Below, piece after piece: positions 1 to 64,000 of a stretch of 64,000 nt of DNA. The stretch spans positions 4,198-68,197 of the forward strand of contig DCTX01000078.1 of NCBI GenBank assembly GCA_002329325.1. Reading direction: 5' to 3'. The notes beneath the pieces are model-generated. The model saw only the letters and a program-made list of their open reading frames with translations, did not search any database and was not told the DNA's origin. Numbering within the stretch: the stretch's first letter is position 1; each line of letters starts with the position of its first letter. Position numbers and translations under genes: made by a program. This DNA comes from Anaerolineales bacterium UBA1429. Lineage in GTDB: Bacteria; Chloroflexota; Anaerolineae; UBA1429.

Positions 1-1375
1 GCCCCTGGGCAAAGCGCGCCAGGAACTTGGCCGCCGTGATGGCGCTGGCCTCGCGCCCGCCCGAGTTCTTGATATCGGCCACGTCGCTCTTGATCTGCTC
101 GTCGTACTCGTCGAACAGGGGCAGTTGCCAAGCCTTTTCCCCCGAACGCTCCGCCGCCCCCAGGAGGGCCTTGGCCAGGGGCTGGTCGTTGCCCATCAGG
201 CCGGCGGCCACGTGCCCCAGGGCCACCACGCAGCCGCCCGTCAGCGTAGCCAGGTCCACCACGGCCCGGGGCGCATAGCGGCCGGCGTAAGCCAGGGCGT
301 CCGCCAGGATCAGGCGGCCCTCGGCGTCGGTGCTGATCACCTCGATGGTGAGCCCCGCCTTGGAGCGCAGCACGTCGCCGGGCTTGTAGGCGCGCCCGCC
401 GGGCAGGTTCTCGGTGGCGGGCACCAGGCCGATGACCCGCAGCGGCAGCTTGAGCTCGGCCACGGCTCGCATGGCCCCCAGGGTGGCCGCCGCACCGGCC
501 ATATCGTACTTCATCTGCTGCATCCCCTCCACCGGCTTCAAACTGATGCCCCCCGAATCGAAGGTGATGCCCTTGCCGACGATGACATAGGGCGGAGCGT
601 CGCCGTCGGCGCCCCGGTGCTCCAGCACGATAAAGCGGGCGGGCTCGTGGGAGCCCTGGGCCACGGCCAGCAGCGCCCCCATGCCCTCGGCGGCCATCTC
701 CTCCTCGCCCAGCACCTGGCAGGTCAGGCCCACCTGGTTCGCCATCTCTTGCGCCGCCTGGGCCAGCAGGGTGGGGGTCAGCTCGTTAGCGGGGCGGTTG
801 ACCAGGTCGCGGGCGAAGCAGGCGGCCTCGGCGACGATGCGCCCCGCCTGGGCCCCGCGCTCTACGGCGGGCAGGGCGGCCTCGCTCCACTCCACCAGGG
901 TCAGTTGCTCCAGGGGCGGGCGCCGGTCGGGATCGGGCTGGCGCGAGGCCTCGAAGCGATAGTCGCCCAGGATGGTGCCCTCCACCAGGGCCTGGGCCGC
1001 CTCGTCGGGCGCCAGGCCGCCCGCTCCCGCGCCGTGGACGATGCTGGCATAGCGGGCGACCCCCAGCTCGCGCACCTGACGCGCCGCCAGGGCCGCCGCC
1101 TGCCGCAGCTTGTCCAGGCTCCAGGACTCCTGCTTGCCCAGCCCCACCACCAGCACCCGAGGCGCGGGGATCGCACCCCGGGTGTAGAGCAGGGCCATCT
1201 GGCCAAAGCGGCCATCGAAATCGCCGCTCGCGATGCGCTCGGTGATGGCACCGCCCAGGGCGCGGTCCACGGCGGCTGTGGCGCCCCCCGGCTCCTGCAC
1301 GCCCTGGAACAGGTTGACGACGATCAGCTCGGCGCTGGTCTCTTGAATCGCGCCGCGAAGGGTGTTGACTTGCAT
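1..1375 (-). CDS. pepA: Leucyl aminopeptidase, M17 family (C-terminal end lies beyond the left window edge)
   Basis: Absent from the ORF track because it has no in-window stop. My own minus-strand translation from the ATG (cat at 1373-1375) reads MQVNTLRGAIQETSAELIVVNLF... It later contains VGKGITFDSGGISLKP and STDAEGRLILADAL, the M17 active-site signatures. A GAGGAG Shine-Dalgarno lies just upstream. Confidence 0.85.
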   Translation of the reverse strand, partial: MQVNTLRGAIQETSAELIVVNLFQGVQEPGGATAAVDRALGGAITERIASGDFDGRFGQMALLYTRGAIPAPRVLVVGLGKQESWSLDKLRQAAALAARQVRELGVARYASIVHGAGAGGLAPDEAAQALVEGTILGDYRFEASRQPDPDRRPPLEQLTLVEWSEAALPAVERGAQAGRIVAEAACFARDLVNRPANELTPTLLAQAAQEMANQVGLTCQVLGEEEMAAEGMGALLAVAQGSHEPARFIVLEHRGADGDAPPYVIVGKGITFDSGGISLKPVEGMQQMKYDMAGAAATLGAMRAVAELKLPLRVIGLVPATENLPGGRAYKPGDVLRSKAGLTIEVISTDAEGRLILADALAYAGRYAPRAVVDLATLTGGCVVALGHVAAGLMGNDQPLAKALLGAAERSGEKAWQLPLFDEYDEQIKSDVADIKNSGGREASAITAAKFLARFAQG

Positions 1376-1573
1376 AGTGGGTTACTCCTCTATAGGTCGG
1401 TTGTGTGTCAGATTACCTCGCGCAGAGAGCGCGGAGGGCGCAGAGCAGGTATGACCTACTCTCCCTCGCCATCCCGTCATCTCGTAGGGGCGAAGCTCGC
1501 CTTCGCCCTCCCTAGCTCTTCGTTCTTTGCGCGAAACTCGCCTTCATCCTTGCGGGCGTGCCAGGCGCGGCCC

Positions 1574-2920
1574 CTACTCCCCCATCTCCCCGTACCGGCA
1601 GGTGATCTCCCACAGCGTCTCATAGCCGAACGCCAGGCTTTCCAGCCAGAGGCCCTCGTCCACGGCGTGAGCGCCGCCGGTTCGCACCGCCTCGGGTTGC
1701 GGCAGAGCGGGGATGAACCCGTACACCGGCACGCCGCGGGGGATCAGGTGCTTGGCGTCGGTGGAGCCGGCGCACTGCCAGGGCACCACCTGGGCGCCCG
1801 CGACTTCCTCGGCGATCACCGCGCCGATCACATCCACGATGGGCGCATCGGGCGACGATTCCAGGCCGGGCGAGTACTGGCCCTGATGCAGTTCGACGGT
1901 CACCTCGTCTCCCGCCAGCTCCTGGAGGTGCGCCAGAAAGCCCTGCAGGGTCTGGCCCGGCAGGATGCGGCCATCCAGATAGGCCTGGGCCGTGGCGGGG
2001 ATGACGTTGATGCGATCCAGGTCGCCCGCGGCCAGCACCGTGGGCGAGACCGTGTTGTAAAAGAGGGCCCGATTGCGCGCCGCGCCCTCCGGCGAGAGCC
2101 CGGCCTCGATCAGGGCCTCCTCGATGCGCCCCCTGGCCAACAGCCCATCCACCTTGTGGCCGCGCGGCGCCGAATGGCTCTCGGCGATGGTCACCAGCGC
2201 CCTGCGCATGGTCTCGATGGCGCGCCCCTCCAGGTGGCCGTCGCCCAGGCGGGCCAGGGCGCGGGCCAGGCGGTAGGTGGCCAGGTCGTAGCGGGGCTGC
2301 GAGGCGTGGCCGCTGGCGGCTTGCGCCGTCCAGACGGTGCGGCAGACGCCCTTCTCGGCGGTCTGGATGGTGAAGAAGGTGCGCTCGCCCACGCGCATGG
2401 CGCTGCCTGCTCCCTCGTTCAGGGCGCAAGCGGGCTCCAGGATCTCGGGCTCGTTCTGGGCCAGCCAGCCCATGCCCCAGCGGCCGCCCTTCTCCTCATC
2501 GGCGGTGGCCGCCAGGATCACGTCGCGTTTGAGGCGGCGGCCCTCCGCGGCCAGCCGCAGCAGGATGGCCGCGCCATAGGCCACCATCTGCTTGTTGTCG
2601 GTGCTACCGCGCCCCCAAAGGACGCCATCCCGGATCTCGGCCTCAAAGGGCGGATGGCTCCACGCCTCGGGGTCGGCGGCCACCACATCCAGGTGACCCA
2701 TGAGCATCAGGGGGCGGGCCTCCCCGGTGCCGCGCCAGCGGGCGATCAGGTTGCCGCGCCCCGGCGCAGGCTCGATGATGCGCGTCTCGATGCCTGCCGG
2801 GGCCAGCAGGTCGGCCAGGTAGCGGGCGCAGGCAATCTCGTTGCCGGGAGGGTTGGTGGTATCCATGCGCACCAGAGCTTGCAAAATCTCGATCACCCTC
2901 GGGTAGGTTGGCTGCCCCAT
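1574..2920 (-). CDS. M20 family metallopeptidase (ArgE/DapE/CPG2-like)
   Basis: 448-aa ORF. The N-terminus LVRMDTTNPPGNE...LMLMGHLDVV...WGRGSTDNK is the typical M20 metal-binding and catalytic pattern. ATG start. Confidence 0.8.
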   Translation of the reverse strand: MGQPTYPRVIEILQALVRMDTTNPPGNEIACARYLADLLAPAGIETRIIEPAPGRGNLIARWRGTGEARPLMLMGHLDVVAADPEAWSHPPFEAEIRDGVLWGRGSTDNKQMVAYGAAILLRLAAEGRRLKRDVILAATADEEKGGRWGMGWLAQNEPEILEPACALNEGAGSAMRVGERTFFTIQTAEKGVCRTVWTAQAASGHASQPRYDLATYRLARALARLGDGHLEGRAIETMRRALVTIAESHSAPRGHKVDGLLARGRIEEALIEAGLSPEGAARNRALFYNTVSPTVLAAGDLDRINVIPATAQAYLDGRILPGQTLQGFLAHLQELAGDEVTVELHQGQYSPGLESSPDAPIVDVIGAVIAEEVAGAQVVPWQCAGSTDAKHLIPRGVPVYGFIPALPQPEAVRTGGAHAVDEGLWLESLAFGYETLWEITCRYGEMGE

Positions 2921-3285
2921 GCAAGATACCCCTTTCTCTAGCCGTCTGCCTCCAGGGTATCACAAGGCCGGGGGGCGCGCAAGACTCTTGCGGGGCGAGG
3001 CGAAGCCCCGATCCGTCAGGTATGGGCTTGCCCGGCGACAAGGGAGATCTCGCCACGCCCCCATCCCCCGACATGTCAGGATCTTCTCCGACCGCGCGGT
3101 GGGAAGAGGGGGCAGCGCCAGTGCCGCGCTTGCTTGCTGACGCGACGTTGTCCTGGCATGGCACCCCGGGTGGTATCCTGGCTGAGCGATCGTGCGTTTT
3201 GACCCCTCTCCCCCAATGGGCTACACTCACCCCGTTGGCTCCACCCGGCCTCAGTTGCCGTGTGACGGCTCATGGGGAGGTCAGT

Positions 3286-4494
3286 TTGGCTCTACGCCGC
3301 GCCTGCTATGGGATCGTTCTGTTGGCCTTGCTGGCCCTGGCGTTGCAGGGCTGCAGCGGCCGGCAGTTGCTCTACGATGTCTCCATCCGGCCCACCGTCA
3401 TCTCGCCCGATGCCGATGGGCAGGATGATATCGCCGAGGTCAAGTACTCCCTCTCGCGCTCGTCCCAAATCACCATCTATCTGCTGGATGAGAGCGGTCA
3501 GCGCCACGACCTGCGCGTCGCCGAGCGGCGCTCCAAGGGGGAACGCACCCTCTACTTTGGCGGCGTGGTGGATGGCCGCCTCCTGCCCGATGGCGACTAT
3601 ACCATGGTCTTTGAGGCTGTGGATGGGCGCGGGCATAGCGAGCGCACCGAAACGCCCATCACCCTGGCCGATGGCGATCCGGTGCCCATCGAGGTCGAGA
3701 ACCTCAACATCTGGCCCCAGACCTTTGAGCCCAACCGCGACGGCATCGCCGACCGGGTCAAGATCGGCTACAACCTGAACAAAGAAGCCGAGCGGGTGGA
3801 GGTCTACATCTTGGGAGCCGACGGTGCCAAGTACCCCGTGCCCGAGGACAAGATCCGTGAGGAGGGCGCGCCCGGCACCCACGAGCACGATTACGACGGC
3901 GGCATTGATCTAGGCGCCACGCCGCCCCCCGATGGCGATTATACCGTGGTGGTGATGGCGGAGGACGCCGTGGGCAACCGCTCCGAGGCCCGAGGCTCGC
4001 TGACCATCGAGGGCGGCGGCCTGCCTTTGGTGGAAATCATCCAGCGGGCGGCGGTGTTCGAGCCCTCGGTGGTGCCCCTGGGGACCACCCTCTACTTCAC
4101 CTGCACCGTCAAGAACATCGGCACGGTGCCCATCCGCACCAAGGGTCCCGAGCCCGGCACGATCTATAGCACCGCGCAGAACTATAACACCCTGGCGGAA
4201 TACGAGGAGCCGGGCATCTTTCGCGTTGGCCTGGATTACGAGGGCAACACCGAGGGCCGCAGCTATCCCTTCCGCTGGCAGCTCGGTATGGACGACGAGC
4301 TAACCGTGATTGACACCACCATCGGCCCGCAGCAGTACCTCATGCCCGGCCAGACCGTTACCGTCTGGGGCGGCCTGCGGGTGGACGATGTGCCCGTGAA
4401 GACAGAGCCGTACTACTGGCTGGGGTTGATCCATGAGCAGGTCTGGGTCGTGCAGGATCGCGTGGAACCCACCCAGATCGCCATCGGCTTCTAG
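3286..4494 (+). CDS. Lipoprotein with repeated FlgD-Ig/Ig-like beta-sandwich segments
   Basis: In frame with track ORF 2908..4494. I place the start at TTG 3286, 5 nt after GGGGAGG (3274-3280). That gives MALRRACYGIVLLALLALALQGC with a lipobox (LQGC). Repeated ISPDADGQDD / FEPNRDGIADR / PDGDYT segments resemble FlgD-Ig-type repeats. Confidence 0.6.
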   Translation: MALRRACYGIVLLALLALALQGCSGRQLLYDVSIRPTVISPDADGQDDIAEVKYSLSRSSQITIYLLDESGQRHDLRVAERRSKGERTLYFGGVVDGRLLPDGDYTMVFEAVDGRGHSERTETPITLADGDPVPIEVENLNIWPQTFEPNRDGIADRVKIGYNLNKEAERVEVYILGADGAKYPVPEDKIREEGAPGTHEHDYDGGIDLGATPPPDGDYTVVVMAEDAVGNRSEARGSLTIEGGGLPLVEIIQRAAVFEPSVVPLGTTLYFTCTVKNIGTVPIRTKGPEPGTIYSTAQNYNTLAEYEEPGIFRVGLDYEGNTEGRSYPFRWQLGMDDELTVIDTTIGPQQYLMPGQTVTVWGGLRVDDVPVKTEPYYWLGLIHEQVWVVQDRVEPTQIAIGF

Positions 4495-4504
4495 GCGGGC
4501 CTCC

Positions 4505-5440
4505 GTGGATCTGGGCGTCGTCATCGTCAGCTACAACACCTGTTCGTTGACCCTGGATTGCCTGGCCTCCGTCTATGCGGCGCTCACTCAAGGGCCGCTG
4601 GAGGCCCAGGTGTGCGTGGTGGACAATGCCTCCGGCGACGACAGCGCTGCCCGCATCGCCGAGCGCTACCCCCAGGCGATCCTGATCCGCAGCGAGGAGA
4701 ACCTGGGCTTTGCGGGGGGCACCAACCTGGGGCTGGCCCGCTTGCTGGCCCTTGACCCCGCGCCGCGCCACCTGCTGCTGCTCAACCCCGATACGCTGGT
4801 GCAGCCCCAGGCCCTCTCGCGCATGGTCGCCTTCTTGGATCAACGCCCCGATGTAGGCGCCGTGGGGGCCCAGTTGGCCTATGGCGACGGCAGCTTTCAG
4901 CACGGCGCCTTTCACTTTCCCACCCTCTGGATGGCCTTCTTTGACTTTTGGACCATCAACCACCGCCTGATCCACTCGCGGCTCAATGGCCGCTATCCCC
5001 GGCGGTTGTATGCGGCGGGCGAGCCCTTCCCCATCGATCACCCCCTGGGGGCCGCGCTGATGGCCCGCCGTGAGGCGCTGGAGCAGGTGGGCCTGCTGGA
5101 TGAGGGCTACTTTATGTATTGCGAGGAGATCGACTGGTGCCTGCGGGCCAAGCGCCTGGGCTGGGGGATCTACTGCGTGCCCCAGGCGCGCATCACTCAC
5201 CTGGAGGGCCAGAGCACCCGCCAGTTCCGCGAGCGCATGTTCATCGCCCTCTGGCGCAGTCGTTTTCGCCTGTTCACCAAGCACTATGGCGCGGCCTATC
5301 GCGCCGGGGTGCGCCTGATCTTGCGCGCCGGGTTGGCCCGCCAGAGCCGCCAGGTGCGCCGGATGCTGGCCAAGGGCGAGCTGGAGGCCGAAGCCGCCCA
5401 GCGGCAATTGGCCGCCTATCGCACCGTGTTGGAGATGTAG
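4505..5440 (+). CDS. Glycosyltransferase family 2
   Basis: VDLGVVIVSYNTCSLTLDCLASV...VVDNASGDDS...NLGFAGGTNLG...NPD is the classic GT2 (GT-A, DxD) pattern. GTG 4505 is chosen to avoid overlap with the upstream gene, so the start is uncertain. Confidence 0.8.
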   Translation: MDLGVVIVSYNTCSLTLDCLASVYAALTQGPLEAQVCVVDNASGDDSAARIAERYPQAILIRSEENLGFAGGTNLGLARLLALDPAPRHLLLLNPDTLVQPQALSRMVAFLDQRPDVGAVGAQLAYGDGSFQHGAFHFPTLWMAFFDFWTINHRLIHSRLNGRYPRRLYAAGEPFPIDHPLGAALMARREALEQVGLLDEGYFMYCEEIDWCLRAKRLGWGIYCVPQARITHLEGQSTRQFRERMFIALWRSRFRLFTKHYGAAYRAGVRLILRAGLARQSRQVRRMLAKGELEAEAAQRQLAAYRTVLEM

Positions 5441-5441
5441 C

Positions 5442-6200
5442 ATGGCACGCATCACCGTGGGCGTCCTGGCCGGGAACAACGAGGGGATCATCGCCGAGTG
5501 CCTGGAGAGCGCCGCCTGGGCCGATGAGCTGCTGGTGATCCTGGACGACCGCAGCACCGACGGCACCGCCGAGATCGCCCGTGGCCTGGGGGCGCGGGTG
5601 ATCCCCCATCGCTTTGAAGATTTCGCCCGGCAACGCAACTTTGGCCTGGAACAGGCGCGCACCGAATGGCTCTTTTACCTGGATTCCGACGAGCGGACCA
5701 CGCCGGCCCTGGGCCAGGAGATCCGCGGCCTGATCGAGGAGGGGACCTGCGCCGGCTGGTGGGTGCCCCGACGCAACTACATCTGGGGCAAAGAGACGCG
5801 CCATGGCGGCTGGTATCCCGATTACCAGCTTCGGCTGTTGCGAGTGGGCCGGGCCCAGTATGATCCGGCGCGACGCGTCCACGAGGTGGTGCTCCTGGAC
5901 GGCCCCGAGGGCTACCTGCAGGAGCACCTGCTGCACTACAACTATGCCAGCATGGCCCAGTTCATCGCCAAGCAGCGCCAATACGTGGACCTGGAGGCCC
6001 GCATTCGCCTGGCCGACGGCGCGCCCTCGCGGCCCCGCCACCTGATCACCCAGCCCCTCAGGGAGTTCTGGCGGCGCTACATCACACTGGAGGGCTATCG
6101 CGACGGCTGGCACGGCCTCAAGCTATGCGCCCTGGTGGCCTACTATTATGGTTTCCAGGTGGCGCGGCGGCTGATGCAGCTACGGCGGGCCGAGGGCTAG
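5442..6200 (+). CDS. Glycosyltransferase family 2 (small WaaE/KdtX-like type)
   Basis: ITVGVLAGNNEGIIAECLES...LVILDDRSTDGTAEIA...FARQRNFGL...LDSDE. The ATG lies 1 nt after the upstream stop. Confidence 0.75.
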   Translation: MARITVGVLAGNNEGIIAECLESAAWADELLVILDDRSTDGTAEIARGLGARVIPHRFEDFARQRNFGLEQARTEWLFYLDSDERTTPALGQEIRGLIEEGTCAGWWVPRRNYIWGKETRHGGWYPDYQLRLLRVGRAQYDPARRVHEVVLLDGPEGYLQEHLLHYNYASMAQFIAKQRQYVDLEARIRLADGAPSRPRHLITQPLREFWRRYITLEGYRDGWHGLKLCALVAYYYGFQVARRLMQLRRAEG

Positions 6201-6220
6201 CCTTTTCGCCGGGATGACAA

Positions 6221-6250
6221 AGCGGGGTGGGGACGCATCCCCACCCCGCT
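6221..6250. terminator. Bidirectional hairpin between convergent genes
   Basis: Perfect 13-bp stem agcggggtgggga / tccccaccccgct with loop cgca, between the GT2 stop (6200) and the hpf stop (6265). Confidence 0.6.
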
Positions 6251-6264
6251 CTTGATGATCAGCG

Positions 6265-6816
6265 CTAGGCCAACTCGGGCAGCAGCAGCCCGTATCCCTC
6301 GCCGCGCCGCCGGTAGACGACGCTAAAGCTGTTGGTGTTCACGTTGTAAAAGACGAAAAAGTCGTGCCCCAGGAGCTCCATCTGCTCGATGGCCTCTTCC
6401 ACATCCATGGGGCGCGTGTGGAACTCTTTGACGCGCACTACCTGCTCGAGGGTGTCCTCGTCCTCTTCCTCCTCGACGGGCAGTTCGGCGGCCTCAACCT
6501 GATGGCGCGGGCGCGAGGACCAGCGCTTGCCCTTGTAGCGCTTGATCTGGCGCTCGAGCTTGTCCAGCGCCGTGTCAATGGACGAGCGCATGTCGGCCGA
6601 GCGCTCCTCGGCGCGCAGGATCATCCCGTGATCGGCCCGCAGGGTGATCTGGGCGATCTGTCGCTCCTCCGCCGAGCGACTGTTCAACACGGACAGGTCT
6701 ACCTCTGCTTCACGAATGTCCGGAAAGAAACGATCGAGCTTGCTTACCTTGCGCTCCACATAATCGCGCAGCGCATCGCCAAACTCTACCCCTCGGCTCC
6801 GAATCATCACTTCCAT
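6265..6816 (-). CDS. hpf: Ribosome hibernation promoting factor, long form
   Basis: MEVMIRSRGVEFGDALRDYVERKVSKLDRFF...QITLRADHGMILRAEERSADMRSSIDTALDKLERQIKRYKGK, plus the C-terminal dimerisation domain (HDFFVFYN). Confidence 0.9.
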   Translation of the reverse strand: MEVMIRSRGVEFGDALRDYVERKVSKLDRFFPDIREAEVDLSVLNSRSAEERQIAQITLRADHGMILRAEERSADMRSSIDTALDKLERQIKRYKGKRWSSRPRHQVEAAELPVEEEEDEDTLEQVVRVKEFHTRPMDVEEAIEQMELLGHDFFVFYNVNTNSFSVVYRRRGEGYGLLLPELA

Positions 6817-6983
6817 GCTCGAGCCTCCTTACTGTACTGCGGACGATGAGCTGAGGACACCGAATATGCTCATGGCCCCGAGACAACAGTCGGGCGGCCT
6901 TCGCCAGCCCTTCTGTTGCCTTGATGGTAGCATCATGGGGAGGCGCTGTCAATGCGCCTTTGTGCTGCTTTTGCCTGCGCCAC

Positions 6984-7012
6984 TTGGTCAACTTGCACAG
7001 TTGGTGTATACT
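6984..7012 (+). promoter_or_regulatory. Candidate sigma-70-type promoter for the aminotransferase gene
   Basis: TTGGTC (6984-6989), 17-nt spacer, TATACT (7007-7012). Read by eye only. Confidence 0.3.
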
Positions 7013-7137
7013 TGCGCCCACTCGTTCATGGAGATCGAGTAGCAGTCTGACAGGGAACACTGCCGTGCAGCGAGGCCGGACCTCGTCTCGCCACGGCTTT
7101 TTTTCATCTACTACGGGAACGGAAGGGGAACAGGAGC

Positions 7138-8334
7138 ATGAAGCCGCTATCCAGGAGTGTCACCGGTATTGATCGGTCGCCGATCCGTTTCATACTCGAT
7201 CGCGCTGCCGCTTATCCGGGAGCTATTCACCTGGAGATCGGACAACCCGATTTCGCCGTTCCGGCCCATGTGATGGAGGCCGTCGTCAATGTGACGCGCC
7301 ACGAGTATACCGGCTACACGGCCAACGCGGGCATGTTGGCGCTGCGCGAGGCCATCGTGGTCAAGCTGGCCCGCGAGAACGATATGCGCGTGACGCCCGA
7401 GAACATCATCGTCACCGTGGGCGCCATGCATGCCGTGTACGCCACCATGATGACCTTGCTGAACCCTGGCGACGAGATCCTGCTGCCCGATCCGGGCTAT
7501 GGCAATTTCAACATGGCGGCCAGGCTGTGCCAGGCCACGCCCGTGTTCTACCCCACCGTGGCGGAACGCAGCTTTGAGCCCGATCTGGATGTCCTGGAGA
7601 CCCTGGTCACCGAGCGCACCAAAGTCCTGTTCATCAACAGCCCGTCCAACCCGACGGGCGCTGTTTTTTCCCGGGCGATGATGCGCGCCTGCCTCGATTT
7701 CTGCCGCAGGCACGACCTCTATCTGGTCTCCGATGAGACCTACGACCGGCTGATCTATGAGGGCGAGCACGTGAGCCCGGCCCAATGGGACGACGAAGGC
7801 CGCGTGGTCACCATCCTGACCACCTCCAAGACCTACGCCATGACGGGCTGGCGCGTGGGCTATGCCGTAGCGAGCAAGCCGATCATCTCGGCCATGACCA
7901 AGATCCAGGAGCCGATGGTCTCTTGCGTCAACACGGTGGCGCAGCATGGCGCCATCGCGGCGCTGTTGGGCCCCCAGGATTGCGTCGAGGCCATGCGCGC
8001 CGAGTACCGCCGCCGCCGCGATATCGCCGTCGAGCTGGCCCTGGAGAACGAGCTATCGGTCTCCTACCCCCACGGCGCCTTCTATATGCTGGTGGACATC
8101 TCCGCCCAGCCCAAGGACTCGGTCGCTTTCTGCTGCGACCTGCTGGATGCCGAGAATGTGGCGGCGGCCCCCGGCCTGGCCTTTGGCGAGCGCTGCGACC
8201 GGTATGTGCGCGTCTCGCTGTGCGCCAAGGAAGAGGCGATTCGCGAGGGGCTGCCCCGCCTGGCTCGCTACCTGCAGCGCGCGGCCGAGGGACAGACGGT
8301 GACGGAGACCCTCTCCGCCCAGGCTGCCAGCTAG
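7138..8334 (+). CDS. Pyridoxal-phosphate-dependent aminotransferase, class I/II (aspartate-aminotransferase-like)
   Basis: 398 aa with INSPSNPTGAVFS and the TSKTYAMTGWRVGY PLP-lysine motif. Confidence 0.85.
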   Translation: MKPLSRSVTGIDRSPIRFILDRAAAYPGAIHLEIGQPDFAVPAHVMEAVVNVTRHEYTGYTANAGMLALREAIVVKLARENDMRVTPENIIVTVGAMHAVYATMMTLLNPGDEILLPDPGYGNFNMAARLCQATPVFYPTVAERSFEPDLDVLETLVTERTKVLFINSPSNPTGAVFSRAMMRACLDFCRRHDLYLVSDETYDRLIYEGEHVSPAQWDDEGRVVTILTTSKTYAMTGWRVGYAVASKPIISAMTKIQEPMVSCVNTVAQHGAIAALLGPQDCVEAMRAEYRRRRDIAVELALENELSVSYPHGAFYMLVDISAQPKDSVAFCCDLLDAENVAAAPGLAFGERCDRYVRVSLCAKEEAIREGLPRLARYLQRAAEGQTVTETLSAQAAS

Positions 8335-8375
8335 CCAACGGGTCCCCGGCGGGGCGAGACGGCCGAGGCCGACGG

Positions 8376-11300
8376 CTAGAGCCCGTCCCACACCAGGGCC
8401 AGGGCCTCGCGGCGAAAGCCCAGCCCCGCCAGCAGCGCCTGGGTGCGCTCCTCCAGGGGCGAGGCGCCATCCCACGAATTGACCAGCACCCGGGTGGGGC
8501 GCGTGGCCAGGCCGCCAGGGCGCGTCAGGTGCGCCAGGCAGAGGGAGACGGCCTCGCGGGCCAGGTCCTCGCCCACGCCCGGCAGGGTGCTCCAGCGCGC
8601 GCCGCCATGCTCATAGAGCAGCACCGGCGCGCCGTTTTGCACCACGATATAGTTGGACGGGATACGGTCAAAGCGGTAGGGGTTGGCCTCCGGGGCGAGG
8701 GCCGCCGGCAGGCCGCCCTCGATGCCCCCCAGCCGCTCGATCACCGCCGACGGGCCGTACACCACCGCCGGGTCTGTGGCGTTGACCAGGGTGAGCTCCT
8801 CGCGCCCCTCGGCGTCGGCCCGGTTCCAGCTCCGCAACTGCTCCACCGCCTCGGGCAAGGCGAACTGCTGCCCGGCCAGGCCTCGGGCAAAGTAGCCGCG
8901 CCGCAGCTCGCCGCGCAACTCCATGCGATGCAGGTGCGGATACAGGGCATACCAGGGCGGCGCTCCGGGCTCCTTTTCCAGCAGGTCGCGGGTGAGGATG
9001 CCATAGCGCAGCAGCAGTCGGCGCGTCTGATGCAAGGCCTGCTCCAGGGGCGAGAGGGCCTCGCCCAATACGGCGTAGCGGTGCACCAGGGTCCAGCGCG
9101 CCGAGCTGCGCTGGGGGCGGGCCACCCGCTCCGAGACGCGGCGCCGGCCTGCCGTCAGCTCGGCCCGCGAAGGCCGCTGCAGCGTGGCGGGGCGGCGGCG
9201 AGCGCGCCACTCGGCCAGCGAATCGTCCAGCGAGCTGGCGATGGCCCCCGATTCGGGGGCGCCCAAGCGGCCAGCCAGCAACGCGCGCAGGGGATCCAGC
9301 CCCTCGCTGGTGACGAGCCCCGCCAGCACCAGCTCGACCAGGGCGCGCTCGCAACGCTGGGGTTCGAGGCCCAGGGCACGCTCCAGCTCGCGGGCCTGCA
9401 TGGCCCCCTCGGCCTGCAAAAAGGCGCGGATGCGGGCCGCCTCAGGGCTCAAGCCCTCCAGCAACGCCTCCTCGGGCTCGCCCAGGCCCCAGGCGGCCCC
9501 TTCGCCAGCCCAGAAGAAGCGCACCGAGACATGTTGGGCGTCGGCCCCGGAAGCCACCCACACCAGCTCGCCCTGGCGGCAGAGGGCGTCCAGTTGCCGC
9601 GGGTCATAGTCGGCCACCCGCAGGGGCAGGGCGTCCCGCTCCCACACCTCGGCGGGCAGCGAGAGGCCCACGAGTTGATCCAGGGCCTCCTCCAGACCCT
9701 CGCCCTCGTAGCGGTGCAGCGGATGCAGCCCCTGCCAGCGCAACAGGAAATCGGCGTAGGCGGGCAGCTCCACCGGGCGGATCTCCTTGCGGAGCAGGGT
9801 CAGCGTCTCGCGGTGCAGCCGCTCCAGCACCTGCCGATCGCACCATTCGGTATCGGCGCCCCCGGGGCTGAGCCTGCCGGAGATGACCCGCCCCTCTTGG
9901 GCCAGTTGCCCCAGGGCGTCCTCGGGCCAGGGCGCGCCAAAGGCATAGCGCGCACGGATCGCCTCCAGCGTCAGGGGGCCGTGGGTGCGCAGCAACCGCC
10001 GCAGCAGGGCCAGGCGGGCCGCTTCGGGCTCCAGGCGGATCCTGAGCAGCTCCTCGGGCAGCGCGAAGGGCGGCTCGTCGGCCAGGAGGAGGGCGTCGCG
10101 ATAGCGGCCGTACTCCTCCGCCGAGATCCAACGCTCGGCCAGGCCCTCCGCTGTAGGGACCTGGATCTGCATGGCGCGGCCCTCGGCCAGCAGGCGCAGC
10201 AGCCAGGCGCGGGCGTCGCCCAGGCTGCGAGCTTCAAGCTCCTCCGTCGAGAGGTCGCCCAACTCGCGCAATAGGGTCGCCAGCTCGTCGGCGGTGCGGG
10301 CCCGGTAGCCCTCGGCCAGGTGCTGCAACTGGTCCGCCACGGCCTGGACCGCCTCGGGCCGCAGCAGCTCGGGCAGCGTGCCATCGTCCAGCAGCTCGGC
10401 CAGCAACTCGCGGTTCAGGCTGAGGGCCTGGATCTGGCGCTCCAGCTTGGGCGCGTCATCCTCATAAAGATAGACGCCGGCGAACTGGAGCAGCAGCCCC
10501 GCGGCTACCGGCGAGGGCGCCAGGGTCTCCACATCCCACACGCGGATATCGCCGGAGGCGATGGCCTCCAGCACCGCGCCCACGTGCTCCACATCCAGCA
10601 CGTCACGCAGGCAATCGCGATAGGTTTCGGCGATGAGGGGGAAATCATCCCAGCCCTTGGCCATGGCCAGCAGGTCTTTGGCGCGCAGGCGTTGCAGCCA
10701 GAAGGGCGTGCGTCGGCCCGCGCCGCGCACCCGGGGCAGGATCAGGGCGCGGGCGGCGTTCATGCGGAACTGGGCGCCGAACACCGCCGAGTTGGGCAGT
10801 TCCTGCAGCACCCGCTCACGGGCCTCCTCGGCGCCCATGCCACAGATCAGGTCCAGAGGCGGCTCTCGCTCCCCCTCCACCAGGCGAAAGAGGATGGCGT
10901 CGTCGTTGACCTGCACCTCGACGGTGGTGCCCAGGCGCTCCCGCAGGGCATGGGTCAGGGCGATGGCCCACACGCTGTTGACCCGCGCGCCAAAGCAAGA
11001 GTGGATCACCATGCGCTGATCGCCCAGGGCATCGGCAAAGCGCTCGACGACGATGGTGCGGTCGGTGGAGATGGCGCCGATGGAATCGAGTTGGCGCCGC
11101 ACATAGGCCACGGCATTGCGGGCCGAGTTCTCGTCCATGGCGAACTCGTCCGCCAGCCACTGAAACAGGGGCTCGACGTCGGGCGGCCAGGCGGCGGTGG
11201 GGTCCTCGGGCGCCCAGGGCAAGGCCGCCGCCCGCTCGGCCAGCTCGCGTCGAAAGGCGCCCAGCCGTTGGCCCATGTGGTAATCGCGCTTGGGCAGATC

Positions 11301-13124
11301 GCCGCGCCAGAAGGGCATGCGCGGCGTGGCCCCGGCCGCATCGGCCACCACCATGCGGTCCTCGTCGATATCCATCACGCGCCAGGTGCTGCTGCCCAGG
11401 GTGAACACGTCGCCCACCCGCGTTTCAAAGACAAACTCCTCATCCAGGTTGCCCAGGTTCGTGCGCCCGTCGGGCAGGTAGACGCGGAACTCGCCCCGAT
11501 CGGGGATGGTGCCGCCGTTGCGGATGGCCAGCAGGCGGCTGCCGGGCAGGGGGAGCAGCCGGTGGTTGACCCGATCCCATTCGATGCAGGGGCGCAGGCC
11601 CTTGTAGGCGTCGCTGGCATAGCCCCCGCTGATCATCCTGAGCACGGCGTCAAAGGCTCGCCGACCGAGGTTCTGGTATCCTGCCGCCTGGCGCACCAGG
11701 TCGTAAACGGCCTCGACCTCCCGAGGCTCGACGGCGGTCATGGCCACGATCTGCTGGGCCAGGATATCCAGGCAGTTCTGGGGCGTGTAGGTAGGCTCGA
11801 TGTCTCCCTCGAGCATCCCGTGGGCGACGGCCGCCGCATCCAGCAGATCCTCGCGATGGGTGGCATAGATGCGGCCCATGCTGGTCTGGCCCACCAGGTG
11901 GCCGGAGCGGCCCACGCGCTGCAGCCCCCGGGCGATGCTGCGGGGCGATTGCAGTTGAAGCACCGCCTCCACCGAGCCGATATCTATGCCCAGCTCCAAA
12001 GAGCTGGTGGCGATCAGGGCGGCTAGATCGCCGCCCTTGAGGTCCTGCTCCAGCTCAAAGCGCACCTCGCGGGAGACGCTGCCATGATGGGCGCGAAAGG
12101 GGCCGCCCACCCGGCCCGTGCCCATCATCCCCTGGCCCTTGGGCACGCCATCCACCAGCAGCCCCTGGACCGAGCCGGGGGCGATCTCCTCGGCGTCCTC
12201 CAGGGCGAACTGCTCGTTCAGCCGGTCGGCGGCCCGCTCCGCGGCGCGGCGGCTGTTGGTAAAGACCAGGGTGGTATCGTGCTGGCGAATCTCGTCCAAC
12301 ACCTGTGGGATCAGCGAGGGCCAGATGGTGCCGCCGGGCAGGCGCCGCAGGTCTGGCACGACGGTCACGATCTGCAGGTCCAGGGGTTTGCGCACGCCGG
12401 CATCCACGATGGTCACCGGGCGGGAGACCAGCTCGCGCTCGCCATCGGCGGCCGGCCGCCAGGACTGTCCCCCCAAGAAGTGGGCCACCTCGTCCAGAGG
12501 GCGCTGGGTGGCGGAGAGGCCAATGCGTTGTACGGGCCGCTGGGCCAGGGCTGCCAGGCGCTCCAGGCTGAGGGCCAGGTGCACGCCGCGCTTGTTGCCG
12601 CACAGAGTGTGGATCTCGTCCACGATGACCGATTCCACATGGCGCAGCATGTCGCGGGCCGCCGGGCTGGTGAGGATCAGGTAGAGCGATTCGGGCGTGG
12701 TGATCAAGATATGGGGGGGCTTGCGCAGCATGCGCTGGCGCTCGGCGGAGGTGGTGTCGCCGGTGCGCACGGCGGTGCGCAGCTCGGGCAGGGCCATGCC
12801 CAGCTCCGTGGCCGTCTCGCGGATGCCCGCCAGGGGCTCCTCCAGGTTGCGGGCGATGTCGTTGTTGAGCGCCTTGAGGGGCGAGACGTAGAGCAGGCGC
12901 ACGCCCGGCGCGCCGGGATCGGCCATGAGCTGCTCAAAGATGCGATTGATGCCCCACAGAAAGGCGGCCAAGGTCTTGCCCGAGCCGGTAGGGGCCAGGA
13001 TCAGGGTGTGTTCGCCCCGCTGGATGGGCGGCCAACCCTGGGTCTGGGGTGGGGTGGGTTTGCCGTAGCGCTGACGGAACCAACGGCGTACCGGCGGCAA
13101 CAGGGCATCCAAGAGACCGTCCAT
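8376..13124 (-). CDS. lhr: Lhr-family large ATP-dependent DEAH-box helicase
   Basis: About 1580 aa with ILAPTGSGKTLAAF (Walker A), VDEIH (motif II), TSSLELGIDIG and the RVGRSGH helicase motifs, plus a long Lhr-type C-terminal extension. Start moved to ATG 13124 (MDGLLDALL), preceded by AGAGGT. Confidence 0.9.
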   Translation of the reverse strand: MDGLLDALLPPVRRWFRQRYGKPTPPQTQGWPPIQRGEHTLILAPTGSGKTLAAFLWGINRIFEQLMADPGAPGVRLLYVSPLKALNNDIARNLEEPLAGIRETATELGMALPELRTAVRTGDTTSAERQRMLRKPPHILITTPESLYLILTSPAARDMLRHVESVIVDEIHTLCGNKRGVHLALSLERLAALAQRPVQRIGLSATQRPLDEVAHFLGGQSWRPAADGERELVSRPVTIVDAGVRKPLDLQIVTVVPDLRRLPGGTIWPSLIPQVLDEIRQHDTTLVFTNSRRAAERAADRLNEQFALEDAEEIAPGSVQGLLVDGVPKGQGMMGTGRVGGPFRAHHGSVSREVRFELEQDLKGGDLAALIATSSLELGIDIGSVEAVLQLQSPRSIARGLQRVGRSGHLVGQTSMGRIYATHREDLLDAAAVAHGMLEGDIEPTYTPQNCLDILAQQIVAMTAVEPREVEAVYDLVRQAAGYQNLGRRAFDAVLRMISGGYASDAYKGLRPCIEWDRVNHRLLPLPGSRLLAIRNGGTIPDRGEFRVYLPDGRTNLGNLDEEFVFETRVGDVFTLGSSTWRVMDIDEDRMVVADAAGATPRMPFWRGDLPKRDYHMGQRLGAFRRELAERAAALPWAPEDPTAAWPPDVEPLFQWLADEFAMDENSARNAVAYVRRQLDSIGAISTDRTIVVERFADALGDQRMVIHSCFGARVNSVWAIALTHALRERLGTTVEVQVNDDAILFRLVEGEREPPLDLICGMGAEEARERVLQELPNSAVFGAQFRMNAARALILPRVRGAGRRTPFWLQRLRAKDLLAMAKGWDDFPLIAETYRDCLRDVLDVEHVGAVLEAIASGDIRVWDVETLAPSPVAAGLLLQFAGVYLYEDDAPKLERQIQALSLNRELLAELLDDGTLPELLRPEAVQAVADQLQHLAEGYRARTADELATLLRELGDLSTEELEARSLGDARAWLLRLLAEGRAMQIQVPTAEGLAERWISAEEYGRYRDALLLADEPPFALPEELLRIRLEPEAARLALLRRLLRTHGPLTLEAIRARYAFGAPWPEDALGQLAQEGRVISGRLSPGGADTEWCDRQVLERLHRETLTLLRKEIRPVELPAYADFLLRWQGLHPLHRYEGEGLEEALDQLVGLSLPAEVWERDALPLRVADYDPRQLDALCRQGELVWVASGADAQHVSVRFFWAGEGAAWGLGEPEEALLEGLSPEAARIRAFLQAEGAMQARELERALGLEPQRCERALVELVLAGLVTSEGLDPLRALLAGRLGAPESGAIASSLDDSLAEWRARRRPATLQRPSRAELTAGRRRVSERVARPQRSSARWTLVHRYAVLGEALSPLEQALHQTRRLLLRYGILTRDLLEKEPGAPPWYALYPHLHRMELRGELRRGYFARGLAGQQFALPEAVEQLRSWNRADAEGREELTLVNATDPAVVYGPSAVIERLGGIEGGLPAALAPEANPYRFDRIPSNYIVVQNGAPVLLYEHGGARWSTLPGVGEDLAREAVSLCLAHLTRPGGLATRPTRVLVNSWDGASPLEERTQALLAGLGFRREALALVWDGL

Positions 13125-13281
13125 AGCTTTACCTCTAGGCATAGCATAGGGCAAGCGCCCAGCGGATACAAACGGTTTGAGCGCGATTTGTCCCAGGGCT
13201 GGGGCGGCCTCGGACGTAATAGGCAGTGGAAAGCCCGCTACCCTGGCTTGGCCTGCTTTAACACACTTGATAGCCCCCTTT

Positions 13282-13310
13282 TTGCATCTTTCCGGTATTC
13301 ATGCCATAAT
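13282..13310 (+). promoter_or_regulatory. Candidate promoter of the RRM protein gene (leader of about 135 nt)
   Basis: TTGCAT (13282-13287), 17-nt spacer, CATAAT (13305-13310). Confidence 0.4.
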
Positions 13311-13453
13311 CTCCACCGGATTGAGAAGCCCTGTCCGTCGGTCGTTCTGTGAGATCCGGCATTCGTTGCACGTTCTGGTACGCCGCGAGAGCCCTCTCAG
13401 TCCTAGCATTCACCGGTGCCCAGATGGGCACACGACTTCCCAAGGAAGGTCCC

Positions 13454-13798
13454 ATGTCCAACAAGCTCTTTGTCGGCAACCTGAACTACCGCACGACAGA
13501 CGAAACGCTGTACGAGGCCTTTAGCGCCGTCGGCAACGTCGAGTCGGCCACAGTGATCACCGATCGCGAGACCGGGCGCTCCCGCGGCTTTGGCTTCGTC
13601 GAGATGGCCTCGGAGAACGAGGCCCAAGAGGCGATCCAGCAGCTCGATAACACCGAGCTGGACGGCCGCACGATCCGCGTCGCAACGGCGAACCCCCGCC
13701 CGGATTCGCGTGGCGGCGGCGGCAGCAGCGGCGGCGGCTATCGCGATAGCGGCAGGCCCCGCTCTGGCGGCGGTGGCGGCGGCGGACGTCGCTACTAG
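13454..13798 (+). CDS. RRM-type RNA-binding protein with glycine/arginine-rich tail
   Basis: MSNKLFVGNLNYRTTDETL (RNP2) and RGFGFVEM (RNP1), with a C-terminal GGGGSSGGGYRDSGRPRSGGGGGGGRRY. ATG 13454 lies 5 nt after AAGGAAGG. Confidence 0.9.
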   Translation: MSNKLFVGNLNYRTTDETLYEAFSAVGNVESATVITDRETGRSRGFGFVEMASENEAQEAIQQLDNTELDGRTIRVATANPRPDSRGGGGSSGGGYRDSGRPRSGGGGGGGRRY

Positions 13799-13891
13799 TC
13801 CTCAGCCACAACACAAACGAACCGCGTGGGAGAGCTCCCACGCGGTTTCGCTTTTCCTGGAGGCGGGCAGGGCCCCGGCCTCTGGGCGGGC

Positions 13892-14947
13892 CTAGGCGCG
13901 CTCCAGAGGCACGGCGGCGCCGCAATACTCGCAACGAAGCGACGCCACGCCCCGAATGCGCCCGGCCTGGGGCAGCGTGCCGCCGCAGGAGGGGCACTTG
14001 GCCGGCACCACGTATTCGGGCAGCTCGGGGGCGCCGCCGGCCCGCTCGGCCGCGATCTCGCCCGATTGGCAACGCAGCATCAGGGCGCGCCACGCATCGG
14101 AATCGGTATCGAGCTGGAACTCGGCGCGGCGGAAGGAGGCCCCGCTTCTCGGCGTCACGGCCAGCATCTCACGGTCACGGGCCAGGGCGCGGCGCACCTC
14201 GCTGGCCTCCAGTTGGCCCAAGTCGGCCAGGGGGGCCTGCCAGCGCAACTCGCGCACCATCTCGGAGGAGGTGGTGATGAACAGGATCTTCTTGCGGGCC
14301 ACCTTTTCGCGGCGCTCGAAGAGCAGCCGACGGTCGGTGAGGAAGAGGATGCCCGGAATCCGATCGTCATCCTCGGTCAGGTGAGCCTCGGTGGCGGCCA
14401 CCAGGCTTTCGCCCCCTTCCAGGGTAAAGGTCGCTCCCCCCAGCCACTCGAGGATCTGCTCGCAGCCCTGAACCTCGCGGGCCACAGCCTGGATCTCTTC
14501 CACCACAGGCCCCACGACGCCCTCGACGGCCTGCTGCGCGGCGTGGACGCGGCGCTCGACGGCCGCTATCTCGTCCTCGGCGCGCTGGATCGAGGGCTGA
14601 ACCATGCTGAGCCGTTGCGTCCTAAAGGGCTGCAGGCGGCGCACCGCTTCGTCGGCGCGGGCGATATCGGGCTGCAGCGAGACGGCCTGATGCTCCAGGT
14701 CGCGAGCCGCCTGCATCCGCGCCGAGGGCCAGCGCCTGGCAAGCTGGGCGACCTGATCCTCCAGGCGCCCTTTGTAGACGTAGCCCTGGGAGCGTAACTG
14801 GGCCAGTTGCTGGGGCAGGCGCAGCAGCAGGGCGTCGGTCTCGCCCAGCTGCTCTCTCTGCTGGTTCAGCAGCGCATCCTGATGCAGCGTGCCCAGCCGC
14901 GACTCGATACGAGCGATAGAAGAGGCAGCGGTGGTCTCCTGTGTCAT
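13892..14947 (-). CDS. Hypothetical protein: N-terminal coiled coil, PH/GRAM-like segment, C-terminal zinc ribbon
   Basis: Start moved to MTQETT (ATG 14947, GGAGT upstream). The first 190 aa or so are a heptad-like Q/R/L/E-rich region. GILFLTDRRLLFERRE resembles GRAM/bacterial PH domains. The C-terminus CPSCGG...17 aa...CEYCG is a four-Cys ribbon. Confidence 0.6.
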   Translation of the reverse strand: MTQETTAASSIARIESRLGTLHQDALLNQQREQLGETDALLLRLPQQLAQLRSQGYVYKGRLEDQVAQLARRWPSARMQAARDLEHQAVSLQPDIARADEAVRRLQPFRTQRLSMVQPSIQRAEDEIAAVERRVHAAQQAVEGVVGPVVEEIQAVAREVQGCEQILEWLGGATFTLEGGESLVAATEAHLTEDDDRIPGILFLTDRRLLFERREKVARKKILFITTSSEMVRELRWQAPLADLGQLEASEVRRALARDREMLAVTPRSGASFRRAEFQLDTDSDAWRALMLRCQSGEIAAERAGGAPELPEYVVPAKCPSCGGTLPQAGRIRGVASLRCEYCGAAVPLERA

Positions 14948-15051
14948 TGGTGGACTCCCTTCAAGCTGATGCCCCGCTCGCCTGAGGCCGACGGGCGCCG
15001 GCGCCATGCCACAACCCACGGGCGCATTATGCGAGTTGCGCCCCGGCGTTG

Positions 15052-16035
15052 TCAAACGGTGTGCCCGTCATACTTGGCCGCCGTCGCCAGGGCATCGGCG
15101 GCGACCCGCTCGCGCAGCGAGGCGGGCTCCAGCACCTCGACAAGAGAGCCCCACCCGCGGATCCAATAGAGCATCTCCTCCGGATGCGCCACCTGCACCT
15201 GCAGCAGGCAGCCTCCATCGGGCTCCTCGGCGATGGTCTGGGTGGGGTGCCAGCAGGTCTCGCGCACCCGGCGCGAGGCCTCGGGGGCAAAGCGGAGCCG
15301 CACCGTATGGCACTCCTCGCCGAACATGACCCCCCAGGCACTGCGCAAAAGTTGGGGCCCATCGAATTCGGCGGGCGGCTCAAAGGTCTCGTCGGTAAGC
15401 TCCGCCTCAAGGATGCGCTCGGCGCGAAAGGTATACACGGCGTCGAAGTAGTCGGCCCAGCCGATCACATAGGTGCCCCGATAGTCGCCACACGCCTCGA
15501 TGAAATAGGGCTTGAGGCGATAGCCGTGAACGTTCTCGCTGCCGGCGGATTGGTAGCGCATGCGCACCACGCGCCCGGTGGCCCATCCGGTCGCCAGCAC
15601 CCTCAGCACCTCAGAAAGCTGGCTTTGCTGCTGATAGCTCGCCATCTGCCGGATGGTGGCGTGGATATGGGCGGCGACAGGCTCTGGCAGGATGCCCGCC
15701 AGCTTGGAGAGCGCCGAGGCGATGTGGGGATCGTATAGCTCGGCGTGGCGCGCCAGGAGCCGGCTTGAGAGGTAGATGGCCAGGGCGTCGTTCAGGTCCA
15801 GGTGGATGGGGGGCAAGTAGTAGCCGCTGATAACCCCGTAGCGGGGCGGATCGCCGCCATCATCCCACAGGGGCACGTTAATCTCTTCCAGATCGTGCAG
15901 GTCGCGCTGGATGGTGCGCTTGTGAACTCCGCACAGGCGCGCCAGCTCGGCGGCGCTCAATCCCTGGGGATTGCGGTACAGGTAAAGGGTCAGGGCGCTC
16001 AGTCTCTGGGCTTTGGCATAGTTCTTTTCTGCCAT
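15052..16035 (-). CDS. WYL-domain transcriptional regulator (HTH-WYL-WCX architecture)
   Basis: N-terminal HTH (LSAAELARLCGVHKRTIQRDLHDL), a central WYL-like block (VRMRYQSAGSENVHGYRLKPYFIEACGDYRGTYVIGW) and a C-terminal WCX-like block (VRLRF...WHPTQ...LYWIRGWGSLVEVLEP). Confidence 0.8.
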   Translation of the reverse strand: MAEKNYAKAQRLSALTLYLYRNPQGLSAAELARLCGVHKRTIQRDLHDLEEINVPLWDDGGDPPRYGVISGYYLPPIHLDLNDALAIYLSSRLLARHAELYDPHIASALSKLAGILPEPVAAHIHATIRQMASYQQQSQLSEVLRVLATGWATGRVVRMRYQSAGSENVHGYRLKPYFIEACGDYRGTYVIGWADYFDAVYTFRAERILEAELTDETFEPPAEFDGPQLLRSAWGVMFGEECHTVRLRFAPEASRRVRETCWHPTQTIAEEPDGGCLLQVQVAHPEEMLYWIRGWGSLVEVLEPASLRERVAADALATAAKYDGHTV

Positions 16036-16344
16036 GGCTCTCTCCTCCTGCTGGTGACTGTCGCGCTGAGCATAGCATCCCCACGCGACACCGGCCGTCG
16101 CGTACGGTGCGCCAGGTGGGCCCGTCTAGTATACATGGAAATCGCTTGCCGCACACGCGCGGCGTCTGGCATGACCATAGGCAGGCCCGGCTGCCGGGTA
16201 GTTACGCCAACAGGCAAGGGGCCGCGCCCGCCGGCCTCGCCAGGGCCCTCTGGCCCGGCAGGCCCTTTCTGCGCTATAATCAGGTAGCAACATTGCCGTG
16301 AGGGGCTCTTTCCCCTCCGGGCATGCGCTGACGGCGAGGTGCCT

Positions 16345-18606
16345 ATGCTCCGGCGCTTTCATCTGCGAGGTCTGCGCGCCCAGATCGTGGCCTGGTCGGT
16401 CGTGCCGACCCTGGTCATCCTCTTTGGCGTGGGTTTCTTTAGCTTCTGGACCTATACCCGTGTCACCGAGCTGCTGGTGATGGATCGCAACCGCGAGCTG
16501 ACGCGTCTGCTGGCGGGGCAGATGGGCCTCGAGCTGGTCGAATATGCCGATCGCCTCGTCGCCCTGGCCGAGATGCGCACCGGCGCCGAGGGCGAGACCC
16601 CAATGCCGTGGCTCTCGCATCTCGATGCGCGGCAGGCCTACCTCCACGATTTCGATAGCGGCGTGGTGGTGCTCAACAGCTCGGGCGTCGTCATCGCGGC
16701 CGACCCCCGGCGCTACGATTTGCTGGGGCACGACTGGTCAGATCGAAGCCACTTTCGGCGCATCGTCACCCAGCCCGTGCCCGTGCTGCTCTCCGATATC
16801 GAGGAGGATGGCCCTCAGGGTGGCCCCGTTGTGGCGGTGGCCATCCCGCTGCTGGATGACCAGGGCGAGCTGAGCGAGGTGGTGGTGGGCATGTTCGCCA
16901 TTCAGCCCCAGACGGCCTCGGCCTTTTACCGCAGCTTGCTGCGCCTCGACCTGCGCATGGAGAGCCGCGTCTACCTGGTGGATAGCCAGGGGCGAGCGAT
17001 CTACCACCACGATCCCGACCGGATCGGCAGCGATATATCGGATCGGCCTGCCGTGCAGGCGGTGCAGGCGGGGTTTGTGGGAACCTGGCGCGGCTTGGAT
17101 ACCGGCGATATGGAGATCGTGGCCAGCTATGCCCCCATCCCCAACACCCTGTGCAGCCTGGTTGAGGAGGAGAGCTGGGCCGCCCTGCGCGGTATCTCCT
17201 GGGGCTATGGCCGCGTGCTGGTGTTCATTCTGCTGTTGGCGCTGCTGGTGCCCGCCGGCGTGGTGGCCCACGCCATTCGCCGCATCACCTGGCCCATCCA
17301 CCGGCTGACCGAGAGTGCTCAGGCCATGTCTCAGGGCGAGATGGAGCAGATCGTGGATGTGCCGCCCAACAACGAGCTGGGCGAGCTGGCCGCGGCCTTT
17401 AACCACATGTCTGCTCGCCTGCAGAGTTTCTACTCGGACCTGGAGAGGCGCGTAGCTGCGCGGACCCGCGAGCTTTCGGCCATGAACGCCATCGCCAGCG
17501 TCGTCAGTCAATCGCTGGACCTGCACGATATCCTGGCCTCCGCCCTGGACATGGTGCTGGAGCTGATGGACATGGGCACCGGAACAGCCTACGAGCTGGA
17601 GCCGGGCAGCGAGGTGCTCCGTCTGATCGCTCAGCATGGCCAAACGCCCCAGGAGTTGCCCCAGACGCGCGAGATCCCTCTGGACGCCCTGGGTTCGCGA
17701 GAGGAGCTCGCCTCAGGCGCCCAGGCCTGGCTGCGGCCCCAATTCGCCCAGACCGGCCTATGGCCCGTCTTGGGCCGCGAGGGCTGGCAGCAGGTGATCC
17801 TGGTGCCCCTGGTGTCCAAGGGCGAGTTGATCGGCCTGCTGAACCTGCGAACCCGCGCGCCCAGGGATCTGGGCGCGCAGGAACTGGGTTTGCTCACAGC
17901 CATCGGCAACCAGATCGGCGTGGCCGTCGAGAACGCGCGTCTCTATCGCGAGGCAGGAACCCTGGCGGCCATGGCCGAGCGCAACCGCCTGGCCCAGGAC
18001 TTGCATGATTCGGTCACGCAGACCATCTTTACCGTGAACTTGCTGGCAGGGGTGATCCCCATTATCTATGAAGAGAACGCCGAGGAGGCGCGCTTTCACC
18101 TGGACGAGCTGGGTCAGCTTGCCAGGAGCGCCCTGAACGAGCTGCGCGCCCTCTTGCTAGAGTTGCGCCCCGCCACCCTGGCGCAGATGCCCCTGGAGGA
18201 GCTGCTCACCCGCCTGGGCGAGAGCACGGCCGGCAGCGCCCGCATGCCTGTGCACGTCATGGCGGAGCGCAGCCTGAACCTGCCCGCGCGGGTGCGGGTG
18301 GCCTTGTACCGCATCGCTCAAGAGGCGATCAACAATGTCGTCAAACACTCCCTGGCCGACCAGGCCTGGATCAGGCTGCGGCGCCGCAGCATCGGGGGCG
18401 ACCAGGGAGTCGAGCTGCTGATACGCGATGACGGGCAGGGGTTCGACCCCTCGGCCGTGGAGGACGGCCACCTGGGGCTGGCCATCATGCGCGAGCGCGC
18501 CAGTGATATCGGGGCTACGTTGACCTTGCAGAGCGCACCGGGGGGCGGGACCACAGTCCGGGTGCTGTGGAGCGCCAGTGCGCAAGCCGATGAGGAAACA
18601 GACTAG
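16345..18606 (+). CDS. Sensor histidine kinase (TM-Cache-like-TM-HAMP-GAF-HisKA_3-HATPase)
   Basis: Two TM segments flank a periplasmic-type sensor. HAMP (ELGELAAAFNHM), a GAF-like segment, the H-box NRLAQDLHDSVTQTIF (HisKA_3) and a C-terminal ATPase (DDGQGF, GLAIMRERA). Start ATG 16345 versus GTG 16339 is ambiguous. Confidence 0.85.
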   Translation: MLRRFHLRGLRAQIVAWSVVPTLVILFGVGFFSFWTYTRVTELLVMDRNRELTRLLAGQMGLELVEYADRLVALAEMRTGAEGETPMPWLSHLDARQAYLHDFDSGVVVLNSSGVVIAADPRRYDLLGHDWSDRSHFRRIVTQPVPVLLSDIEEDGPQGGPVVAVAIPLLDDQGELSEVVVGMFAIQPQTASAFYRSLLRLDLRMESRVYLVDSQGRAIYHHDPDRIGSDISDRPAVQAVQAGFVGTWRGLDTGDMEIVASYAPIPNTLCSLVEEESWAALRGISWGYGRVLVFILLLALLVPAGVVAHAIRRITWPIHRLTESAQAMSQGEMEQIVDVPPNNELGELAAAFNHMSARLQSFYSDLERRVAARTRELSAMNAIASVVSQSLDLHDILASALDMVLELMDMGTGTAYELEPGSEVLRLIAQHGQTPQELPQTREIPLDALGSREELASGAQAWLRPQFAQTGLWPVLGREGWQQVILVPLVSKGELIGLLNLRTRAPRDLGAQELGLLTAIGNQIGVAVENARLYREAGTLAAMAERNRLAQDLHDSVTQTIFTVNLLAGVIPIIYEENAEEARFHLDELGQLARSALNELRALLLELRPATLAQMPLEELLTRLGESTAGSARMPVHVMAERSLNLPARVRVALYRIAQEAINNVVKHSLADQAWIRLRRRSIGGDQGVELLIRDDGQGFDPSAVEDGHLGLAIMRERASDIGATLTLQSAPGGGTTVRVLWSASAQADEETD

Positions 18607-18625
18607 AGCAAAGGAGCCGGGGGCG

Positions 18626-19264
18626 ATGGGGGGCAAAGTGATTCGGGTACTCGTGGTGGATGACCATAGCATCTTGCGGGGCGGCCTGCGCACCTGCCTG
18701 AGGGCCTTTCATGATATGGAGCTGGTGGGCGAGGCGGGCAACGGCGAAGAGGCCGTGCGCCAGGCCCGCGAGCTGAGGCCCGATGTGGTGCTGATGGATC
18801 TCAAGATGCCGGTGATGGATGGCGTCGAGGCCACACGGCAGATCCGCGCGTGTTGCCCAGAGACCCAGGTGGTGGCGTTGACCAGCTTTGTCGAAAACGA
18901 ATTGGTGCCCCGCGCCCTGCAGGCGGGCGCCGTGGGCTATCTGCTCAAGAACGTCTCGCCCCAGGAGCTGGCCTCGGCCTTGCGCGCCGCAGCACAGGGC
19001 CGCTCGACCCTCTCTCCCGAGGCCACCCAGGCCCTGGTACAGGCGGCCACCGACATTCGCTCCACCATCGAGCCGCTGACGCCTCGCGAACAACAGGTGC
19101 TGGCCCTGCTGGTGGAAGGGCGCACCAACTTGCAGATCGGGCAGGAGTTGGGGATCACCGAATCCACCACCAAGTCCCATGTGAGCACCATCATCGCCAA
19201 GCTGGGGGTCGCCAGCCGTACCGAGGCCGTGGCCCTGGCCCTCAAGCATCACCTGGTAGACTGA
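18626..19264 (+). CDS. Response regulator, NarL/LuxR family
   Basis: IRVLVVDDH...VVLMDLKMPVMDG receiver, and a LuxR HTH (TPREQQVLALLVEGRTNLQIGQELGITESTTKSHVSTII). ATG 18626 follows AAAGGAG. Confidence 0.9.
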   Translation: MGGKVIRVLVVDDHSILRGGLRTCLRAFHDMELVGEAGNGEEAVRQARELRPDVVLMDLKMPVMDGVEATRQIRACCPETQVVALTSFVENELVPRALQAGAVGYLLKNVSPQELASALRAAAQGRSTLSPEATQALVQAATDIRSTIEPLTPREQQVLALLVEGRTNLQIGQELGITESTTKSHVSTIIAKLGVASRTEAVALALKHHLVD

Positions 19265-19410
19265 GGGAAAGCAGCCCTTTCACTGCAAGTACAACTTTCG
19301 TAGGACATCAACATTACCCAAAGGGCGGATTCGGGGTTCGCAGGTTGTCTCTATAATGGAGGCAAGTTACAGGGGTATCCCGATGACGAACCTGGCAACT
19401 GAGGTTCGCA

Positions 19411-20565
19411 ATGAAGCTAGCAAGCATCGCCATAATAGCCCTGGTAGCTATCGCCCTGATCGCTTGCCAGGCCAACGCGCTTAGTGGCGACACAGATCAA
19501 GCGCAGGCGGATGCGTCCTATTTGAACACTTCCTCCGGAGACGTGCCCACATCTCCGGTGCCACCCGGCAACAGCTCCCGAGCCGAGCGCCCTCCCGGCT
19601 CGGGAGCTGTGCTCGCTGAATCCCTCGTGGATACGCCAACGGACTCCTGGCGCGTGTACTACTTCAGCACGCCAGAGCCCCAAGGCCAGCCCCTGGCAGA
19701 AGGGGCCCTCTCCCAGCCCTACCTGGATACCCACTGGCTCGACGCCCTCCCTGAGGCCGAACTCGCTGACCAGGCCCTATCCTCCATCTGGGTGCGCAAT
19801 GTGGATCTCAAGGGAGGCTCGCTGCGCTTTTACGTCTGGGCCGATGGCGGCGTGCGACTGTGGATCAACGGCCAGCTCGTGATCGATCGCTGGGATGCCT
19901 CTGATAGCAGCGCCATGATCGGCGACCTCTGGCTCGATCGCGCCGGTTCCACCGAGGTGTTGTTGGCCTATCGCGCCATGGAGGGACCGGGGCGGATCAA
20001 GCTCTGGTGGGAAAAGACGGTCTGGTTCACCGGCTGGCGCGGCGAGTACTATCCCAACCGCTATCTCACCGGCCAGCCCACCGTGGTGCGCAACGACTTT
20101 GTGCCCGTGTTCGATTGGGGCCTGGATGCCCCGGCCCCCGGGCTGCCCGCCGACAACTTTTCCGTGCGCTGGACCCGGGATGTGACCCTGGAGCCGGGCT
20201 GCTACCGCTTTACCGCCGATGCGGATGACGGCGTGCGGGTGTACGTGGGCGAGATGCTCGTCATCAACGCCTGGCAAGGCCCCCCCGCCGACCCGCTGGT
20301 CCGCGAGGTGTGGCTTGCCGGCGGCGAACAGCCCGTCATGATCGAGTACTTTGACGCGGAGGCCACCGCCCGGATCATGGTCGCCTGGGAGCGGCTGGAC
20401 GCCCCTCTGGGGGGTGCCGATTCGGCCCAGGCGTGCAGCGGGTACACGGATTCGCAGGGGGCTGCCGCTCGCGAGAACGGCAGGGCGTCGGCTCTGCTGG
20501 ATGGCATGCGCCAGGCGCTGCTGCGCCTGTACTACTCCCTGGTGGGGCCTCCGCTCTGGTGGTAG
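19411..20565 (+). CDS. Lipoprotein with two PA14-like domains
   Basis: MKLASIAIIALVAIALIAC lipobox. Two copies of a PA14-like pattern are present (SIWVRNVDLKGGSLRFYVWADGGVRLWINGQLVIDRW, and FSVRWTRDVTLEPGCYRFTADADDGVRVYVGEMLVINAW). Confidence 0.7.
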   Translation: MKLASIAIIALVAIALIACQANALSGDTDQAQADASYLNTSSGDVPTSPVPPGNSSRAERPPGSGAVLAESLVDTPTDSWRVYYFSTPEPQGQPLAEGALSQPYLDTHWLDALPEAELADQALSSIWVRNVDLKGGSLRFYVWADGGVRLWINGQLVIDRWDASDSSAMIGDLWLDRAGSTEVLLAYRAMEGPGRIKLWWEKTVWFTGWRGEYYPNRYLTGQPTVVRNDFVPVFDWGLDAPAPGLPADNFSVRWTRDVTLEPGCYRFTADADDGVRVYVGEMLVINAWQGPPADPLVREVWLAGGEQPVMIEYFDAEATARIMVAWERLDAPLGGADSAQACSGYTDSQGAAARENGRASALLDGMRQALLRLYYSLVGPPLWW

Positions 20566-20712
20566 CGGGCCGGTATCCTACGTTCGTACGATATGAGCGT
20601 CGTACAGAGGATGGATGCACAATTGGTTGCCAGGCGACATAATATAGTCAGAATATGGTACACGGCGTACCTATTCGCGGGGAATCATTGTTGATCGTGG
20701 GTGGAGGGTATC

Positions 20713-21012
20713 ATGGTGGATATCATGGAAGACAAGCTGCAGATCGTCCGACGTTGGGCCTGCCGCGGTAACCTGAAGCAGTTCCTTACGGACATGCAAC
20801 CCCGCATTGCCCCGCTGGGCTATACCGCCGAGATGAGCATTGACACGATTCGATGCTATCGGCTCGTCGAGAAGAAGAGCCTCATGGGGTTGCGCAAGCA
20901 GTACCTCAAGGAGCCGGTGATGTCCATCCGCCGGCGGAACGGCACGATCGAATTCCAGGAGGCCGACGAGCAGTTCGTGGATGTGCTCGCCAGCGTCGCC
21001 CAGGTGGATTAG
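20713..21012 (+). CDS. Hypothetical 99-aa protein in a lower-GC islet
   Basis: ATG 20713 lies 6 nt after GGAGGG. There is no recognisable motif. It is called coding only from the RBS, the open frame and the strong downstream hairpin. Confidence 0.4.
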   Translation: MVDIMEDKLQIVRRWACRGNLKQFLTDMQPRIAPLGYTAEMSIDTIRCYRLVEKKSLMGLRKQYLKEPVMSIRRRNGTIEFQEADEQFVDVLASVAQVD

Positions 21013-21107
21013 CGAGACCCTTACGCAATCCGCGCGATCGGTCAGAGGCGCTGATTTCGCCCCTTTTACGCCCGATAAATGATCTGCTCGCTCCTTGAGC
21101 ATGTAGT

Positions 21108-21153
21108 GAGCGCAGGCGAGTCGCTTTGTTGTACGAGCGACTCGCCTGCGCTC
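21108..21153 (+). terminator. Strong hairpin downstream of the orphan ORF
   Basis: Perfect 17-bp stem gagcgcaggcgagtcgc / gcgactcgcctgcgctc with a loop of about 12 nt, followed by gtttg. Confidence 0.55.
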
Positions 21154-21269
21154 GTTTGCCTTGCCGAACCCCTCCCCCGGAGGCGGGCCGCGCGTCTACC
21201 CGGGGCCCGGCTGGTCACGGCCACGGCCTGATGCTATGATCAGCAAACGTCTGCTACCTGCTGAGGGGG

Positions 21270-22466
21270 ATGCCTGCGCGAGGTGAGGCCGTGAGAGGCG
21301 ACTATCCGAGACAGTTGGGGCGAATGCTGGCGCTGCTCGCCCTCCTGGGCTTGCTGGGGGCCATGGTGCCCCCGGCCTCGCTGGCGGCCCGCCCGCTCCC
21401 CATCGCCGATGCCCAGAGCCGCACCGGCCCCACGCCGCCGCCCGAGGTGTTGCAGCGGGATCTCGCCAAGGCGCCTCCCCGAGCAGTAGACGCCCTCAGC
21501 GCCACGACCCTGCCCGTGCCGGCCTACGAGTGGCGCCATGGCTGCGGCCCCACGGCCCTCGGCATGGTAATCGGCTACTATGATGGGCAAGGCTACGCGG
21601 AGCTGATCCCCGGATCGGCGGCCAGCCAGACGCACGAGGTGGACCAGGCCATCGCCTCCGGTGGCGATGCGTCCTCCCCCTTTGCCCCCGGCAGCGAGCG
21701 CCACTATGAGGACTATGCCTCGCCCCAGGATTATGCGCCCGAGATGCTGCCCGACGCCTATCTCTCGGCCGGCCGGCCGGCGCATGCGAGCGATAGCATC
21801 GCCGATTTCATGTTCACCTCGCGCAGCGACCACTGGAACTACTACGGCTGGAGCTGGGCCAGCCATGTCGGCCCGGCGTTCGTCGAATTCGTCAGCCTGC
21901 GCGGGGCGAGCTATACCCCCACCTACCAGCTCCTCTACATGGGGCAGGGGCTGAATTGGTCGGTTCTGACCGGGGAGATCGATGCGGGCCGTCCCATGGT
22001 CTTTTTGGTGGATACCGGCGGCGATGGCGCGACCGACCACTTTGTGGCGGTGATTGGCTATCGCACCAGCCCCGCGCTCCAGTACGCCTCGCTGGATACC
22101 TGGGGCGAGGAGGTGCGGTGGGAGGATTTCCGCGCCATGGCGTCGGGGACGCCCTGGGGCGTCGCCATGGGATGGGCCCTCCACCTGGCGCCGCTGCCCG
22201 AACACACGCTGGATGTGACCATCCAGGGGGCGGGCTCGGTGCACCGAGAGCCCGATGAGCCAACCTACACCTATGGCACGGTTGTGACGTTGACGGCAAC
22301 CCCCGCGCCGGGCTGGCGCTTTGGCAGGTGGAGCGGCGCCGCCTCCGGCAGCGACAACCCCTTGTCCCTGGCGATGACCGCGGACCTGAGCCTGACGGCC
22401 CACTTTTACGATCCCGCCGCCTTGCACGTGCACCGCCATATGCCCATCGCGATGCGGCCCCGCTAG
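21270..22466 (+). CDS. Secreted papain-fold cysteine peptidase (C39-like) with C-terminal InlB-B-repeat-like domain
   Basis: Signal peptide MLALLALLGLLGAMVPPASLAA. YEWRHGCGPTALGMVIGYY holds the catalytic Cys context, and DHFVAVIGY is a His motif. The C-terminal YTYGTVVTLTATPAPGWRFGRWSG resembles the divergent InlB B-repeat. The start is ambiguous (21270 ATG, 21291 GTG or 21324 ATG). Confidence 0.6.
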   Translation: MPARGEAVRGDYPRQLGRMLALLALLGLLGAMVPPASLAARPLPIADAQSRTGPTPPPEVLQRDLAKAPPRAVDALSATTLPVPAYEWRHGCGPTALGMVIGYYDGQGYAELIPGSAASQTHEVDQAIASGGDASSPFAPGSERHYEDYASPQDYAPEMLPDAYLSAGRPAHASDSIADFMFTSRSDHWNYYGWSWASHVGPAFVEFVSLRGASYTPTYQLLYMGQGLNWSVLTGEIDAGRPMVFLVDTGGDGATDHFVAVIGYRTSPALQYASLDTWGEEVRWEDFRAMASGTPWGVAMGWALHLAPLPEHTLDVTIQGAGSVHREPDEPTYTYGTVVTLTATPAPGWRFGRWSGAASGSDNPLSLAMTADLSLTAHFYDPAALHVHRHMPIAMRPR

Positions 22467-22473
22467 GCCAGCA

Positions 22474-22511
22474 CCCGACCGCCCGACGCGGACGTGCCGC
22501 GGGCGGTCGGG
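22474..22511. terminator. Hairpin between convergent genes
   Basis: Perfect 12-bp stem cccgaccgcccg / cgggcggtcggg with a 14-nt loop. No clear T-tract. Confidence 0.45.
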
Positions 22512-22536
22512 ATCCCGGCGTGGGGCGCCGCGCCGA

Positions 22537-23397
22537 TCAGCGCTGGGCCCAGCCCGTGGGATGGTTCCAGTCGTTCGCCTTCCAGGGCATGTTCTCCGGC
22601 TTGACCAGGGGGAGCATCTCCTGGAAGAAGGCCAGCCGCTCCGGGCCGCTCATGGGCGTAAAGCTCTCGGCCACGGCCAGGTCGGCCTCCAGCTCGGAGA
22701 GCTTGCTGCACCCGACGATGACCGTGGTCAGGGGCAGGCCCAGGGCATAGCGCAGCGCCTTGTCAGCCACCTGCCCCAGCCGCTTGTAGGCAAAGATCTT
22801 CATGCCGATGACGCCCACGTTCTTGGCCTGGGCCACGGGCAGGAACTCTTCGGCGAAGGAGTAGATAAAGTGGTCCAGCACGGAGACCGCGCAGAGCACC
22901 GTGCTGAAATCGTAGCGTCGCAGCGCCTCGATCTGGACCTGCGGGTTGGTATGGCCCGAGATGCTGATGTGGCGCACGACGCCCTGCTCCTTGGCGGCGA
23001 TCATGGTCTCCAGGGCGCCGCCGGGGCCCGTCATGGCATCCAGCCGGGCAAAGCTCATCACATTGTGCATGCGCCACTCGTCCAGGTGGTCCGTCTGCAA
23101 GCGGCGCAGGCTATCCTCGAGCTGACGCTTGGCGCCCTCAGCCGTGGGGTCCCACACCTTGCTGGCGATCCACATCTCGTCGCGCCGCTCCCTGGCCACC
23201 AGGCCCACCCGCTCCTCGCTCTGCCCCCGGGAGTAGACCCAGGCTGTGTCAAAGTAGCGGATGCCCCGCTCCAGCGCGGTGTGCAGGATCTCGACGGCCT
23301 GGGCCTCGGAGCAGCCCTCTTCATCCACCAGCCGTTGGCAGCCCAAACTGAGGATGGGCATCGAAACACCGGTCTTGCCGAATGGTCGCGTCTCCAT
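22537..23397 (-). CDS. Aldo/keto reductase
   Basis: METRPFGKTGVSMPILSLGCQRL...ALERGIRYFDTAWVYSRGQSEE is the typical AKR N-terminus (catalytic D/Y context). Confidence 0.85.
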   Translation of the reverse strand: METRPFGKTGVSMPILSLGCQRLVDEEGCSEAQAVEILHTALERGIRYFDTAWVYSRGQSEERVGLVARERRDEMWIASKVWDPTAEGAKRQLEDSLRRLQTDHLDEWRMHNVMSFARLDAMTGPGGALETMIAAKEQGVVRHISISGHTNPQVQIEALRRYDFSTVLCAVSVLDHFIYSFAEEFLPVAQAKNVGVIGMKIFAYKRLGQVADKALRYALGLPLTTVIVGCSKLSELEADLAVAESFTPMSGPERLAFFQEMLPLVKPENMPWKANDWNHPTGWAQR

Positions 23398-23531
23398 GGT
23401 GCAATCTCCTTACAGAAAACGGTAAACAGCAACGGCATGCCCAGCATAGCCGCGCCAGGGCCGCTATGTCAAGCTGGGTGTGGGCAAGGGCGGCAAGAGC
23501 GGTTCCGGAGATGCCCTGTCCAGTGCCCCGG

Positions 23532-24266
23532 CTAGCCCTGCTCCTTGCGCCAGGCCTCGTATTCGCGGCGGGCCTCGTCGTTCAGCGGGTAGTACTTGCG
23601 CAGGTCGCCGCCCTGAGAGAGGCGCAGGCGGGTGAACTCCTCCCACTCGGAGTGTTCCTCGGCCCGCTTGACCAGCTCGGGCAACAGCTTGACGGGGATC
23701 ACCACGGCGCCGTCGTCATCGGCAATGATGACGTCGCCGGGCATCACCAGCACGTTGCCCACCGCCACAGGCACGTTCACGGCGTGGGGAAAGATGTTGG
23801 TCTGCACATGAAAGTTGGGCGTGACCCCCTTGAGCCACAGGCCCAAGCCCAGGTGCCTGGCCTCGGGATAGTCGCGGATGCAGCCGTCAATGACGACGCC
23901 GATGCCGCCTTGCCCCTTGAAGTATGTCAGCATCATCTCGCCAAAGATGCCGCTGGTCAGGTCACCGCGGGCATCTACCACCACCACGTCGCCGGGCTGG
24001 GTGTGGTAGAGCACCTGCCGGTGCAATTGGCGCTCGGGCGTCTGGTACTCGCCCACCGGGTGCAGGTCCTCGCGCCGGGGCATGCATTGCAGCGTCAAGG
24101 CGGGCCCCACTACCTTGGCCCCGGGGCTATGGCAGGTCAGCCCCACCAGGTGCGGGTTGCGTATGCCCAGGCGCCCGAGCTCTCCCGCTGCCGTGGCTGC
24201 GCTGATCCCATACAGCTTCTCGATGAGTTCCCTGGGAGGCCGCTGGATGTCGGATGTCGGTAACAT
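23532..24266 (-). CDS. RraA family protein (RraA / 4-hydroxy-4-methyl-2-oxoglutarate aldolase-like)
   Basis: GDVVVVDARGDLTSGIFGEMM...GIGVVIDGCIRD...PGDVIIADDDGAVVIP. Start moved to ATG 24266 after AAGGAAGG. Confidence 0.8.
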   Translation of the reverse strand: MLPTSDIQRPPRELIEKLYGISAATAAGELGRLGIRNPHLVGLTCHSPGAKVVGPALTLQCMPRREDLHPVGEYQTPERQLHRQVLYHTQPGDVVVVDARGDLTSGIFGEMMLTYFKGQGGIGVVIDGCIRDYPEARHLGLGLWLKGVTPNFHVQTNIFPHAVNVPVAVGNVLVMPGDVIIADDDGAVVIPVKLLPELVKRAEEHSEWEEFTRLRLSQGGDLRKYYPLNDEARREYEAWRKEQG

Positions 24267-24434
24267 GGCACCTTCCTTGCGCATCATAGGATCGCCCCGT
24301 GCAATGGCCCACAGTGTATCGCAGCCGGGGCGCGGACCCAAACCCAAGTGAAACATTTTCGCCCGTTTTGGTTCTTATTCATAGAGAGCGTATACGCGCG
24401 GGACGGGGTTCCCTTTCCAGGAGGGAGGACGAGC

Positions 24435-25277
24435 ATGGGCGTACGCATAGTAACCGACACGAGCTGCGATCTGCCCTCTGAATTGGAGGCAGAACTCCTC
24501 GTCGCCGGCGTGCAAAAGATCCCTTTTCTCTACCACTTTGGCCAGGAAGCTTGCCTGGACAAGACCATGCCCATCGGTGAGTTCCTGCGGCGCGCCCAAG
24601 AGGTCTGGCCAACGACGGCGGCGCCCTCCTCGGGCGCCTTTGCCGAGGCGTTCCGTCGCGTGGTGGATCAGGGGCACCAGGTCCTTTGCATGACCATCAC
24701 GGGCATCCATAGCGCCACCTACAGCGCTGCGGTTCTGGCCGCCGATTCGTTCGGGGCCGACAAGGTGACGGTGGTGGACACGCGCTCCCTCTCCCTGGCC
24801 CAGGGGCTGCTGGTGCTGGCGGCCGTGCGGGCCGCCCGCGACGACGCCGATATGCCCGAGATCGTGGCGCAGGTGCAGGATCTCAAGCGGCGCACGCACC
24901 TCTTTTTTGCCCTGGATACGCTGGACTATTTGGTCAAAGGAGGGCGCGCCAGCCGCATGGTGGGCATGCTGGCGACGCTACTGCGGCTCCGGCCGATCCT
25001 GATGGTGGATGATGGCACGCTGACGTTGATCGAGAAACCCCGCCAGCGCAGCGCCGCCAAGAAGAGGTTGATCGCTCTGGCCGAGGCGCAACTGCCGGCG
25101 GAGACGGTCGGCGTCATCCACGTGGCCTGCCCCGACGAGGCCGCCCAACTGGCCGCGGAGATTGCCCAGGTGAGCGGCGTGCCCCTGGAGCAGGTCCCCG
25201 TCACGGAGACGGGCGCAGCCCTGGCGACCCACAGCGGCCCCGGGGCGCTGGGCGTCGTGGTGATCTCGCAGGAGTAG
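24435..25277 (+). CDS. DegV family fatty-acid-binding protein
   Basis: MGVRIVTDTSCDLP...TTAAPSSGAF...ITGIHSATYSAA is the DegV pattern. ATG 24435 follows GGAGGGAGG. Confidence 0.85.
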   Translation: MGVRIVTDTSCDLPSELEAELLVAGVQKIPFLYHFGQEACLDKTMPIGEFLRRAQEVWPTTAAPSSGAFAEAFRRVVDQGHQVLCMTITGIHSATYSAAVLAADSFGADKVTVVDTRSLSLAQGLLVLAAVRAARDDADMPEIVAQVQDLKRRTHLFFALDTLDYLVKGGRASRMVGMLATLLRLRPILMVDDGTLTLIEKPRQRSAAKKRLIALAEAQLPAETVGVIHVACPDEAAQLAAEIAQVSGVPLEQVPVTETGAALATHSGPGALGVVVISQE

Positions 25278-25316
25278 GGGCGCCATCGGGAGCGGGCGCG
25301 CGTCTATACCCAAGTT

Positions 25317-25338
25317 GGGGCGAGGCTTGCCTCGCCCC
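25317..25338 (+). terminator. Hairpin after degV-like gene
   Basis: 9-bp stem ggggcgagg / cctcgcccc with loop cttg. No T-tract. Confidence 0.4.
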
Positions 25339-25441
25339 TGGCAGGCCTGCCAATAGAAGACTCGGCCCCTCCTGGACTTGACATTTTCCCCATATAGCCC
25401 CATGATAGTTATGTCGTGCTGGGTTCCTTGTGGGAGGTGCC

Positions 25442-26437
25442 ATGCGTACCAAGATCAAGCTCCGGCAGGCCCGCGTGCGCCGTCGCCGCGCTGCAGTGGC
25501 CGACGATGAGCGCCTCCTCACCCCAGGCGTCGCCTATGCCCGTCCTGCCCACGCCCAGTTGGCGGCCGAACCGGCGAGCTGGCGAGCCACCGATCTGCTG
25601 GGCCTGCAGCACAGGGCCGGCAACCGCGCCGTGGGCCATTTGCTGGGCCGGCAACCCGCCCCCCTTCCTTCCGTGACCCTTTCTCCCCAGCGCCAGCGTG
25701 AGCAGGCCGTGCTCACCTGGCCCCTGCGCCGCGTCCGGCAGAACAGCCTGCAGCGCATCTCGATCCCCCGCACGGCGACGGCCGATCCCGATTGGAAGAT
25801 GGTGCCGCGAGAGCACCTGGCTCGTGTGCGCGCGGCGGTGGCCATCATCAATCAGAAGGTGCGCTCGCGACGGCTGATCACCTACTTTCGCGACAATGCC
25901 CCGGGCGGCACACTGAACACCCTGCAGCAGGTGGCGAATCGCGCCCAGGTGTGGGAGTTGCGCAGCGAGGGCAGCCAGGGCTTGAGCGAGCAGGGCGGCC
26001 GCAACATGGCCTATGATACCCTGATCTATCGCATCGGGCGCTGGCAGATCGCTGCCACGCTGCTGCACGAGATGGGCCATCTTTCGGGGCTCACCGGGGC
26101 AGAGGCAGATGAGCGCAGATGCGAGGGGGCCATTGACGCTGCGCGGGTCTATGCCCCCTTTATCGAGTCGGTGCGGCCGCGTCAGGCTGCCCCCGGCGAT
26201 GAGGTAACCATCTCTGGCATGAGCTTTGGGCCGAGCCAGGAGAGCACCGACCGGGTGACCATCGGCGGCGTTGATGCAGGCCGGGCGACGGCCTGGGAGT
26301 GGCGCCATGCAGGCGGCGGCACGATTCGAGTGCGGGTACCCACCGGCGCCCATAGCGGCGAATTGGTGGTGGAGAACAACCGCATCCCCAGCAACCGGGT
26401 GCCGCTGCGCATACGCGAGCCGGCCCCAGCGCCCTAG
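25442..26437 (+). CDS. Putative zinc metallopeptidase (HEMGH) with DUF4157-type N-terminal LQxxxGNxAV motif and C-terminal IPT/TIG domain
   Basis: ATG 25442 follows GGGAGG. The N-terminal region contains LLGLQHRAGNRAVGHLL. The central part has ATLLHEMGHLSG (HExxH). The C-terminal 85 aa or so (VRPRQAAPGDEVTISGMSFG...RVTIGGVDA...IRVRVPTGAHSGELVVEN) look IPT/TIG-like. No signal peptide. Confidence 0.6.
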   Translation: MRTKIKLRQARVRRRRAAVADDERLLTPGVAYARPAHAQLAAEPASWRATDLLGLQHRAGNRAVGHLLGRQPAPLPSVTLSPQRQREQAVLTWPLRRVRQNSLQRISIPRTATADPDWKMVPREHLARVRAAVAIINQKVRSRRLITYFRDNAPGGTLNTLQQVANRAQVWELRSEGSQGLSEQGGRNMAYDTLIYRIGRWQIAATLLHEMGHLSGLTGAEADERRCEGAIDAARVYAPFIESVRPRQAAPGDEVTISGMSFGPSQESTDRVTIGGVDAGRATAWEWRHAGGGTIRVRVPTGAHSGELVVENNRIPSNRVPLRIREPAPAP

Positions 26438-26446
26438 CCATCGGCC

Positions 26447-27325
26447 TCAAGCGCTGCGCCAGATCTCCAGGGCGAATTCGTGGGGCTTGCCCCCCGCGAC
26501 CGCCTGTAGCCAGGGCTCTTGCGCCACTATCAGGCTCACGGCGCCATAGGTGCAGACCGTGATCGGACCCTGTTGCGCCCGGGCCCGCAGCCGATCCAGC
26601 ACCGCCCGCAGGATGCGCCCCTTGAACGGCGTGAACAAGTAGAACACCGTCCCGGCCGACAGGTCGGCCTCGCGTGCGTCGGCCAGCACAAAAGTCACCT
26701 GATCCAACCCAAAGGAGGCTGCCAACCTTCGGCTGAAGGCGTGGTAATCAGGCTGGATCTCGATCCCGCAGGCCGGCGCCCCCGTCAGCCAGTGCACGAC
26801 GATGGCGGCGCGCCCCAATCCGGCGCCCAGATCGCAAAAGCAATCACCCTGCTCCAAGGGCACGTGGTCTACCAGATCCAGGAGGACGCGCACCGGCGTA
26901 TCTTCCAGGTGCACGATATCGGGATGCTCGACGGAGGGGCTGCCCGCAAAGGCATCCAGCTCGAGCACGCCATCCACCAGGGCATCGGCCGGCTCGTAAT
27001 CCATGTGCAGCGCCGAGTCATCAGGCTGGCCATAGCGGGAGTAGCGCCCCAGCAGGGCCCGGACCGGCTCGCCAAAGACCTGGTCCTGACGCATCCAGTG
27101 GCGCACGCGCCCAAAGTAGCGCGCATTGACCGCCTCCAGGCGGGCGCGCAGGGCAGCGGCCCGCGCGCCGTAGGCCTGGGCCGCCTTCCCCCTGGCCTGG
27201 AAGACCTGGTAGATAAAGGCCAGTTGCTCCAGCGCCTCCACCCGCTCTCCCAGGGCCTCTTCCTCCAGCAGACTGGCGTCGGCTTCGAGGGCCAACAGAT
27301 CGGCGATCACCGGGTCACTCGTCAT
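26447..27325 (-). CDS. Class I SAM-dependent methyltransferase with helical N-terminal extension
   Basis: Motif I context CFCDLGAGLGRAAIV, then GIEIQP and FVLADA. Start moved to MTSDP (27325). Confidence 0.7.
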   Translation of the reverse strand: MTSDPVIADLLALEADASLLEEEALGERVEALEQLAFIYQVFQARGKAAQAYGARAAALRARLEAVNARYFGRVRHWMRQDQVFGEPVRALLGRYSRYGQPDDSALHMDYEPADALVDGVLELDAFAGSPSVEHPDIVHLEDTPVRVLLDLVDHVPLEQGDCFCDLGAGLGRAAIVVHWLTGAPACGIEIQPDYHAFSRRLAASFGLDQVTFVLADAREADLSAGTVFYLFTPFKGRILRAVLDRLRARAQQGPITVCTYGAVSLIVAQEPWLQAVAGGKPHEFALEIWRSA

Positions 27326-27535
27326 GCACAGCACCTCACACGTTCTCGCTATCAGGCTCGCTATGAGCAAGCAGTATAGGGCGGTGTGCGCGCCCTGTCA
27401 GATCCTACCCGCGCACCGGCGGCTCCTGTATAATGACCACAGGAGATGTGCACCGGTGGCTTGCCGGGAACGTTGCATACCCGTTTCGCGTCTCCAGTGT
27501 ATGGGGTTCTGAACCATCTAGTTAGGAGGAATACG

Positions 27536-29095
27536 ATGCAAGGCAACACACGCCGCGCCTATCTCATTTTCGTTGCGGCGATCCTGGTGCTGACGGTGAC
27601 CGCCACCGCCTTTGCCCAGACGGTCGCCCCCACTGCCACGTCGCGGGCCGCCCTGACGCCGGAGACCAACGAGGCCGCCGAGGACGAAGAGGCGGTAGCG
27701 GAGGAATCACCAGCTGAGGAGGAGGCAGGCCTCGCGGCCATGGCCCTGCCCGGCTCCCTCGAGCTCACCGTGTACAACCAGAACCTGGGTCTGGTCAAAG
27801 AGGTGCGCACCCTGGATCTGGCCGCCGGGATCAACGAGGTGCGCTTTACCGACGTGGCCAGCCAGATCCAGCCGACCACGGTGCACGTCGTATCGCTGAC
27901 GGCCCCCAACCAGACGATCCTGCTGGAGCAGAACTATGAGTACGACCTGGTCAGCAGCTACAAGCTCCTGCAGCGCTACATTGACCAGCCGATCCGCCTG
28001 ACCACCAGCCAGGGGCAGATCTACACCGGCACGCTCCTCTCGGGCTATGACGATGTGATCCTGGCGACGGACGAGGGGATCAACATCATCAAGGCCGACG
28101 AGATCCAGGAGTTCTCCTTCCCCGCCCTGCCCGAAGGGCTGATCACCCGGCCCACCCTGGTGTGGCTGCTGCAGGCCGACGAGGCGGGCGAGCAGGAGCT
28201 GCAGGTGACCTATCTCACCAGCGGCATTAGCTGGCAGGCCGATTACATCGCCATGCTGAACGCCGACGATGACGAGCTTTCGCTCACCGGCTGGATCAGC
28301 CTGGATAACAACAGCGGCGCCACCTATCGCGATGCCAAGCTCAAGCTCGTGGCGGGCGAGATCAGCCAGGTCGTCGTCGAAAAAGAGTACGCGATGGAGG
28401 ACATGCTCGTCCGCGCCATGGCGACCCCGGCGCCCCAGGTGGCCGAGCGCAGCTTCTTCGAGTACCACCTGTACGAGGTTGCCCGCCCCGTCACGGTGCG
28501 CGATCGCCAGACCAAGCAGATCGAGTTCGTGCAGGCCCCCGAGGTGGCGGTGGAGAAGGAATACGTCTTCCAGTTCACCTCGCCCATCTATGTAGGGCTG
28601 GGCAGCGCCATCACCGAGCGCTACTATGAGAGCGCTGCGCCGGTGAATGCCGAGGTGCGCATCGAGATCGTGAACGACGAAGAGAGCGGGCTGGGCATGC
28701 CCCTCCCCCAGGGCATCGTCCGCGTCTACAAAGAGGACATTGACGGGGGCGCCCAACTGGTGGGCGAGGCCAGCATCAACCACACGCCTCGCAACGAGGC
28801 GATCAACCTGACCCTGGGGCGCGCCTTTGACATCGTGGGCGAGCGCACCCAGACCAACTTCCGCCAACTGGGCGAGCGCCAGATCGAGGAGACGATCGAG
28901 ATCGAGCTGCGCAACCAGAAGGATGAGCCGGTCACCGTGCGGCTGATCGAGAACCTCTACCGCGCTCAGGATGCGGAGGTGCTCGAAAGCAGCGCCGACT
29001 ATACCGAGGTGGATGCCAACACCATCGAGTACGAGGTCGAGATCGGGGCCGAGGGCTCGGCGACCATCACCTACACGGTGATGTATCGCTGGTAG
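27536..29095 (+). CDS. DUF4139-domain protein (DUF4140/DUF4139, MuiA-like), secreted
   Basis: ATG 27536 follows AGGAGG. Signal peptide AYLIFVAAILVLTVTATAFA. LELTVYNQNLGLVKEVRTLDLAAGINEVRFTDVASQIQPTTVHV and ISWQADY...LTGWISLDNNSG match my recollection of this family. Confidence 0.75.
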   Translation: MQGNTRRAYLIFVAAILVLTVTATAFAQTVAPTATSRAALTPETNEAAEDEEAVAEESPAEEEAGLAAMALPGSLELTVYNQNLGLVKEVRTLDLAAGINEVRFTDVASQIQPTTVHVVSLTAPNQTILLEQNYEYDLVSSYKLLQRYIDQPIRLTTSQGQIYTGTLLSGYDDVILATDEGINIIKADEIQEFSFPALPEGLITRPTLVWLLQADEAGEQELQVTYLTSGISWQADYIAMLNADDDELSLTGWISLDNNSGATYRDAKLKLVAGEISQVVVEKEYAMEDMLVRAMATPAPQVAERSFFEYHLYEVARPVTVRDRQTKQIEFVQAPEVAVEKEYVFQFTSPIYVGLGSAITERYYESAAPVNAEVRIEIVNDEESGLGMPLPQGIVRVYKEDIDGGAQLVGEASINHTPRNEAINLTLGRAFDIVGERTQTNFRQLGERQIEETIEIELRNQKDEPVTVRLIENLYRAQDAEVLESSADYTEVDANTIEYEVEIGAEGSATITYTVMYRW

Positions 29096-29110
29096 CCGGC
29101 CGCAACGCCA

Positions 29111-29151
29111 CGCGGGGGAGGGCTGTGAACAGCCCTCCCCCGCGCGCTTTT
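29111..29151. terminator. Bidirectional intrinsic terminator
   Basis: Perfect 15-bp stem cgcgggggagggctg / cagccctcccccgcg with loop tgaa, followed by cgctttt. Confidence 0.6.
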
Positions 29152-30868
29152 ACCAGCGGAAATCCCGCAGCACCGACCCCCCGATGAACTCGCGCAGGAT
29201 CGAGTTCTCCGGCACCAGGGAGCCATCGCACGGCTTGAGCCACCGCAGGAAGCTGAGCAGCCGGCGCGCCTCCACCGATTCGGGCGCCCCATGGGGCACC
29301 TGCAGCAGCAGCGGCTCGGCCAGCGGCTTGAGCACCGAGAGCTCGTAGACCAGGGCCGAGTTGAACATGACATCGGCGTTTTCCTGGTACGGAAAGATGT
29401 TGCGCTCCTCGCCTCGCCGCACACCCTGCCAACGGCGGATCGTCTCGGTGGCCGAGATGCTCCGGTAGCGCTGGTCGCGCACGATGCGCCGCAACAGACG
29501 GTTATCGGTGGTGGGGATGCGGTTGTGGTGATCCAGGTTCAACTGGGTCAATGCCGAGACGTACACGCGAAAGACCTGCTCCTCGGGGATCTGGTAGATC
29601 AGCTCCGGGTTCAGCCCGTGGATCCCCTCGATGAGCAAGATGGCGTCGCCATCCAGCTGGACCTCAGGGCCGGGCAAGCTCCGGCCTGTGGGGAAATCGA
29701 AGCGGGGGATCTGCACCCGTTGCCCCGCCAGCAGCGCCGCCAACTGCTCGTTGAACAACCGGACGTTCACCGCCCCCAGCGACTCGAAATCGTACTCGCC
29801 GTGCTCGTCCCGCGGCGTAAGCTCGCGATCCACGAAATAGTCGTCCAGCCCCAGGGGGAACGGCCTGCGCTCCGAGGCCATGAGCTGGATGGCCAGCCGG
29901 TTGGCAAAGGTGGTCTTGCCCGATGATGAGGGCCCGGCGATCAGCACCAGGCGCACGGTCCCGCGGGCGAGGATGGCCTGGGCGATCTCGGAGATGCGCT
30001 TCTCATGCAGCGCCTCTGAGACCAGGACCGCCCGCTGGGCCTGGCCGCTCTCGATGGCCTCGTTCATCGAGCCCACGTCCTCGATGCCCAGGATGCCCAG
30101 CCAGCGGCCGTACTCGCGGAATACCCCCATCAGTTTGGGATACTGACGGTGGGAATCCAGGGGGTAGATGTGTTTGCGTATCTGGATGCGCAGGATGAAC
30201 CCCGGCCCATAGTGCTCCAGCGAGAACTCGCCCAGGCGACCCGTGTGCGGCAGCATGTGGCCGTAGAAATAGTCACGCACGCCGCGCAGGGTATAGACCG
30301 TGACGGCGCCCCCCTCACGTCCTGTAAAGAGGCGCACCTTGTCTTCATAGCCCTGGGAGGCGAAAAGATCGATGGCTTCCTGCAGCGGCAGGCGCTCCTT
30401 GTAGATCGGCTCGTCGGCCGCCAGAATCTCGCGCATGCGCCCGGCGATGGCCTCCAGCTCGCCCTCTGTGAAGGGCGGCCGCCCCTCCACCTGGCAGTAG
30501 AACCCCCCCAGGGTGACCGAGTGGTCCACATACAGCCGCCCCTCGGGGAACAGCTCGCGGGCCGCCACGATCATGACAAACGTCAGGGAGCGCTGGTAGA
30601 TGCGCAGGCCATCGGCGGAGTAGGTGTCCACGGGCTGGACATCGCAATCGCGCACCACGGGGTAGCTCAGCTCGCGCAGCTCGCCATCCACCAGGGCGCC
30701 GACGATGGCGGCCTCGGGCTCGGTGTAGGCGGCATCGATGAAATCCAACAGCGGCGTGCCCACCGGCCCCTGATAGATGCGCCCATCGCTCAGATGGATG
30801 CGCACCGTCTTGCGGGGCCGCGATAGCGTGATCCTGCTGCGCGCGGGGCGATCAGGAGGGGCGGTCAT
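29150..30868 (-). CDS. Uridine/nucleoside kinase family protein with N-terminal TGS and ThrRS-SAD-like domains
   Basis: N-terminal IHLSDGRIYQGPVGTPLLDFI (TGS-like). P-loop LIAGPSSSGKTTFANRL, then LDDYF and LLIEGIHGLNP as in PRK/uridine kinases. The start shares ATGA with the stop of the upstream gene. Confidence 0.75.
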   Translation of the reverse strand: MTAPPDRPARSRITLSRPRKTVRIHLSDGRIYQGPVGTPLLDFIDAAYTEPEAAIVGALVDGELRELSYPVVRDCDVQPVDTYSADGLRIYQRSLTFVMIVAARELFPEGRLYVDHSVTLGGFYCQVEGRPPFTEGELEAIAGRMREILAADEPIYKERLPLQEAIDLFASQGYEDKVRLFTGREGGAVTVYTLRGVRDYFYGHMLPHTGRLGEFSLEHYGPGFILRIQIRKHIYPLDSHRQYPKLMGVFREYGRWLGILGIEDVGSMNEAIESGQAQRAVLVSEALHEKRISEIAQAILARGTVRLVLIAGPSSSGKTTFANRLAIQLMASERRPFPLGLDDYFVDRELTPRDEHGEYDFESLGAVNVRLFNEQLAALLAGQRVQIPRFDFPTGRSLPGPEVQLDGDAILLIEGIHGLNPELIYQIPEEQVFRVYVSALTQLNLDHHNRIPTTDNRLLRRIVRDQRYRSISATETIRRWQGVRRGEERNIFPYQENADVMFNSALVYELSVLKPLAEPLLLQVPHGAPESVEARRLLSFLRWLKPCDGSLVPENSILREFIGGSVLRDFRW

Positions 30869-31515
30869 CGCGATTGCCCATAGTCATTCATGTACACCTG
30901 ATGGGCGCGGGCCACCTCGTCGGCGGGGATCTCATCGGGCTGACCGAGCTGCAGCGCGTAATAGACGGTGCGGGCCACATCCTCCACCATCACGGCAGCC
31001 TTGACGGCGGCCTCCACCGTGGGGCCGATGGTGAACACGCCATGGTTCTTGATGAGGATCGCCCGGCTGGTGCCGATGGAGCGCACCAGTTCACGCCCGA
31101 TCTCCTCGCCGCCGATCTGGCAGTAATCCCCGATGGGGATGGGGCCGCCGAACTCGTCGGCGATGGCCGTGAGCACCACAGGGATCGGCTTGCCCACGGC
31201 GGCAAAGGCCGTGGCAAAAGTCGAGTGGGTGTGCACCATGCCCATCACGTCGGGTCGATGGCGGTAGACGTACAGGTGGGTGGCGGCATCTACCGAAGGC
31301 TTGAGATCGCCCTGCATCACGCGGCCATCCAGATCCACCACCACCATCTGCTCCGGCCGCATGGCCTCATAGCGCACCCCGCTGGGCTTGATAACGATAT
31401 AGCCCGTCTCCGGATCGCGGCCGCTGACGTTGCCGCTGGTCCAGGTGACCAGGCCCGCGTCGGGCAGCATGCGGTTGCCCTCGTATACCTGTTGGCGCAA
31501 CTGCTCGATTGACAT
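30865..31515 (-). CDS. araD: L-ribulose-5-phosphate 4-epimerase / class II aldolase family
   Basis: MSIEQLRQQVYEGNRMLPDAGLVTWTSGNVSGRD...VIKPSGVRYEAM...DAATHLYVYRH...VHTHSTFATA is collinear with E. coli AraD from memory. Start moved to ATG 31515. Confidence 0.75.
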   Translation of the reverse strand: MSIEQLRQQVYEGNRMLPDAGLVTWTSGNVSGRDPETGYIVIKPSGVRYEAMRPEQMVVVDLDGRVMQGDLKPSVDAATHLYVYRHRPDVMGMVHTHSTFATAFAAVGKPIPVVLTAIADEFGGPIPIGDYCQIGGEEIGRELVRSIGTSRAILIKNHGVFTIGPTVEAAVKAAVMVEDVARTVYYALQLGQPDEIPADEVARAHQVYMNDYGQSR

Positions 31516-31768
31516 AGGCTCCCCCTTCCGTGGATGTTGCCTGGGATTATCCCCCGGGCCAGGGGCGGTGTCAATGTAGGCCAGTGTGCAGGTGAAAGAG
31601 GCGTTGCGCCCGACGCCCAAGGTACGACATATCGTGTACCACCTGAGGCAACCTACTATATGTGGCTATCATGATAGGATGCCTCGCGGAAGGCGGCGGG
31701 CATACCGGATATTTACGATTCAGCAGCATACGAGCTTGGGATACGTCATGGGTTGGTTCGCGTCGTTC

Positions 31769-31797
31769 TTGACATTCTCTTTGGTTGTTGGTAAAGT
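31769..31797 (+). promoter_or_regulatory. Candidate promoter for acs with a leader of about 275 nt
   Basis: TTGACA (31769-31774), 17-nt spacer, TAAAGT (31792-31797), inside a visibly lower-GC 560-bp intergenic region. Confidence 0.4.
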
Positions 31798-32078
31798 AGG
31801 CCGCGGTTACGCTGTTGAATGCAAGCAGTTGCTTACGCATTCGCAAGTTTTCGAGATTCGGGCAGGAATGCCCAAAGCCGGGCATCTACATTGGAGTGGA
31901 AGGCGCGTGTGCCCCGCCCTGGTTCGTGGCAGAGCTCCCGGCGGGCGTCCGCCAGGCATGGCCCAGGGAGCCCTCATGGCCGAGCCTCTGCGCTCCAGAT
32001 GCCGACGCTCTGGAGCATACCCGCCTCCCTCGAAAGTCGGTTCCAGTACCACACAGGTAGACCAAAGGAGACCAAGCA

Positions 32079-34043
32079 ATGTCAGCCGAGCAGACGAACA
32101 ACGTGAACCTGCGCTTCCCGCCTTCGCCCGAGTTCTCGCAGCATGCCCTCATCGGGTCCATGGAGCAGTATCAGGAGATGTACGACCGCTCCGTCAACGA
32201 CCCGGATGGCTTTTGGCTTGAGCAGGCCAAGATGCTCGATTGGATCCAGTTCCCGACCAAGGGACGCGAGTACACCTGGAAAACCGAAGAGCGTCAGATC
32301 GAGCACAGATGGTTCGCAGATGGCGTGCTGAACGTCTCGGCCAACTGCCTGGATCGGCACGTCACCACTTGGCGCAAGAACAAGGCAGCCATCATCTGGC
32401 AGGGCGAGCCGGAAGAAGATGTCGTTACCCTAACGTATCAGGATCTGTATCGTGAGGTCAACAAGTTCGCCAACGTCCTCAAGAGCCATGGCGTGGGCAA
32501 GGGCGACCGGGTCGCCATCTATCTGCCCATGATCCCGGAGCTGGCCATCGCCCTGCTGGCCTGCACCCGCATCGGCGCGATCCACTCGGTGGTGTTCGGT
32601 GGGTTCAGCGCCTCCTCGCTGGCCAGCCGCATCCAGGATTGCGATGCCAAGCTGCTGATCACCAGCAACGTCTCGCTGCGCGCCGGCCGGGCGATCCCCC
32701 TCAAGACCACCTCGGACGAGGCTCTCAAGAGCTGCCCCGGCGTGGAGAAGGTGGTCGTCGTGATGCGCACCGACGACGAGGTGGCCATGGAGGAAGGCCG
32801 CGACGTGTACTGGAGCGAGGAGATGGCCCAGGCCGCCGCGTACTGCGAGCCCGAGCCGATGAACGCCGAGGATCCGCTCTTTATCCTGTACACCTCCGGT
32901 TCGACGGGCGCCCCCAAGGGCATCATGCACACCACGGGCGGCTATCTGCTGTACACCGCTCTGACGCACAAACTGATCTTTGATATCCATGACGATGACA
33001 CCTACTGGTGCACCGCCGATATCGGTTGGATCACCGGTCACAGCTATATTGTCTACGGCCCGCTGGCCAATGGCGCCACCTCGCTCATGTTCGAGGGCGT
33101 GCCCACCTATCCTGATGCCAGCCGTTTCTGGCAGATCGTGGACAAGTTCAACGTCAATATCTTTTACACGGCGCCCACGGCGATCCGCTCGCTGCAGCGT
33201 CTCGGCAACGACTGGGTCCAGAAGGCCGATCTCTCGAGCCTGCGGCTGTTGGGCAGCGTGGGTGAGCCGATCAACCCCGCCGCGTGGCTCTGGTACTATG
33301 AGCAGATCGGCAAGAGCCGCTGCCCCATCGTGGATACCTGGTGGCAGACGGAGACGGGCGGCATCCTGATCACGCCGCTGCCCGGCGCCCATACCCTCAA
33401 GCCCGCCAGCGCCTCCAAGCCTTTCTTTGGCGTCGAGCCCCTCATCCTCAAGGAGGATGGCACTCCGGCGCCCATCGGCGAATCCGGCCCGCTGTGCATC
33501 ACCAAGCCGTGGCCTGCCATGGCCCGCACCATGTGGGGCGACCATGACCGCTTTATCGATACCTACTTTACCATGTACTATGACCTCTACTTCACCGGCG
33601 ATGGCTGCATCAAGGATGCGGACGGCGACTACTGGCTGCAAGGCCGTATCGATGACGTCGTCAACATCTCGGGCCACCGCATCGGCACCGCCGAGGTGGA
33701 GCACGCCCTGGTGAGCCACCCCGCGGTCTCCGAGGCCGCCGTGGTGGGGCGCCCGCACGATGTCAAGGGCCAGGCGCTCTATGCGTATGTGACCCTGCAG
33801 GAGGGCGTGGCCGAGACCGATGAGCTGATCAACGAGCTGATGCAGCAGATCCGCCGCGAGATCGGCCCCATCGCCCGCCCGGACGAGATCCAGTTCACCG
33901 ATGCCCTGCCCAAGACCCGCAGCGGCAAGATCATGCGCCGCATCCTGCGCAAGATCGCCGAAGGCGACCTGAGCAATCTGGGGGATACGACCACCCTGGC
34001 CGATCCCGGCGTCGTCGAACACCTGATCGAAGGGCGCAAGTAG
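32079..34043 (+). CDS. acs: Acetyl-coenzyme A synthetase
   Basis: 654 aa with [11 protein letters not shown] (AMP-binding), WWQTETGG and the C-terminal [18 protein letters not shown] motif. AAAGGAG RBS. Confidence 0.95.
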
Positions 34044-34056
34044 GCGCCTGATGGGA

Positions 34057-34102
34057 GGGGCGCACTCGTAGCGCATGGCGCTGCGGGTGCGCCCCCCTTT
34101 TT
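34057..34102 (+). terminator. Intrinsic terminator after acs
   Basis: Stem ggggcgcac / gtgcgcccc (9 bp) with a structured 21-nt loop, followed by cc + ttttt (34098-34102). Confidence 0.65.
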
Positions 34103-34133
34103 CGCACACAATCAACTGCTGGGGAGGGCCTCC

Positions 34134-35429
34134 ATGACAGCAACGGACTCGCCGAAAGTCATGAATCGCTGGCTGGTGGTGGTTGGCGCCATACTGGTCC
34201 AGCTCTGCCTGGGTGCACTGTACGCCTGGAGCGTGTACACGCCCTATCTGACCAAAGAGCCTTTCTTGTTCACCAAGACGCAGACCCAGATCATCTTTTC
34301 CGTGTCGTTGGCCAGCTTTGCCTTCACCATGATCCTGGCGGGGCGCTGGCAGGCGCGCTCTGGGCCGCGCATCGTGGCGCTGACGGGCGGAATCGTCATG
34401 GGCGCGGGCTATGTCCTGGCCGGCGTGCTGGGCAACAGCCTTTTCGGCTACTTTGTGAATCAGATCCTCTTCGTCGGCCTGGTGGCCGGCATCGGCGTGG
34501 GGCTGGCCTACGTGTGCCCCATCGCCTGCGGCATCAAATGGTTCCCCGATAAGAAGGGGCTGATCACCGGGTTGGCGGTGGCGGGCTTTGGCTTTGGCGC
34601 CCTGATCTGGATCCAGCTTGCAGGGGAGTTTGGCGGCTTGCTGGCGCGGTTTGGCGTGCTGAACGTCTTTACCATCTATGGCATCGCCTACGCCGTGGCC
34701 ATCGTCCTGGGTTCCACCTGGTTGGTGAACCCGCCGCCGGGGTATTGCCCCCCGGGCTGGTCGCCCACGACGGCCAAGGCCACCAACAACTCGCCCACCA
34801 ACGCGGGGCCGAGCATGGGCCCCGGCGCCATGCTGCGCACCCCCCAGTTCTATGGCATCTGGGTCATGTTCCTCTTTAGCGCCATGGCCGGTCTGCTGGT
34901 GATCGGGAATATCAAGCTCTTTGGCATCGAGGCGCTGCAGGCCGGAGGCTTTAGCGCCGATCGGGCCAGCGCCATCGCCGGGGTCGCCATGGCGGTGTTC
35001 TACTCCATCGCCAACGGCGGCGGGCGCATCATCTGGGGCGCCATCTCGGATCGCATCGGCCGCAAGCTGTCGCTGATCATCATGTGCGCCGTGCAAGGCG
35101 TGATCATGATCGCCTTCTTCTGGATGGGCGGCATCCCGGCGCTGCTCTACATCGGCACAACCATCATCGGTTTCAACTATGGTGGCGCCTTTGCCCTCTT
35201 CCCAACGGTCACCGGCGACCTGTTCGGCACCGACCATGTGGGAGAGAACTATGGTTGGGTCTTTACCTCCTATGGTGTGGGCGGCATCATCGGCCCCATC
35301 ATGGCCGCGGGCATCCGCGATGCCCTGGGCAACTGGGTTGCGGGCTTTGTGATCGCCGGCGTGGCCTGCCTGGTCGCCGCCGTGATCGCCACACAGCTCA
35401 AGCCGCCCAAGGTGGCCAAGCTGGCCTAG
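34134..35429 (+). CDS. MFS transporter, oxalate/formate antiporter (OFA)-like family
   Basis: 431 aa with about 12 TM segments. The N-terminus NRWLVVVGAILVQLCLGALYAWSV is typical of OFA-family members. Confidence 0.8.
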   Translation: MTATDSPKVMNRWLVVVGAILVQLCLGALYAWSVYTPYLTKEPFLFTKTQTQIIFSVSLASFAFTMILAGRWQARSGPRIVALTGGIVMGAGYVLAGVLGNSLFGYFVNQILFVGLVAGIGVGLAYVCPIACGIKWFPDKKGLITGLAVAGFGFGALIWIQLAGEFGGLLARFGVLNVFTIYGIAYAVAIVLGSTWLVNPPPGYCPPGWSPTTAKATNNSPTNAGPSMGPGAMLRTPQFYGIWVMFLFSAMAGLLVIGNIKLFGIEALQAGGFSADRASAIAGVAMAVFYSIANGGGRIIWGAISDRIGRKLSLIIMCAVQGVIMIAFFWMGGIPALLYIGTTIIGFNYGGAFALFPTVTGDLFGTDHVGENYGWVFTSYGVGGIIGPIMAAGIRDALGNWVAGFVIAGVACLVAAVIATQLKPPKVAKLA

Positions 35430-35449
35430 CTCCGCTTTTCGGCAGAGCA

Positions 35450-35488
35450 AGAGCCCGGATACGTTGCTGAGCAACGTATCCGGGCTCT
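35450..35488. terminator. Bidirectional hairpin terminator
   Basis: Perfect 18-bp stem agagcccggatacgttgc / gcaacgtatccgggctct with loop tga, then gtgtttg. It lies between convergent stops at 35429 and 35510. Confidence 0.65.
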
Positions 35489-35509
35489 GTGTTTGCCGCT
35501 GCTGATGCG

Positions 35510-36382
35510 CTAGCTCCCCTGCAAGCCCTCGGGGATGCCCGATTCGCAGGGCACGCCGGCCTGGCAGAGGCCGCAGCCATACCCGGCGAAACCGTACACG
35601 TCGCGCACGTGGGGGCGTGTGCGATCCAGATGGACGCGGCAGAGGCGCTTGTCGTGCCCCGCCTCGGTGATGGCGCCCACGGGGCAGCGCTTGATGCACT
35701 CGCCGCAGGTGCCCTTGGCGTAGAACAGGCAGTAGGCGTGGTGGTCGGTGTAGGGGCGCGGCGAGGGCGGCAGTTCAGCGCGGACCACCACCGAGCCCAC
35801 GCGCATGGCCTTGCCCACGGGGGTGATCAGCCCATCGCTCAGGCCAAAGGTGCCCAGCCCGCAGGCGTAGGCGGCATGCCGCTCTGACCAGGTGGAGGAG
35901 AAGACAAAGCGCTCCGAGTCCACGGTCTTGAACAGGGGCGAGATGGCCGGCGCAACGGCGCGATAGCCGCGGGCGGTGAGCGCCTCGGCCACCTGCCGCC
36001 GCAGGCCCTCGTTGAAAATCTCGCCAAAGACGCGGGAGCGGGCCCAGCGTTCCGCCAGGTAGAGCGCCTCGCGCCGGTTGTCGGCCTTGGTGGCCCCCGT
36101 CTGGGGCAGCACCCAGGAAACGACCGATAGCTCGGCGGGCTCGGCCGGGGCGTCAGGGTAGGTGAGGGCATAGATCTCGGCGGGCGTCCAGTGTTCGGGC
36201 CCCACATGCTCCTTGTAGGCCACAAAGAGGGGGTCATCGCCCCTGGCGAATCCCACCAGAGGGGTTCCCCAGGCGGGCTCATCAAAAGCCCCTCCCAGGG
36301 CGTTCTCCGGCCCGGCGCAGATGCGGCGGATCAGGTCGGCGACCCATTCGGCCAGTGGTGCGCCCTCGCGTGCAAGCATCAT
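35510..36382 (-). CDS. 4Fe-4S protein of the epoxyqueuosine reductase (QueG)/reductive-dehalogenase superfamily
   Basis: Start moved to ATGATG at 36382 after AAAGGGGA. SERHAAYACGLGTFG, CGECIKRCPVGAI and CGLCQAGVPC are cluster motifs as in QueG-like proteins. Confidence 0.6.
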   Translation of the reverse strand: MMLAREGAPLAEWVADLIRRICAGPENALGGAFDEPAWGTPLVGFARGDDPLFVAYKEHVGPEHWTPAEIYALTYPDAPAEPAELSVVSWVLPQTGATKADNRREALYLAERWARSRVFGEIFNEGLRRQVAEALTARGYRAVAPAISPLFKTVDSERFVFSSTWSERHAAYACGLGTFGLSDGLITPVGKAMRVGSVVVRAELPPSPRPYTDHHAYCLFYAKGTCGECIKRCPVGAITEAGHDKRLCRVHLDRTRPHVRDVYGFAGYGCGLCQAGVPCESGIPEGLQGS

Positions 36383-36419
36383 CCGGTTGTTCCCCTTTCG
36401 CCCTCGTGCGCGGCAGCGA

Positions 36420-37283
36420 TCAGCCCGCCGCCTCCACCTTCTTGAAGAGATCCATGTACACGTTGCGCACCATGCGTGGCCCCTCCCACGAATCGGCCTC
36501 GGCCAGCTCGACGGCGCGGGCCCCCAGCACCTCGGGCAGCACGTCGCCATCGTAGCCGTCATCCTTGAGGATGCGCAGCCAGCGCACCAGATCGATGAAT
36601 CCCTCGCCCGGCAGGACGCGGTCGGAATCGGCCATGGTCTCGGGATCCACTCCCTCAGGCAGGTCAAAGACATGAAGCGTCAGGGGCAGGCCCTTGACCT
36701 TATGCAGGTCCTCAAAGGTGCCGCCGCCGGCCCACCAATGGATCACATCCAGGATCAGGCCCAGATTGGGGCGATTGACCCGCTCGATGAGCTCCAGAGC
36801 TGCGTTCAAGCCCATGACCCAGGGATACATGATCTGCCGGGGGGCGGGCCGCCTCACCTGGGGGCCCAGGAACTCGAACACGACCGGCACGTCATAGCGG
36901 CCGGCCCAATCGCAATAGGCCCGGAACTTGGCCACGAGCCACTCCCACTCCGATTCCGTAACGGCCTTGGGCCAGCGGTTGGGGCACATGAAGGTGGCCT
37001 TGCCCCCCAGCTCGGCCAGCAGCTTGAGGCGCGGCTCGGCGCTGGCCAGCGCCTCGTCCCACAGGCTGCCCTCCAGGCTCCAGGAGAGGCCCATCGCCCC
37101 CGTGGCTACGGCGACACGATTGCGCTGCAGGAGCTCCTTGAGCTCATCCGCGGCGTTGCGCGCCAGATACGAATCGAACACATCCGGTCCCAGGCCGATG
37201 GAGCCGAATCCGAGGCCTCCCCCGATGACGACCCTGCCCTCAAAGTCCAGACGCTGCGGAAAGTTGCCGATCTGCAATCGCAT
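36420..37283 (-). CDS. Sugar phosphate isomerase/epimerase (xylose isomerase-like TIM barrel)
   Basis: Start moved to MRLQIGNF (ATG 37283) after GAAGGAGG. VVFEFLG, LGLILDVIHW and GEGFIDLVRWLRIL are typical AP-endonuclease-2/TIM-barrel family patterns. Confidence 0.7.
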   Translation of the reverse strand: MRLQIGNFPQRLDFEGRVVIGGGLGFGSIGLGPDVFDSYLARNAADELKELLQRNRVAVATGAMGLSWSLEGSLWDEALASAEPRLKLLAELGGKATFMCPNRWPKAVTESEWEWLVAKFRAYCDWAGRYDVPVVFEFLGPQVRRPAPRQIMYPWVMGLNAALELIERVNRPNLGLILDVIHWWAGGGTFEDLHKVKGLPLTLHVFDLPEGVDPETMADSDRVLPGEGFIDLVRWLRILKDDGYDGDVLPEVLGARAVELAEADSWEGPRMVRNVYMDLFKKVEAAG

Positions 37284-37701
37284 GGTGATCCTCCTTCTGT
37301 CGTGCCGTGCTGCCGGAGTCGGCCTTGCGGCTCCGATCCCGATCAGTCTACTCGCAAGCGAGGCGGGCTGCAATGGCAAGGTGCGTCGGGGTGAGAGGCC
37401 TGGGTTGCTCTCATCCCCACGGACATCCCGCGCATGGGGCGGCCTGGCACCCCTTTCCCCGTAACGCGCCTCAAGCGATTTCATCAAGACGAACGACAAA
37501 AGAGCGATTGCGATTGTATAATCGGGGCAATGGTGATAAAATCGGTTGGCGGCAAGCAACAGCAGAGGAATCACTTTTGGAACCGGAGGGCGGGGCTCGG
37601 CCGAGAGCGATCTGTGATTTGAGTCGTGCCGGTTGCCAACGGCCTGGCATTCAGCCGATCCGGCGTGCCGCACCCCCTTCTTTATTGTGCCCACCACAGA
37701 G

Positions 37702-40700
37702 ATGGCTTTCCGTGCAATGTACGGCGAGTTCCCACTGATCAGCAACAAGATCCAGATCCCCCAGCGCGCTCCCACCATGCTGCGGCGCGAGCGTCTGGTA
37801 GGGTTTCTGCATAGCAACATCAACCACAAGTTGGTGCTCGTCTCCGCCGGCGCTGGCTATGGCAAGACCGCGCTCCTGGTGGACTATGCCCACGACGCCG
37901 AGCTCCCCGTCTGCTGGTATAGCCTGGATGCCGGCGATAACCATGCCCTGACCTTTGTCGAGTACCTGGTCGCCTCGATCCAGCGGCGCTTTCCTGATTT
38001 CGGCGAGAGCGTCCTTCGCGCGCTGCACTCCTTCCGCGGCCAGGCTGAGGATGTCGAGCCGTTCATCCGCCTGCTGATCGCCGAGATCGAGGAAAAGATC
38101 AGCGGCTACTTTGCCATCGTGCTGGATGACTATCACGAGGTGCTGGAGAGCGAGCCCGTCAATGCCCTGGTGGACGGGCTCCTGCGCTATCTACCCGAGC
38201 ACTGCCACCTGGTCATCTCCTCCCGAGCCATTCCGCGTCGCCTGACCCTCACCCGGCTGGCCGCCCGCGAGGAGATCGTGGGCCTGGGCGTGCGCCAGCT
38301 CAAGTTCACCCGCGACGAGATCCGCCAGGTGCTGGCCCTGCGGGGCATCACCGATGTGGACCCCCAGCGCCTCGATGCCCTGACGGCCCGGTCGGAGGGC
38401 TGGATCACCGCCATCCTGCTGGCTGCCCAGACCCGCTGGAACGAGACGATCGAGGAGATCGTCAACCTATCCGGCTCGCTGGACAATATCTTTGACTATC
38501 TGGCCCAGGAGGTGCTCTCTCAGCAGACTCGCGAGATGCAAGAGTTCTTGCTGGGCAGCTCCGTTCTGGAGGAGATGAGCGCTCCGCTCTGCGATTCCCT
38601 CCTGGGTATCCGCAATTCGGCCCAGATACTGCGCAGCCTGACGGAGCAAGGCCTGTTCACCTTTGAGATCAACAGCTCGGCGGGCTGGTATCAGTATCAC
38701 CAGCTCTTCCGCGAGTTCCTGGTGAACAAGCTCGAGACCGAGCGCCCCGAGGACTACCGCCAGTTGTGCCTCGGAGAGGCGCGCCTCATGGCAAACCAGG
38801 GGCGCTGGCCGTGGGCCATCCAGGGATTCCTCACCGCCCAGGCTCACGATCGCGCTGCCGATGCTCTGGAGCTCGTCGCGCAAGACTATTTCGATGCCGG
38901 GCGCCGCGACGAGGTGCAGGCGTGGATCGATGCCCTGCCCGAGCCGATTCTGCGCGAGCACCCCCGCCTGATGCTGCTGCGGGCCAAGATCAGCACCGAA
39001 AAGGGCGCTTACGAGCAGGCAGAGAGCCTGCTGGAGCCGACCTATGAGATTTACGCCCAACGGGGCAGCGGGCCCGGCCTGGCCCAGGTATTGGTGCAGC
39101 AGGCCATCCTCAACCGCATTCAGGAGCACATCCCCGAGGCCATGGCGGCCTGCCAGCGCGTGTTTGAGACCATCGAGGAGAGGGAGGATCCCACCTCCTT
39201 TGTGCGGGCGCACCAGAACCTCGGCATCTGCTATCACATGCTGGGGAACGTAGAGCAGGGCGTCCAGGAGATGCGGTGCGCCCTGGAGCTGGCCGAGGCC
39301 CACGGCGATACCGTGAGCGCAGCCTATCTCGCCCACGACATGGGCACCAGCCTGCACCTGCAGGGTGCCATGGAGGATGCGCGGCGCTACCTCCACCGCG
39401 CCCTGATGCATTGGCGGCGCGTGGGCAACCCTGCTGACCTGGCCATGACCCTGCAAGGTCTGGGCGTCATCCACCACCATCAGGCCCAGTATGCCGAAGC
39501 ACAGAATCGCTATGAAGAGAGCATCGAAAAGGCCCGCCAGATCGGCAACAGCCGCCTGGAGGCCTATGCCCTTCTGAACAATGGCGATCTGCAGAAGGAT
39601 CGGGGGAGGCTGGACGAAGCCCTGACGCTGTACAGCGAGGCCCTCGATGTGGCGTCGTCCATCGGGTCGGTGGGCCTGGCGCTGTACGTGCTGGCCTCGA
39701 TGGGCGATGCGTACCGCCTGAAGAAGGACACGCCCCGGGCGTGGCAGGTGCTCACCGAGGCGCTGGATCAGAGCGAGCGCCAGGGCGTTGATGAGCCCAT
39801 TGGCCTGGCGCACCTGGCCTTTGGCGCGCTGGCCGTCCAGGAGCAGCGATCCGAGGAGGCGGCGAGCCATCTGACCGAGGCGGGGGAGCGGCTCGAGCGG
39901 GCCGGCGCCCAGCGGGACCTGGCCCGGGTGTACCTGCAACTGGCCCTGTTGGCCCGGCAGGATAGCGATCCCCAGACACTGCGCGATTCCCTGGAGCGTC
40001 TGGGTGAGTTGGCGGTGCGGCTGGGCACCGACCAGTTCATCGTGGCCGAGGGCCCCAACGCCATTCGTCTGTTGCCCTATATTGCCGAGTGGGATATCCG
40101 GGGGCTGGATGCCGTCCACATTCGGGCGCAGATCGAGGAGCTCTTCCCCGCCGTGGTGATGGAGCCGAGGCTGCGCGTGGTGCGCTCCGATGCCGACCTG
40201 GAGCTGCTGGCGCTGGATGGCAGCCAGGTCATCTACAAGGGCAACATCGTGCGCGACTTCGAGTCCTCGGTGGCGCGCACCATGGCGTTCCTGCTGGCCC
40301 AGTATCCCGCGGGCCTATCCAAAGAGCGAATCAGCGACATGCTGTGGCCCGATAACTCGCAGGCGCGCAGCGAAAGCCTCTTCCACTCGACCATCTACCG
40401 CCTGCGCCGGGCGCTGGACAAGAACGCCATCGTGCAGATGAGCGGCGTCTATCGGCTGAGCCCCAACCTGGAGTATCGCTACGATGTGGCCGAGTTCGAG
40501 CAGCTGGCGCGCCTGGGCCGCGCCCGCGACGAATCGGGCCGCATCGCCCGCATCAGCGCCATCGATCTCTACCGCAACGAGTTCCTGGAGGCGCAGGACT
40601 ATCCCTGGTGCGTCGAGATCCGTTATGCGCTGCAAAACGAGATGATCCGCCTGTTGACCATCGAGGCGGATTTCCTTGCTCTGCACGACAGCCCCGAGGC

Positions 40701-40929
40701 AGCCGAGACGCTCTATCTGCGCGTCTTGGCCCTGGACGAGCTGGACGAACGCGCCCATCGGGGCGTGATGTGGTGCCGGGCCAAGCTGGGCGATGCGCCG
40801 GGGGCCATGCGCCAGTTCCGCGCCTGCAGCCGGGTGATCGAGCAGGATATGGGGGTGCCCCCGCGCCCGGATACGAAACGCATGTTTGAGCTGATCCACC
40901 ATGGCGAGGTACCCCGAGAGCCCTTCTGA
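37702..40929 (+). CDS. MalT-like STAND ATPase with TPR array and C-terminal SARP module (OmpR-type winged helix + BTAD)
   Basis: The N-terminus is collinear with E. coli MalT from memory (SNKIQIPQ..., Walker A SAGAGYGKTALL, WYSLDAGDN, Walker B AIVLDDYH, SEGWITAILLAA). The middle 450 aa or so are TPR-like. The C-terminus ARTMAFLLAQYPAGLSKERISDMLWP...STIYRLRRAL is a winged helix, and ISAIDLYRNEFL...RAHRGVMWCRAKLGDAPGAMRQFR is BTAD. Start is 37702 or 37717. Confidence 0.8.
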   Translation: MAFRAMYGEFPLISNKIQIPQRAPTMLRRERLVGFLHSNINHKLVLVSAGAGYGKTALLVDYAHDAELPVCWYSLDAGDNHALTFVEYLVASIQRRFPDFGESVLRALHSFRGQAEDVEPFIRLLIAEIEEKISGYFAIVLDDYHEVLESEPVNALVDGLLRYLPEHCHLVISSRAIPRRLTLTRLAAREEIVGLGVRQLKFTRDEIRQVLALRGITDVDPQRLDALTARSEGWITAILLAAQTRWNETIEEIVNLSGSLDNIFDYLAQEVLSQQTREMQEFLLGSSVLEEMSAPLCDSLLGIRNSAQILRSLTEQGLFTFEINSSAGWYQYHQLFREFLVNKLETERPEDYRQLCLGEARLMANQGRWPWAIQGFLTAQAHDRAADALELVAQDYFDAGRRDEVQAWIDALPEPILREHPRLMLLRAKISTEKGAYEQAESLLEPTYEIYAQRGSGPGLAQVLVQQAILNRIQEHIPEAMAACQRVFETIEEREDPTSFVRAHQNLGICYHMLGNVEQGVQEMRCALELAEAHGDTVSAAYLAHDMGTSLHLQGAMEDARRYLHRALMHWRRVGNPADLAMTLQGLGVIHHHQAQYAEAQNRYEESIEKARQIGNSRLEAYALLNNGDLQKDRGRLDEALTLYSEALDVASSIGSVGLALYVLASMGDAYRLKKDTPRAWQVLTEALDQSERQGVDEPIGLAHLAFGALAVQEQRSEEAASHLTEAGERLERAGAQRDLARVYLQLALLARQDSDPQTLRDSLERLGELAVRLGTDQFIVAEGPNAIRLLPYIAEWDIRGLDAVHIRAQIEELFPAVVMEPRLRVVRSDADLELLALDGSQVIYKGNIVRDFESSVARTMAFLLAQYPAGLSKERISDMLWPDNSQARSESLFHSTIYRLRRALDKNAIVQMSGVYRLSPNLEYRYDVAEFEQLARLGRARDESGRIARISAIDLYRNEFLEAQDYPWCVEIRYALQNEMIRLLTIEADFLALHDSPEAAETLYLRVLALDELDERAHRGVMWCRAKLGDAPGAMRQFRACSRVIEQDMGVPPRPDTKRMFELIHHGEVPREPF

Positions 40930-40951
40930 TCTCCCAAAAGCCCTTGCGAAC

Positions 40952-40990
40952 AAACGCGCGAATTCTCGACGAATCGCGCGTTTTTCTTTG
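40952..40990 (+). terminator. Intrinsic terminator after the STAND/SARP regulator gene
   Basis: Stem aaacgcgcga / tcgcgcgttt (7 GC-rich bp plus A:T extension) with a 12-nt loop, followed by tttttctttgttt. Confidence 0.55.
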
Positions 40991-41004
40991 TTTCGGGGCC
41001 ATTT

Positions 41005-41037
41005 CGTGAGTGATCCGTGAGTCTCACTGTGTATTCT
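41005..41037 (+). promoter_or_regulatory. Two direct CGTGAGT heptads at 11-bp periodicity upstream of a -10-like TATTCT (activator-dependent promoter candidate)
   Basis: CGTGAGT at 41005-41011 and again at 41016-41022. TATTCT at 41032-41037 lies 9 nt after the second heptad. There is no good -35. The second heptad is also part of the palindrome GTGAGTCTCAC (41017-41027). Confidence 0.4.
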
Positions 41038-41070
41038 TACGGCGAACCTTGAGCTACAGGAGGGAGCCGA

Positions 41071-41247
41071 ATGAAGCGACTGCATCGGAACGTTGTCTAC
41101 ACCGTGCTCTCCGTGGCAGCGCTGGCAGTGGCCGGGAGCGCGCCCATCCCCTGGAGCGGCTCGGGCGGCGGTGGCGGTAGCATCATCGACATGATTCTAT
41201 ATTTCCTTCGGGTGTTTGGCCCACGGATTACTAGGGGGCAATCATGA
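41071..41247 (+). CDS. Micro-ORF A (58 aa), signal-peptide-like N-terminus, APIPWS motif, Gly-run, hydrophobic/cationic tail
   Basis: Not in the ORF track (too short). ATG 41071 lies 5 nt after AGGAGGGA. Translation: MKRLHRNVVYTVLSVAALAVAGSAPIPWSGSGGGGGSIIDMILYFLRVFGPRITRGQS. It is a paralogue of micro-ORF B. Confidence 0.45.
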   Translation: MKRLHRNVVYTVLSVAALAVAGSAPIPWSGSGGGGGSIIDMILYFLRVFGPRITRGQS

Positions 41248-41336
41248 AGAAGGCATTCGTTCACATCGTTTACGTGGTTCTCTCGGCGGCGGCATTGGTC
41301 GTAGCGGCCGGCGCGCCCATCCCCTGGAGCACCTGA
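41244..41336 (+). CDS. Micro-ORF B (30 aa), signal-peptide-like, ends PIPWST
   Basis: ATG 41244 overlaps the TGA of ORF A (ATGA) and follows AGGGGG. Translation: MKKAFVHIVYVVLSAAALVVAAGAPIPWST. It is 18/30 identical to the N-terminus of ORF A and shares a perfect 20-nt repeat with it. Confidence 0.45.
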   Translation: MKKAFVHIVYVVLSAAALVVAAGAPIPWST

Positions 41337-41377
41337 GTTAGGCGCATAGACGCAGAACCAGAGCCCAGCAAGCTATC

Positions 41378-41962
41378 ATGATTCTGGTTCTGGCAGTTGC
41401 CCTTTCGATTTTGATTGCCCTGTTACGGGGAGGCAGCCTAAATAGGCTCGCTCAAGTACCTTTCAAACTTGGTTGGTTGGCCTTTATCGCCATAGGCCTG
41501 CAGGTAGTGGCCGTCTACGTCCAGCAAGTCGAGGGCCTGGCAGCGTGGCTGTTCGTGCTCTCCTACGCGGTCCTGATCGGCCTGATCGTGATCAACTACC
41601 GGGTGGCAGGCGTGCTGGTCATCGGGGTGGGGCTGGGCCTCAATGCCCTGGTGACGGCGCTCAACGGCGGCTACATGCCGGTGACACCGGAGGCGGTAGA
41701 ACGAGCCGGGCTCACCCACCTGGTGAGCGAGATGGAGGCGGGCGCGCGAGTGTTGGGCGCCAAAGACATCCTTCTGGCCCGCGCCGATACGCAGCTCTGG
41801 TTCCTCGGCGACATATTCGTGCTCAAAGGCCCCTGGCCAACCGTATTCAGCATCGGGGATGTGCTTCTGGTCATCGGCATCCTGATCTTTTTCCAGCAAG
41901 CGATGCGACCGGGCGCTTCTGATAAGGCGATTCGCCAGCAGACGCCGGACATCCTCGAGTAG
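41378..41962 (+). CDS. Polytopic membrane protein, DUF5317-like
   Basis: 194 aa with about 5 TM segments. ALNGGYMPVTPEAVERAG and FSIGDVLLVIGILIFF match my recollection of DUF5317, which I have not verified. Confidence 0.6.
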   Translation: MILVLAVALSILIALLRGGSLNRLAQVPFKLGWLAFIAIGLQVVAVYVQQVEGLAAWLFVLSYAVLIGLIVINYRVAGVLVIGVGLGLNALVTALNGGYMPVTPEAVERAGLTHLVSEMEAGARVLGAKDILLARADTQLWFLGDIFVLKGPWPTVFSIGDVLLVIGILIFFQQAMRPGASDKAIRQQTPDILE

Positions 41963-42016
41963 CTCCCTTTTTCACAACTTTGACAATCACGCTCTGTTAG
42001 CGATGGAGATGACAGC

Positions 42017-42241
42017 ATGCGACACGAAAACATCCAAGCCCTCATCGGTACCGCGATCGTGGATGCCGAATTCCGGCAGCACCTGCTGGAGGACGCGTCT
42101 GCCGTCATCGGCGATTTTGGGCTCACGCCCGAAGAGGCGAACGCCATCCTGTCCATCAAGGCGACCACGTTCCAGGGCTTTGCCAGCCAAGTGCATGCCT
42201 GGATCACCAGTCGCAGCAGCGTTCCCGTGCTGTATTACTGA
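42017..42241 (+). CDS. 74-aa NHLP/Nif11-leader-like protein (possible RiPP-precursor-like or Os1348-type NHLP-clan protein)
   Basis: ATG 42017 follows GGAGA. NIQALIGTAIVDAEFRQHLLEDASAVIGDFGLTPEEANAIL matches the helix pattern L..A..D..FR..LL.D...a...fgLt.eE recalled for NHLP/Nif11-type leaders. GC3-rich codons. Confidence 0.5.
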   Translation: MRHENIQALIGTAIVDAEFRQHLLEDASAVIGDFGLTPEEANAILSIKATTFQGFASQVHAWITSRSSVPVLYY

Positions 42242-42286
42242 TTTCGTGACTCGATAGCCACCGGCTATCAGAGCCCCACATCCCCG

Positions 42287-42324
42287 GCGCGTAGCACCCC
42301 CCCTTGCTGCGCGCCCTTTTCTTT
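42287..42324 (+). terminator. Intrinsic terminator closing the micro-ORF/DUF5317/NHLP-like unit
   Basis: 10-bp stem gcgcgtagca / tgctgcgcgc (one G:U) with an 8-nt C-rich loop, followed by ccttttcttt. Confidence 0.55.
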
Positions 42325-42385
42325 GCCTCGGGGCCGCCTGAACAGGCGGCTCGCTCTCGCTGCAGCCCCGGGTGGAGGCGAGCCC

Positions 42386-42997
42386 ATGGACGATGCACAG
42401 CTTCTTCCCGCCTGGGCGCCCCGCGTGCCCCAGGCCCTGATCCGCAGGCTCTACGAGACCGACGCCCAGGGCATCTATGACGAGGAGCTCCTGGATGAGG
42501 TCGGCTATGCGTTGCTGGCCAGGTGCCAGAGCTTTATCGAGGCCAACGAGGCCCGGGCAGGCCGCGTGCGCTGCCCCCGCTGCAGCGCCGAGATCACCCG
42601 TACCTGGAAGGAGCAGGAGATCCTGCGCTGCGACTGCGGCTGGGCTCTGCCCTGGCGCGATTACTTTGCCACCATCCAGCACGCGCAGCTCAGCGGCGCC
42701 GAGCCCGTCCTCGAGCAGTTCCGCGCCTATGTGGCGGGCTTTCCCCTGGCCCGCACCCCGGGCGAGCGCATGATCGCCATCGATCGCCTGATCCACGGCT
42801 TTCACTGGTATCTCAAGATCAACAGCCCCACACGCCCTGTGGCCGTCAATCTGATCGAGGGCCGTATGCGTCGGGTGATTGCTTTTCTCGACCGGCTGAC
42901 GTACAGTGGCCAGAGTACTCCTGGCCTGCGAGAGAACTATGACCAGTGGGACCAACTGCTGGCCGTGCACCCCGAATGGTACCCCGGGCGAAAGTAG
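42386..42997 (+). CDS. Hypothetical protein with CPRC...CDC zinc-ribbon-like motif
   Basis: Start moved to MDDAQ (ATG 42386) after GGAGGCG. RVRCPRCSAEITRTWKEQEILRCDCGW. No family recognised. Confidence 0.55.
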   Translation: MDDAQLLPAWAPRVPQALIRRLYETDAQGIYDEELLDEVGYALLARCQSFIEANEARAGRVRCPRCSAEITRTWKEQEILRCDCGWALPWRDYFATIQHAQLSGAEPVLEQFRAYVAGFPLARTPGERMIAIDRLIHGFHWYLKINSPTRPVAVNLIEGRMRRVIAFLDRLTYSGQSTPGLRENYDQWDQLLAVHPEWYPGRK

Positions 42998-43063
42998 GTC
43001 AACGTGGGCCCCGCGCCTCTGCCCGAGAGCGCAGGGGCGCGGGGCAGCGCAAGGAGCCTTGGC

Positions 43064-43882
43064 ATGAGCACAGGATACGTACACGGCTACGATGCGGCCG
43101 AAGCCCAAAGGCTGCAGGATCAGGCGCATACCCTGGTGGATCTGTTGCATGGCGATACGGCCTATCCCAGGGGGCACACGATCCTGGAGGCCGGCTGTGG
43201 GGTGGGCGCTCAAACGGTCACCCTGGCGCAGAACAGCCCCGGGGCCCACATCGTCTCCGTGGATCTCTCGCTGACCTCCGCCGCCGAGGCCCGGCGCGTG
43301 GTGCAGGCGGCCGGCCTGCGCAACGTGGCCGTCTGCCAGGCCGACATCTTGAGCCTCCCCTTTCCGCCGGAATCGCTCGACCACGTCTTTGTGTGTTTTG
43401 TGCTGGAGCACCTGGCTCGCCCGATCGAGGCCTTGCGGGCCCTGGGGCGGGTCCTCAAGGTTGGCGGCACCATCACGGTGATCGAGGGCGATCACGGCTC
43501 CGCCTATTTCTATCCGGATAGCGCCTCTGCCCGAAGGGCGATCGGGTGCCAGATCGAGCTGCAGGCGCGGGCCGGCGGCAACGCCCTGGTCGGCCGCACG
43601 CTCTATCCCCTGCTCCGAGAGGCCGGTTTCGATGCCGTGCACGTCTCGCCGCGCATGGTCTATGCCGATGCCAGCAGGCCCGGCCTCGTGGATGGCTTTA
43701 TCCGCAAGACCTTTAACGCCATGATCGAAGGCGTCAGGGAGCCCTCCATCGCCGCCGGGCTCGTGGAGGCGAAGGACTTTGACAGGGGCGTGGCCGATCT
43801 GCACCGCACGACCGAGGCGGACGGCGTCTTTTGCTATACCTTCTTCAAGGCCGTCGGGCGCAGAGGATCGGCCACCCCATAA
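43064..43882 (+). CDS. Class I SAM-dependent methyltransferase
   Basis: ATG 43064 follows [18 protein letters not shown] (motif I), VDLS and [11 protein letters not shown]. Confidence 0.8.
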
Positions 43883-43970
43883 GGGCGGCGGACCCCGGCG
43901 CTGCCCGGCGGTAATTGCGCGGGCATCCCCCCCATGCTATATTCGTGCCTCACAGAGGGGAGAGACGAAG

Positions 43971-44591
43971 ATGCCTTTGCTGATCGCTACGTACAATCGC
44001 GGCAAGCTGGCCGAATACGCCGAGCTGCTACGCGAGGTGCCCGTGGAGCTCGTCAGCCTGGCCGATCTGGGGATAGAGCTGGAGGTGGCGGAGACGGGGG
44101 CCACCTTTGCCGAGAACGCCTTGCTCAAGGCCCGCGCCTTTTGCGATGCCACGGGATTGGTCACCGTGGCGGACGACTCAGGGCTGGAGGTGGATGCCCT
44201 GCAGGGCGCGCCCGGCGTCTATTCGGCTCGCTACGCCGGTCCTGGTGCCAGCGATGAGGATCGCTACCGCAAGCTCCTGGAGGAGCTGGAGGATATTCCC
44301 CGCAGCGAGCGCACGGCCCGCTTTCGCTGCGTCATCGCCATCGCCTGGCCCGACGGGCGCCGCGCCCTGACCGAGGGCGCCATCGAGGGCGAGATCGCCT
44401 GCGCCCCCAGGGGCGAGCATGGTTTTGGCTATGACCCCGTGTTCTACCTGCCCGATCGGGGCTGCACCATGGCCGAGCTGCCGCCGGAGATCAAGAACCA
44501 GATCAGTCACCGGGCTGTGGCGGCGCGGGCGTTGGCCGCCCTGCTGGCGCGCTGCTCAGAGACAAACGGCCGCCCGGCGCCCTCCGACTGA
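43971..44591 (+). CDS. rdgB: Non-canonical purine NTP pyrophosphatase (RdgB/HAM1 family)
   Basis: [14 protein letters not shown]...[14 protein letters not shown]...[21 protein letters not shown]...GFGYDPVF...KNQISHR. Confidence 0.9.
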
Positions 44592-44632
44592 GCGGCGCCG
44601 AGCGGCCCCAGCAAGCCACTGACGTTGCCTCG

Positions 44633-45280
44633 CTAGCGTGTCTCGCGGATATCCACCAGCTCGGCCCCCAGGTCCTCGACGATACCCATCATCTGCTCGC
44701 GGGTGATCCCCTGAACCTTGAAGGCGATCTGGCGGCTGGTCGGATCGTCGCCCCAGAAGGTGCCCAGGCTCACGATATCGGCGTCATAGGCAGAGATGGC
44801 CTGGGTGAGCTTGGCGAGCACGCCCCGCCCCTCCCGCACCTGAATGGTCACCCGCAGGCCCCACTCGCGCGCCCCCAAGAGCTCCAGAAAGACCTTGAAC
44901 AGGTCGCTCTCGGTGATCATGCCCACCAGCCGCCCATCGCGCATGACGGGTAGCCCGCCGATCTGGTTGTCCGTCATGATGCGGGCTGCCTCCTCGAGGG
45001 GGCAATCCTCGGCGATGGTAATTACATCCCGTGTCATCAAGCTCTCGATGGTGATCTTGGACATGAGATAGTTGAGCTCGTACACGCTCAGGCTGGTCGC
45101 TGGCGAGGGGGACGCGTACAGGAGGTCTCTCTCCAGCACGATGCCGATCAGCTCATTATCGCGGTTGAGAACGGGCAAGCGCCTGACCTTCTCTTCGCGC
45201 ATGATCCGCAGAGCATCATGAAGCGATGTTTCGGGCCGAATGGTGATGGGATGACGCGACATCCGTTCCTTGACCAGCAT
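44633..45280 (-). CDS. CBS-pair plus ACT-like domain protein (AcuB-like)
   Basis: Start moved to MLVKERMSRHPITI (45280) after GGGAGGGAG. Two CBS repeats (RRLPVLN..., GGLPVMRDGRLVGMITESDL) and a C-terminal ACT-like segment. Confidence 0.8.
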   Translation of the reverse strand: MLVKERMSRHPITIRPETSLHDALRIMREEKVRRLPVLNRDNELIGIVLERDLLYASPSPATSLSVYELNYLMSKITIESLMTRDVITIAEDCPLEEAARIMTDNQIGGLPVMRDGRLVGMITESDLFKVFLELLGAREWGLRVTIQVREGRGVLAKLTQAISAYDADIVSLGTFWGDDPTSRQIAFKVQGITREQMMGIVEDLGAELVDIRETR

Positions 45281-45470
45281 CAGACTCCCTCCTACCCTGA
45301 AACAAGACCGTTGCCCTCTTGCCATGCCCGCCGCGCTGGCCCCCGGGCCGCAGGCTCGGCGGGATGCGTATCTTCTCGGACACACCTATTATAGCGAACC
45401 GCTGGGCTCATGTCGAGAGCCATCAGGGCCACAGCCTGGGGGCAGGGGCGCGGACCCGGCGCAAGAGGTT

Positions 45471-45497
45471 TTGTCGCCTTTGGTTCTGTGGTATAAT
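45471..45497 (+). promoter_or_regulatory. Candidate extended -10 promoter for the mre operon
   Basis: TGgTATAAT at 45489-45497, with TTGTCG 15 nt upstream. Confidence 0.4.
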
Positions 45498-45535
45498 CGC
45501 GCGCGTAAAGACCCGCTCCTAAGGAAGGCACGACC

Positions 45536-46615
45536 TTGTTCAAACCGCTGAGCGCCCTGCTAGGCTTGTTCTCCCGCGATATCGGCATTGACCTGGGCAC
45601 TGCCACAACCCTCGTCATTGTGCAAGGCCAGGGCATCGTGATCAATGAGCCTTCGGTGGTGGCCGTGGATGCGAGCACCAAGAGGCCCCTGGCCATCGGC
45701 GCCGAGGCCAAGGAGATGGTGGGGCGCACGCCGGGCAACATCATCGCCATTCGCCCCCTGCGCGATGGCGTGATCTCGGATTTCGATATCACCGAGCGCA
45801 TGCTGCACTACTTTATCCACAAAGTGCACGAGCGATCGCGTTTCTTCAACCCCAGCCCTCGTGTGGTGGTCGGTATTCCCAGCGGCTGCACCGAGGTGGA
45901 AAAGCGCGCCGTCCATGATGCGGCCCTCAGCGCCGGCGCCCGCGAGGCCTACCTCGTCGAGGAGCCGATGGCCGCCGCCGTTGGGGCAGGGCTGCCCGTG
46001 AGCGACTCGGTGGGCAGCATGGTGGTGGATATCGGCGGCGGCACCACAGAGGTCGCCGTCATCTCGTTGGGGGGCATCGTCGTGAGCCGCTCGATTCGCG
46101 TGGCTGGCGATGAAATGGATGAGGAGATCATCCAGTACGCCCGTCAGAAGTACAACCTGCTGATCGGCGAGCGCATGGCCGAGCGCACCAAGATCGCTAT
46201 CGGCTCGGCCTATCCCCTGCCCGAGGAGCAGATGATTACCATCCGGGGGCGCAATCTGATCACGGGGCTGCCCGAGGCGACCGAGGTGAGCAGCGTCGAG
46301 ATTCGCGAGGCCCTCTCTGGCCCCGTGAATGTCATCGTCGAAGCGGTGCGGGCCACGCTGGATGAGACGCCGCCCGAGCTGGTGGCCGATCTGATGGAGC
46401 AAGGGATCGTGCTGGCAGGAGGGAGTTCCCAGCTACAGGGCCTGCCCGAGCGCTTGTCCGATGAATGTCACATGCGCGTCTATCGGGCGGAGGATCCCGT
46501 CACCTGCGTGGTGCGGGGCGCAGGCGTGATCGTCCAGGATATGGATCGCTATCACAAGGTGCTCGCCAGCACTCAGCGCGACAGCATCTCTCAGGCTCGG
46601 CGCTCGCAAGTATAG
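45536..46615 (+). CDS. mreB: Rod shape-determining protein MreB
   Basis: TTG start after AAGGAAGG. DIGIDLGTATTLV, NEPSVVA, VVDIGGGTTEVAVISLGG and GIVLAGGSSQLQGL. Confidence 0.95.
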   Translation: MFKPLSALLGLFSRDIGIDLGTATTLVIVQGQGIVINEPSVVAVDASTKRPLAIGAEAKEMVGRTPGNIIAIRPLRDGVISDFDITERMLHYFIHKVHERSRFFNPSPRVVVGIPSGCTEVEKRAVHDAALSAGAREAYLVEEPMAAAVGAGLPVSDSVGSMVVDIGGGTTEVAVISLGGIVVSRSIRVAGDEMDEEIIQYARQKYNLLIGERMAERTKIAIGSAYPLPEEQMITIRGRNLITGLPEATEVSSVEIREALSGPVNVIVEAVRATLDETPPELVADLMEQGIVLAGGSSQLQGLPERLSDECHMRVYRAEDPVTCVVRGAGVIVQDMDRYHKVLASTQRDSISQARRSQV

Positions 46616-46633
46616 GCGCGCCTCCGGGATGGT

Positions 46634-47467
46634 ATGCCGGTGAAAGCTCCGCGCCAGTGGGCTCTGGTCGTCATCCTGGCCTTGCTGCTCGTCCTGGCCT
46701 GGCTGGTGTTCGACAGCCTTGGCCCGCCCAACCCATTGCGAGATAGCCTGTCGCAGATCATCTCTCCCCTGCAGTTGGTCACCAAGCGCGCGTGGGAGCC
46801 CGTCTCGGGGCTGTTCGCCAGGCTACGGAGCGCCTCCGAGCTACAGCGGGAGAACGAGGCCTTGCGGGCCGAGAACGCCCAGTTGCGCAACCAGGTGATC
46901 CTGTTGCACGAGGCCCAGATCGAGAACGAGAACCTGCGCCGGCAGTTGGGCTTCAAGAGCGCGGTGCCCAACTACCAGCTCCTTTCCGCCGAGGTCATCG
47001 GCCGCGACCCGGGCAACTATCTCCAGTATCTGACCATTGATCGCGGCGCCGAGGATGGCCTGGCCCGGGGGATGCCGGTGCTCACCGATGCGGGCCTAGT
47101 GGGGCGCATCAGCCAGGTGAGCCGAAACGCCTCGCAGGTCATGCTGCTCACGGACCCCTCGTCTTCGGTGAGCGCCTTTATCCAGCGTTCGCGGGCCACC
47201 GGGGTCGTGCAGGGGCATCTCGGCTCGGAGCTCGTCATGCGCTACATCCCCCAATCCGAGACCGTGGTGGTAGGCGACGTGATCCTGACCTCTGGCCTGG
47301 GCGGCAATTTCCCCAAGCGCCTGGTGATCGGCCAGGTGATAGAGGTTCGCCGCGACGATGTCGAGATGTTCCAGGAGGCCGTCATTGCGCCTTCTGTCGC
47401 CCTGCGGGATCTCGAATCGGTGATGGTGTTGCTCAACTTTGATCCGGTCGAACTGCCGGAGGAGTGA
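46634..47467 (+). CDS. mreC: Rod shape-determining protein MreC
   Basis: N-terminal TM, coiled coil (LQRENEALRAENAQLRNQ) and the beta-barrel region GMPVLTDAGLVGRISQVS...SGLGGNFPKRLVIG. Confidence 0.9.
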   Translation: MPVKAPRQWALVVILALLLVLAWLVFDSLGPPNPLRDSLSQIISPLQLVTKRAWEPVSGLFARLRSASELQRENEALRAENAQLRNQVILLHEAQIENENLRRQLGFKSAVPNYQLLSAEVIGRDPGNYLQYLTIDRGAEDGLARGMPVLTDAGLVGRISQVSRNASQVMLLTDPSSSVSAFIQRSRATGVVQGHLGSELVMRYIPQSETVVVGDVILTSGLGGNFPKRLVIGQVIEVRRDDVEMFQEAVIAPSVALRDLESVMVLLNFDPVELPEE

Positions 47468-48012
47468 GGGTGTTCTCCGAACGAGAGGGGCGCCCGATCC
47501 GGGCGGTGGCGATTGGGCTCTACCTGGGCGTGCCCTTGGCGCTCCTGGTGGCCCTGGCGCAGACAGCGCTGGTGGGCGACATTCGGCTTCTGGGGGTCAA
47601 GCCCAATCTGCTCCTTCTCTTCACCGTTTCATGGGTGCTGTTCTGTGGCATCAGACAGGGGTTGTTGCTGGCGATGATCGGGGGCATCGTGCTGGAGGTG
47701 AACTCGGGCGCCGCCTTTGGCTCCACGCTGTTGGCGCTCTCCGCTGCCACCCTCGTCGCGGGGCTGGGCGAGATCAACGCCTTTCGGGGGGCATGGTTCC
47801 TCAAGTACCTGGCGATCCTGGGGGGCACCCTGGTCTATGGCCTGGTATTCGTGGCCATGTTGAGCGCCACGGGGCACCAGGCGCCTCTGGGCGCCACCCT
47901 GGGGCGCGTCATCCTGCCCGAGATGGCCGTGCACGCGCTCCTCATGGCGCCCGTCTATGGTATCCTGCACGAGATCACCCGACGTCTCGAGCCCAGGACG
48001 GTGGAGCTGTGA
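47464..48012 (+). CDS. mreD: Rod shape-determining protein MreD
   Basis: 182-aa polytopic membrane protein directly overlapping the mreC stop and preceding mrdA. The assignment rests on position and hydrophobicity. Confidence 0.7.
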   Translation: MRVFSEREGRPIRAVAIGLYLGVPLALLVALAQTALVGDIRLLGVKPNLLLLFTVSWVLFCGIRQGLLLAMIGGIVLEVNSGAAFGSTLLALSAATLVAGLGEINAFRGAWFLKYLAILGGTLVYGLVFVAMLSATGHQAPLGATLGRVILPEMAVHALLMAPVYGILHEITRRLEPRTVEL

Positions 48013-48016
48013 CGAG

Positions 48017-49939
48017 ATGAGCACGCTGTACGCACGGCTGCGCACCCTCTTTTTCCGTATGATGGTGGTGCTGTGCTTTGCCCTGATCGGCTTTCGCCTG
48101 TGGGACCTGCAGGTGGTCTCATCGGAGCAGTACCTGGATGCCGCCGACCGCAACCGGTATCGCCTGGTGCCCGTTGACGCCCCTCGCGGCGTCATATATG
48201 ATCGCGTGGGGCGCTTGTTGGTGCGCAACGTGCCGGGTTTCTGCGTCAGCATCGTGCCTGGCGACCTGCCCAGGGAGGAAGAGGAGCGCCGGCTCGTCCT
48301 GGAGCGGCTGGGCGAGTTGCTGGGGATGCCCGTGGATTCCGAGAGCCCCCAGGGCATCGAGCAGATCCTGCAGGAGAACACCGTCGGTACGTACTCGCCG
48401 GTGCCCATCGCCACGCAGGTGGACCGCCAGATCGCCTTTATCATCGAGGAGCAGCATCTGGATCTGCCCGGCGTGGTGGTTTCGGCGGAGCCGCAGCGCT
48501 ACTACTATGACGCGCCCCTGATGGCCCACATCATCGGCTACATGGGGCGCATCAACAGCGCCGAGCTGGAGGAGTATATCGAGAAGGGCTATGCGCCGGA
48601 TGATCCCGTGGGCGTGGCGGGGATCGAGCGCACGCAGGAGGCGATCCTGGCGGGCGTCAAGGGGCAGAAGCATGTAGAGGTGAATGTCTTTGGCCGCGAG
48701 ACGGCCGTCATCTCCGAGCAGCCCCCCGAGCCGGGCCATAGCATCTACCTTACCATCGATACGGAGTTTCAGCGCGCTGTGGAGGAGGCCTTGCGCAAGG
48801 GCATGGAGGCGGCCGACTCCGAGGTGGGCGTCGCCATCGCCATGGACCCGCGCACCGGCGAGATCCTGGCCATGGTCTCGCTGCCGACCTTTGACAACAA
48901 TCTCTTTTCGGGCGGCATCTCCTTTGAGGACTTCGTGGCCCTCAACGAGGATCCGCGGCACCCCTTGGTCAATCACGCCGTGAGCGGCCAGTATCCGCCG
49001 GGCTCCACCTTCAAGATCGTGCCCGCCGCGGCCCTCCTGCAAGAGGGGGTGGTGACCACCTCGACAACCTTTGAGTGTCGCGGCACGATGTTGTTGCCCA
49101 ACCGCTACTTTCCTGACGACATGAGCCAGGCGCAGCCCTTTTACTGCTGGAGCAAGGTGGGGCACGGCCGCATCAATCTGGTGACGGCTATCGCCCAATC
49201 CTGCGATATCTACTTTTACCAGGCTACGGGTGGGTTCATGGATTTCCAGGGCCTGGGCATCGAGCGGCTGGGCCAGTACGCCCGCATGTTTGGCTTTGGC
49301 GAGCCGACGGGCGTGGAGCTTTCGGGCGAGGCGTCTGGCCTGGTGCCCAGCGACCGGTGGAAGCGCCAGGTCTATGGCGAGAGCTGGTACACGGGCGACA
49401 CGTACAACGCCTCCATCGGGCAGGGTTTTGTGCTTGCCACCCCCTTGCAGCTCTTGAACGCCACCGCCGCCATCGCGAACCGGGGGACGCTCTATCGCCC
49501 CCAAATCATTGCCCAGGTGGTGGATAGCGAGGGCAACGTGGTCAGCACGCTGGAGCCGGACCCGATTCGCAAGCTGCAGATCTCGCCGGAGAACATCGAG
49601 GTGGTGCGGCGGGGCATGCGGCTGGCGGTGACCGGCGGCACGGCCTGGCGCGTGAACCTGCCCGAGATCGAGGTCGCCGCCAAGACGGGCACCGCCGAGT
49701 ACACCAAGCTGGACGAGCACGGCCAGGTGGTCATGGACGAGTTCGGTTACCTGCCCACCCATGCCTGGTTCACGGCCTTTGCGCCCTATGACGATCCCGA
49801 GATCGTCATAGGGATCTTCCTGGACAATGGCGGAGAGGGGTCCCAGACGGCAGCGCCCGTGGGCGAGGAGATCCTGCGGGCCTACTTTGGCATACCCCGG
49901 CCCGAGGCGCCCGATGCCCCGGTCGAGGCGGAGCCATAA
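48017..49939 (+). CDS. mrdA: Penicillin-binding protein 2 (elongasome transpeptidase)
   Basis: Start moved to MSTLYARL (48017). PRGVIYDRVGRLL, SGQYPPGSTFK (SxxK), SIGQG (SxN-like) and KTGTAE (KTG). Confidence 0.9.
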   Translation: MSTLYARLRTLFFRMMVVLCFALIGFRLWDLQVVSSEQYLDAADRNRYRLVPVDAPRGVIYDRVGRLLVRNVPGFCVSIVPGDLPREEEERRLVLERLGELLGMPVDSESPQGIEQILQENTVGTYSPVPIATQVDRQIAFIIEEQHLDLPGVVVSAEPQRYYYDAPLMAHIIGYMGRINSAELEEYIEKGYAPDDPVGVAGIERTQEAILAGVKGQKHVEVNVFGRETAVISEQPPEPGHSIYLTIDTEFQRAVEEALRKGMEAADSEVGVAIAMDPRTGEILAMVSLPTFDNNLFSGGISFEDFVALNEDPRHPLVNHAVSGQYPPGSTFKIVPAAALLQEGVVTTSTTFECRGTMLLPNRYFPDDMSQAQPFYCWSKVGHGRINLVTAIAQSCDIYFYQATGGFMDFQGLGIERLGQYARMFGFGEPTGVELSGEASGLVPSDRWKRQVYGESWYTGDTYNASIGQGFVLATPLQLLNATAAIANRGTLYRPQIIAQVVDSEGNVVSTLEPDPIRKLQISPENIEVVRRGMRLAVTGGTAWRVNLPEIEVAAKTGTAEYTKLDEHGQVVMDEFGYLPTHAWFTAFAPYDDPEIVIGIFLDNGGEGSQTAAPVGEEILRAYFGIPRPEAPDAPVEAEP

Positions 49940-49953
49940 GAGGCGGTGCGTTG

Positions 49954-50703
49954 ATGGATGGTTCGATCTCAATCAAAGGGACGCGCGAAGGCCTGACCAT
50001 CACGTTGGGCTCTGGCGACCTGCAGCAGATCCATGAGGACCTGGCCCGGCACCTCAAGGTGCAGGGGGCCTTCTTCCGAGGGGGGCTGGTGGCCCTGGAT
50101 CTGGGGCAGAGGGCCGTGGATGCGCAGCAGATCGCGTCGTTTCGAGAGCTGTTGGCCCAACACACGATGGTGTTGCGCACCATCGTGGCCGCCAACGTCG
50201 CCACGCTGCAGGCCGCCGAGGAGCTGGGGCTGCGCACCATCGCCGCCGGACAGCCTGCGCCAGCAGAGCCGCCCGCCTCGGAGCCCAGGCCTGAGCCGCC
50301 CCCACAGGCGCCCCCGGAAACGCTGGCGCGGCGAGAGACGATCTCTCGGGCCGGCGAGCGCGGGCTCATCGTGCGGAGGCGCCTGCGGGCCGGCCAGGTC
50401 CTGCGCCACACGGGCAGTGTGCTCCTGATCGGCGACGTGAACGTCGGCGCCGAGATCATCGCCGGGGGCGATGTGGTGGTCTGGGGGAGGTTGCGGGGCA
50501 CCGTGCACGCCGGCTATCCGGATAACGCCTCCGCTGTGGTGTGCGCGCTGGATCTCTCGCCGCTGCAATTGCGCTTGGGCGGCCTGATCGCGCGTCCCGA
50601 GGAAGCTGCCGGCGGCCGCGAAACGGCCTATCCCGAGGTGGCCTACGCCCGCGAAGGCGCGATCGTCGTGGAGCGCTGGTCCGGCATACGCTGGGAGGAC
50701 TAG
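49954..50703 (+). CDS. minC: Septum site-determining protein MinC
   Basis: ISIKGTREGLTI at the N-terminus. The C-terminal beta-helix is LRAGQVLRHTGSVLLIGDVNVGAEIIAGGDVVVWGRLRGTVHAG. Confidence 0.85.
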   Translation: MDGSISIKGTREGLTITLGSGDLQQIHEDLARHLKVQGAFFRGGLVALDLGQRAVDAQQIASFRELLAQHTMVLRTIVAANVATLQAAEELGLRTIAAGQPAPAEPPASEPRPEPPPQAPPETLARRETISRAGERGLIVRRRLRAGQVLRHTGSVLLIGDVNVGAEIIAGGDVVVWGRLRGTVHAGYPDNASAVVCALDLSPLQLRLGGLIARPEEAAGGRETAYPEVAYAREGAIVVERWSGIRWED

Positions 50704-50704
50704 A

Positions 50705-51511
50705 TTGACGCCAACGCGAGTGATCACCATCACCTCCGGCAAGGGCGGGGTCGGCAAGACCACCACCACTGCCAACCTGGGCGTGGCTCTGGGCAAGTTG
50801 GGGCAGCGCGTCGTGGTGATAGATACCGATATCGGCCTGCGCAACCTGGATGTGGTGATGGGCCTGCAGAACCGGATCATCTATGACATCGTGGATCTGG
50901 TGGAGGGGCGCTGCCGGCTGCGCCAGGCGCTCATCCGCGATCGGCAGGTGGAGGAGCTCTATCTCCTGCCGGCAGCCCAGACCCGCGACAAGTCGGCCGT
51001 CAGTCCCTCGGACATGGTGCGCATCTGCGACCAACTGCGCGGCGATTGCGATTTCGTGCTCATTGATTCGCCCGCCGGCATCGAGCTGGGCTTTCGCAAC
51101 GCCATCGCCGCTGCTGACGAGTTCGTCCTGGTGGCTACCCCCGATACCTCGGCGGTGCAGGATGTGGACCGGGTGCTGGGGATCCTGGAGGATCAGGGGC
51201 GCTCGCAGTACAGCCTCGTCATCAACCGGGTTCGGCCGGAGCTGGTGCGCCGCAAGCTGATGGCCAGCCCCGATCAGGTGCTAGAGACCCTGGCCATCCG
51301 GCTCCTCGGCGTCGTGCCCGAGGCCGAGGACGTGATCATCTCCAACGGCACGGGGGTTCCCGTGGCTCACGATGAGCGCTCCCTGATCGGGCAGGCGTAC
51401 CGGAATATCGCGCGACGATTGCTGGGCCAAGAGGTGCCCCTGAGCCCGTTGCTGACAGGGCGCAGAAGCCTTTGGAGCAAGCTCGGCTTCCTGCGGCTCT
51501 TTCGCTCCTAG
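50705..51511 (+). CDS. minD: Septum site-determining ATPase MinD
   Basis: ITITSGKGGVGKTTTTANLG (deviant Walker A) and DTDIGLRNLD. The C-terminus is amphipathic (LWSKLGFLRLF). The start is uncertain (TTG 50705). Confidence 0.95.
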   Translation: MTPTRVITITSGKGGVGKTTTTANLGVALGKLGQRVVVIDTDIGLRNLDVVMGLQNRIIYDIVDLVEGRCRLRQALIRDRQVEELYLLPAAQTRDKSAVSPSDMVRICDQLRGDCDFVLIDSPAGIELGFRNAIAAADEFVLVATPDTSAVQDVDRVLGILEDQGRSQYSLVINRVRPELVRRKLMASPDQVLETLAIRLLGVVPEAEDVIISNGTGVPVAHDERSLIGQAYRNIARRLLGQEVPLSPLLTGRRSLWSKLGFLRLFRS

Positions 51512-51528
51512 ATTGATGCATACCTGAC

Positions 51529-52644
51529 ATGGTTTCTCTGCGCCGTTTCGATTGGCTGCTCTTTTTGCCGATGCTCCTCATCTCCGCCGTCGGTTGCGCG
51601 ATGATCTATAGCGCCTACGAGATCTCGCTGGCCGATGGCCCCAGGTCGGGGCTGGAGAACCTGGCGCTGCGTCAGGCGTTCTTTCTCGGCGTCGGCCTGG
51701 TGGGCTACCTGGTGGCGGCGGCGCTGGATTACCGGTTCTGGGTGGCGGCAGCGCGTTGGCTCTATCCTCTGATCATCGCCATGCTGCTGTTCACCCTGGC
51801 CATTGCCGACCCCACCTTTGGGACGCGGGCCTGGCTGAACATCGGCATCTTTGGCATCCAGCCTTCCGAGTTCGGCAAGATCCTCCTGATCATCGTATTT
51901 GCCCAGGTGTTGGGCGCCGAGACGCGCAGCCTGGAGAGCCCCGTCCCGTTTCTGGTTTCGGCGGTGCTGTTGTTGCCCGTCGTCTTGCTGGTCTATCTCC
52001 AGGTGGATTTCGGCATGGCGCTGATGATGGCCATCGTCTGGGCGGGGATGGTCTTTCTGGCCGGGGTGCGTTGGCGCCACCTGGCGGTGGTGGCCACGGC
52101 GGGAGCGGCGGTGATCCCGCTGGTCTGGTTCCAGCTCGAGGATTATATGCGAGGGCGCGTCTTCTCCTTCCTCTATCCCGGTCAGGACCCTTCCGGCGCA
52201 AGCTATAATGTGAACCAGGCGCTCATCAGCATCGGCTCGGGGGGATGGTGGGGCAAGGGGTTCGGCCAGGGCACTCAGAGCCAGCTCCAGTTCCTGCGCG
52301 TTCGCCACACCGATTTCATCTTTTCCGTATTCTGCGAGGAGTTTGGGTTTATCGGCGCGATCCTGCTGATCTCGCTCTTTGCGGTGTTGGTGTTGCGCCT
52401 GATCCGCATCGCCGACGGCGCACAAGACCGGGCCGGGCGGCTCATCGTCAGCGGCGTCGCCGTCAGCCTGTTCGTTCAGGTGTTCATCAATCTCGGCATG
52501 AACGCCAGTATTCTGCCGGTTACCGGCCTGCCGCTTCCTATGGTAAGCTATGGAGGCAGCTCTCTGATTGCGAACATGGTGGCGTTGGGATTGGCGCAGA
52601 GCGTAGCGATGCGCCAAAGGCCGCCGGATAACCCGCTGCTCTAG
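51529..52644 (+). CDS. rodA: Rod shape-determining SEDS glycosyltransferase RodA
   Basis: FDWLLFLPMLLISAVGCAMIYSA, QPSEFGK, TDFIFSVFCEEFGF and PLPMVSYGGSS (FtsW/RodA/SpoVE family). Confidence 0.9.
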   Translation: MVSLRRFDWLLFLPMLLISAVGCAMIYSAYEISLADGPRSGLENLALRQAFFLGVGLVGYLVAAALDYRFWVAAARWLYPLIIAMLLFTLAIADPTFGTRAWLNIGIFGIQPSEFGKILLIIVFAQVLGAETRSLESPVPFLVSAVLLLPVVLLVYLQVDFGMALMMAIVWAGMVFLAGVRWRHLAVVATAGAAVIPLVWFQLEDYMRGRVFSFLYPGQDPSGASYNVNQALISIGSGGWWGKGFGQGTQSQLQFLRVRHTDFIFSVFCEEFGFIGAILLISLFAVLVLRLIRIADGAQDRAGRLIVSGVAVSLFVQVFINLGMNASILPVTGLPLPMVSYGGSSLIANMVALGLAQSVAMRQRPPDNPLL

Positions 52645-52664
52645 GTTGCGAGGGAGAAACGATC

Positions 52665-54152
52665 ATGACGAATTCGATGGTGCGCGTGCGCTTTGCCCCC
52701 AGCCCGACGGGCTACTTTCACCTGGGTGGCGCTCGCACCGCTCTGTATAACTGGCTCTTTGCCCGGCACAATGGCGGCTCCTTCATCCTGCGCGTGGAGG
52801 ACACCGATCGCACCCGCTACCATCCGGACGCCCTGACGGACCTGATGGAGAGCCTGCGCTGGCTGGGCCTCTGCTGGGACGAGGGACCCGACATGGGCGG
52901 CCCCTATGGCCCGTACTACCAATCGGACCGGGTCGAGCTGTACCATCAGTACGCGGAGCAGTTGATCCGCGATGGCAGGGCGTATCGCTGTTACTGCTCG
53001 CCCGAGCGCCTGGCGGCCCTGCGAGAGGAGCAGCGCCAGAGGAAGGAAAAGCCCGGCTACGACCGGCATTGCCGCCATCTCACCAGCGCCCAGATCGCCC
53101 AGTACGAGGCCGAGGGGGTGCGCCCGGTGGTGCGCTTGATGGCCCCCACCGAAGGGCAGACCGCCTTTGACGACCTGCTCCGCGGCCGCATCGTGGTGGA
53201 CAATGCCGAGCTGGACGACCTGGTGCTGCTCAAGTCGGACGGATTCCCCACCTATCACCTGGCCGTGGTCGTGGACGATCACCTGATGGAGATCAGCCAT
53301 GTGCTGCGCGGCGAGGAGTGGCTCTCCTCGGCGCCCAATACCGTGTTGCTCTATGATGCCTTTGGCTGGCAGATCCCGCCGCACATTCACCTGCCGACGA
53401 TTCTGGACCCCTCGGGCAAGGGCAAGTTGAGCAAGCGAAAGAAGCGCAATCCCGACGAGCCCGAGATGCTCACCTTCATCCACGAGTTCCGCCGGGCGGG
53501 CTACCTGCCCGAGGCGATGGTCAACTTCTTGGCGCTGGTGGGCTGGTCGTACGATGCCGAGACCGAGTTCTTTACGCGGCAGGAGCTCATCCGCTACTTT
53601 GATCTGGAACAGGTCAGCAAGTCGCCTGCCGCCTTTGCCTATGACAAGCTGGGGCACATGAACGCCGTCTACATCCGGGGCTTGGGCGACAACGACCTGG
53701 CCAACCGGATGCTGCAGGCCTTGCGCGGCGCCGGCCTGGACGCCGACTTTGCCACGGTGCTGCGCTTTACCCCCCTGGTCAAGGAGCGCGTCCGCCTTCT
53801 GAGCGAGGCGACCGAGTGGCTGGGGTTCGCTTTCCGCGAGGAGATCGAGGTGGACCCCGCGGAGGTGATGCAGAAGGGGATGGGCCGCGAGGGCACCATA
53901 CAGGCCTTGCGCGCCACGGCGGAGGCGCTTCAGGCCCTCCCCGAGTATCGAGATGTGGCCATCGAAGAGGCGCTGCGGGCCCTGGTCGAGGCGGCCGGAG
54001 CCAAGCCGCGGGAGTTCTTTGGGGCGCTGCGCTCCGCGGTCACGGGCCAGCGGGTTTCGCCGCCGCTGTTTGAGACCATGGCCATCCTGGGGCGGGAGAG
54101 GGTGATCCGGCGGCTCTATCGCGCCGCCGAGACCCTGGCCAACGCGCAATAG
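52665..54152 (+). CDS. gltX: Glutamate--tRNA ligase
   Basis: VRFAPSPTGYFHLGGARTALYNWLFA (HIGH region) and KLSKRK (KMSKS region). Confidence 0.95.
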   Translation: MTNSMVRVRFAPSPTGYFHLGGARTALYNWLFARHNGGSFILRVEDTDRTRYHPDALTDLMESLRWLGLCWDEGPDMGGPYGPYYQSDRVELYHQYAEQLIRDGRAYRCYCSPERLAALREEQRQRKEKPGYDRHCRHLTSAQIAQYEAEGVRPVVRLMAPTEGQTAFDDLLRGRIVVDNAELDDLVLLKSDGFPTYHLAVVVDDHLMEISHVLRGEEWLSSAPNTVLLYDAFGWQIPPHIHLPTILDPSGKGKLSKRKKRNPDEPEMLTFIHEFRRAGYLPEAMVNFLALVGWSYDAETEFFTRQELIRYFDLEQVSKSPAAFAYDKLGHMNAVYIRGLGDNDLANRMLQALRGAGLDADFATVLRFTPLVKERVRLLSEATEWLGFAFREEIEVDPAEVMQKGMGREGTIQALRATAEALQALPEYRDVAIEEALRALVEAAGAKPREFFGALRSAVTGQRVSPPLFETMAILGRERVIRRLYRAAETLANAQ

Positions 54153-54169
54153 CTTCCTGAGGAGAAGCC

Positions 54170-54946
54170 ATGCCGGACCTCACCCTCCGATCGCAGATCG
54201 CGTATGCCCGCGAGGGGCTCGACACGGGCGATCCACGGCGCGCCCTCAACGTGGGGCGCCGCATCCTGGAGGCGTTCCCTCGCTGTGTGGCAGCCTATGC
54301 TCTGCTGGGCGAGGCGTTGCTCCGCCTGGATTCCCTGGAACAGGCGGAAGACCTGCTGCTGCGGGCCTGGGGCGTCTGCCCCGAGATGACGTCGGCCTGC
54401 CTGGGGCTGGCCGCCATCGCGGAGAGGCGCGGGGATCGCGCTGCCGCGCGGGCCTGGCGGGAGCGGGCCGGGGAGGCCCCGACCGGGGGCCAGGAGGCCG
54501 CGCTCAGCCGCACGGGCCTGGTTCGTCTCTGGTTGCGCCAGGGGCTGGCCGCCCACGCCGTGCGCGAGCTGCGCGCACTGTTGGCGGAACAGCCCGAACG
54601 CTATGACCTGCAGGTGACCCTGGCGGAGGCGCTCTGGCGCGCGGAGGCGGAGGGAGAGGCGGCAGAGCTGGCAGAGGAGATCCTGGCGGCGCACCCCCAG
54701 TGCCTCAAGGCGCTCCTGATTGCGGGCAAGTATTGGCTGCACGGCCGGCGAGACGCCCAGGCGCGCCGGTGGCTGCAGGAGGCTCAGGCGCTGGATCCCG
54801 ATAACGCCACGGCCCAGGAGCTGTTTGGCGCGGCCGCGCCCCTGCCGCCCCGGGTGGTGCGGCTGCCCTACCGCGAGGAGGAACTGCCCCCCCTCGACCT
54901 GCCCTGGGATCGCGATGCGGATAGCCCGTCGGAAGGGGCGGCCTAG
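54170..54946 (+). CDS. TPR-repeat protein
   Basis: Repeated A/L-rich 34-mers (ALLGEALLRLDSLEQAEDLLLRAW..., AKYWLHGRRDAQARRWLQEAQALDPDN). Confidence 0.7.
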   Translation: MPDLTLRSQIAYAREGLDTGDPRRALNVGRRILEAFPRCVAAYALLGEALLRLDSLEQAEDLLLRAWGVCPEMTSACLGLAAIAERRGDRAAARAWRERAGEAPTGGQEAALSRTGLVRLWLRQGLAAHAVRELRALLAEQPERYDLQVTLAEALWRAEAEGEAAELAEEILAAHPQCLKALLIAGKYWLHGRRDAQARRWLQEAQALDPDNATAQELFGAAAPLPPRVVRLPYREEELPPLDLPWDRDADSPSEGAA

Positions 54947-55085
54947 GAGCGCGGGTTTCGAGATGAAGGCGCCCCGGGCGCCTGGCACGGTGGTGAAACG
55001 GGCCGACCTGACGCCTTGGCGCCAGGATCGCCCGAATCTGTTTTCAGAGTAGCAAGCCCAGTACAAGAGAGGTATGGAACAGGTC

Positions 55086-55535
55086 ATGGAACGCACATTG
55101 GTCATCGTCAAGCCGGACGGGGTGCAGCGAGGGCTCATCGGGGAGATCACGGGGCGGCTGGAGCGCCGCGGCCTCAAGCTGGTGGGCATGAAGCTCATGC
55201 AGATCAGCCGCGAACTGGCCGAGACGCATTACAGTGTTCACAAGGGCAAGCCGTTCTACGACGGACTGATCACCTATATCACCTCGGCCCCTGTGGTGGT
55301 GCAGGTGTGGGAAGGGCCCAACGCCATTGCGGCGGTGCGGCGCACCCTGGGCGCCACCAACCCCACCGAGGCGAACCCGGGCACCATCCGCGCTGACTAT
55401 GGCCTGGATGTGGAACGCAACCTGACCCATGGCTCGGATGGCCCCGAGACGGCTGCCCGCGAGATCGCCCTCTTCTTCCAGCCTGAGGAACTGCTGACGT
55501 GGTCGCGCTGCACCGATCCGTGGATCCTGGGCTAG
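55086..55535 (+). CDS. ndk: Nucleoside-diphosphate kinase
   Basis: [21 protein letters not shown]...NLTHGSD (catalytic His context). Alternative ATG at 55074. Confidence 0.95.
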
Positions 55536-55861
55536 GCGATGCGCACCACCGTTTTGGCGGCGCTCCACAGTTGTTCCAGCCGGTAGAAGGCGCGCTGTTC
55601 GGGCGAGAAGAGGTGTACCACCACAGCGCCATAGTCGAGCAGCAGCCAGCCCGAGTTGCTGCCCTCGACGGATAGGGGGCGCAGGGCGAACTCGTCGCGC
55701 ATGTGCTCGGTGACGTGCTCCACGATCGCCCGTCGCTGACGCTCCGTCTCGCCCGTGGCGATGACGAAATAGTCGGCGATGGTGGTCACCTCCGCGATAT
55801 CCAGCAGAAGGATGTCAGAGGCCATCACCCCTGTCATCAGGTCAATGATGGCGTGCGCCAT
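55532..55861 (-). CDS. rsfS: Ribosome silencing factor
   Basis: [31 protein letters not shown]...[28 protein letters not shown]. Confidence 0.9.
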
Positions 55862-56019
55862 CTCGTTGGGTTCCAGAGCGTTCCTCCTGTTGCAGAGTGT
55901 GGGGCGCGCCGTGTAGCGCCTGACCCCCTTGTATAGGGGGATTGTACCATAGGCCGTTTTCAGCGTAAACTGATCGCAGCGAGGGTGGCTGTGCGCGCGC
56001 CCGCAGGGGGAGGGTTCTT

Positions 56020-57075
56020 GTGCGACTAGCCGAAGTGCAGACCCGCTTTCTCAAGAGCTTTGGCCGGCTCTTTCCTCAGTTCAAGTTTCGTGGCATTCGC
56101 CACTTTCCCGCGCGCTCTCGCGATCCCTTCCAGCTGGCGTTGCGCCTGGCCTTTGGCCAGCCCGAGGTCGAGCTGGACATGCTCTGCGTGTTCCTGCCCA
56201 CGGGCGAGCCCGGCGAAGTGCGCCACTTTTTGGCCCAGATCGCCCTGGCCGCCGAGGACGCGCTGCGCGGCCAGGGACTGGCGGTGCTCGTCGCCCCCCG
56301 GCTGGAACGCGAAGCACAGATGCTCTGCCGAGAGGCGGGCGTGGGCTACTTTGACCTTGCGGGTAGCGCGGGCCTGCAAACGCCGCAGCTCTATGTCGAG
56401 ATCGCCGGCGAGAGGGTCACCTCCGATCAAAAGCGCATCATCCAGACCCCCTTTGAGGGCAAGTCCGAACGGGTGGTGCGTCGCCTGCTGCTGGAGCCAG
56501 GGCGCGTGTGGAGCATGCGCGATCTGGCGGCCGCCGCCGACGTGAGCCTGGGCCTCGCCAGCATGGTCACCACCACCCTCACCGAGCTGGGCGGCGTGCT
56601 CAAGGGGCGCAGCGGCCTCTCGGTGATGGACCCCGGCCTTCTGCTGGACGCCTGGTCCGACCGATACGACCTGCGGCGCAGCCTCTTTCACACCTGGCGC
56701 TCGGACAAGGACTCCGAGCTGCTTCAGGTCGAGCTAGGGAGCCTGCGCCTGCCCGCCGACCAACGCTATGCCCTCACCCTCTGGTCGGGGGCGCAGAGGC
56801 TGTTGCCCTTTGACGAGCCCACCAACTACCTGGCGCTCTACTGGTCCGGCGAGCCCCAGGATCTGGCCGAGCGGCTGCGCCTTTCGGAGGCGGTGGGGCG
56901 CACGGCGGTCTTTATCTTTACGCCCTACGACGAGGCTGTCTTTTGGGAGGCCCGACGCTGCCGCGATGGCACCATGGTGGCGCACCCGCTGCAGGTCTAC
57001 CTGGACCTGGCTTCAGGGGATGAGAACGAGGTGCTTCTGGCTCAACGGGTGCGCGAGCGTTTCCTGGCGCGCTGA
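56020..57075 (+). CDS. Hypothetical protein: nuclease-fold-like N-terminus, winged HTH, AbiEi-C-terminal-like region
   Basis: GTG 56020 follows GGAGGG. The middle SERVVRRLLLEPGRVWSMRDLAAAADVSLGLASMVTTTLTELG is HTH-like. The C-terminus VAHPLQVYLDLASGDE resembles the end of AbiEi-type antitoxins. The assignment is weak. Confidence 0.5.
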   Translation: MRLAEVQTRFLKSFGRLFPQFKFRGIRHFPARSRDPFQLALRLAFGQPEVELDMLCVFLPTGEPGEVRHFLAQIALAAEDALRGQGLAVLVAPRLEREAQMLCREAGVGYFDLAGSAGLQTPQLYVEIAGERVTSDQKRIIQTPFEGKSERVVRRLLLEPGRVWSMRDLAAAADVSLGLASMVTTTLTELGGVLKGRSGLSVMDPGLLLDAWSDRYDLRRSLFHTWRSDKDSELLQVELGSLRLPADQRYALTLWSGAQRLLPFDEPTNYLALYWSGEPQDLAERLRLSEAVGRTAVFIFTPYDEAVFWEARRCRDGTMVAHPLQVYLDLASGDENEVLLAQRVRERFLAR

Positions 57076-58067
57076 GGCGTGGCCGCGCACTGGCAAATCG
57101 CCAGGATGAGCAGCTCCAGCGATAGCACCGGCTCGACCTGGCCCGTCTTGATGCCGCGATCGATCTCCACGATGCGCTCCATCAGGGCAGCCAGGTCGTC
57201 AAAGGAGTAGAGCCCGCTCTGCCGGACGAGCTTCTCGGCCACAAAGGCCCGGACGCCCAAACGTCTGCTGAGGGCGGCCCGGTCAAGGCCCTCGTTCTCT
57301 TGCAGGTCCTTGGCCGCCAGGATCAGGCGCATCTGCCGGGCGATCATGCTCAACAGGTAGAGGGGCGCGGCGTCGTTACTCAGCAGCGTGTGGAAGAGGT
57401 TGAGCGCTGTGCGATGGTCGCCCAAGCCCAGGGCGTCCACCATGCCAAAGATATCGGTCTGCGGCCAGGAGCTCACCAGGGTGCGCACGTCCTCGACGCG
57501 GATCGAGCCCTGGTAGGCGATCCGCCCGGCAAGCTTGGCCAGCTCCTGATCCAGCGCGCGCAGGTTGTTGCCCACCATCTCGATCAGCAGCGTGACGGCC
57601 TGGGGCTCGATGGAAACCCCGTGGGTGTGGGTGCGCCCGGCCACCCAGCGGCGCAGCTCCTCGCTCCTGGCGGGATACTGGGTGTATTCGCGGATGATGG
57701 CGCCCGGCAGGTCTTTGGCCTTGGCCAGCAAGACGTTGTTCTTGGCCAGGCCGCCCGATTCCACAAAGACCAGGCGCGTGGTCTCAGGCATGGTGGGCAG
57801 GTAATCGGCCAACTGCTGGGCCTCTTGGGCCATGTTGGCGCGGTCGTAGCGCTGCAGCATATCATAGACGATCACCATGCGGCGCTGGGTCAAGAAGGGC
57901 AGCGTGTTGCAGGCGTTCAAGAGCTCGGCCAGGGATAGGTCGCGCCCCTCCAGGCTGGCCGTGTTGAGATCGCCCAGGTCTTCCTCTGCCATGCGCGTGC
58001 GCAGGCTGAGGACGGCCTCTGTGCGCAAGAGCTCCTCATCGCCGTAAAAGATGTAGAACATGCTCAC
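57042..58067 (-). CDS. holA: DNA polymerase III subunit delta
   Basis: MFYIFYGDEELL...LEGRDLSLAELLNACNTLPFLTQRRMVIV...LDQELAKL is the typical HolA organisation. Its 3' end overlaps the convergent upstream gene by 34 nt. Confidence 0.85.
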   Translation of the reverse strand: MSMFYIFYGDEELLRTEAVLSLRTRMAEEDLGDLNTASLEGRDLSLAELLNACNTLPFLTQRRMVIVYDMLQRYDRANMAQEAQQLADYLPTMPETTRLVFVESGGLAKNNVLLAKAKDLPGAIIREYTQYPARSEELRRWVAGRTHTHGVSIEPQAVTLLIEMVGNNLRALDQELAKLAGRIAYQGSIRVEDVRTLVSSWPQTDIFGMVDALGLGDHRTALNLFHTLLSNDAAPLYLLSMIARQMRLILAAKDLQENEGLDRAALSRRLGVRAFVAEKLVRQSGLYSFDDLAALMERIVEIDRGIKTGQVEPVLSLELLILAICQCAATPQRARKRSRTR

Positions 58068-58549
58068 TGCTGCGAGATGCTGACGCGGTGCACGGGCACC
58101 CCGCCCTGCATGCGCTTCTCGATGGCGGTGACCGTGGCGTGGGATAGGTCGGTGTTGGTGAACAGGTTAGCCTGGGCGGCGCGGCTGAGGGGCTGGCCAA
58201 GGGAGGCAACTGCCGCTATCATAGCAAGGGCCAGCAGGTGAGGCGAGCGCCGGCGGCCGCCGGCTGAAAAGAGCTTGTAGGTCGTCAGGGCCAACAGGGC
58301 TGTCACGGCCAGGTTGGTGCCGCAGCGCGGGTGCACCGCCAGGTCGTGCTGGCCGGATTGCAGCGCGCGCAGCCCCTCTTGGGTGGCCCAGGCCAGAGTC
58401 TCGGTGGCCACGTGGCCGTACATGGTAAAGCCATCCCAATCGCTGCGGGCCACCAGGTGCAGCCGCTGCGGGAGCCGCCCCAGCAGGTGCATGGCGGCGT
58501 GCTCGATGGCATGGTTGCGCTGAAACCGCTGAAAGAGCGAAAGCTGCAT
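58064..58549 (-). CDS. Small conserved-looking protein with HxxEH and HPRCGT motifs (DUF6391-like by recollection)
   Basis: Only the last 161 codons of track ORF 58064..59326 look coding. The start is at MQLSLFQRFQRNHAIEHAAMHLL (ATG 58549). The stop overlaps the holA start (ATGA-type, 58064-58067). Confidence 0.55.
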   Translation of the reverse strand: MQLSLFQRFQRNHAIEHAAMHLLGRLPQRLHLVARSDWDGFTMYGHVATETLAWATQEGLRALQSGQHDLAVHPRCGTNLAVTALLALTTYKLFSAGGRRRSPHLLALAMIAAVASLGQPLSRAAQANLFTNTDLSHATVTAIEKRMQGGVPVHRVSISQQ

Positions 58550-58669
58550 AACGTCCGCCTCGGTTGTGGGTTGGATCAGTCGACTGTTACCAGTATAGCA
58601 CAATCGCACGCCCGCCGTAGGCGGGGAGGAAACGACTCGTTCCACACGCTGCGCCAGGGAGGAAGGTCC

Positions 58670-60061
58670 GTGGATCAGATCAAGATCGTCGTGAGCGACC
58701 TGCATCTGGGGGCAGGGCGCGCACAGGAAGGCAACCGGCTGGAGGATTTCGACCAGGATGCGGCCTGGGGCGAACTGCTGGAGCGCCTGATGGCCGAGAG
58801 CCAGCGCCGTCGGGCGCCGGTGGAGCTGATCCTGGCGGGGGATGCTTTCGAGTTCCTTCAGGTGCCTGCCCTGCCGCCGGAGGAGACGTTTGATCCGCAG
58901 CGCGCCTACGCTAGCGAGTTCTATGCCCCCTCCGATAGCGCCTCCTCTCGGCGCAAGATGGAGCTGATCATCCAGGGGCACCCCCGCTTCTTTGAGGCGC
59001 TGGCCACCTTCCTTTCCCTCGCCCCGCAGCGCAAGGTCTGCATCATCAAGGGCAACCACGATGTCAATCTGCATTGGGAGAGCGTGCAGAACGCCCTGCG
59101 CAGCGCCATCGGCGCCGAGGGCGAGCTCCGCCCGTGCCTCGAGTTCGTCGAGCGATACATCTCCCGCGAGGAGATCTATGTCGAGCATGGCAATCAGTAC
59201 CTGGAGTGGGTGAATCGTTGGTCGGATTTCGAGCAGCCCCACGACTCTGCAAATCCGGAGGAGCTCTACATGCCGGCGGGCTCTCGCTTTGTGTACCTCT
59301 TTTTCAACGAGGTCGAGCGGCAGCACGCCTGGATGGATGGGGTCAAGCCGATCACCGCCCTGATCTGGTACTTGCTGGCGCTGGATTTCTCCTTTGCCAT
59401 CCGGGCGCTGCGGTTGCTGTTGCGCCTGGCGCCCACCCTCATCCTGGATAGCCTGCCCCTGGCGTGGGCCCTATCGCGCCTGCTGGAGGCGCGCCAGCAG
59501 ATCGTAGACCGCCTGGATGACCGGGCGCAGATGGCCGCCCTGGAGCGCAATGTCAAGGACCGGGCGACCTTCTATAACGAGAGCGATGCGGGGCTGGAGC
59601 TGTACAGCGTCCCCCGCGAAGGCCAACCGCTGACCCACTTTCGCGCCTTTGGCCACAACGTGCTCCCTCGGGGCCAGGAGGAGCAGCAGGCCCAGCGCGA
59701 TCTGCTTTCGCGCGTGGCGGCGCAAAAGGCGGCCCAGGAAGGCGCGCGCGTGGTGGTCATGGGCCACGTGCACGAGGCCCGCGAGACCGAGCTGCCGGGC
59801 GGGGGCGTCTACATCAACACCGGCACCTGGACCTGGAGCATGGACATGTCGGGCGCTGACTATGCCACCTGGCAGGACCTCTTCCGGCACCCCGAGCGGT
59901 TCATGGGCACGCGCCGCCTGACCTACGCCCGCATCGAGTACGACGCCGAGGGCGCGCCCAGCGCGCGCCTGCTCGAATTCACGCCCAGGCCGCCGGTGCG
60001 ACCGTCGCTCTGGCGCAGCCTGGCCCGCCTGGTGCTGGGGAGAAAGAGCCGCCAGGAGTGA
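58670..60061 (+). CDS. Metallophosphoesterase (calcineurin-like) with internal hydrophobic segments
   Basis: GTG 58670 follows GGGAGGAAGG. VVSDLHLG, AGDAFEF, GNHD, EHGNQY and GHVH motifs appear in canonical order. Confidence 0.8.
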   Translation: MDQIKIVVSDLHLGAGRAQEGNRLEDFDQDAAWGELLERLMAESQRRRAPVELILAGDAFEFLQVPALPPEETFDPQRAYASEFYAPSDSASSRRKMELIIQGHPRFFEALATFLSLAPQRKVCIIKGNHDVNLHWESVQNALRSAIGAEGELRPCLEFVERYISREEIYVEHGNQYLEWVNRWSDFEQPHDSANPEELYMPAGSRFVYLFFNEVERQHAWMDGVKPITALIWYLLALDFSFAIRALRLLLRLAPTLILDSLPLAWALSRLLEARQQIVDRLDDRAQMAALERNVKDRATFYNESDAGLELYSVPREGQPLTHFRAFGHNVLPRGQEEQQAQRDLLSRVAAQKAAQEGARVVVMGHVHEARETELPGGGVYINTGTWTWSMDMSGADYATWQDLFRHPERFMGTRRLTYARIEYDAEGAPSARLLEFTPRPPVRPSLWRSLARLVLGRKSRQE

Positions 60062-60111
60062 GCCGCCCAGGGGCCGGTGAGGCGGGTCTCTTGTACGGAA
60101 GGAGAGGGACA

Positions 60112-60936
60112 GTGCAGAACGAGAAGGGCGGGCTGCGGGTGCAGGTCTTTGGGGCGCACCCCGACGATTGCGACCTGCGGGCAGGAGGGGTGGTGATCAA
60201 GTACGCTCAGGCGGGGCACCTGGTGCAGATGGTATCTCTGACCAACGGCGCCGCCGGGCATCAAGCCATGGGGGGCGCGCCCCTGGCCTGGCGCCGCCGC
60301 CAGGAGGCCGCCGCCGCAGCCGCCTGCCTGGGGTGCGAGTATCTGGTGCTGGATCACCCCGATGGCGGCCTGGCGCCCACCCTGGATGTGCGCACCGAGG
60401 TAGTGCGCCTGATCCGGGGCTTTTGCCCGGACCTGATCCTGGCCCCGCGCCAATGGGACTATCATCCCGACCATCGCGCCACCGCCCAGATCGTGACCGA
60501 TGCGGTGTTCCTGGCCACGGTGCCCAACATCGTCTCGGACATGCCCCACATAGCCCGCATGCCCGTGGTGGCCTATGTCTGGGATGGGTTTCAGCGGCCC
60601 TATCCCTTTGTGCCCGACGTGGTGGTCAGCATAGACGATGCGCTGGAGACCAAGCTATCCGCCCTGCATTGCCATGCCTCGCAGGTGTACGAGTGGCTGC
60701 CCTACAACAGCGGGGCGCTGGATCAGGTGCCCGAGGATGAGGCGGGGCGCCTCGCCTGGCTGCGTGGGTGGTATCTGGCGCGCTCGGCGCACCTGGCCGA
60801 TCAGTATCGGCCCCAGTTGGTGCAACGCTACGGCCCGGAGGAGGGCTATGCCGTGCAGGCCGTGGAGGCCTTTGAGATCAGCGAGTATGGCGCGCCCCTG
60901 ACGCCCGAGGCCGCCGCGCGCCTGTTCCCCTTCTAG
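60112..60936 (+). CDS. PIG-L/LmbE family deacetylase
   Basis: GTG 60112 follows GGAAGGAGAGGG. VFGAHPDDCDL and HPDHRATAQ are zinc-binding motifs. Confidence 0.85.
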   Translation: MQNEKGGLRVQVFGAHPDDCDLRAGGVVIKYAQAGHLVQMVSLTNGAAGHQAMGGAPLAWRRRQEAAAAAACLGCEYLVLDHPDGGLAPTLDVRTEVVRLIRGFCPDLILAPRQWDYHPDHRATAQIVTDAVFLATVPNIVSDMPHIARMPVVAYVWDGFQRPYPFVPDVVVSIDDALETKLSALHCHASQVYEWLPYNSGALDQVPEDEAGRLAWLRGWYLARSAHLADQYRPQLVQRYGPEEGYAVQAVEAFEISEYGAPLTPEAAARLFPF

Positions 60937-61067
60937 CGGGAAAGGGGCGGCCACAAAGTCCGTGCTATGTGCGCGTCGCTCGCCGGTTGGGTGCGTGCCC
61001 AACTCCAACTCGGCAAGCACGGCGCACATATGCGCAACTGCCCCCTGTAGACAAGCGCAGCAGAGCG

Positions 61068-61108
61068 CAAACGACAGGGGCGAAGCTCGTCTTGGCACCT
61101 GTCGTTTG
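61068..61108. terminator. Hairpin in the convergent intergenic region
   Basis: 11-bp stem caaacgacagg / cctgtcgtttg with a 19-nt loop, between stops at 60936 and 61151. Confidence 0.35.
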
Positions 61109-61150
61109 TGACTTGCTGTCACCCTGCCACAGGCTCGGCTTTGAAGGCGC

Positions 61151-62752
61151 CTACCGGCCGGGAGCGGCGGGCTTGCGCTCCACATGCAGCGTCTGTATCT
61201 TGGCCACGCCCGTCAGATAGGGCTGGGCGCGCTCCACCCGCAGGGTGTTGTGGCTGCGCCAGATCTCGGTTTGCATGCGCCCGGCGGGGCTGCGGCGGCT
61301 CAGCTCGTCCAGCACAAAGGCCACCACCTGGGCCTCGTCCAGGGCGCCCACCTCCGGCCGGATCACCAGCTTGACCTGGGTCTCGCCTCCCTGTTCGGTT
61401 TCCACGAACTGGTAATCGGTGGGGCCGCCGCCAAAGCGCGCCGGCAGGGCCACATCCAGCACGTCTATCAGGGCGCTCCCCAAGAAGCTCATCCCCGCCG
61501 AGGAGAGCTTTTCAAAGCTGCGGATGGTGTGCAGATGCTGATGCAGGCCGCCCTCATCCAGGGGGCAGCCGCAGCGCCGCTGGCACAGCGTGCCATAGTC
61601 GCCGTTTTCGACGTTCAGCAGCACCTTGCTGGCGCGCGGGGCGAATACCGTCAGCAGCAGGGCATCGATCGGCTCGGGCAGGCCCGGGTAGTGGCGCCGG
61701 GCGGTCGCCACGGCCAGGCGGTAGGTGAGCAGGTGCATGTCGTCGGCGGCCTCCGGTCGGCCGCAGGAGAAGCCCAGGGTGCCGGAATCCAGCATGCCGT
61801 AGGCCGAGATCACGCGCAGCCCGGCTTCGCGCAAGAGCGCCGCCTTGCTTTCCGTCAGCGGCTCCGAGCCCGTGCGCAGCGTGTGGCCCCCGATATCCAG
61901 CCCCAGGGCCTGGGCCGCCTTGACCAGCCGCACCCCCGAGTTGACCATGGTATCCACATGCAGGGCCACGCCCCTGGCCGTCTGCTCCGCCAGCCAGCGG
62001 GCGACGACCTCGGCGCGCTCCACGGGCACATACTCGGGCAGCGGGATCGGATGCCCCATCAGGCGCGAGACCAGGGCCGTGCTCCAGGTGAGATACACGC
62101 TCTTGCCCGAGGTCGGGCCGGGGCCGGGCCTGGTCTGGCTGAACCAGCGCAACATGGGCAACCCGGCCTTGAGGTTGAGCAGCACGATGCGCAAGCTGGC
62201 GAGGCTGGGGGGAGCGGGTCGCCACATGACAAAGGGCCGCCCCAGCAGGCCGTGGGCCTGCATGTGCAGCAGGCGCGGCGGGACCTCGTCCAGCAAGTCG
62301 GCCAGGTCCACGCTCAGGCGGGTGCCCTGGGAGCGGGTGCCCCCCGTGGCGCCCGCCAGGTGCTCCTTCCCCAGGGGGTTGTCGAAATCGGCGGCGGCTA
62401 CCTGGCGCTCGACGCTGCCGCGCCGGATGGGCGTATTGCCCTTGAACTCGTCCAGGGTGATATAGACGCCCGCCTCGTAGAGGCGCTGCAGCGTTCCTTC
62501 CACCCCGTGCCCTCGCACCAGGGCCTCGATGCCCTCTGCGTCGAGGCGCGCCGCCTGCAGCAGCGGCAGGTAGGGGCTGGCGGGGTTGGCCAGGATCGCC
62601 CGGTTGACGAGGGAGAGAAAGGCTTGCTGCCGGCGGGCCAGCGCCTGCCGCACCACCATCGCCGGATCCGCGAATTCGACGGGGGCGCGCCAATAGTCGC
62701 GCAGACCGGCTGTATAGCGTGCGCCGCGGCGCACATCGTCCCAGAGGGGCAT
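61151..62752 (-). CDS. Putative adenylate-forming enzyme (PaaK / coenzyme F390 synthetase-like)
   Basis: 533 aa. LAGATGGTRSQGT sits where PaaK-like enzymes carry the (S/T)GTTG P-loop. The size and C-terminal small domain are consistent. The assignment is tentative. Confidence 0.45.
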   Translation of the reverse strand: MPLWDDVRRGARYTAGLRDYWRAPVEFADPAMVVRQALARRQQAFLSLVNRAILANPASPYLPLLQAARLDAEGIEALVRGHGVEGTLQRLYEAGVYITLDEFKGNTPIRRGSVERQVAAADFDNPLGKEHLAGATGGTRSQGTRLSVDLADLLDEVPPRLLHMQAHGLLGRPFVMWRPAPPSLASLRIVLLNLKAGLPMLRWFSQTRPGPGPTSGKSVYLTWSTALVSRLMGHPIPLPEYVPVERAEVVARWLAEQTARGVALHVDTMVNSGVRLVKAAQALGLDIGGHTLRTGSEPLTESKAALLREAGLRVISAYGMLDSGTLGFSCGRPEAADDMHLLTYRLAVATARRHYPGLPEPIDALLLTVFAPRASKVLLNVENGDYGTLCQRRCGCPLDEGGLHQHLHTIRSFEKLSSAGMSFLGSALIDVLDVALPARFGGGPTDYQFVETEQGGETQVKLVIRPEVGALDEAQVVAFVLDELSRRSPAGRMQTEIWRSHNTLRVERAQPYLTGVAKIQTLHVERKPAAPGR

Positions 62753-62766
62753 GGCGTCGCCTCTCC

Positions 62767-64000
62767 CTATGTCACCATCAGCACGACGCTGATGCCGGTG
62801 ACGGCCATGAGCAGCAGGCCCGGCCAGAGGGCCCGGCGCAACCCGCGCGAGCCCATAGAAAGGACGATGCCGCCCTTGACGGCGGTGTTGGCGATGGCGG
62901 CCAGCATCAGGGCGCGGGCCGCCGCCCCCAGGCTCACCACGGCGCCGCCCACGCTCAGCTCGGCCATGGAGAGGGAGATGGCGTTCAGGTCCACCAGGCC
63001 CGCCGCCAGGCTGGAGAGGTACACGCCGGCCTCGCCCAGGCTCACCTGCGCGCCTTTGGAGACCACCAGGATCACGGCATACAGCGCGCCGAACTGGAGG
63101 GCAGGGCGCAGCTCAAAGGGGTTGGAGAACTCGACATCGCCGGTCTCGTCGGTGCGCTGCCGCGCATAGAGATAGCCGCAATAGGCCAGCCCCACCGCCG
63201 CCGAGGCCAGCATCGGCAACCAGAGCAGGTCGGCCAGCGCCGGGTTCAGCACCGCCACCACCGCCAGCACCCGCAGGAACATGGTCGTCCACGAGACGGT
63301 GATGGCCAGCGCCAGAGGATAGGCCAATCCTGCCTGATCGCGGCTGCGCTGGCTAAAGCTGAGGGTCACCGCCGTGCTGGAGACCAGCCCGCCCAGCAGG
63401 CCGCTCAACCCGATGCCGCGGCGCGGGCCCAAAGCCTTGATGAGCACGTACCCCAAAAAGCTGATGCCCGAGATGAATACCACCATCAGCCAGATGCGGT
63501 AGGGGTTCAGGACATCCAGCGGTTTGGGGCCATAGTTCACATTGGGCAGCACCGGCAGGATGATCAGGGTGATGACGGCGAACTTGAGCACCGCGAACAG
63601 GTCCTGGCGGGTGATGCGCGCGGCCAGGCCGTGCATCTCGACTTTGAGGGAGAGCAGCCAGGTGATGGCGACGGCCAGGGCGGCGGCCAACTCGTAGTGG
63701 GCGTGATAGCAGAGCACCCCAGCAAGGAGCGTGAGCACCGCCGCCATCTCGGTGGTCAGCCCCAGGCGGCCCAGGCGCGTATTGGCCTGGTAGGCGATGG
63801 CGATCAGCCCGCAGACCCCCAGGAGCATGGCCACCAGCGGCCATGGGCTGACAACCAGGTCGCTGATCAGGGCGGCGCCGGCGCCCGCCAGGGCCAGCAG
63901 GGGAAAGGTGCGCACGCCGGCAAAGAGCTTCTCGCGGCGCTCGCCCTGGTCGTGCTCGCGCTGCAGGCCCACCAGCAACCCGATGGCCAGCGCACTCCCG
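62767..64000 (-). CDS. MgtC/SapB-family membrane protein with DUF4010 (N-terminus beyond the right window edge)
   Basis: The frame stays open to the window end (…ALAIGLLVGLQREHDQ...). Polytopic, with VRTFPLLALAGA and GLLGGLVSSTAVTLS as recalled for MgtC+DUF4010 proteins. Confidence 0.75.
   Translation of the reverse strand, partial: GSALAIGLLVGLQREHDQGERREKLFAGVRTFPLLALAGAGAALISDLVVSPWPLVAMLLGVCGLIAIAYQANTRLGRLGLTTEMAAVLTLLAGVLCYHAHYELAAALAVAITWLLSLKVEMHGLAARITRQDLFAVLKFAVITLIILPVLPNVNYGPKPLDVLNPYRIWLMVVFISGISFLGYVLIKALGPRRGIGLSGLLGGLVSSTAVTLSFSQRSRDQAGLAYPLALAITVSWTTMFLRVLAVVAVLNPALADLLWLPMLASAAVGLAYCGYLYARQRTDETGDVEFSNPFELRPALQFGALYAVILVVSKGAQVSLGEAGVYLSSLAAGLVDLNAISLSMAELSVGGAVVSLGAAARALMLAAIANTAVKGGIVLSMGSRGLRRALWPGLLLMAVTGISVVLMVT

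Follow-up and report, generated by a model that had tools for sequence, protein, structure and literature searches.

A four-part cassette of Chloroflexota that looks like an undescribed peptide-signalling circuit

Layout of the locus

The window, i.e. the whole 64-kb stretch of DNA that was analysed, carries one copy of a four-component cassette that is specific to Chloroflexota. It consists of a large ATP-switch regulator (REG), one to six tiny peptides with predicted export signals, a membrane protein of the DUF5317 family and a small helical protein; behind REG, the operon runs from the one to six small pre-peptide genes through DUF5317 and an Os1348-family gene to a second terminator. All seven features that an earlier note had read here (regulator, two terminators, heptads, micro-ORFs, membrane protein and 74-aa protein) are present in the sequence:

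37702..40929, +, REG, 1075 aa from ATG; cytoplasmic STAND regulator with the order MalT-type NOD, TPR, C-terminal SARP
37849..37869, +, Walker A motif GAGYGKT of REG (residues 50-56), read from the translation, within the MalT NOD match
39088..40074, +, TPR sensor-type region of REG (residues 463-791); PF17874 TPR_MalT E 3.8e-14, PF13424 TPR_12 E 1.8e-25
40279..40893, +, SARP DNA-binding/activation domain of REG (residues ~860-1064), OmpR-type winged helix plus BTAD, from domain matches
40952..40996, +, intrinsic terminator of REG; bulged stem 40952-40983, then T-run; 10-nt perfect arms
41005..41022, +, direct heptads CGTGAGT-N4-CGTGAGT in 11-nt register; candidate REG (SARP) binding site
41032..41037, +, -10-like hexamer TATTCT, 9 nt past the 3′ heptad, read from the sequence
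41071..41247, +, micro-ORF m1, 58 aa; leader MKRLHRNVVYTVLSVAALAVAGS, then APIPWSGSGGGGG plus a 22-aa extension; GGAGG at 41059-41063
41244..41336, +, micro-ORF m2, 30 aa; leader MKKAFVHIVYVVLSAAALVVAAG, then APIPWST
41313-41333, +, predicted released heptapeptide APIPWST of m2; cleavage site inferred from the -3/-1 rule over 131 family members
41378..41962, +, DUF5317 membrane protein, 194 aa; PF17248 E 1e-30
42017..42241, +, Os1348-family NHLP-clan protein, 74 aa, helical; first ~65 residues conserved, C-terminal tail variable
42286..42325, +, operon-closing intrinsic terminator; stem 42286-42315 plus T-run; 11-bp stem with 8 GC pairs

Alignments of relatives begin at residue 1-5 of REG. Residues 12-423 match the NOD structure of MalT (8BOB, E 8e-40); the score of 276 bits against NF003420 (MalT) lies under the equivalog cut-off of 537, and REG is not MalT proper. 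At the other end the BTAD match covers residues 928-1064 (E 3.6e-13), the Trans_reg_C match is weak (E 0.003), and over ~200 residues the C-terminal 245 aa align with 8HVR, 8K60 and 8JKE, the SARP chains of AfsR (E 5e-7).

The first terminator, which a consensus scan overlooked because its stem is bulged, folds as RNA with -28.3 kcal/mol (z -4.3), and none of 200 shuffles was as stable; for the second, z is -5.7. The earlier proposal of a compact operon that is enclosed by terminators and follows a regulator of the ligand-sensing type is supported. Between the first terminator and m1 lie the two CGTGAGT copies (41005-41011 and 41016-41022), the sole exact pair in the window. According to the published SARP rule, repeats are spaced 11 or 22 bp apart and the 3′ repeat stands 8 bp from the -10 element (PMC10936776). 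Read from the letters, the heptads and the -10-like hexamer downstream of REG are a case of SARP promoter geometry. In most related loci the first micro-ORF is likewise preceded by direct repeats in 11-nt register, either identical or co-varying, and TAnnnT is found again 9 (±1) nt after the 3′ heptad; the repeat sequence co-varies between clades while the architecture of the promoter stays. The strict heptad/-10 architecture was present in 21 of 35 loci as compared with 0.6% of control segments. A SARP-type promoter at this position would close a feedback loop. In a heptad-pair scan of the window the promoter of REG itself had no heptads; therefore any feedback would be confined to the peptide operon.

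Conservation of the cassette and its micro-ORFs

Co-occurrence of the genes was examined around DUF5317 relatives in Chloroflexota. REG lies upstream in 34 of 37 genome bins, a micro-ORF is placed between REG and DUF5317 in 33-34 of 37 loci and an Os1348-family gene follows downstream in ~33 of 37; every relative found is a metagenome bin. Searching in reverse from the micro-ORF returned the same cassette in four of four loci. In total the gene order was seen again in more than 35 independent loci, and the linkage persists even where REG identity is only ~30%. The Os1348-like protein and REG are co-present or co-absent, and neither occurs in any of 80 loci of the other DUF5317 clade. The cassette appears to be vertically conserved; its neighbours in the window are the housekeeping genes mreBCD, PBP2 and minCD, not a defence island.

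The two micro-ORFs, which have the letters ATGA in common, are paralogues whose DNA is 72% identical over 68 nt. NCBI calls m1 as a gene (P0232), and its homologues are present in the related loci L002-L008. Compared with the two intact copies in L002, the m2 protein is 100% identical, with 6-7 synonymous and no non-synonymous changes in 29 codons. Because of these synonymous-only changes, the Shine-Dalgarno motifs upstream of micro-ORFs across loci and the recurring gene order, the micro-ORFs are, by comparative criteria, more than chance ORFs.

We collected 131 distinct sequences of the family, for which no Pfam or NCBIfam model was found. The N-region is net positive in 98% of them, and an uncharged run of 15-20 residues (median 16) precedes an almost invariant Ala-Pro (A at +1 in 130/131, P at +2 in 131/131). 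Position -3 is occupied by A (114), V (8), G (6), S (2) or T (1) and position -1 by G (113), A (14) or S (4), so that all 131 obey the signal-peptidase rule at -3 and -1. The tail after the leader comprises 6-14 residues (median 9 aa). Leaders are 92-94% identical pairwise within subgroups, and pairwise identity at the variable tail positions is 0.11-0.49. At least two cysteines occur in 19 of the 131 tails (e.g. APICxxC), many tails are glycine-rich (SGSGGGGG) and some continue into a further amphipathic extension. Tandem copies reach six in locus L007, and micro-ORF and DUF5317 gene frequently overlap or abut. The secretion signals proposed earlier are supported, and the micro-ORFs probably encode genuine Sec-type pre-peptides for export.

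The membrane protein, its small partner and possible mechanisms

The protein first described as 'DUF5317-like' is a true DUF5317 member. Positive-inside counts and C-terminal cytoplasmic fusions place the N-terminus of its five TM helices outside and the C-terminus inside. A beta-rich outer loop of 60 residues (96-158) bears G98, M100, P101, D145, S158 and D161, which alignment columns of 120 sequences reveal as invariant, the Asp/Ser/Asp set lying on the outer face. The AlphaFold model (pLDDT 89.9, pTM 0.83) gave no Foldseek match to any PDB chain. The family, mostly found as a stand-alone protein, is mentioned in no paper, nor is there any description of it as a sensor domain; the cassette gives it a first functional context. 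In the other DUF5317 clade, 37 of 46 same-strand upstream neighbours are c-di-GMP enzymes (HD-GYP 26, GGDEF-EAL 11), and the HD-GYP genes directly 5′ of DUF5317 often contain MASE9. One DUF5317 gene is located 3′ of the peptidoglycan genes MurT and GatD. Natural fusions comprise DUF5317-PAS-GAF-GGDEF, DUF5317-TPR and, within a complete cassette, DUF5317 with an Os1348-like domain. Since it follows c-di-GMP enzymes or is fused to such domains, DUF5317 behaves, as far as gene context tells, as a membrane input module of signalling proteins. The outer invariant site is equally kept in clades without a micro-ORF, for which reason its ligand may differ from the peptide.

Membership of the 74-aa protein in the NHLP clan, also anticipated, is borne out by 53 bits against NF038399 ('Os1348 family NHLP clan protein', cut-off 40); the match to PF14407 (E 2e-9) falls under the cut-off of that model. 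Its identity is 96-100% between relatives in which that of DUF5317 drops to 64-79%. It is the most conserved cassette gene among close relatives and not a variable core; the alignment contains neither a Gly-Gly site nor a Cys-rich core. In one genome it is fused to the cytoplasmic end of DUF5317, although this single fusion, from a metagenome bin, could reflect a lost stop codon.

The earlier note had offered two readings, a peptide-signal circuit and a RiPP- or bacteriocin-like cassette with DUF5317 as sole enzyme. The comparative data favour the former, because short tails past a signal-peptidase-type site, a conserved leader, hypervariable positions and a SARP-type promoter would all suit it; the TPR region itself might sense a PIPWST-type peptide, but DUF5317 now looks the likelier partner. 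We assign a probability of roughly one half to a self-activating exported-peptide signalling loop. Micro-ORF products would leave via Sec and be cut directly before the invariant Ala-Pro, releasing peptides of 6-14 residues, here APIPWST as well as APIPWSG plus the extension, whose few hypervariable positions would confer specificity. DUF5317 would be the membrane partner of the peptide, most likely its receptor, because its invariant acidic/polar site faces outward, to the same side as the released peptide. More speculatively, the Os1348-like protein could sit on the cytoplasmic end of DUF5317 and relay the receptor state to the TPR sensor of REG, which might then turn on production of more peptide, receptor and relay. 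Against such a loop, the unusual conservation of the hydrophobic leader would fit equally well if this segment stayed in the membrane as a helix or was recognised there, glycine-rich tails and amphipathic extensions are atypical of known pheromones, no importer is conserved beside the cassette, and the REG promoter has no heptads.

In the RiPP- or bacteriocin-type reading, which we regard as unlikely, the micro-ORF products would be precursors of bioactive peptides, perhaps together with the variable C-terminal tail of the Os1348-like protein. DUF5317 would be their maturation peptidase, a signal peptidase II-like aspartyl enzyme cutting after a lipobox-like L-A-x-G and maybe conferring immunity too, and REG would activate a biosynthetic cluster, as SARPs usually do. 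Conserved leaders, hypervariable core positions and tandem copies are typical of RiPP precursors, and the cysteine-bearing tails point the same way; the NHLP and Frankia_peptide domains have been grouped among RiPP leaders, along with ComX (PMC12353581), and the Os1348 prototype was linked to antibiotic activity (PMC7726476). However, no known maturase, in line with the earlier note, and no C39 exporter or immunity family was found in any of more than 40 cassettes, and a pore-forming bacteriocin would have to be longer than 7 residues. D145 and D161 of DUF5317 align, at similar spacing, with D123 and D141 of LspA (E. coli numbering), which would be the catalytic pair of the P. aeruginosa structure, and both families share F-[SN]-x-[GA]-D at the start of the last TM helix. 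The hhalign score of 25.2 exceeds 150 column shuffles (13.0 ± 2.1), a lenient control for membrane proteins, and the reversed profile (15.2); yet the relation is not significant (probability 6.7%), Peptidase_A8 matches only 1 of 27 DUF5317 members (E 1.6) and a PDB counterpart of the fold is missing from the Foldseek search. A protein that heads a PAS-GAF-GGDEF protein and adjoins c-di-GMP enzymes without micro-ORFs ill fits a dedicated precursor peptidase. The reading is weakened by this input-domain behaviour together with the strong conservation of the 74-aa protein, its missing Gly-Gly and Cys-rich features and its fusion to the cytoplasmic end of DUF5317.

About equally improbable is that the micro-ORF products stay in the membrane as single-pass subunits or modulators of DUF5317, in the mode of MgrB on PhoQ. 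The cassette would sense the state of the envelope instead of serving cell-to-cell signalling, with REG as output here and c-di-GMP enzymes in other lineages. The hydrophobic segment is indeed far more conserved than ordinary signal peptides, the overlap or abutment with DUF5317 suggests coupled translation in matched amounts, the outer site is kept with or without micro-ORF, one DUF5317 gene has the MurT-GatD neighbourhood, and the link to HD-GYP/MASE9 and GGDEF-EAL points to a general membrane sensor. But a stable TM helix would call for a longer uncharged run, and the length seen is typical of the core and cleavage region of a signal peptide. The -3/-1 rule would be needless for an anchor that stays uncleaved, hypervariable next to invariant tail positions suggest a specificity determinant, and up to six identical tandem copies imply peptide far in excess of its partner. 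An anti-phage or conflict system, in which the STAND protein senses an invader via its TPR and induces small membrane-active toxic peptides for abortive infection, we consider very improbable. Defence systems commonly include STAND NTPases with TPR sensors, and small hydrophobic peptides could in principle depolarise membranes; however, PADLOC models returned a generic TPR match for REG and none for the other genes, apparent vertical conservation with the same order down to the most distant REG proteins and housekeeping surroundings speak against it, and as its output REG has a SARP activator, which is served by a dedicated promoter, in place of a nuclease or protease effector.

Comparison with known systems

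That the cassette fits no described class, as the earlier note had held, is supported because the literature is silent on DUF5317 and the micro-ORF family lacks a model. Several systems share parts of it. REG has the NOD, TPR and SARP modules of AfsR from Streptomyces, its SARP matches AfsR chains, and its target lies directly downstream and encodes small proteins, like afsS next to AfsR; the afs box, too, consists of two direct repeats in 11-nt register, followed closely by a weak -10 element (PMC10936776). In contrast to AfsR (SARP-NOD-TPR), the order in REG is NOD-TPR-SARP and its NOD is closest to MalT, the target encodes exported peptides, a membrane protein and an NHLP-clan protein instead of a cytoplasmic AfsS-type protein, and the phylum is Chloroflexota, not Actinomycetota.

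With RRNPP systems (Rap/Phr, NprR/NprX, PlcR/PapR, PrgX, Rgg/SHP, AimR/AimP) the cassette shares a cytoplasmic TPR regulator adjoining a short pre-peptide gene, an N-terminal export signal with a C-terminal product of 5-10 residues, pherotype-style variable positions and a logic that permits autoinduction. REG was rejected as an RNPP receptor, being a STAND ATPase with SARP output and not a TPR-only receptor with an N-terminal HTH; the obligatory DUF5317 and Os1348-like genes have no RRNPP counterpart, a linked Opp-type importer is absent, and the sensing site may be the membrane, not the cytoplasm. Agr (AgrD plus AgrB) likewise combines a small precursor with a ~190-aa polytopic membrane protein in an autoregulated operon, but the cassette shows homology neither to AgrB (PF04647) nor to histidine kinases, the fold of DUF5317 has no PDB match, REG is not a response regulator, and the peptide bears a Sec-type leader in place of an amphipathic N-terminus with C-terminal tail.

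The 74-aa protein, which passes the NCBIfam Os1348 model, shares with the Os1348/NHLP/Frankia_peptide/ComX clan a variable C-terminal tail and, at the N-terminus, a helical domain, which ECOD places together with the Nif11, ComX and NHase-alpha leaders. Unlike Pseudomonas Os1348 it has no GNAT, HEXXH or SagB neighbours, and it departs from the clan in its extreme conservation among close relatives, the missing Gly-Gly site and Cys-rich core and the one fusion to DUF5317.

DUF5317 resembles LspA (signal peptidase II, peptidase A8) in two invariant Asp, separated by ~16-18 residues, that lie at the outer face between the last two TM helices, in the motif opening the last helix and in a candidate substrate ending in a lipobox-like L-A-x-G. 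It differs in having five helices instead of four, no beta-cradle between the first two and no significant HMM, profile or fold match, and the substrate has Ala-Pro at the place of the lipidated Cys of lipoproteins. DUF5317 resembles MASE-type domains such as MASE9 in that it forms the membrane portion at the N-terminus of a PAS-GAF-GGDEF protein and is encoded directly after HD-GYP and GGDEF-EAL genes. It differs in mostly standing alone and in having a structured 60-residue outer loop with the invariant Asp/Ser/Asp.

The peptide cassette and its conservation

The features that the earlier note had proposed from inspection, namely a regulator gene of about 1075 aa with its own terminator, a promoter-like region with two direct heptads, two overlapping micro-ORFs, a 194-aa DUF5317-like membrane protein, a 74-aa NHLP-like protein and a second terminator, were all recovered in the computational analysis. 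They are arranged as follows.

Features of the cassette in the window
37702-40929, + strand: REG, the STAND regulator gene, an ORF of 1075 aa
40952-40996, + strand: terminator of REG, a bulged hairpin followed by a T-run (fold -28.3 kcal/mol, z -4.3)
41005 and 41016, + strand: heptad pair CGTGAGT, exact, 11 nt apart
41032-41037, + strand: TATTCT, -10-like, 9 nt past the 3' heptad
41059-41063, + strand: GGAGG, seen in the sequence before m1
41071-41247, + strand: micro-ORF m1, 58 aa, no Pfam or NCBIfam model matched
41244-41336, + strand: micro-ORF m2, 30 aa, sharing ATGA with m1 and ending in APIPWST, no Pfam or NCBIfam model matched
41378-41962, + strand: membrane protein of 194 aa, assigned to DUF5317 (Pfam, E 1e-30)
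42017-42241, + strand: Os1348-like protein of 74 aa, Os1348 family of the NHLP clan (NF038399, 53 bits against a cut-off of 40)
42286-42325, + strand: clean terminator of the operon (fold z -5.7)

A perfect 10-bp inverted repeat (41353-41392) surrounds the start codon of DUF5317 at 41378. As a brake on DUF5317 translation relative to the peptides this hairpin was rejected, its fold (z -0.9) being no better than that of shuffled sequences. Past the operon terminator, at 42323-43882, the window carries a 224-aa protein with a weak zinc-ribbon match and then a class I SAM methyltransferase; since the two genes are common only to the window and its closest relative, locus L002, we place them outside the conserved cassette. 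Three long ORFs at 38467-40119 (- strand, 550 aa), 41987-43804 (- strand, 605 aa) and 36321-37394 (+ strand, 357 aa) are not genes: they run antisense to or overlap real genes, their translations are of low complexity and rich in Arg, Gly and Ala, and we regard these spurious frames as by-products of the high G+C content.

Conservation of the unit was followed in two directions. Starting from relatives of DUF5317, with one genome per species, we obtained 37 loci, all from Chloroflexota metagenome bins. A REG homologue lies directly upstream of DUF5317 in 34 of the 37, at identities from 87% down to ~30%; the gap between the two genes holds a micro-ORF of the same design in 33 loci and a divergent one in another, and an Os1348-like ORF follows DUF5317 in about 33 of 37. 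The reverse search with a micro-ORF profile yielded 101 further unannotated members, and all four of those examined on long contigs showed the order REG, micro-ORF, DUF5317, small protein. The earlier note had made co-occurrence with a MalT-SARP regulator and conserved gene order in relatives the tests of its proposal: the linkage to the regulator is kept, and the gene order was found whether the search set out from DUF5317 or from the micro-ORF. One locus, L033, has a second REG copy with no second micro-ORF or DUF5317 in the adjoining 1.2 kb. Receiver-domain or histidine-kinase genes follow several cassettes (L034:7054-7344, L134:6029-6776, L137:6155-7240, L138:6055-6429), and at L019:6551-6928 such a gene interrupts the cassette, a hint that two-component signalling may be coupled to it in some lineages. 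In the literature searched, no paper describes the cassette or mentions DUF5317.

The regulator and its candidate target promoter

REG is composed of three modules. Residues 12-423 match the solved nucleotide-binding oligomerisation domain (NOD) of MalT (8BOB, E 8e-40) with a Walker A motif, GAGYGKT, at residues 50-56; TPR repeats span residues 463-791 according to Pfam; and the C-terminal 245 aa align over ~200 positions with the AfsR SARP domain as seen in complexes with RNA polymerase (8HVR, 8K60, 8JKE; E 5e-7). The last part, residues 860-1064, has the make-up of a SARP, an OmpR-type winged helix followed by a BTAD, of which the BTAD scores above its cut-off (E 3.6e-13) and Trans_reg_C weakly (E 0.003). 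REG therefore contains the three modules of AfsR in a permuted order, NOD-TPR-SARP, where large SARPs have SARP-NOD-TPR. The protein is not MalT, because it scores 276 with the MalT model NF003420, under the equivalog cut-off of 537 and with coverage limited to residues 12-537, and because its C-terminus is a SARP domain with no LuxR-type HTH. An RRNPP receptor, a cytoplasmic TPR-only protein that starts with an HTH or a phosphatase, lacks an NTPase and binds the peptide after its re-import, is ruled out by the Walker-A NOD and the SARP output.

The CGTGAGT pair before m1 is the sole pair of this sequence at 11 nt in the 64-kb window. Most loci carry two direct repeats in the same 11-nt register upstream of the first micro-ORF, with TAnnnT ~9 nt past the 3' repeat, and between clades the repeat sequence shifts while the geometry stays constant (CGTGAGT, TGTGAGT, GGTTAG, GTAAGT, CGTTCAGAG, GGCACAGCA). 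A strict scan required two copies of a 7-mer 11 nt apart that differ at no more than one position, followed after 7-11 nt by TAnnnT; 21 of 35 loci were positive, compared to 0.6% of 3,000 control segments that were drawn from these same loci. In SARP target promoters the repeats are spaced by 11 or 22 bp, and 8 bp separate the 3' repeat from the -10 element (PMC10936776); the geometry in the window, with 11-nt repeats and TATTCT 9 nt past the 3' heptad, conforms to this rule. Since the promoter fits the SARP rule and REG is the only SARP protein found adjoining these sites, we infer that REG would activate the peptide operon, as AfsR activates the adjacent afsS.

Micro-ORFs, the Os1348-like protein and DUF5317

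The peptides were compared as 131 distinct micro-ORF sequences. In 98% of them the eight residues that precede the hydrophobic run carry a net positive charge, and the uncharged run itself is 15-20 residues long (median 16). All 131 have A, V, G, S or T at position -3 and G, A or S at position -1; Ala occupies +1 in 130 sequences, and Pro occupies +2 in all. This pattern is that of a Sec signal peptide with a type I signal-peptidase site, from which the release of peptides starting with Ala-Pro is predicted. From Ala-Pro to the stop the tails have a median of 9 residues, with 14 or fewer in 112 of the 131, and include the types APxx[FYW]GGx, APICxxC, APDGxxCxxxxC, APE[TS]LPW and APFRWW; the clade of the window has APIPWSG[ST]GGG, sometimes followed by an amphipathic extension. 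Pairwise identity over the last 17 leader residues is 65-94% within three subgroups and 92-94% in two of these, and it falls to 0.11-0.49 at certain tail positions located between invariant ones. The m2 protein is identical to its copies in L002, from which it differs by 6-7 synonymous and 0 non-synonymous codon changes; it follows that the micro-ORFs are translated and that purifying selection acts on them.

One to six micro-ORF copies occur per locus. Six stand in tandem at L007:4924-5922 with a period of 174 bp, four of them identical or nearly so in DNA: copies b, c and d share the same sequence and e is off by one synonymous codon. Tandem arrays are also present at L005:5446-5922 and L002:5346-5957, and a run of N inside the latter probably marks a gap that the repeats left in the assembly. 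In L005 and L007 the last copy is degenerate and its hydrophobic core is weakened, as in MKRRHISVVYVLRAPQASVIAGGAGVPWSETGEGAFPNGLFR.

The 74-aa protein, for which NF038399 gives 53.0 bits, matches NHase_alpha, LigA and DurB weakly, and a direct sequence comparison to the crystal-structure chain 6LK7 gives E 0.59. ECOD places the Os1348-like fold with the Nif11, ComX and nitrile-hydratase-alpha leaders (PMC12353581). The Pseudomonas prototype, a helical dimer, was linked to antibiotic activity (PMC7726476) and has GNAT, HEXXH and SagB neighbours; these neighbours are absent here. Among close relatives of the window the Os1348-like protein is the most conserved gene, at 96-100% identity where DUF5317 shows 64-79%. 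Its first ~65 residues are conserved throughout and the length of the tail varies between clades, the tail SRSSVPVLYY being nearly invariant among the close relatives.

For DUF5317 of the window, PF17248 gives 107 bits against a threshold of 25 over model positions 2-151 of 151. The AlphaFold model (pLDDT 89.9, pTM 0.83) shows five helices, the fourth and fifth of which are joined by a beta-rich loop of ~60 residues. From counts of Lys and Arg, the large loop is predicted to lie outside the cell, and loops 1 and 3, like the C-terminus, inside it; G98, M100, P101, D145, S158 and D161 are invariant, N96 and G97 nearly so, and these residues map to the large loop and to the outer tips of helices 4 and 5. 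A profile search of PDB sequences gave only chance GPCR matches (E > 1), a Foldseek search of the PDB with the model gave no match at E <= 10, and AgrB (PF04647) matched none of 27 DUF5317 members in Pfam even at E <= 10.

The family comprises 7,344 clusters at 50% identity. In a second scan, covering 80 loci (L054-L133) of a different DUF5317 clade from metagenomes, neither REG nor an Os1348-like gene was found nearby in any locus. Same-strand genes ending just upstream of DUF5317 encode HD-GYP proteins in 26 of 46 cases (11 with MASE9) and GGDEF-EAL proteins in 11, so that c-di-GMP enzymes make up 37 of the 46 upstream neighbours, often overlapping DUF5317; downstream no consistent family was seen. 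We found no report of this association in the literature searched. A few loci of this other clade carry a micro-ORF of the same design, with tails such as LVLAAPFRWW, LVAAAPFKWYMFINW and LVLAVGAPESLAGG. Micro-ORFs beside DUF5317 but without REG or an Os1348-like gene are located at L041:3702-3839, L079:454-549, L123:1673-1759, L130:1481-1567 and L125:421-525; they show a basic N-terminus, a hydrophobic run, Ala-Pro and an aromatic tail (for example APFRWW or APFKWYMFINW). In L041 a GGDEF-EAL gene, itself overlapping DUF5317, lies downstream of the micro-ORF.

Fusions were few among the best 150 DUF5317 family representatives, all from metagenomes: one DUF5317-PAS-GAF-GGDEF protein and two DUF5317-TPR proteins. 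An HD-GYP gene precedes the former (P0270, L139:3001-5784). The fourth informative fusion among the best representatives is at L138:5001-6074, where a single ORF joins DUF5317 in frame to an Os1348-like domain via a basic linker of ~50 residues, inside a full cassette with REG at 1498-4674, a micro-ORF at 4827-4931 and a receiver-domain gene after it; this ORF could be a natural fusion or reflect a stop codon lost in a metagenome bin. Together, the topology, the invariant outer residues, the c-di-GMP neighbours and the fusions suggest that DUF5317 acts as the membrane input part of signalling proteins, whose cytoplasmic C-terminus would meet a downstream partner; it is a possible counterpart of MASE-like domains, integral membrane domains that stand N-terminal to signalling outputs of various kinds. 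In an Ignavibacteriales bin (L039:3837-6558), DUF5317 stands behind murT and gatD, which serve peptidoglycan amidation, and ahead of genes for a MASE9-HD protein and a SpoIIE-type phosphatase; from these neighbours a link to cell-envelope status is possible.

Readings of the cassette and comparison with known systems

We consider a peptide-signalling loop of this general form about as probable as all other explanations combined (roughly 0.5). REG would drive the operon, the peptides would be exported and cut before Ala-Pro, and DUF5317 would be their membrane partner; the Os1348-like protein may, more speculatively, relay from DUF5317 to the TPR sensor of REG and so give autoinduction. A more specific version is tentative and less likely than not: a Sec-exported peptide starting with Ala-Pro would be read at the cell surface by DUF5317, which would be a small membrane receptor of a new type; an NHLP-clan protein bound to the cytoplasmic end of DUF5317 would hand the signal to the TPR sensor of the STAND-SARP activator, and activation of the latter would close the autoinduction loop. 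This would be a route for peptide signalling not known before.

That the cassette makes a RiPP or processes peptides appears unlikely to us. The 74-aa protein does have the leader domain of NHLP/Nif11 RiPP precursors, but an alignment of 28 Os1348-like homologues contains no Gly-Gly or Gly-Ala leader site with a variable Cys/Ser/Thr-rich core, and, as the earlier note had stated for known maturases, no LanM, YcaO, radical SAM maturase or C39-peptidase ABC exporter was found in the neighbourhood in the window or among the called genes of the cassettes read. Since the Os1348-like gene was found only where REG occurs (37 loci of the cassette scan and 80 of the other clade), and since L138 carries the fusion, a role as cytoplasmic partner of DUF5317 and REG fits these sequences better than that of a precursor. 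The processing reading draws on DUF5317 itself, whose last helix opens with FSIGD, resembling FNLAD of signal peptidase II (LspA). Permissive profile alignments put D145 and D161 on LspA D123 and D141, which we take to be the catalytic pair. Homology to LspA was probed with a single sequence and with a 9-sequence profile. The hhalign score reached 25.2 versus 13.0 +/- 2.1 for 150 column shuffles, all of which it exceeded, and 15.2 for the reversed profile; the hhalign probability, however, was only 3-7%, and Peptidase_A8 matched one of 27 DUF5317 members at E 1.6. Membership in peptidase family A8 was rejected for lack of a significant HMM or profile match and of a Foldseek match in the PDB. 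The resemblance is thus a lead at the level of motifs, above shuffles and not significant as homology, and it keeps a processing enzyme alive as a rival. A GxGD-type intramembrane protease (prepilin peptidase, presenilin), suggested by the SIGD motif, was dropped because Pfam gave no signal at E 10, the peptides have no Gly-1 prepilin site and the conserved residues face outward.

It is equally improbable, in our estimate, that the micro-ORF products stay in the membrane as subunits, and little speaks for a defence role, against which stands that PADLOC returned nothing specific. A peptide-signalling loop remains our preferred reading. Like the pro-peptide genes of RRNPP circuits, in which the signal is the C-terminal part of the product, the adjoining short genes would encode exported precursors (28-58 aa with 6-14-aa tails, export and maturation being predicted).

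Chloroflexota are largely filamentous, uncultured and abundant in sludge, sediments and mats, and we found no described system of peptide-based communication for them in the literature searched. The cassette is compact and open to testing: its promoter is defined, a 7-residue peptide is predicted, and there are candidates for the receptor and the relay. It gives DUF5317 a first functional context, tying the family to exported micro-peptides and c-di-GMP enzymes, and suggests a non-RiPP role for an NHLP-clan protein. If the more specific version of the loop is true, the NHLP/ComX-type 'leader' fold would serve as a signal adaptor and not as a RiPP leader, and in other lineages c-di-GMP enzymes would use DUF5317 as a general input module. 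Because their leaders are conserved and their tips hypervariable, the 131 peptides offer a ready set for tests of signal specificity. SARP-type promoter logic, known from Streptomyces antibiotic clusters, would operate in another phylum with a permuted NOD-TPR-SARP regulator. The earlier note's view that the unit fits no described class is upheld: in its regulator, promoter and adjacent small gene it comes closest to AfsR-AfsS, in its logic to the RRNPP circuits, and it belongs to neither.

What the first reader, a model, noticed from the sequence alone, without database searches (positions are those of the whole stretch)
41005..41037. SARP-style direct heptad repeats (CGTGAGT x2, 11-bp period) at the position of a missing -35, directly downstream of a SARP-domain regulator gene
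Seen in the sequence: CGTGAGT at 41005-41011 and 41016-41022, centre-to-centre 11 bp. Nine nt later comes TATTCT (41032-41037). A strong RBS and ATG follow about 35 nt downstream. There is no TTGACA-like -35.

Established knowledge: SARP activators (ActII-ORF4, DnrI, AfsR) bind direct heptameric repeats spaced one helical turn (11 bp) apart. These repeats overlap or replace the -35, and the proximal repeat lies about 8 bp from the -10.

Inference: the C-terminal winged-helix+BTAD module of the adjacent protein is the natural candidate binder. That would make the micro-ORF operon its direct target.

Caveat: the second heptad is embedded in the palindrome GTGAGTCTCAC (41017-41027), so a dimeric operator is an alternative reading. 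A 7-mer repeating at one fixed offset within about 140 bp has a chance probability on the order of 1 percent.
Basis: partly seen in the sequence, partly recalled or inferred. Interest (0 to 1): 0.6.

Follow-up and report, generated by a model that had tools for sequence, protein, structure and literature searches.

The report
Conserved SARP-type activator box, peptide-operon promoter
Two CGTGAGT repeats one DNA turn apart, just upstream of a -10 box, are almost certainly the docking site through which the neighbouring large regulator switches on a small-peptide operon; the same site and layout recur in dozens of uncultured Chloroflexota and, linked to related regulators, in Firmicutes.

Summary
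CGTGAGT sits at 41005-41011 and 41016-41022, and TATTCT follows 9 nt later. On its own this is not beyond chance, but comparison with other genomes makes it very strong.

- **Conservation.** In 16 of 17 orthologous Anaerolineae loci (regulator 40-87% identical), only the two heptads and a TAnnnT -10 are conserved, and the spacing is fixed. The 17th joins through a contig overlap.
- **Palindrome.** The palindrome GTGAGTCTCAC is not conserved.
- **The regulator's C-terminal module.** The last 265 residues model with pLDDT 90. Foldseek matches only the AfsR SARP domain and EmbR, at TM 0.70-0.79.
- **Independent scan.** A scan of 185,579 species genomes that started from the DNA pattern gave 51 hits. 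Of these, 25 were in Chloroflexota, 19 at the same peptide/DUF5317/NHLP operon. Another 20 were in Firmicutes; wherever enough flanking DNA was held, most lay beside REC-wHTH-BTAD regulators with the same recognition helix (H-[S/N]-T-x-Y-R-L). A 10-bp-period control gave 10 unlinked hits.
- **Transcripts.** In an ortholog, metatranscriptome contigs from 10 runs start 24 nt or more after the -10. None covers the box.
- **Geometry.** The layout matches the AfsR afs box.

Binding itself was not tested. I read this as a new variant of a known kind.

The parts
37702..40929 (+). Regulator gene of about 1075 aa. It has a MalT-like STAND NTPase, a MalT-type TPR region and a C-terminal winged helix plus BTAD (SARP module).
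   Evidence: TPR_MalT scores 52.9 bits against a cut-off of 45. The NCBIfam MalT model gives 275.9 bits over residues 35-560, below its cut-off. BTAD gives 50.5 bits. The start at ATG 37702 is inferred from where the orthologs begin to align.
40132..40926 (+). C-terminal 265 residues: an OmpR-type winged helix followed by BTAD. This is the proposed DNA-binding and RNAP-contacting module.
   Evidence: The AF2 model has pLDDT 90.2. The top six Foldseek hits are the AfsR SARP domain (8k60, 8hvr) and EmbR (2fez, 2ff4), TM 0.70-0.79. The profile match to AfsR has E 2.8e-15. The block SLFHSTIYRLRRAL aligns to AfsR recognition helix alpha3.
40952..40996 (+). Intrinsic-terminator-like hairpin of the regulator gene (AAACGCGCGA ... 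TCGCGCGTTT) followed by a T-rich run.
   Evidence: (I2: 10-nt arms, 100% complementary, 12 nt between the arms). Hairpin plus T-run is also visible after the regulator gene in L001, L002, L005, L006, L007, L009, L011 and L014.
41005..41011 (+). Distal heptad CGTGAGT. It overlaps the position where a -35 would lie.
   Evidence: (D9).
41016..41022 (+). Proximal heptad CGTGAGT, in the spacer between the -35 position and the -10.
41005..41026 (+). 22-bp box made of two 11-bp direct-repeat units. About 8 positions of each unit are conserved and 3 are variable.
   Evidence: Information profile of 17 anchored loci. The layout matches the afs box as described in PMC10936776.
41032..41037 (+). -10 hexamer TATTCT.
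   Evidence: TAnnnT is conserved at a fixed 9-nt distance from the proximal heptad in 15 of the 16 other loci, and at 10 nt in L016.
41043..41045 (+). Predicted transcription start. This is an inference, not an observation.
   Evidence: It follows from the usual 6-8 nt distance after a -10. In ortholog L009, RNA contigs begin 24 nt or more after the -10 and never upstream of it.
41059..41066 (+). Shine-Dalgarno sequence GGAGGGAG of micro-ORF A.
41071..41247 (+). Micro-ORF A, 58 aa.
   Evidence: It belongs to a conserved peptide family (MKKAYFxVVYVVLTAAALVLASGAPxx[FWY]SG[TS]GGG) present in 1-5 tandem copies in the orthologous loci.
41244..41336 (+). Micro-ORF B, 30 aa, a paralogue of A.
   Evidence: (D1).
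41378..41962 (+). DUF5317 membrane protein, the third gene of the target operon.
   Evidence: PF17248, 107 bits. It is conserved downstream in the orthologous loci.
42017..42241 (+). Os1348-family NHLP-clan protein of 74 aa, the last conserved gene of the operon.
   Evidence: NF038399, 53 bits against a cut-off of 40. It is conserved in the loci. In L009 it lies on the same RNA contig as the peptide and DUF5317 genes (X24, 1243 nt).

Best explanation
The 22-bp element at 41005-41026 is a SARP-type activator box. It consists of two 11-bp units, each starting with CGTGAGT. Together with the -10 TATTCT at 41032-41037 it forms the activator-dependent promoter of the operon that encodes the micro-ORFs, DUF5317 and the NHLP-like protein. 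The promoter has no usable -35.

Proposed mechanism:
1. Two C-terminal winged-helix+BTAD modules of the STAND regulator encoded immediately upstream sit side by side on the same face of the DNA, one per heptad.
2. The distal module takes the place of the -35 contact.
3. The proximal module lies 8-9 bp from the -10 and contacts RNA polymerase. This is what the AfsR SARP domain does at the afs box.
4. By analogy with MalT and AfsR, the N-terminal NTPase and the TPR region gate this step through ligand- and ATP-dependent relief of inhibition or oligomerisation.

Shown here: the site and its geometry, its conservation, the fold and homology of the module, the genetic linkage, and transcription that starts downstream of the -10 in an ortholog.

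Inferred: physical binding, activation rather than repression, the identity of the signal, and the exact TSS.
For: **1. Footprint in loci found through the protein.** 21 orthologous loci were retrieved. In 16 of the 17 that reach past the stop codon, YGTGAGT-N4-YGTGAGT lies downstream of the regulator gene. The 17th, L011, is joined to its site on L033 by a 63-nt contig overlap. In the anchored alignment only the two heptads and TAt..Tg are conserved, and the flanks carry no information. The distance from proximal heptad to -10 is 9 nt in 16 loci and 10 nt in one. The distances to the stop codon and to the start codon vary widely.

**2. One site per locus.** Each locus and the 64-kb window hold exactly one site.

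**3. Scan that started from the pattern.** The 11-bp-period pattern, scanned over 185,579 species genomes, gave 51 hits.
- 25 were in Chloroflexota, and 19 of those lie at the peptide/DUF5317/NHLP operon. All but L042 have the regulator gene directly upstream.
- 4 were in Clostridia, with a REC-wHTH-BTAD regulator gene ending 15-95 nt upstream.
- 16 were in Bacilli. There the site precedes an operon of a 7TMR-DISM kinase plus a REC-wHTH-BTAD regulator. That regulator was seen in 5 of the 7 loci that extend far enough; none was detected in L090 or L174.
- A 10-bp-period version of the pattern gave 10 hits. None was in Chloroflexota and none was near a SARP homolog.

**4. The module is SARP.** The AfsR residues that contact bases, T88 and R92, align with the invariant S86 and R90 of this family.

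**5. A shared recognition helix.** All proteins linked to the motif, in three lineages, share H-[S/N]-T-x-Y-R-L-[R/K]-[R/K]. An unlinked REC-SARP paralogue has LNTAVYQL instead.

**6. Transcripts.** In ortholog L009, RNA contigs from 10 metatranscriptome runs of several studies start at 7381-7433. The -10 ends at 7357 and the box lies at 7325-7346. Depth reaches 50-150 just downstream and is zero over the box, the terminator and the 3' end of the regulator gene.

**7. Geometry.** The afs box is 22 bp long, made of two 11-bp direct repeats with the first 8 bp of each contacted. It is centred at -29.5, and its downstream site lies 8 bp from the -10. With +1 at 41044-41045, the box here is centred at -28.5 or -29.5.
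Against: - No binding or expression experiment exists for any member of this family.
- The TSS was not measured in the window's organism; no RNA run holds its sequence.
- The RNA evidence comes from assembled contigs of an ortholog whose regulator is 48% identical. It bounds the 5' end but does not map it.
- Direct 7-bp repeats with an 11-bp period that replace a -35 are also typical of PhoB/OmpR-type response regulators, so the site alone does not name its binder.
- One peptide operon, L042, carries the box with no regulator gene in the 2.9 kb upstream.
- In some Chloroflexota the same box precedes rpoN or a small LuxR-type gene with no SARP gene nearby.
- The heptads vary (GTCAGT in L020 and L004) without a change in the recognition helix.
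- The module lies at the C-terminus, an arrangement for which no characterised SARP exists.
Confidence: 0.78

Rival explanations
1. The box is a real tandem winged-helix site, but it is bound by another OmpR/PhoB-family protein encoded elsewhere, for example a response regulator. On this view the adjacent STAND regulator is linked to the operon for another reason.
For: The layout equals that of pho-box-type class II sites: 7-bp direct repeats, a 4-bp T-rich spacer, and replacement of the -35 (general knowledge). The same box occurs with no adjacent SARP gene at rpoN in L066, L097 and L173, at a LuxR-type gene in L058 and L074, and at the peptide operon of L042.
Against: The site is linked to a wHTH-BTAD gene in three lineages whose regulators have different input domains: STAND-TPR in Chloroflexota and REC in Clostridia and Bacilli. 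All of these proteins share one recognition helix. No response-regulator gene is conserved next to the Chloroflexota operon. Sites with no neighbouring regulator gene are what a regulator acting in trans would produce.
Confidence: 0.1
2. The functional element is the palindrome GTGAGTCTCAC (41017-41027), acting as the operator of a dimeric repressor. On this view the upstream heptad is incidental.
For: The palindrome exists in the window and in the two closest relatives that keep it, L002 and L005.
Against: It is already lost in L001, whose regulator is 78% identical (CTTAC), and in all more distant loci. Both direct heptads persist down to 33-40% identity. The promoter has no usable -35 that a repressor would need to occlude.
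Confidence: 0.03
3. The repeats belong to a transcribed 5' leader, as an RNA element or attenuator, or they are the -35-like element of an alternative sigma factor. On either view they are not an activator site.
For: The TSS was not mapped in this organism. Many orthologs have conserved hairpin-like sequences just upstream, which are terminators.
Against: In L009, RNA contigs from 10 runs never include the box or the -10, although depth just downstream is high. Rfam finds nothing at E up to 1. Two equal copies in direct orientation, one of them in the spacer between -35 and -10, do not fit sigma recognition.
Confidence: 0.04
4. The repeat is a chance occurrence with no function.
For: Exact 7-mers at offset 11 occur 6 times in the window against about 4 expected.
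Against: The conservation, the fixed spacing, the 28.9-bit PWM score, and the pattern-first scan with its control.
Confidence: 0.01

Closest known systems
AfsR SARP domain at the afsS promoter (afs box), Streptomyces coelicolor; PDB 8HVR, 8K60, 8JKE
   Same: The wHTH+BTAD fold is the same (TM 0.74-0.79). Both sites are a 22-bp box of two 11-bp direct repeats, each with about 8 conserved bp, and the upstream unit overlaps the -35 position. The downstream unit lies 8-9 bp from the -10, and the box centre falls near -29. Both proteins are STAND proteins with an NTPase and TPR.
   Different: The domain order is inverted. Here it runs NTPase-TPR-SARP with a MalT-type NTPase; AfsR runs SARP-NOD-TPR. 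The repeat sequence is GTGAGT-type. The host phylum is Chloroflexota, and the target is a micro-peptide/DUF5317/NHLP operon, not afsS. No phosphorylation partner is evident.
SARP-LAL regulators such as PimR (Streptomyces natalensis), and small SARPs such as ActII-ORF4 and DnrI
   Same: They bind heptameric direct repeats separated by 4-nt spacers, with two or three repeats per site. Here L010 has three repeats. PimR also combines a SARP module with a LAL/MalT-type ATPase.
   Different: In PimR the SARP module is N-terminal, and the repeats do not overlap the -35. All of these proteins are actinomycete regulators situated in antibiotic gene clusters.
MalT (E. coli) and LAL-family regulators
   Same: The N-terminal 530 residues are collinear with MalT, and a TPR_MalT sensor region is present. 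These are activators that bind asymmetric boxes arranged as direct repeats (general knowledge).
   Different: The C-terminal LuxR/GerE helix-turn-helix is replaced by a wHTH+BTAD module.
PhoB/OmpR-type class II sites (pho box)
   Same: 7-bp direct repeats with a 4-bp spacer, one helical turn apart, replace the -35 and are read by tandem winged helices.
   Different: No receiver domain is present in the Chloroflexota regulator. The BTAD is present. The box lies closer to the -10 than a pho box does, as recalled from general knowledge.

Membership tests
SARP (wHTH + BTAD transcriptional activators) | An OmpR-type winged-helix DNA-binding domain | tested here: met
   Pfam Trans_reg_C is only weak (E 0.0033, 17.9 bits against a cut-off of 26.2). 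The family profile aligns to AfsR from residue 60 through helix alpha3. The AF2 model (pLDDT 90) superposes on the AfsR SARP domain and on EmbR over 242-257 columns, TM 0.70-0.79.
SARP (wHTH + BTAD transcriptional activators) | A bacterial transcriptional activator domain (BTAD) directly after the winged helix | tested here: met
   PF03704 scores 50.5 bits against a cut-off of 22.1, over residues 951-1087.
SARP (wHTH + BTAD transcriptional activators) | The SARP module lies at the N-terminus of the protein, as in all characterised members | tested here: not met
   The module occupies the last 250 or so residues, after the NTPase and TPR region.
SARP (wHTH + BTAD transcriptional activators) | The target site consists of heptameric direct repeats with an 11-bp period that overlap the -35, and the proximal repeat lies about 8 bp from the -10 | tested here: met
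   A site with this geometry is present and conserved next to the gene. The distance is 9 nt from the heptad and 8 nt from the 8-bp conserved core.
SARP (wHTH + BTAD transcriptional activators) | The protein binds these repeats and activates transcription | not testable with these tools
   This needs EMSA or footprinting and in vitro transcription or a reporter assay.
SARP (wHTH + BTAD transcriptional activators) | An actinomycete regulator of secondary metabolism (the historical definition) | tested here: not met
   All relatives are Anaerolineae/Chloroflexota MAGs. The target operon encodes micro-peptides, DUF5317 and an NHLP-clan protein, with no recognisable biosynthetic enzymes.
MalT / LAL regulators | A MalT-type STAND NTPase plus a TPR-like sensor region | tested here: met
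   NF003420 gives 275.9 bits over residues 35-560, below its equivalog cut-off of 537. TPR_MalT gives 52.9 bits against a cut-off of 45.
MalT / LAL regulators | A C-terminal LuxR/GerE helix-turn-helix | tested here: not met
   There is no GerE hit. The C-terminus is wHTH+BTAD.
PhoB/OmpR response regulators | An N-terminal receiver (REC) domain | tested here: not met
   The window protein has no Response_reg hit. The motif-linked relatives in Firmicutes do have REC.

The most novel reading that the evidence does not exclude
The box may be the output node of a peptide-sensing positive feedback loop. In this reading the micro-peptides it drives have a signal-peptide-like N-terminus and a short conserved mature end, AP-x-x-[FWY]-SG-x-GGG. 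They would be exported or processed, possibly with DUF5317, and sensed by the TPR region of the STAND regulator. The regulator would then oligomerise with ATP and load two SARP modules on the heptads. That would be a quorum-sensing-like circuit built from STAND and SARP parts outside the RRNPP family.

Alongside this, the pairing of the GTGAGT box with the H-[S/N]-T-x-Y-R-L helix would be an old, portable operator-reader pair shared by Chloroflexota and Firmicutes.
Probability: 0.15. Interest if true: 0.85.

Novelty: new variant of a known kind. Interest (0 to 1): 0.6.

Why it matters
SARP activators and their heptad boxes have been studied almost only in actinomycetes as switches of antibiotic clusters. 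Three points go beyond that here.

- **The same promoter architecture in another phylum.** Two 11-bp units sit at about -29 with no -35. The architecture is conserved in uncultured Chloroflexota that are abundant in anaerobic digesters.
- **A new protein arrangement.** The site is read by a module fused to the C-terminus of a MalT-type STAND protein.
- **A shared heptad and helix in Firmicutes.** The same heptad and the same recognition helix recur with receiver-domain SARP proteins there.

This yields a concrete pair of DNA word and reading helix that can be tested, and a single, apparently dedicated target promoter. It also links the regulator to a conserved micro-peptide/DUF5317 operon that is strongly expressed in the digester and bioreactor metatranscriptomes examined and has no known function. 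The regulator and its box are the most direct experimental handle on that operon.

Tried and rejected
- **Own-genome search.** I used the 64-kb window and the public species-genome collection instead.
- **First collection scan.** About 40% of its rows were a chance match inside 16S rRNA (GGTGAGTAACACGTGAGT), so it is not quantitative.
- **Second collection scan.** I mis-specified the pattern with a 3-nt spacer, which gives a 10-bp period. It cost one scan. I report it only as an accidental negative control: 10 hits, none in Chloroflexota, none near a SARP homolog.
- **RNA runs for the window itself.** None exists.
- **RNA contigs laid on other orthologs.** On L003 they were fragmented by five identical tandem peptide genes and gave no 5' boundary. 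L008 and L014 were absent from the runs tried.
- **Other checks that found nothing.** The sigma-70 consensus scan found no promoter. Rfam found nothing. A literature search for DUF5317 returned nothing, and a search for SARP or BTAD in Chloroflexi or Anaerolineae returned nothing relevant.
- **Palindromic-operator reading.** Rejected because the palindrome is not conserved.
- **Autoregulatory second site upstream of the regulator gene.** None was found by regex or by PWM.
- **Covariation between heptad and helix.** There is only one suggestive case. L016 has GTGAGA twice and the helix HSTMHRIR. L020 has GTCAGT with an unchanged helix. This is not usable as evidence.

Full report
**Observation.** CGTGAGT lies at 41005-41011 and again at 41016-41022. 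TATTCT lies at 41032-41037, 9 nt after the second copy. GGAGGGAG lies at 41059-41066 and the ATG at 41071. The second heptad is embedded in GTGAGTCTCAC. No sigma-70-type -35/-10 pair is found in 40600-42100.

Alone, the repeat is weak evidence. Exact 7-mers at offset 11 occur six times in the window, against about four expected. A two-mismatch version of the 18-nt pattern turns up in 26 of 100 shuffles. However, CGTGAGT occurs nowhere else on either strand of the 64 kb.

**Surroundings.** The upstream gene runs to 40929, with its likely start at ATG 37702. It encodes a MalT-like STAND NTPase, a MalT-type TPR region, a weak Trans_reg_C match and a clear BTAD at the extreme C-terminus. It is followed by a perfect 10-bp hairpin and a T-run at 40952-40996. 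The downstream genes therefore need their own promoter within about 75 nt.

The downstream genes are two paralogous micro-ORFs, a DUF5317 membrane protein and an Os1348-family NHLP-clan protein. The genes beyond them are a methyltransferase, Ham1, a CBS-domain protein and mreB, and they are not conserved in synteny with the module.

**Footprint starting from the protein.** A search with the regulator retrieved 21 loci, all from Anaerolineae/Chloroflexota MAGs, 32-87% identical. Seventeen reach beyond the stop codon. In sixteen of them, YGTGAGT-N4-YGTGAGT lies between the regulator gene and a micro-ORF operon. The seventeenth, L011, ends 169 nt after the stop. Its tail overlaps the head of L033, from the same MAG, by 63 identical bases, and L033 carries the box and the operon.

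I anchored the loci on the first heptad. Only cGTGAGTgtTtCGTGAGT and, 9 nt later, TAt..Tg are conserved; the flanks carry no information. The distance from proximal heptad to -10 is 9 nt in sixteen loci and 10 nt in L016. The distances to the regulator's stop codon and to the first start codon vary widely. The box therefore belongs to the downstream promoter.

The palindrome survives only in L002 and L005. It is already broken in L001. L010 has three heptads at 11-bp spacing. Each locus has exactly one site, apart from one likely chance match inside L020.

**Scan starting from the pattern, with a control.** I scanned YGTGAGT-NWTY-YGTGAGT-N9-TAnnnT over one genome for each of 185,579 species. 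It gave 51 hits, and no genome had more than one.

- **Chloroflexota, 25 hits.**
  - Nineteen lie at the peptide/DUF5317/NHLP operon. Eight of these represent genomes not found through the protein, and in seven of the eight the regulator gene is directly upstream. L042 is the exception.
  - Three precede rpoN (L066, L097, L173) and one precedes a small GerE-type gene (L074). L058, found in the first scan, also precedes a GerE-type gene. None of these has a SARP gene nearby.
  - The remaining two, L039 and L040, are unclear.
- **Clostridia, 4 hits.** The site lies 15-95 nt after a REC-wHTH-BTAD regulator gene. In L099 and L162 it precedes a large surface-protein gene, which in L162 carries SpaA and collagen-binding domains.
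- **Paenibacillus, Brevibacillus and Exiguobacterium, 16 hits.** In the Paenibacillus and Brevibacillus loci examined, the site precedes a 7TMR-DISM histidine kinase gene. A REC-wHTH-BTAD regulator gene follows it in 5 of the 7 loci that extend far enough; none was detected in L090 or L174.
- **Other, 6 hits.** These look like chance.

By mistake I had first scanned a version with a 10-bp period. It gave 10 hits, none in Chloroflexota and none near a SARP homolog. That number gives a sense of the chance background.

A weight matrix built from 24 sites that exclude the window scores the window's site at 28.9 bits and the next independent site at 8.6 bits.

**Is the C-terminal module a SARP module?**
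- A profile of 18 orthologous C-termini matches the AfsR SARP domain at E 2.8e-15 and EmbR at 8.5e-5, and matches no other solved structure.
- The AlphaFold model has pLDDT 90.2.
- Its only significant Foldseek hits are AfsR (8k60, 8hvr) and EmbR (2fez, 2ff4), over 242-257 columns at TM 0.70-0.79.
- In the residue alignment, AfsR W74, T88, R92, R94 and K95 correspond to W72, S86, R90, R92 and R93 of the 265-residue piece. PMC10936776 reports T88 and R92 as the base-specific contacts and R94 and K95 as phosphate contacts. W72, S86 and R90 are invariant in the family.

**Reader and word go together.** All proteins linked to the GTGAGT box carry H-[S/N]-T-x-Y-R-L-[R/K]-[R/K] in the recognition helix. 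This holds whether their input domain is STAND-TPR (Chloroflexota) or REC (Clostridia, Bacilli). A second REC-SARP protein in locus L167, not adjacent to a box, has LNTAVYQL. This correlation across three lineages with different input domains is the main argument that the SARP module, and not some other winged-helix protein, reads the box.

**Transcripts.** No RNA run holds the window's sequence. The ortholog L009 (regulator 48% identical) is present in many digester metatranscriptomes. Its box lies at 7325-7346, its -10 at 7352-7357 and its first ATG at 7386. Assembled RNA contigs from ten runs begin at 7381, 7382, 7392, 7394, 7394, 7400, 7407, 7418, 7433 and 7433.

Depth just downstream is 50-150 in several runs. 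Depth over the box, the -10, the terminator and the 3' end of the regulator gene is zero. The two peptide genes of L009 share no 31-mer, so these ends are not breaks caused by repeats in the assembly. One contig of 1243 nt spans the peptide genes, DUF5317 and the NHLP gene.

These data show three things:
- The operon is one transcription unit.
- It is not fed by read-through from the regulator gene.
- Its 5' end lies between the -10 and 24 nt beyond it.

They bound the TSS but do not map it, and they come from a relative.

**Geometry compared with what is known.** The afs box is 22 bp long and consists of two 11-bp direct repeats, of which the first 8 bp are contacted. It is centred at -29.5, and its upstream unit overlaps a poor -35. 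[quoted passage not shown] SARP sites have two or three heptads in classical 11-bp units.

Here the box is 41005-41026. With +1 at 41044 or 41045 it spans -39..-18 or -40..-19, centred at -28.5 or -29.5. Eight positions per unit are conserved. The gap to the -10 is 9 nt from the heptad, or 8 nt from the 8-bp core.

**Mechanism.** I read the element as a class-II-like, sigma-adaptation-type activator site. Two SARP modules bind side by side, the distal one in place of the -35 contact and the proximal one against RNA polymerase. Loading of two modules would be controlled by the NTPase and TPR parts, as in MalT and AfsR.

Shown: the site, its selection, its geometry, the fold, the linkage, and the transcription boundary in an ortholog. 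Inferred: binding, the sign of regulation (supported by the absence of a -35 in all orthologs), and the signal.

**Rivals.**
- Another OmpR/PhoB-type protein could read such a site. I give this 0.1, because of the cross-lineage linkage to SARP genes.
- The palindromic operator, an RNA or sigma element, and chance are each at or below 0.04, for the reasons given above.

**Limits.**
- The first collection scan was truncated and contaminated by a 16S match.
- One scan was wasted on a wrong spacer.
- The N9-TAnnnT part of the pattern was imposed in the collection scans. Constancy of the spacing is therefore independent evidence only in the protein-first set.

**Novelty.** The kind of element is known. 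Earlier notes of this scan report SARP-type boxes in a Thermomicrobiales cluster and in soil actinobacteria; I did not test those claims. What is new here:
- the C-terminal placement of the SARP module on a MalT-type STAND protein;
- the GTGAGT word and its matching helix, shared between Chloroflexota and Firmicutes;
- the target, a widespread and highly expressed micro-peptide/DUF5317/NHLP operon of unknown function.

The library searches found no paper on DUF5317 and nothing relevant on SARP or BTAD in Chloroflexi or Anaerolineae.

Noticed in passing
L025, L090, L111, L124, L126, L152, L156-L159, L167, L168, L170, L172, L174, L176 (Paenibacillus, Brevibacillus, Exiguobacterium): In the nine Paenibacillus/Brevibacillus loci whose sequence I read, TGTGAGT-TTTT-TGTGAGT-N9-TAGnAT, usually with GAAATGA before the -10, lies upstream of a 7TMR-DISM histidine kinase of about 1030 aa; the two Exiguobacterium loci were not examined. 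Where the locus is long enough, a REC-wHTH-BTAD response regulator of about 370 aa follows. This looks like an autoregulated two-component operon that uses the same box. In L090 a 904-aa MalT/LuxR-type regulator lies upstream.
   Followed up: partly
L099, L153, L162, L128 (Clostridium, Hydrogenoanaerobacterium): In L099, L153 and L162 a 373-aa REC-wHTH-BTAD regulator gene ends 15-18 nt before TGTGAGT-N4-TGTGAGT-N9-TATAAT; in L128 a homolog 40% identical over the wHTH-BTAD part ends 95 nt before the box. In L099 and L162 a large surface-protein gene follows the site; in L162 it is 1649 aa with SpaA and collagen-binding domains.
   Followed up: partly
L066, L097, L173 (Anaerolineales/Chloroflexi) and L058, L074: The same box and -10 precede a sigma-54 (rpoN) gene in three genomes, with a conserved TGTAAGATTACA palindrome in the leader. 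In two other genomes they precede an 86-88-aa GerE/LuxR-type gene that sits after an AMP-binding enzyme gene. No SARP gene lies within the loci. These may be targets regulated in trans.
   Followed up: partly
L003:7297-8200: There are five tandem peptide genes with a 174-bp period, four of them identical at protein level. The operon is present in many digester and activated-sludge metatranscriptomes.
   Followed up: partly
L009:6700-8600: In metatranscriptomes the peptide/DUF5317/NHLP operon reaches a contig depth of 10-150, while the regulator gene is at 0-5. The regulator is therefore expressed at a low level and the operon at a high level under digester conditions.
   Followed up: partly
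L069 and L163, the 9 nt between proximal heptad and -10: A third CGTGAG copy starts 10 bp after the second heptad and abuts the -10 (CGTGAG|TATGAT, CGTGAG|TATACT). I could not tell whether this is functional or coincidental.
   Followed up: no
L016:2393-2411 and its regulator: Both heptads read GTGAGA, and the recognition helix reads HSTMHRIR (Y to H, L to I). This is a single possible case of covariation between site and reader.
   Followed up: no
Genome-contig scan, L022 and many others: Bacterial 16S rRNA contains GGTGAGTAACACGTGAGTAA...TA..., which matches the loose heptad pattern. It swamps naive scans for this box.
   Followed up: yes
window 42323-42997: A conserved zinc-ribbon-like protein (CPRC...CDC, HGFHWYLK) with no family match follows the operon. 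It is also present after the operon in L005.
   Followed up: no
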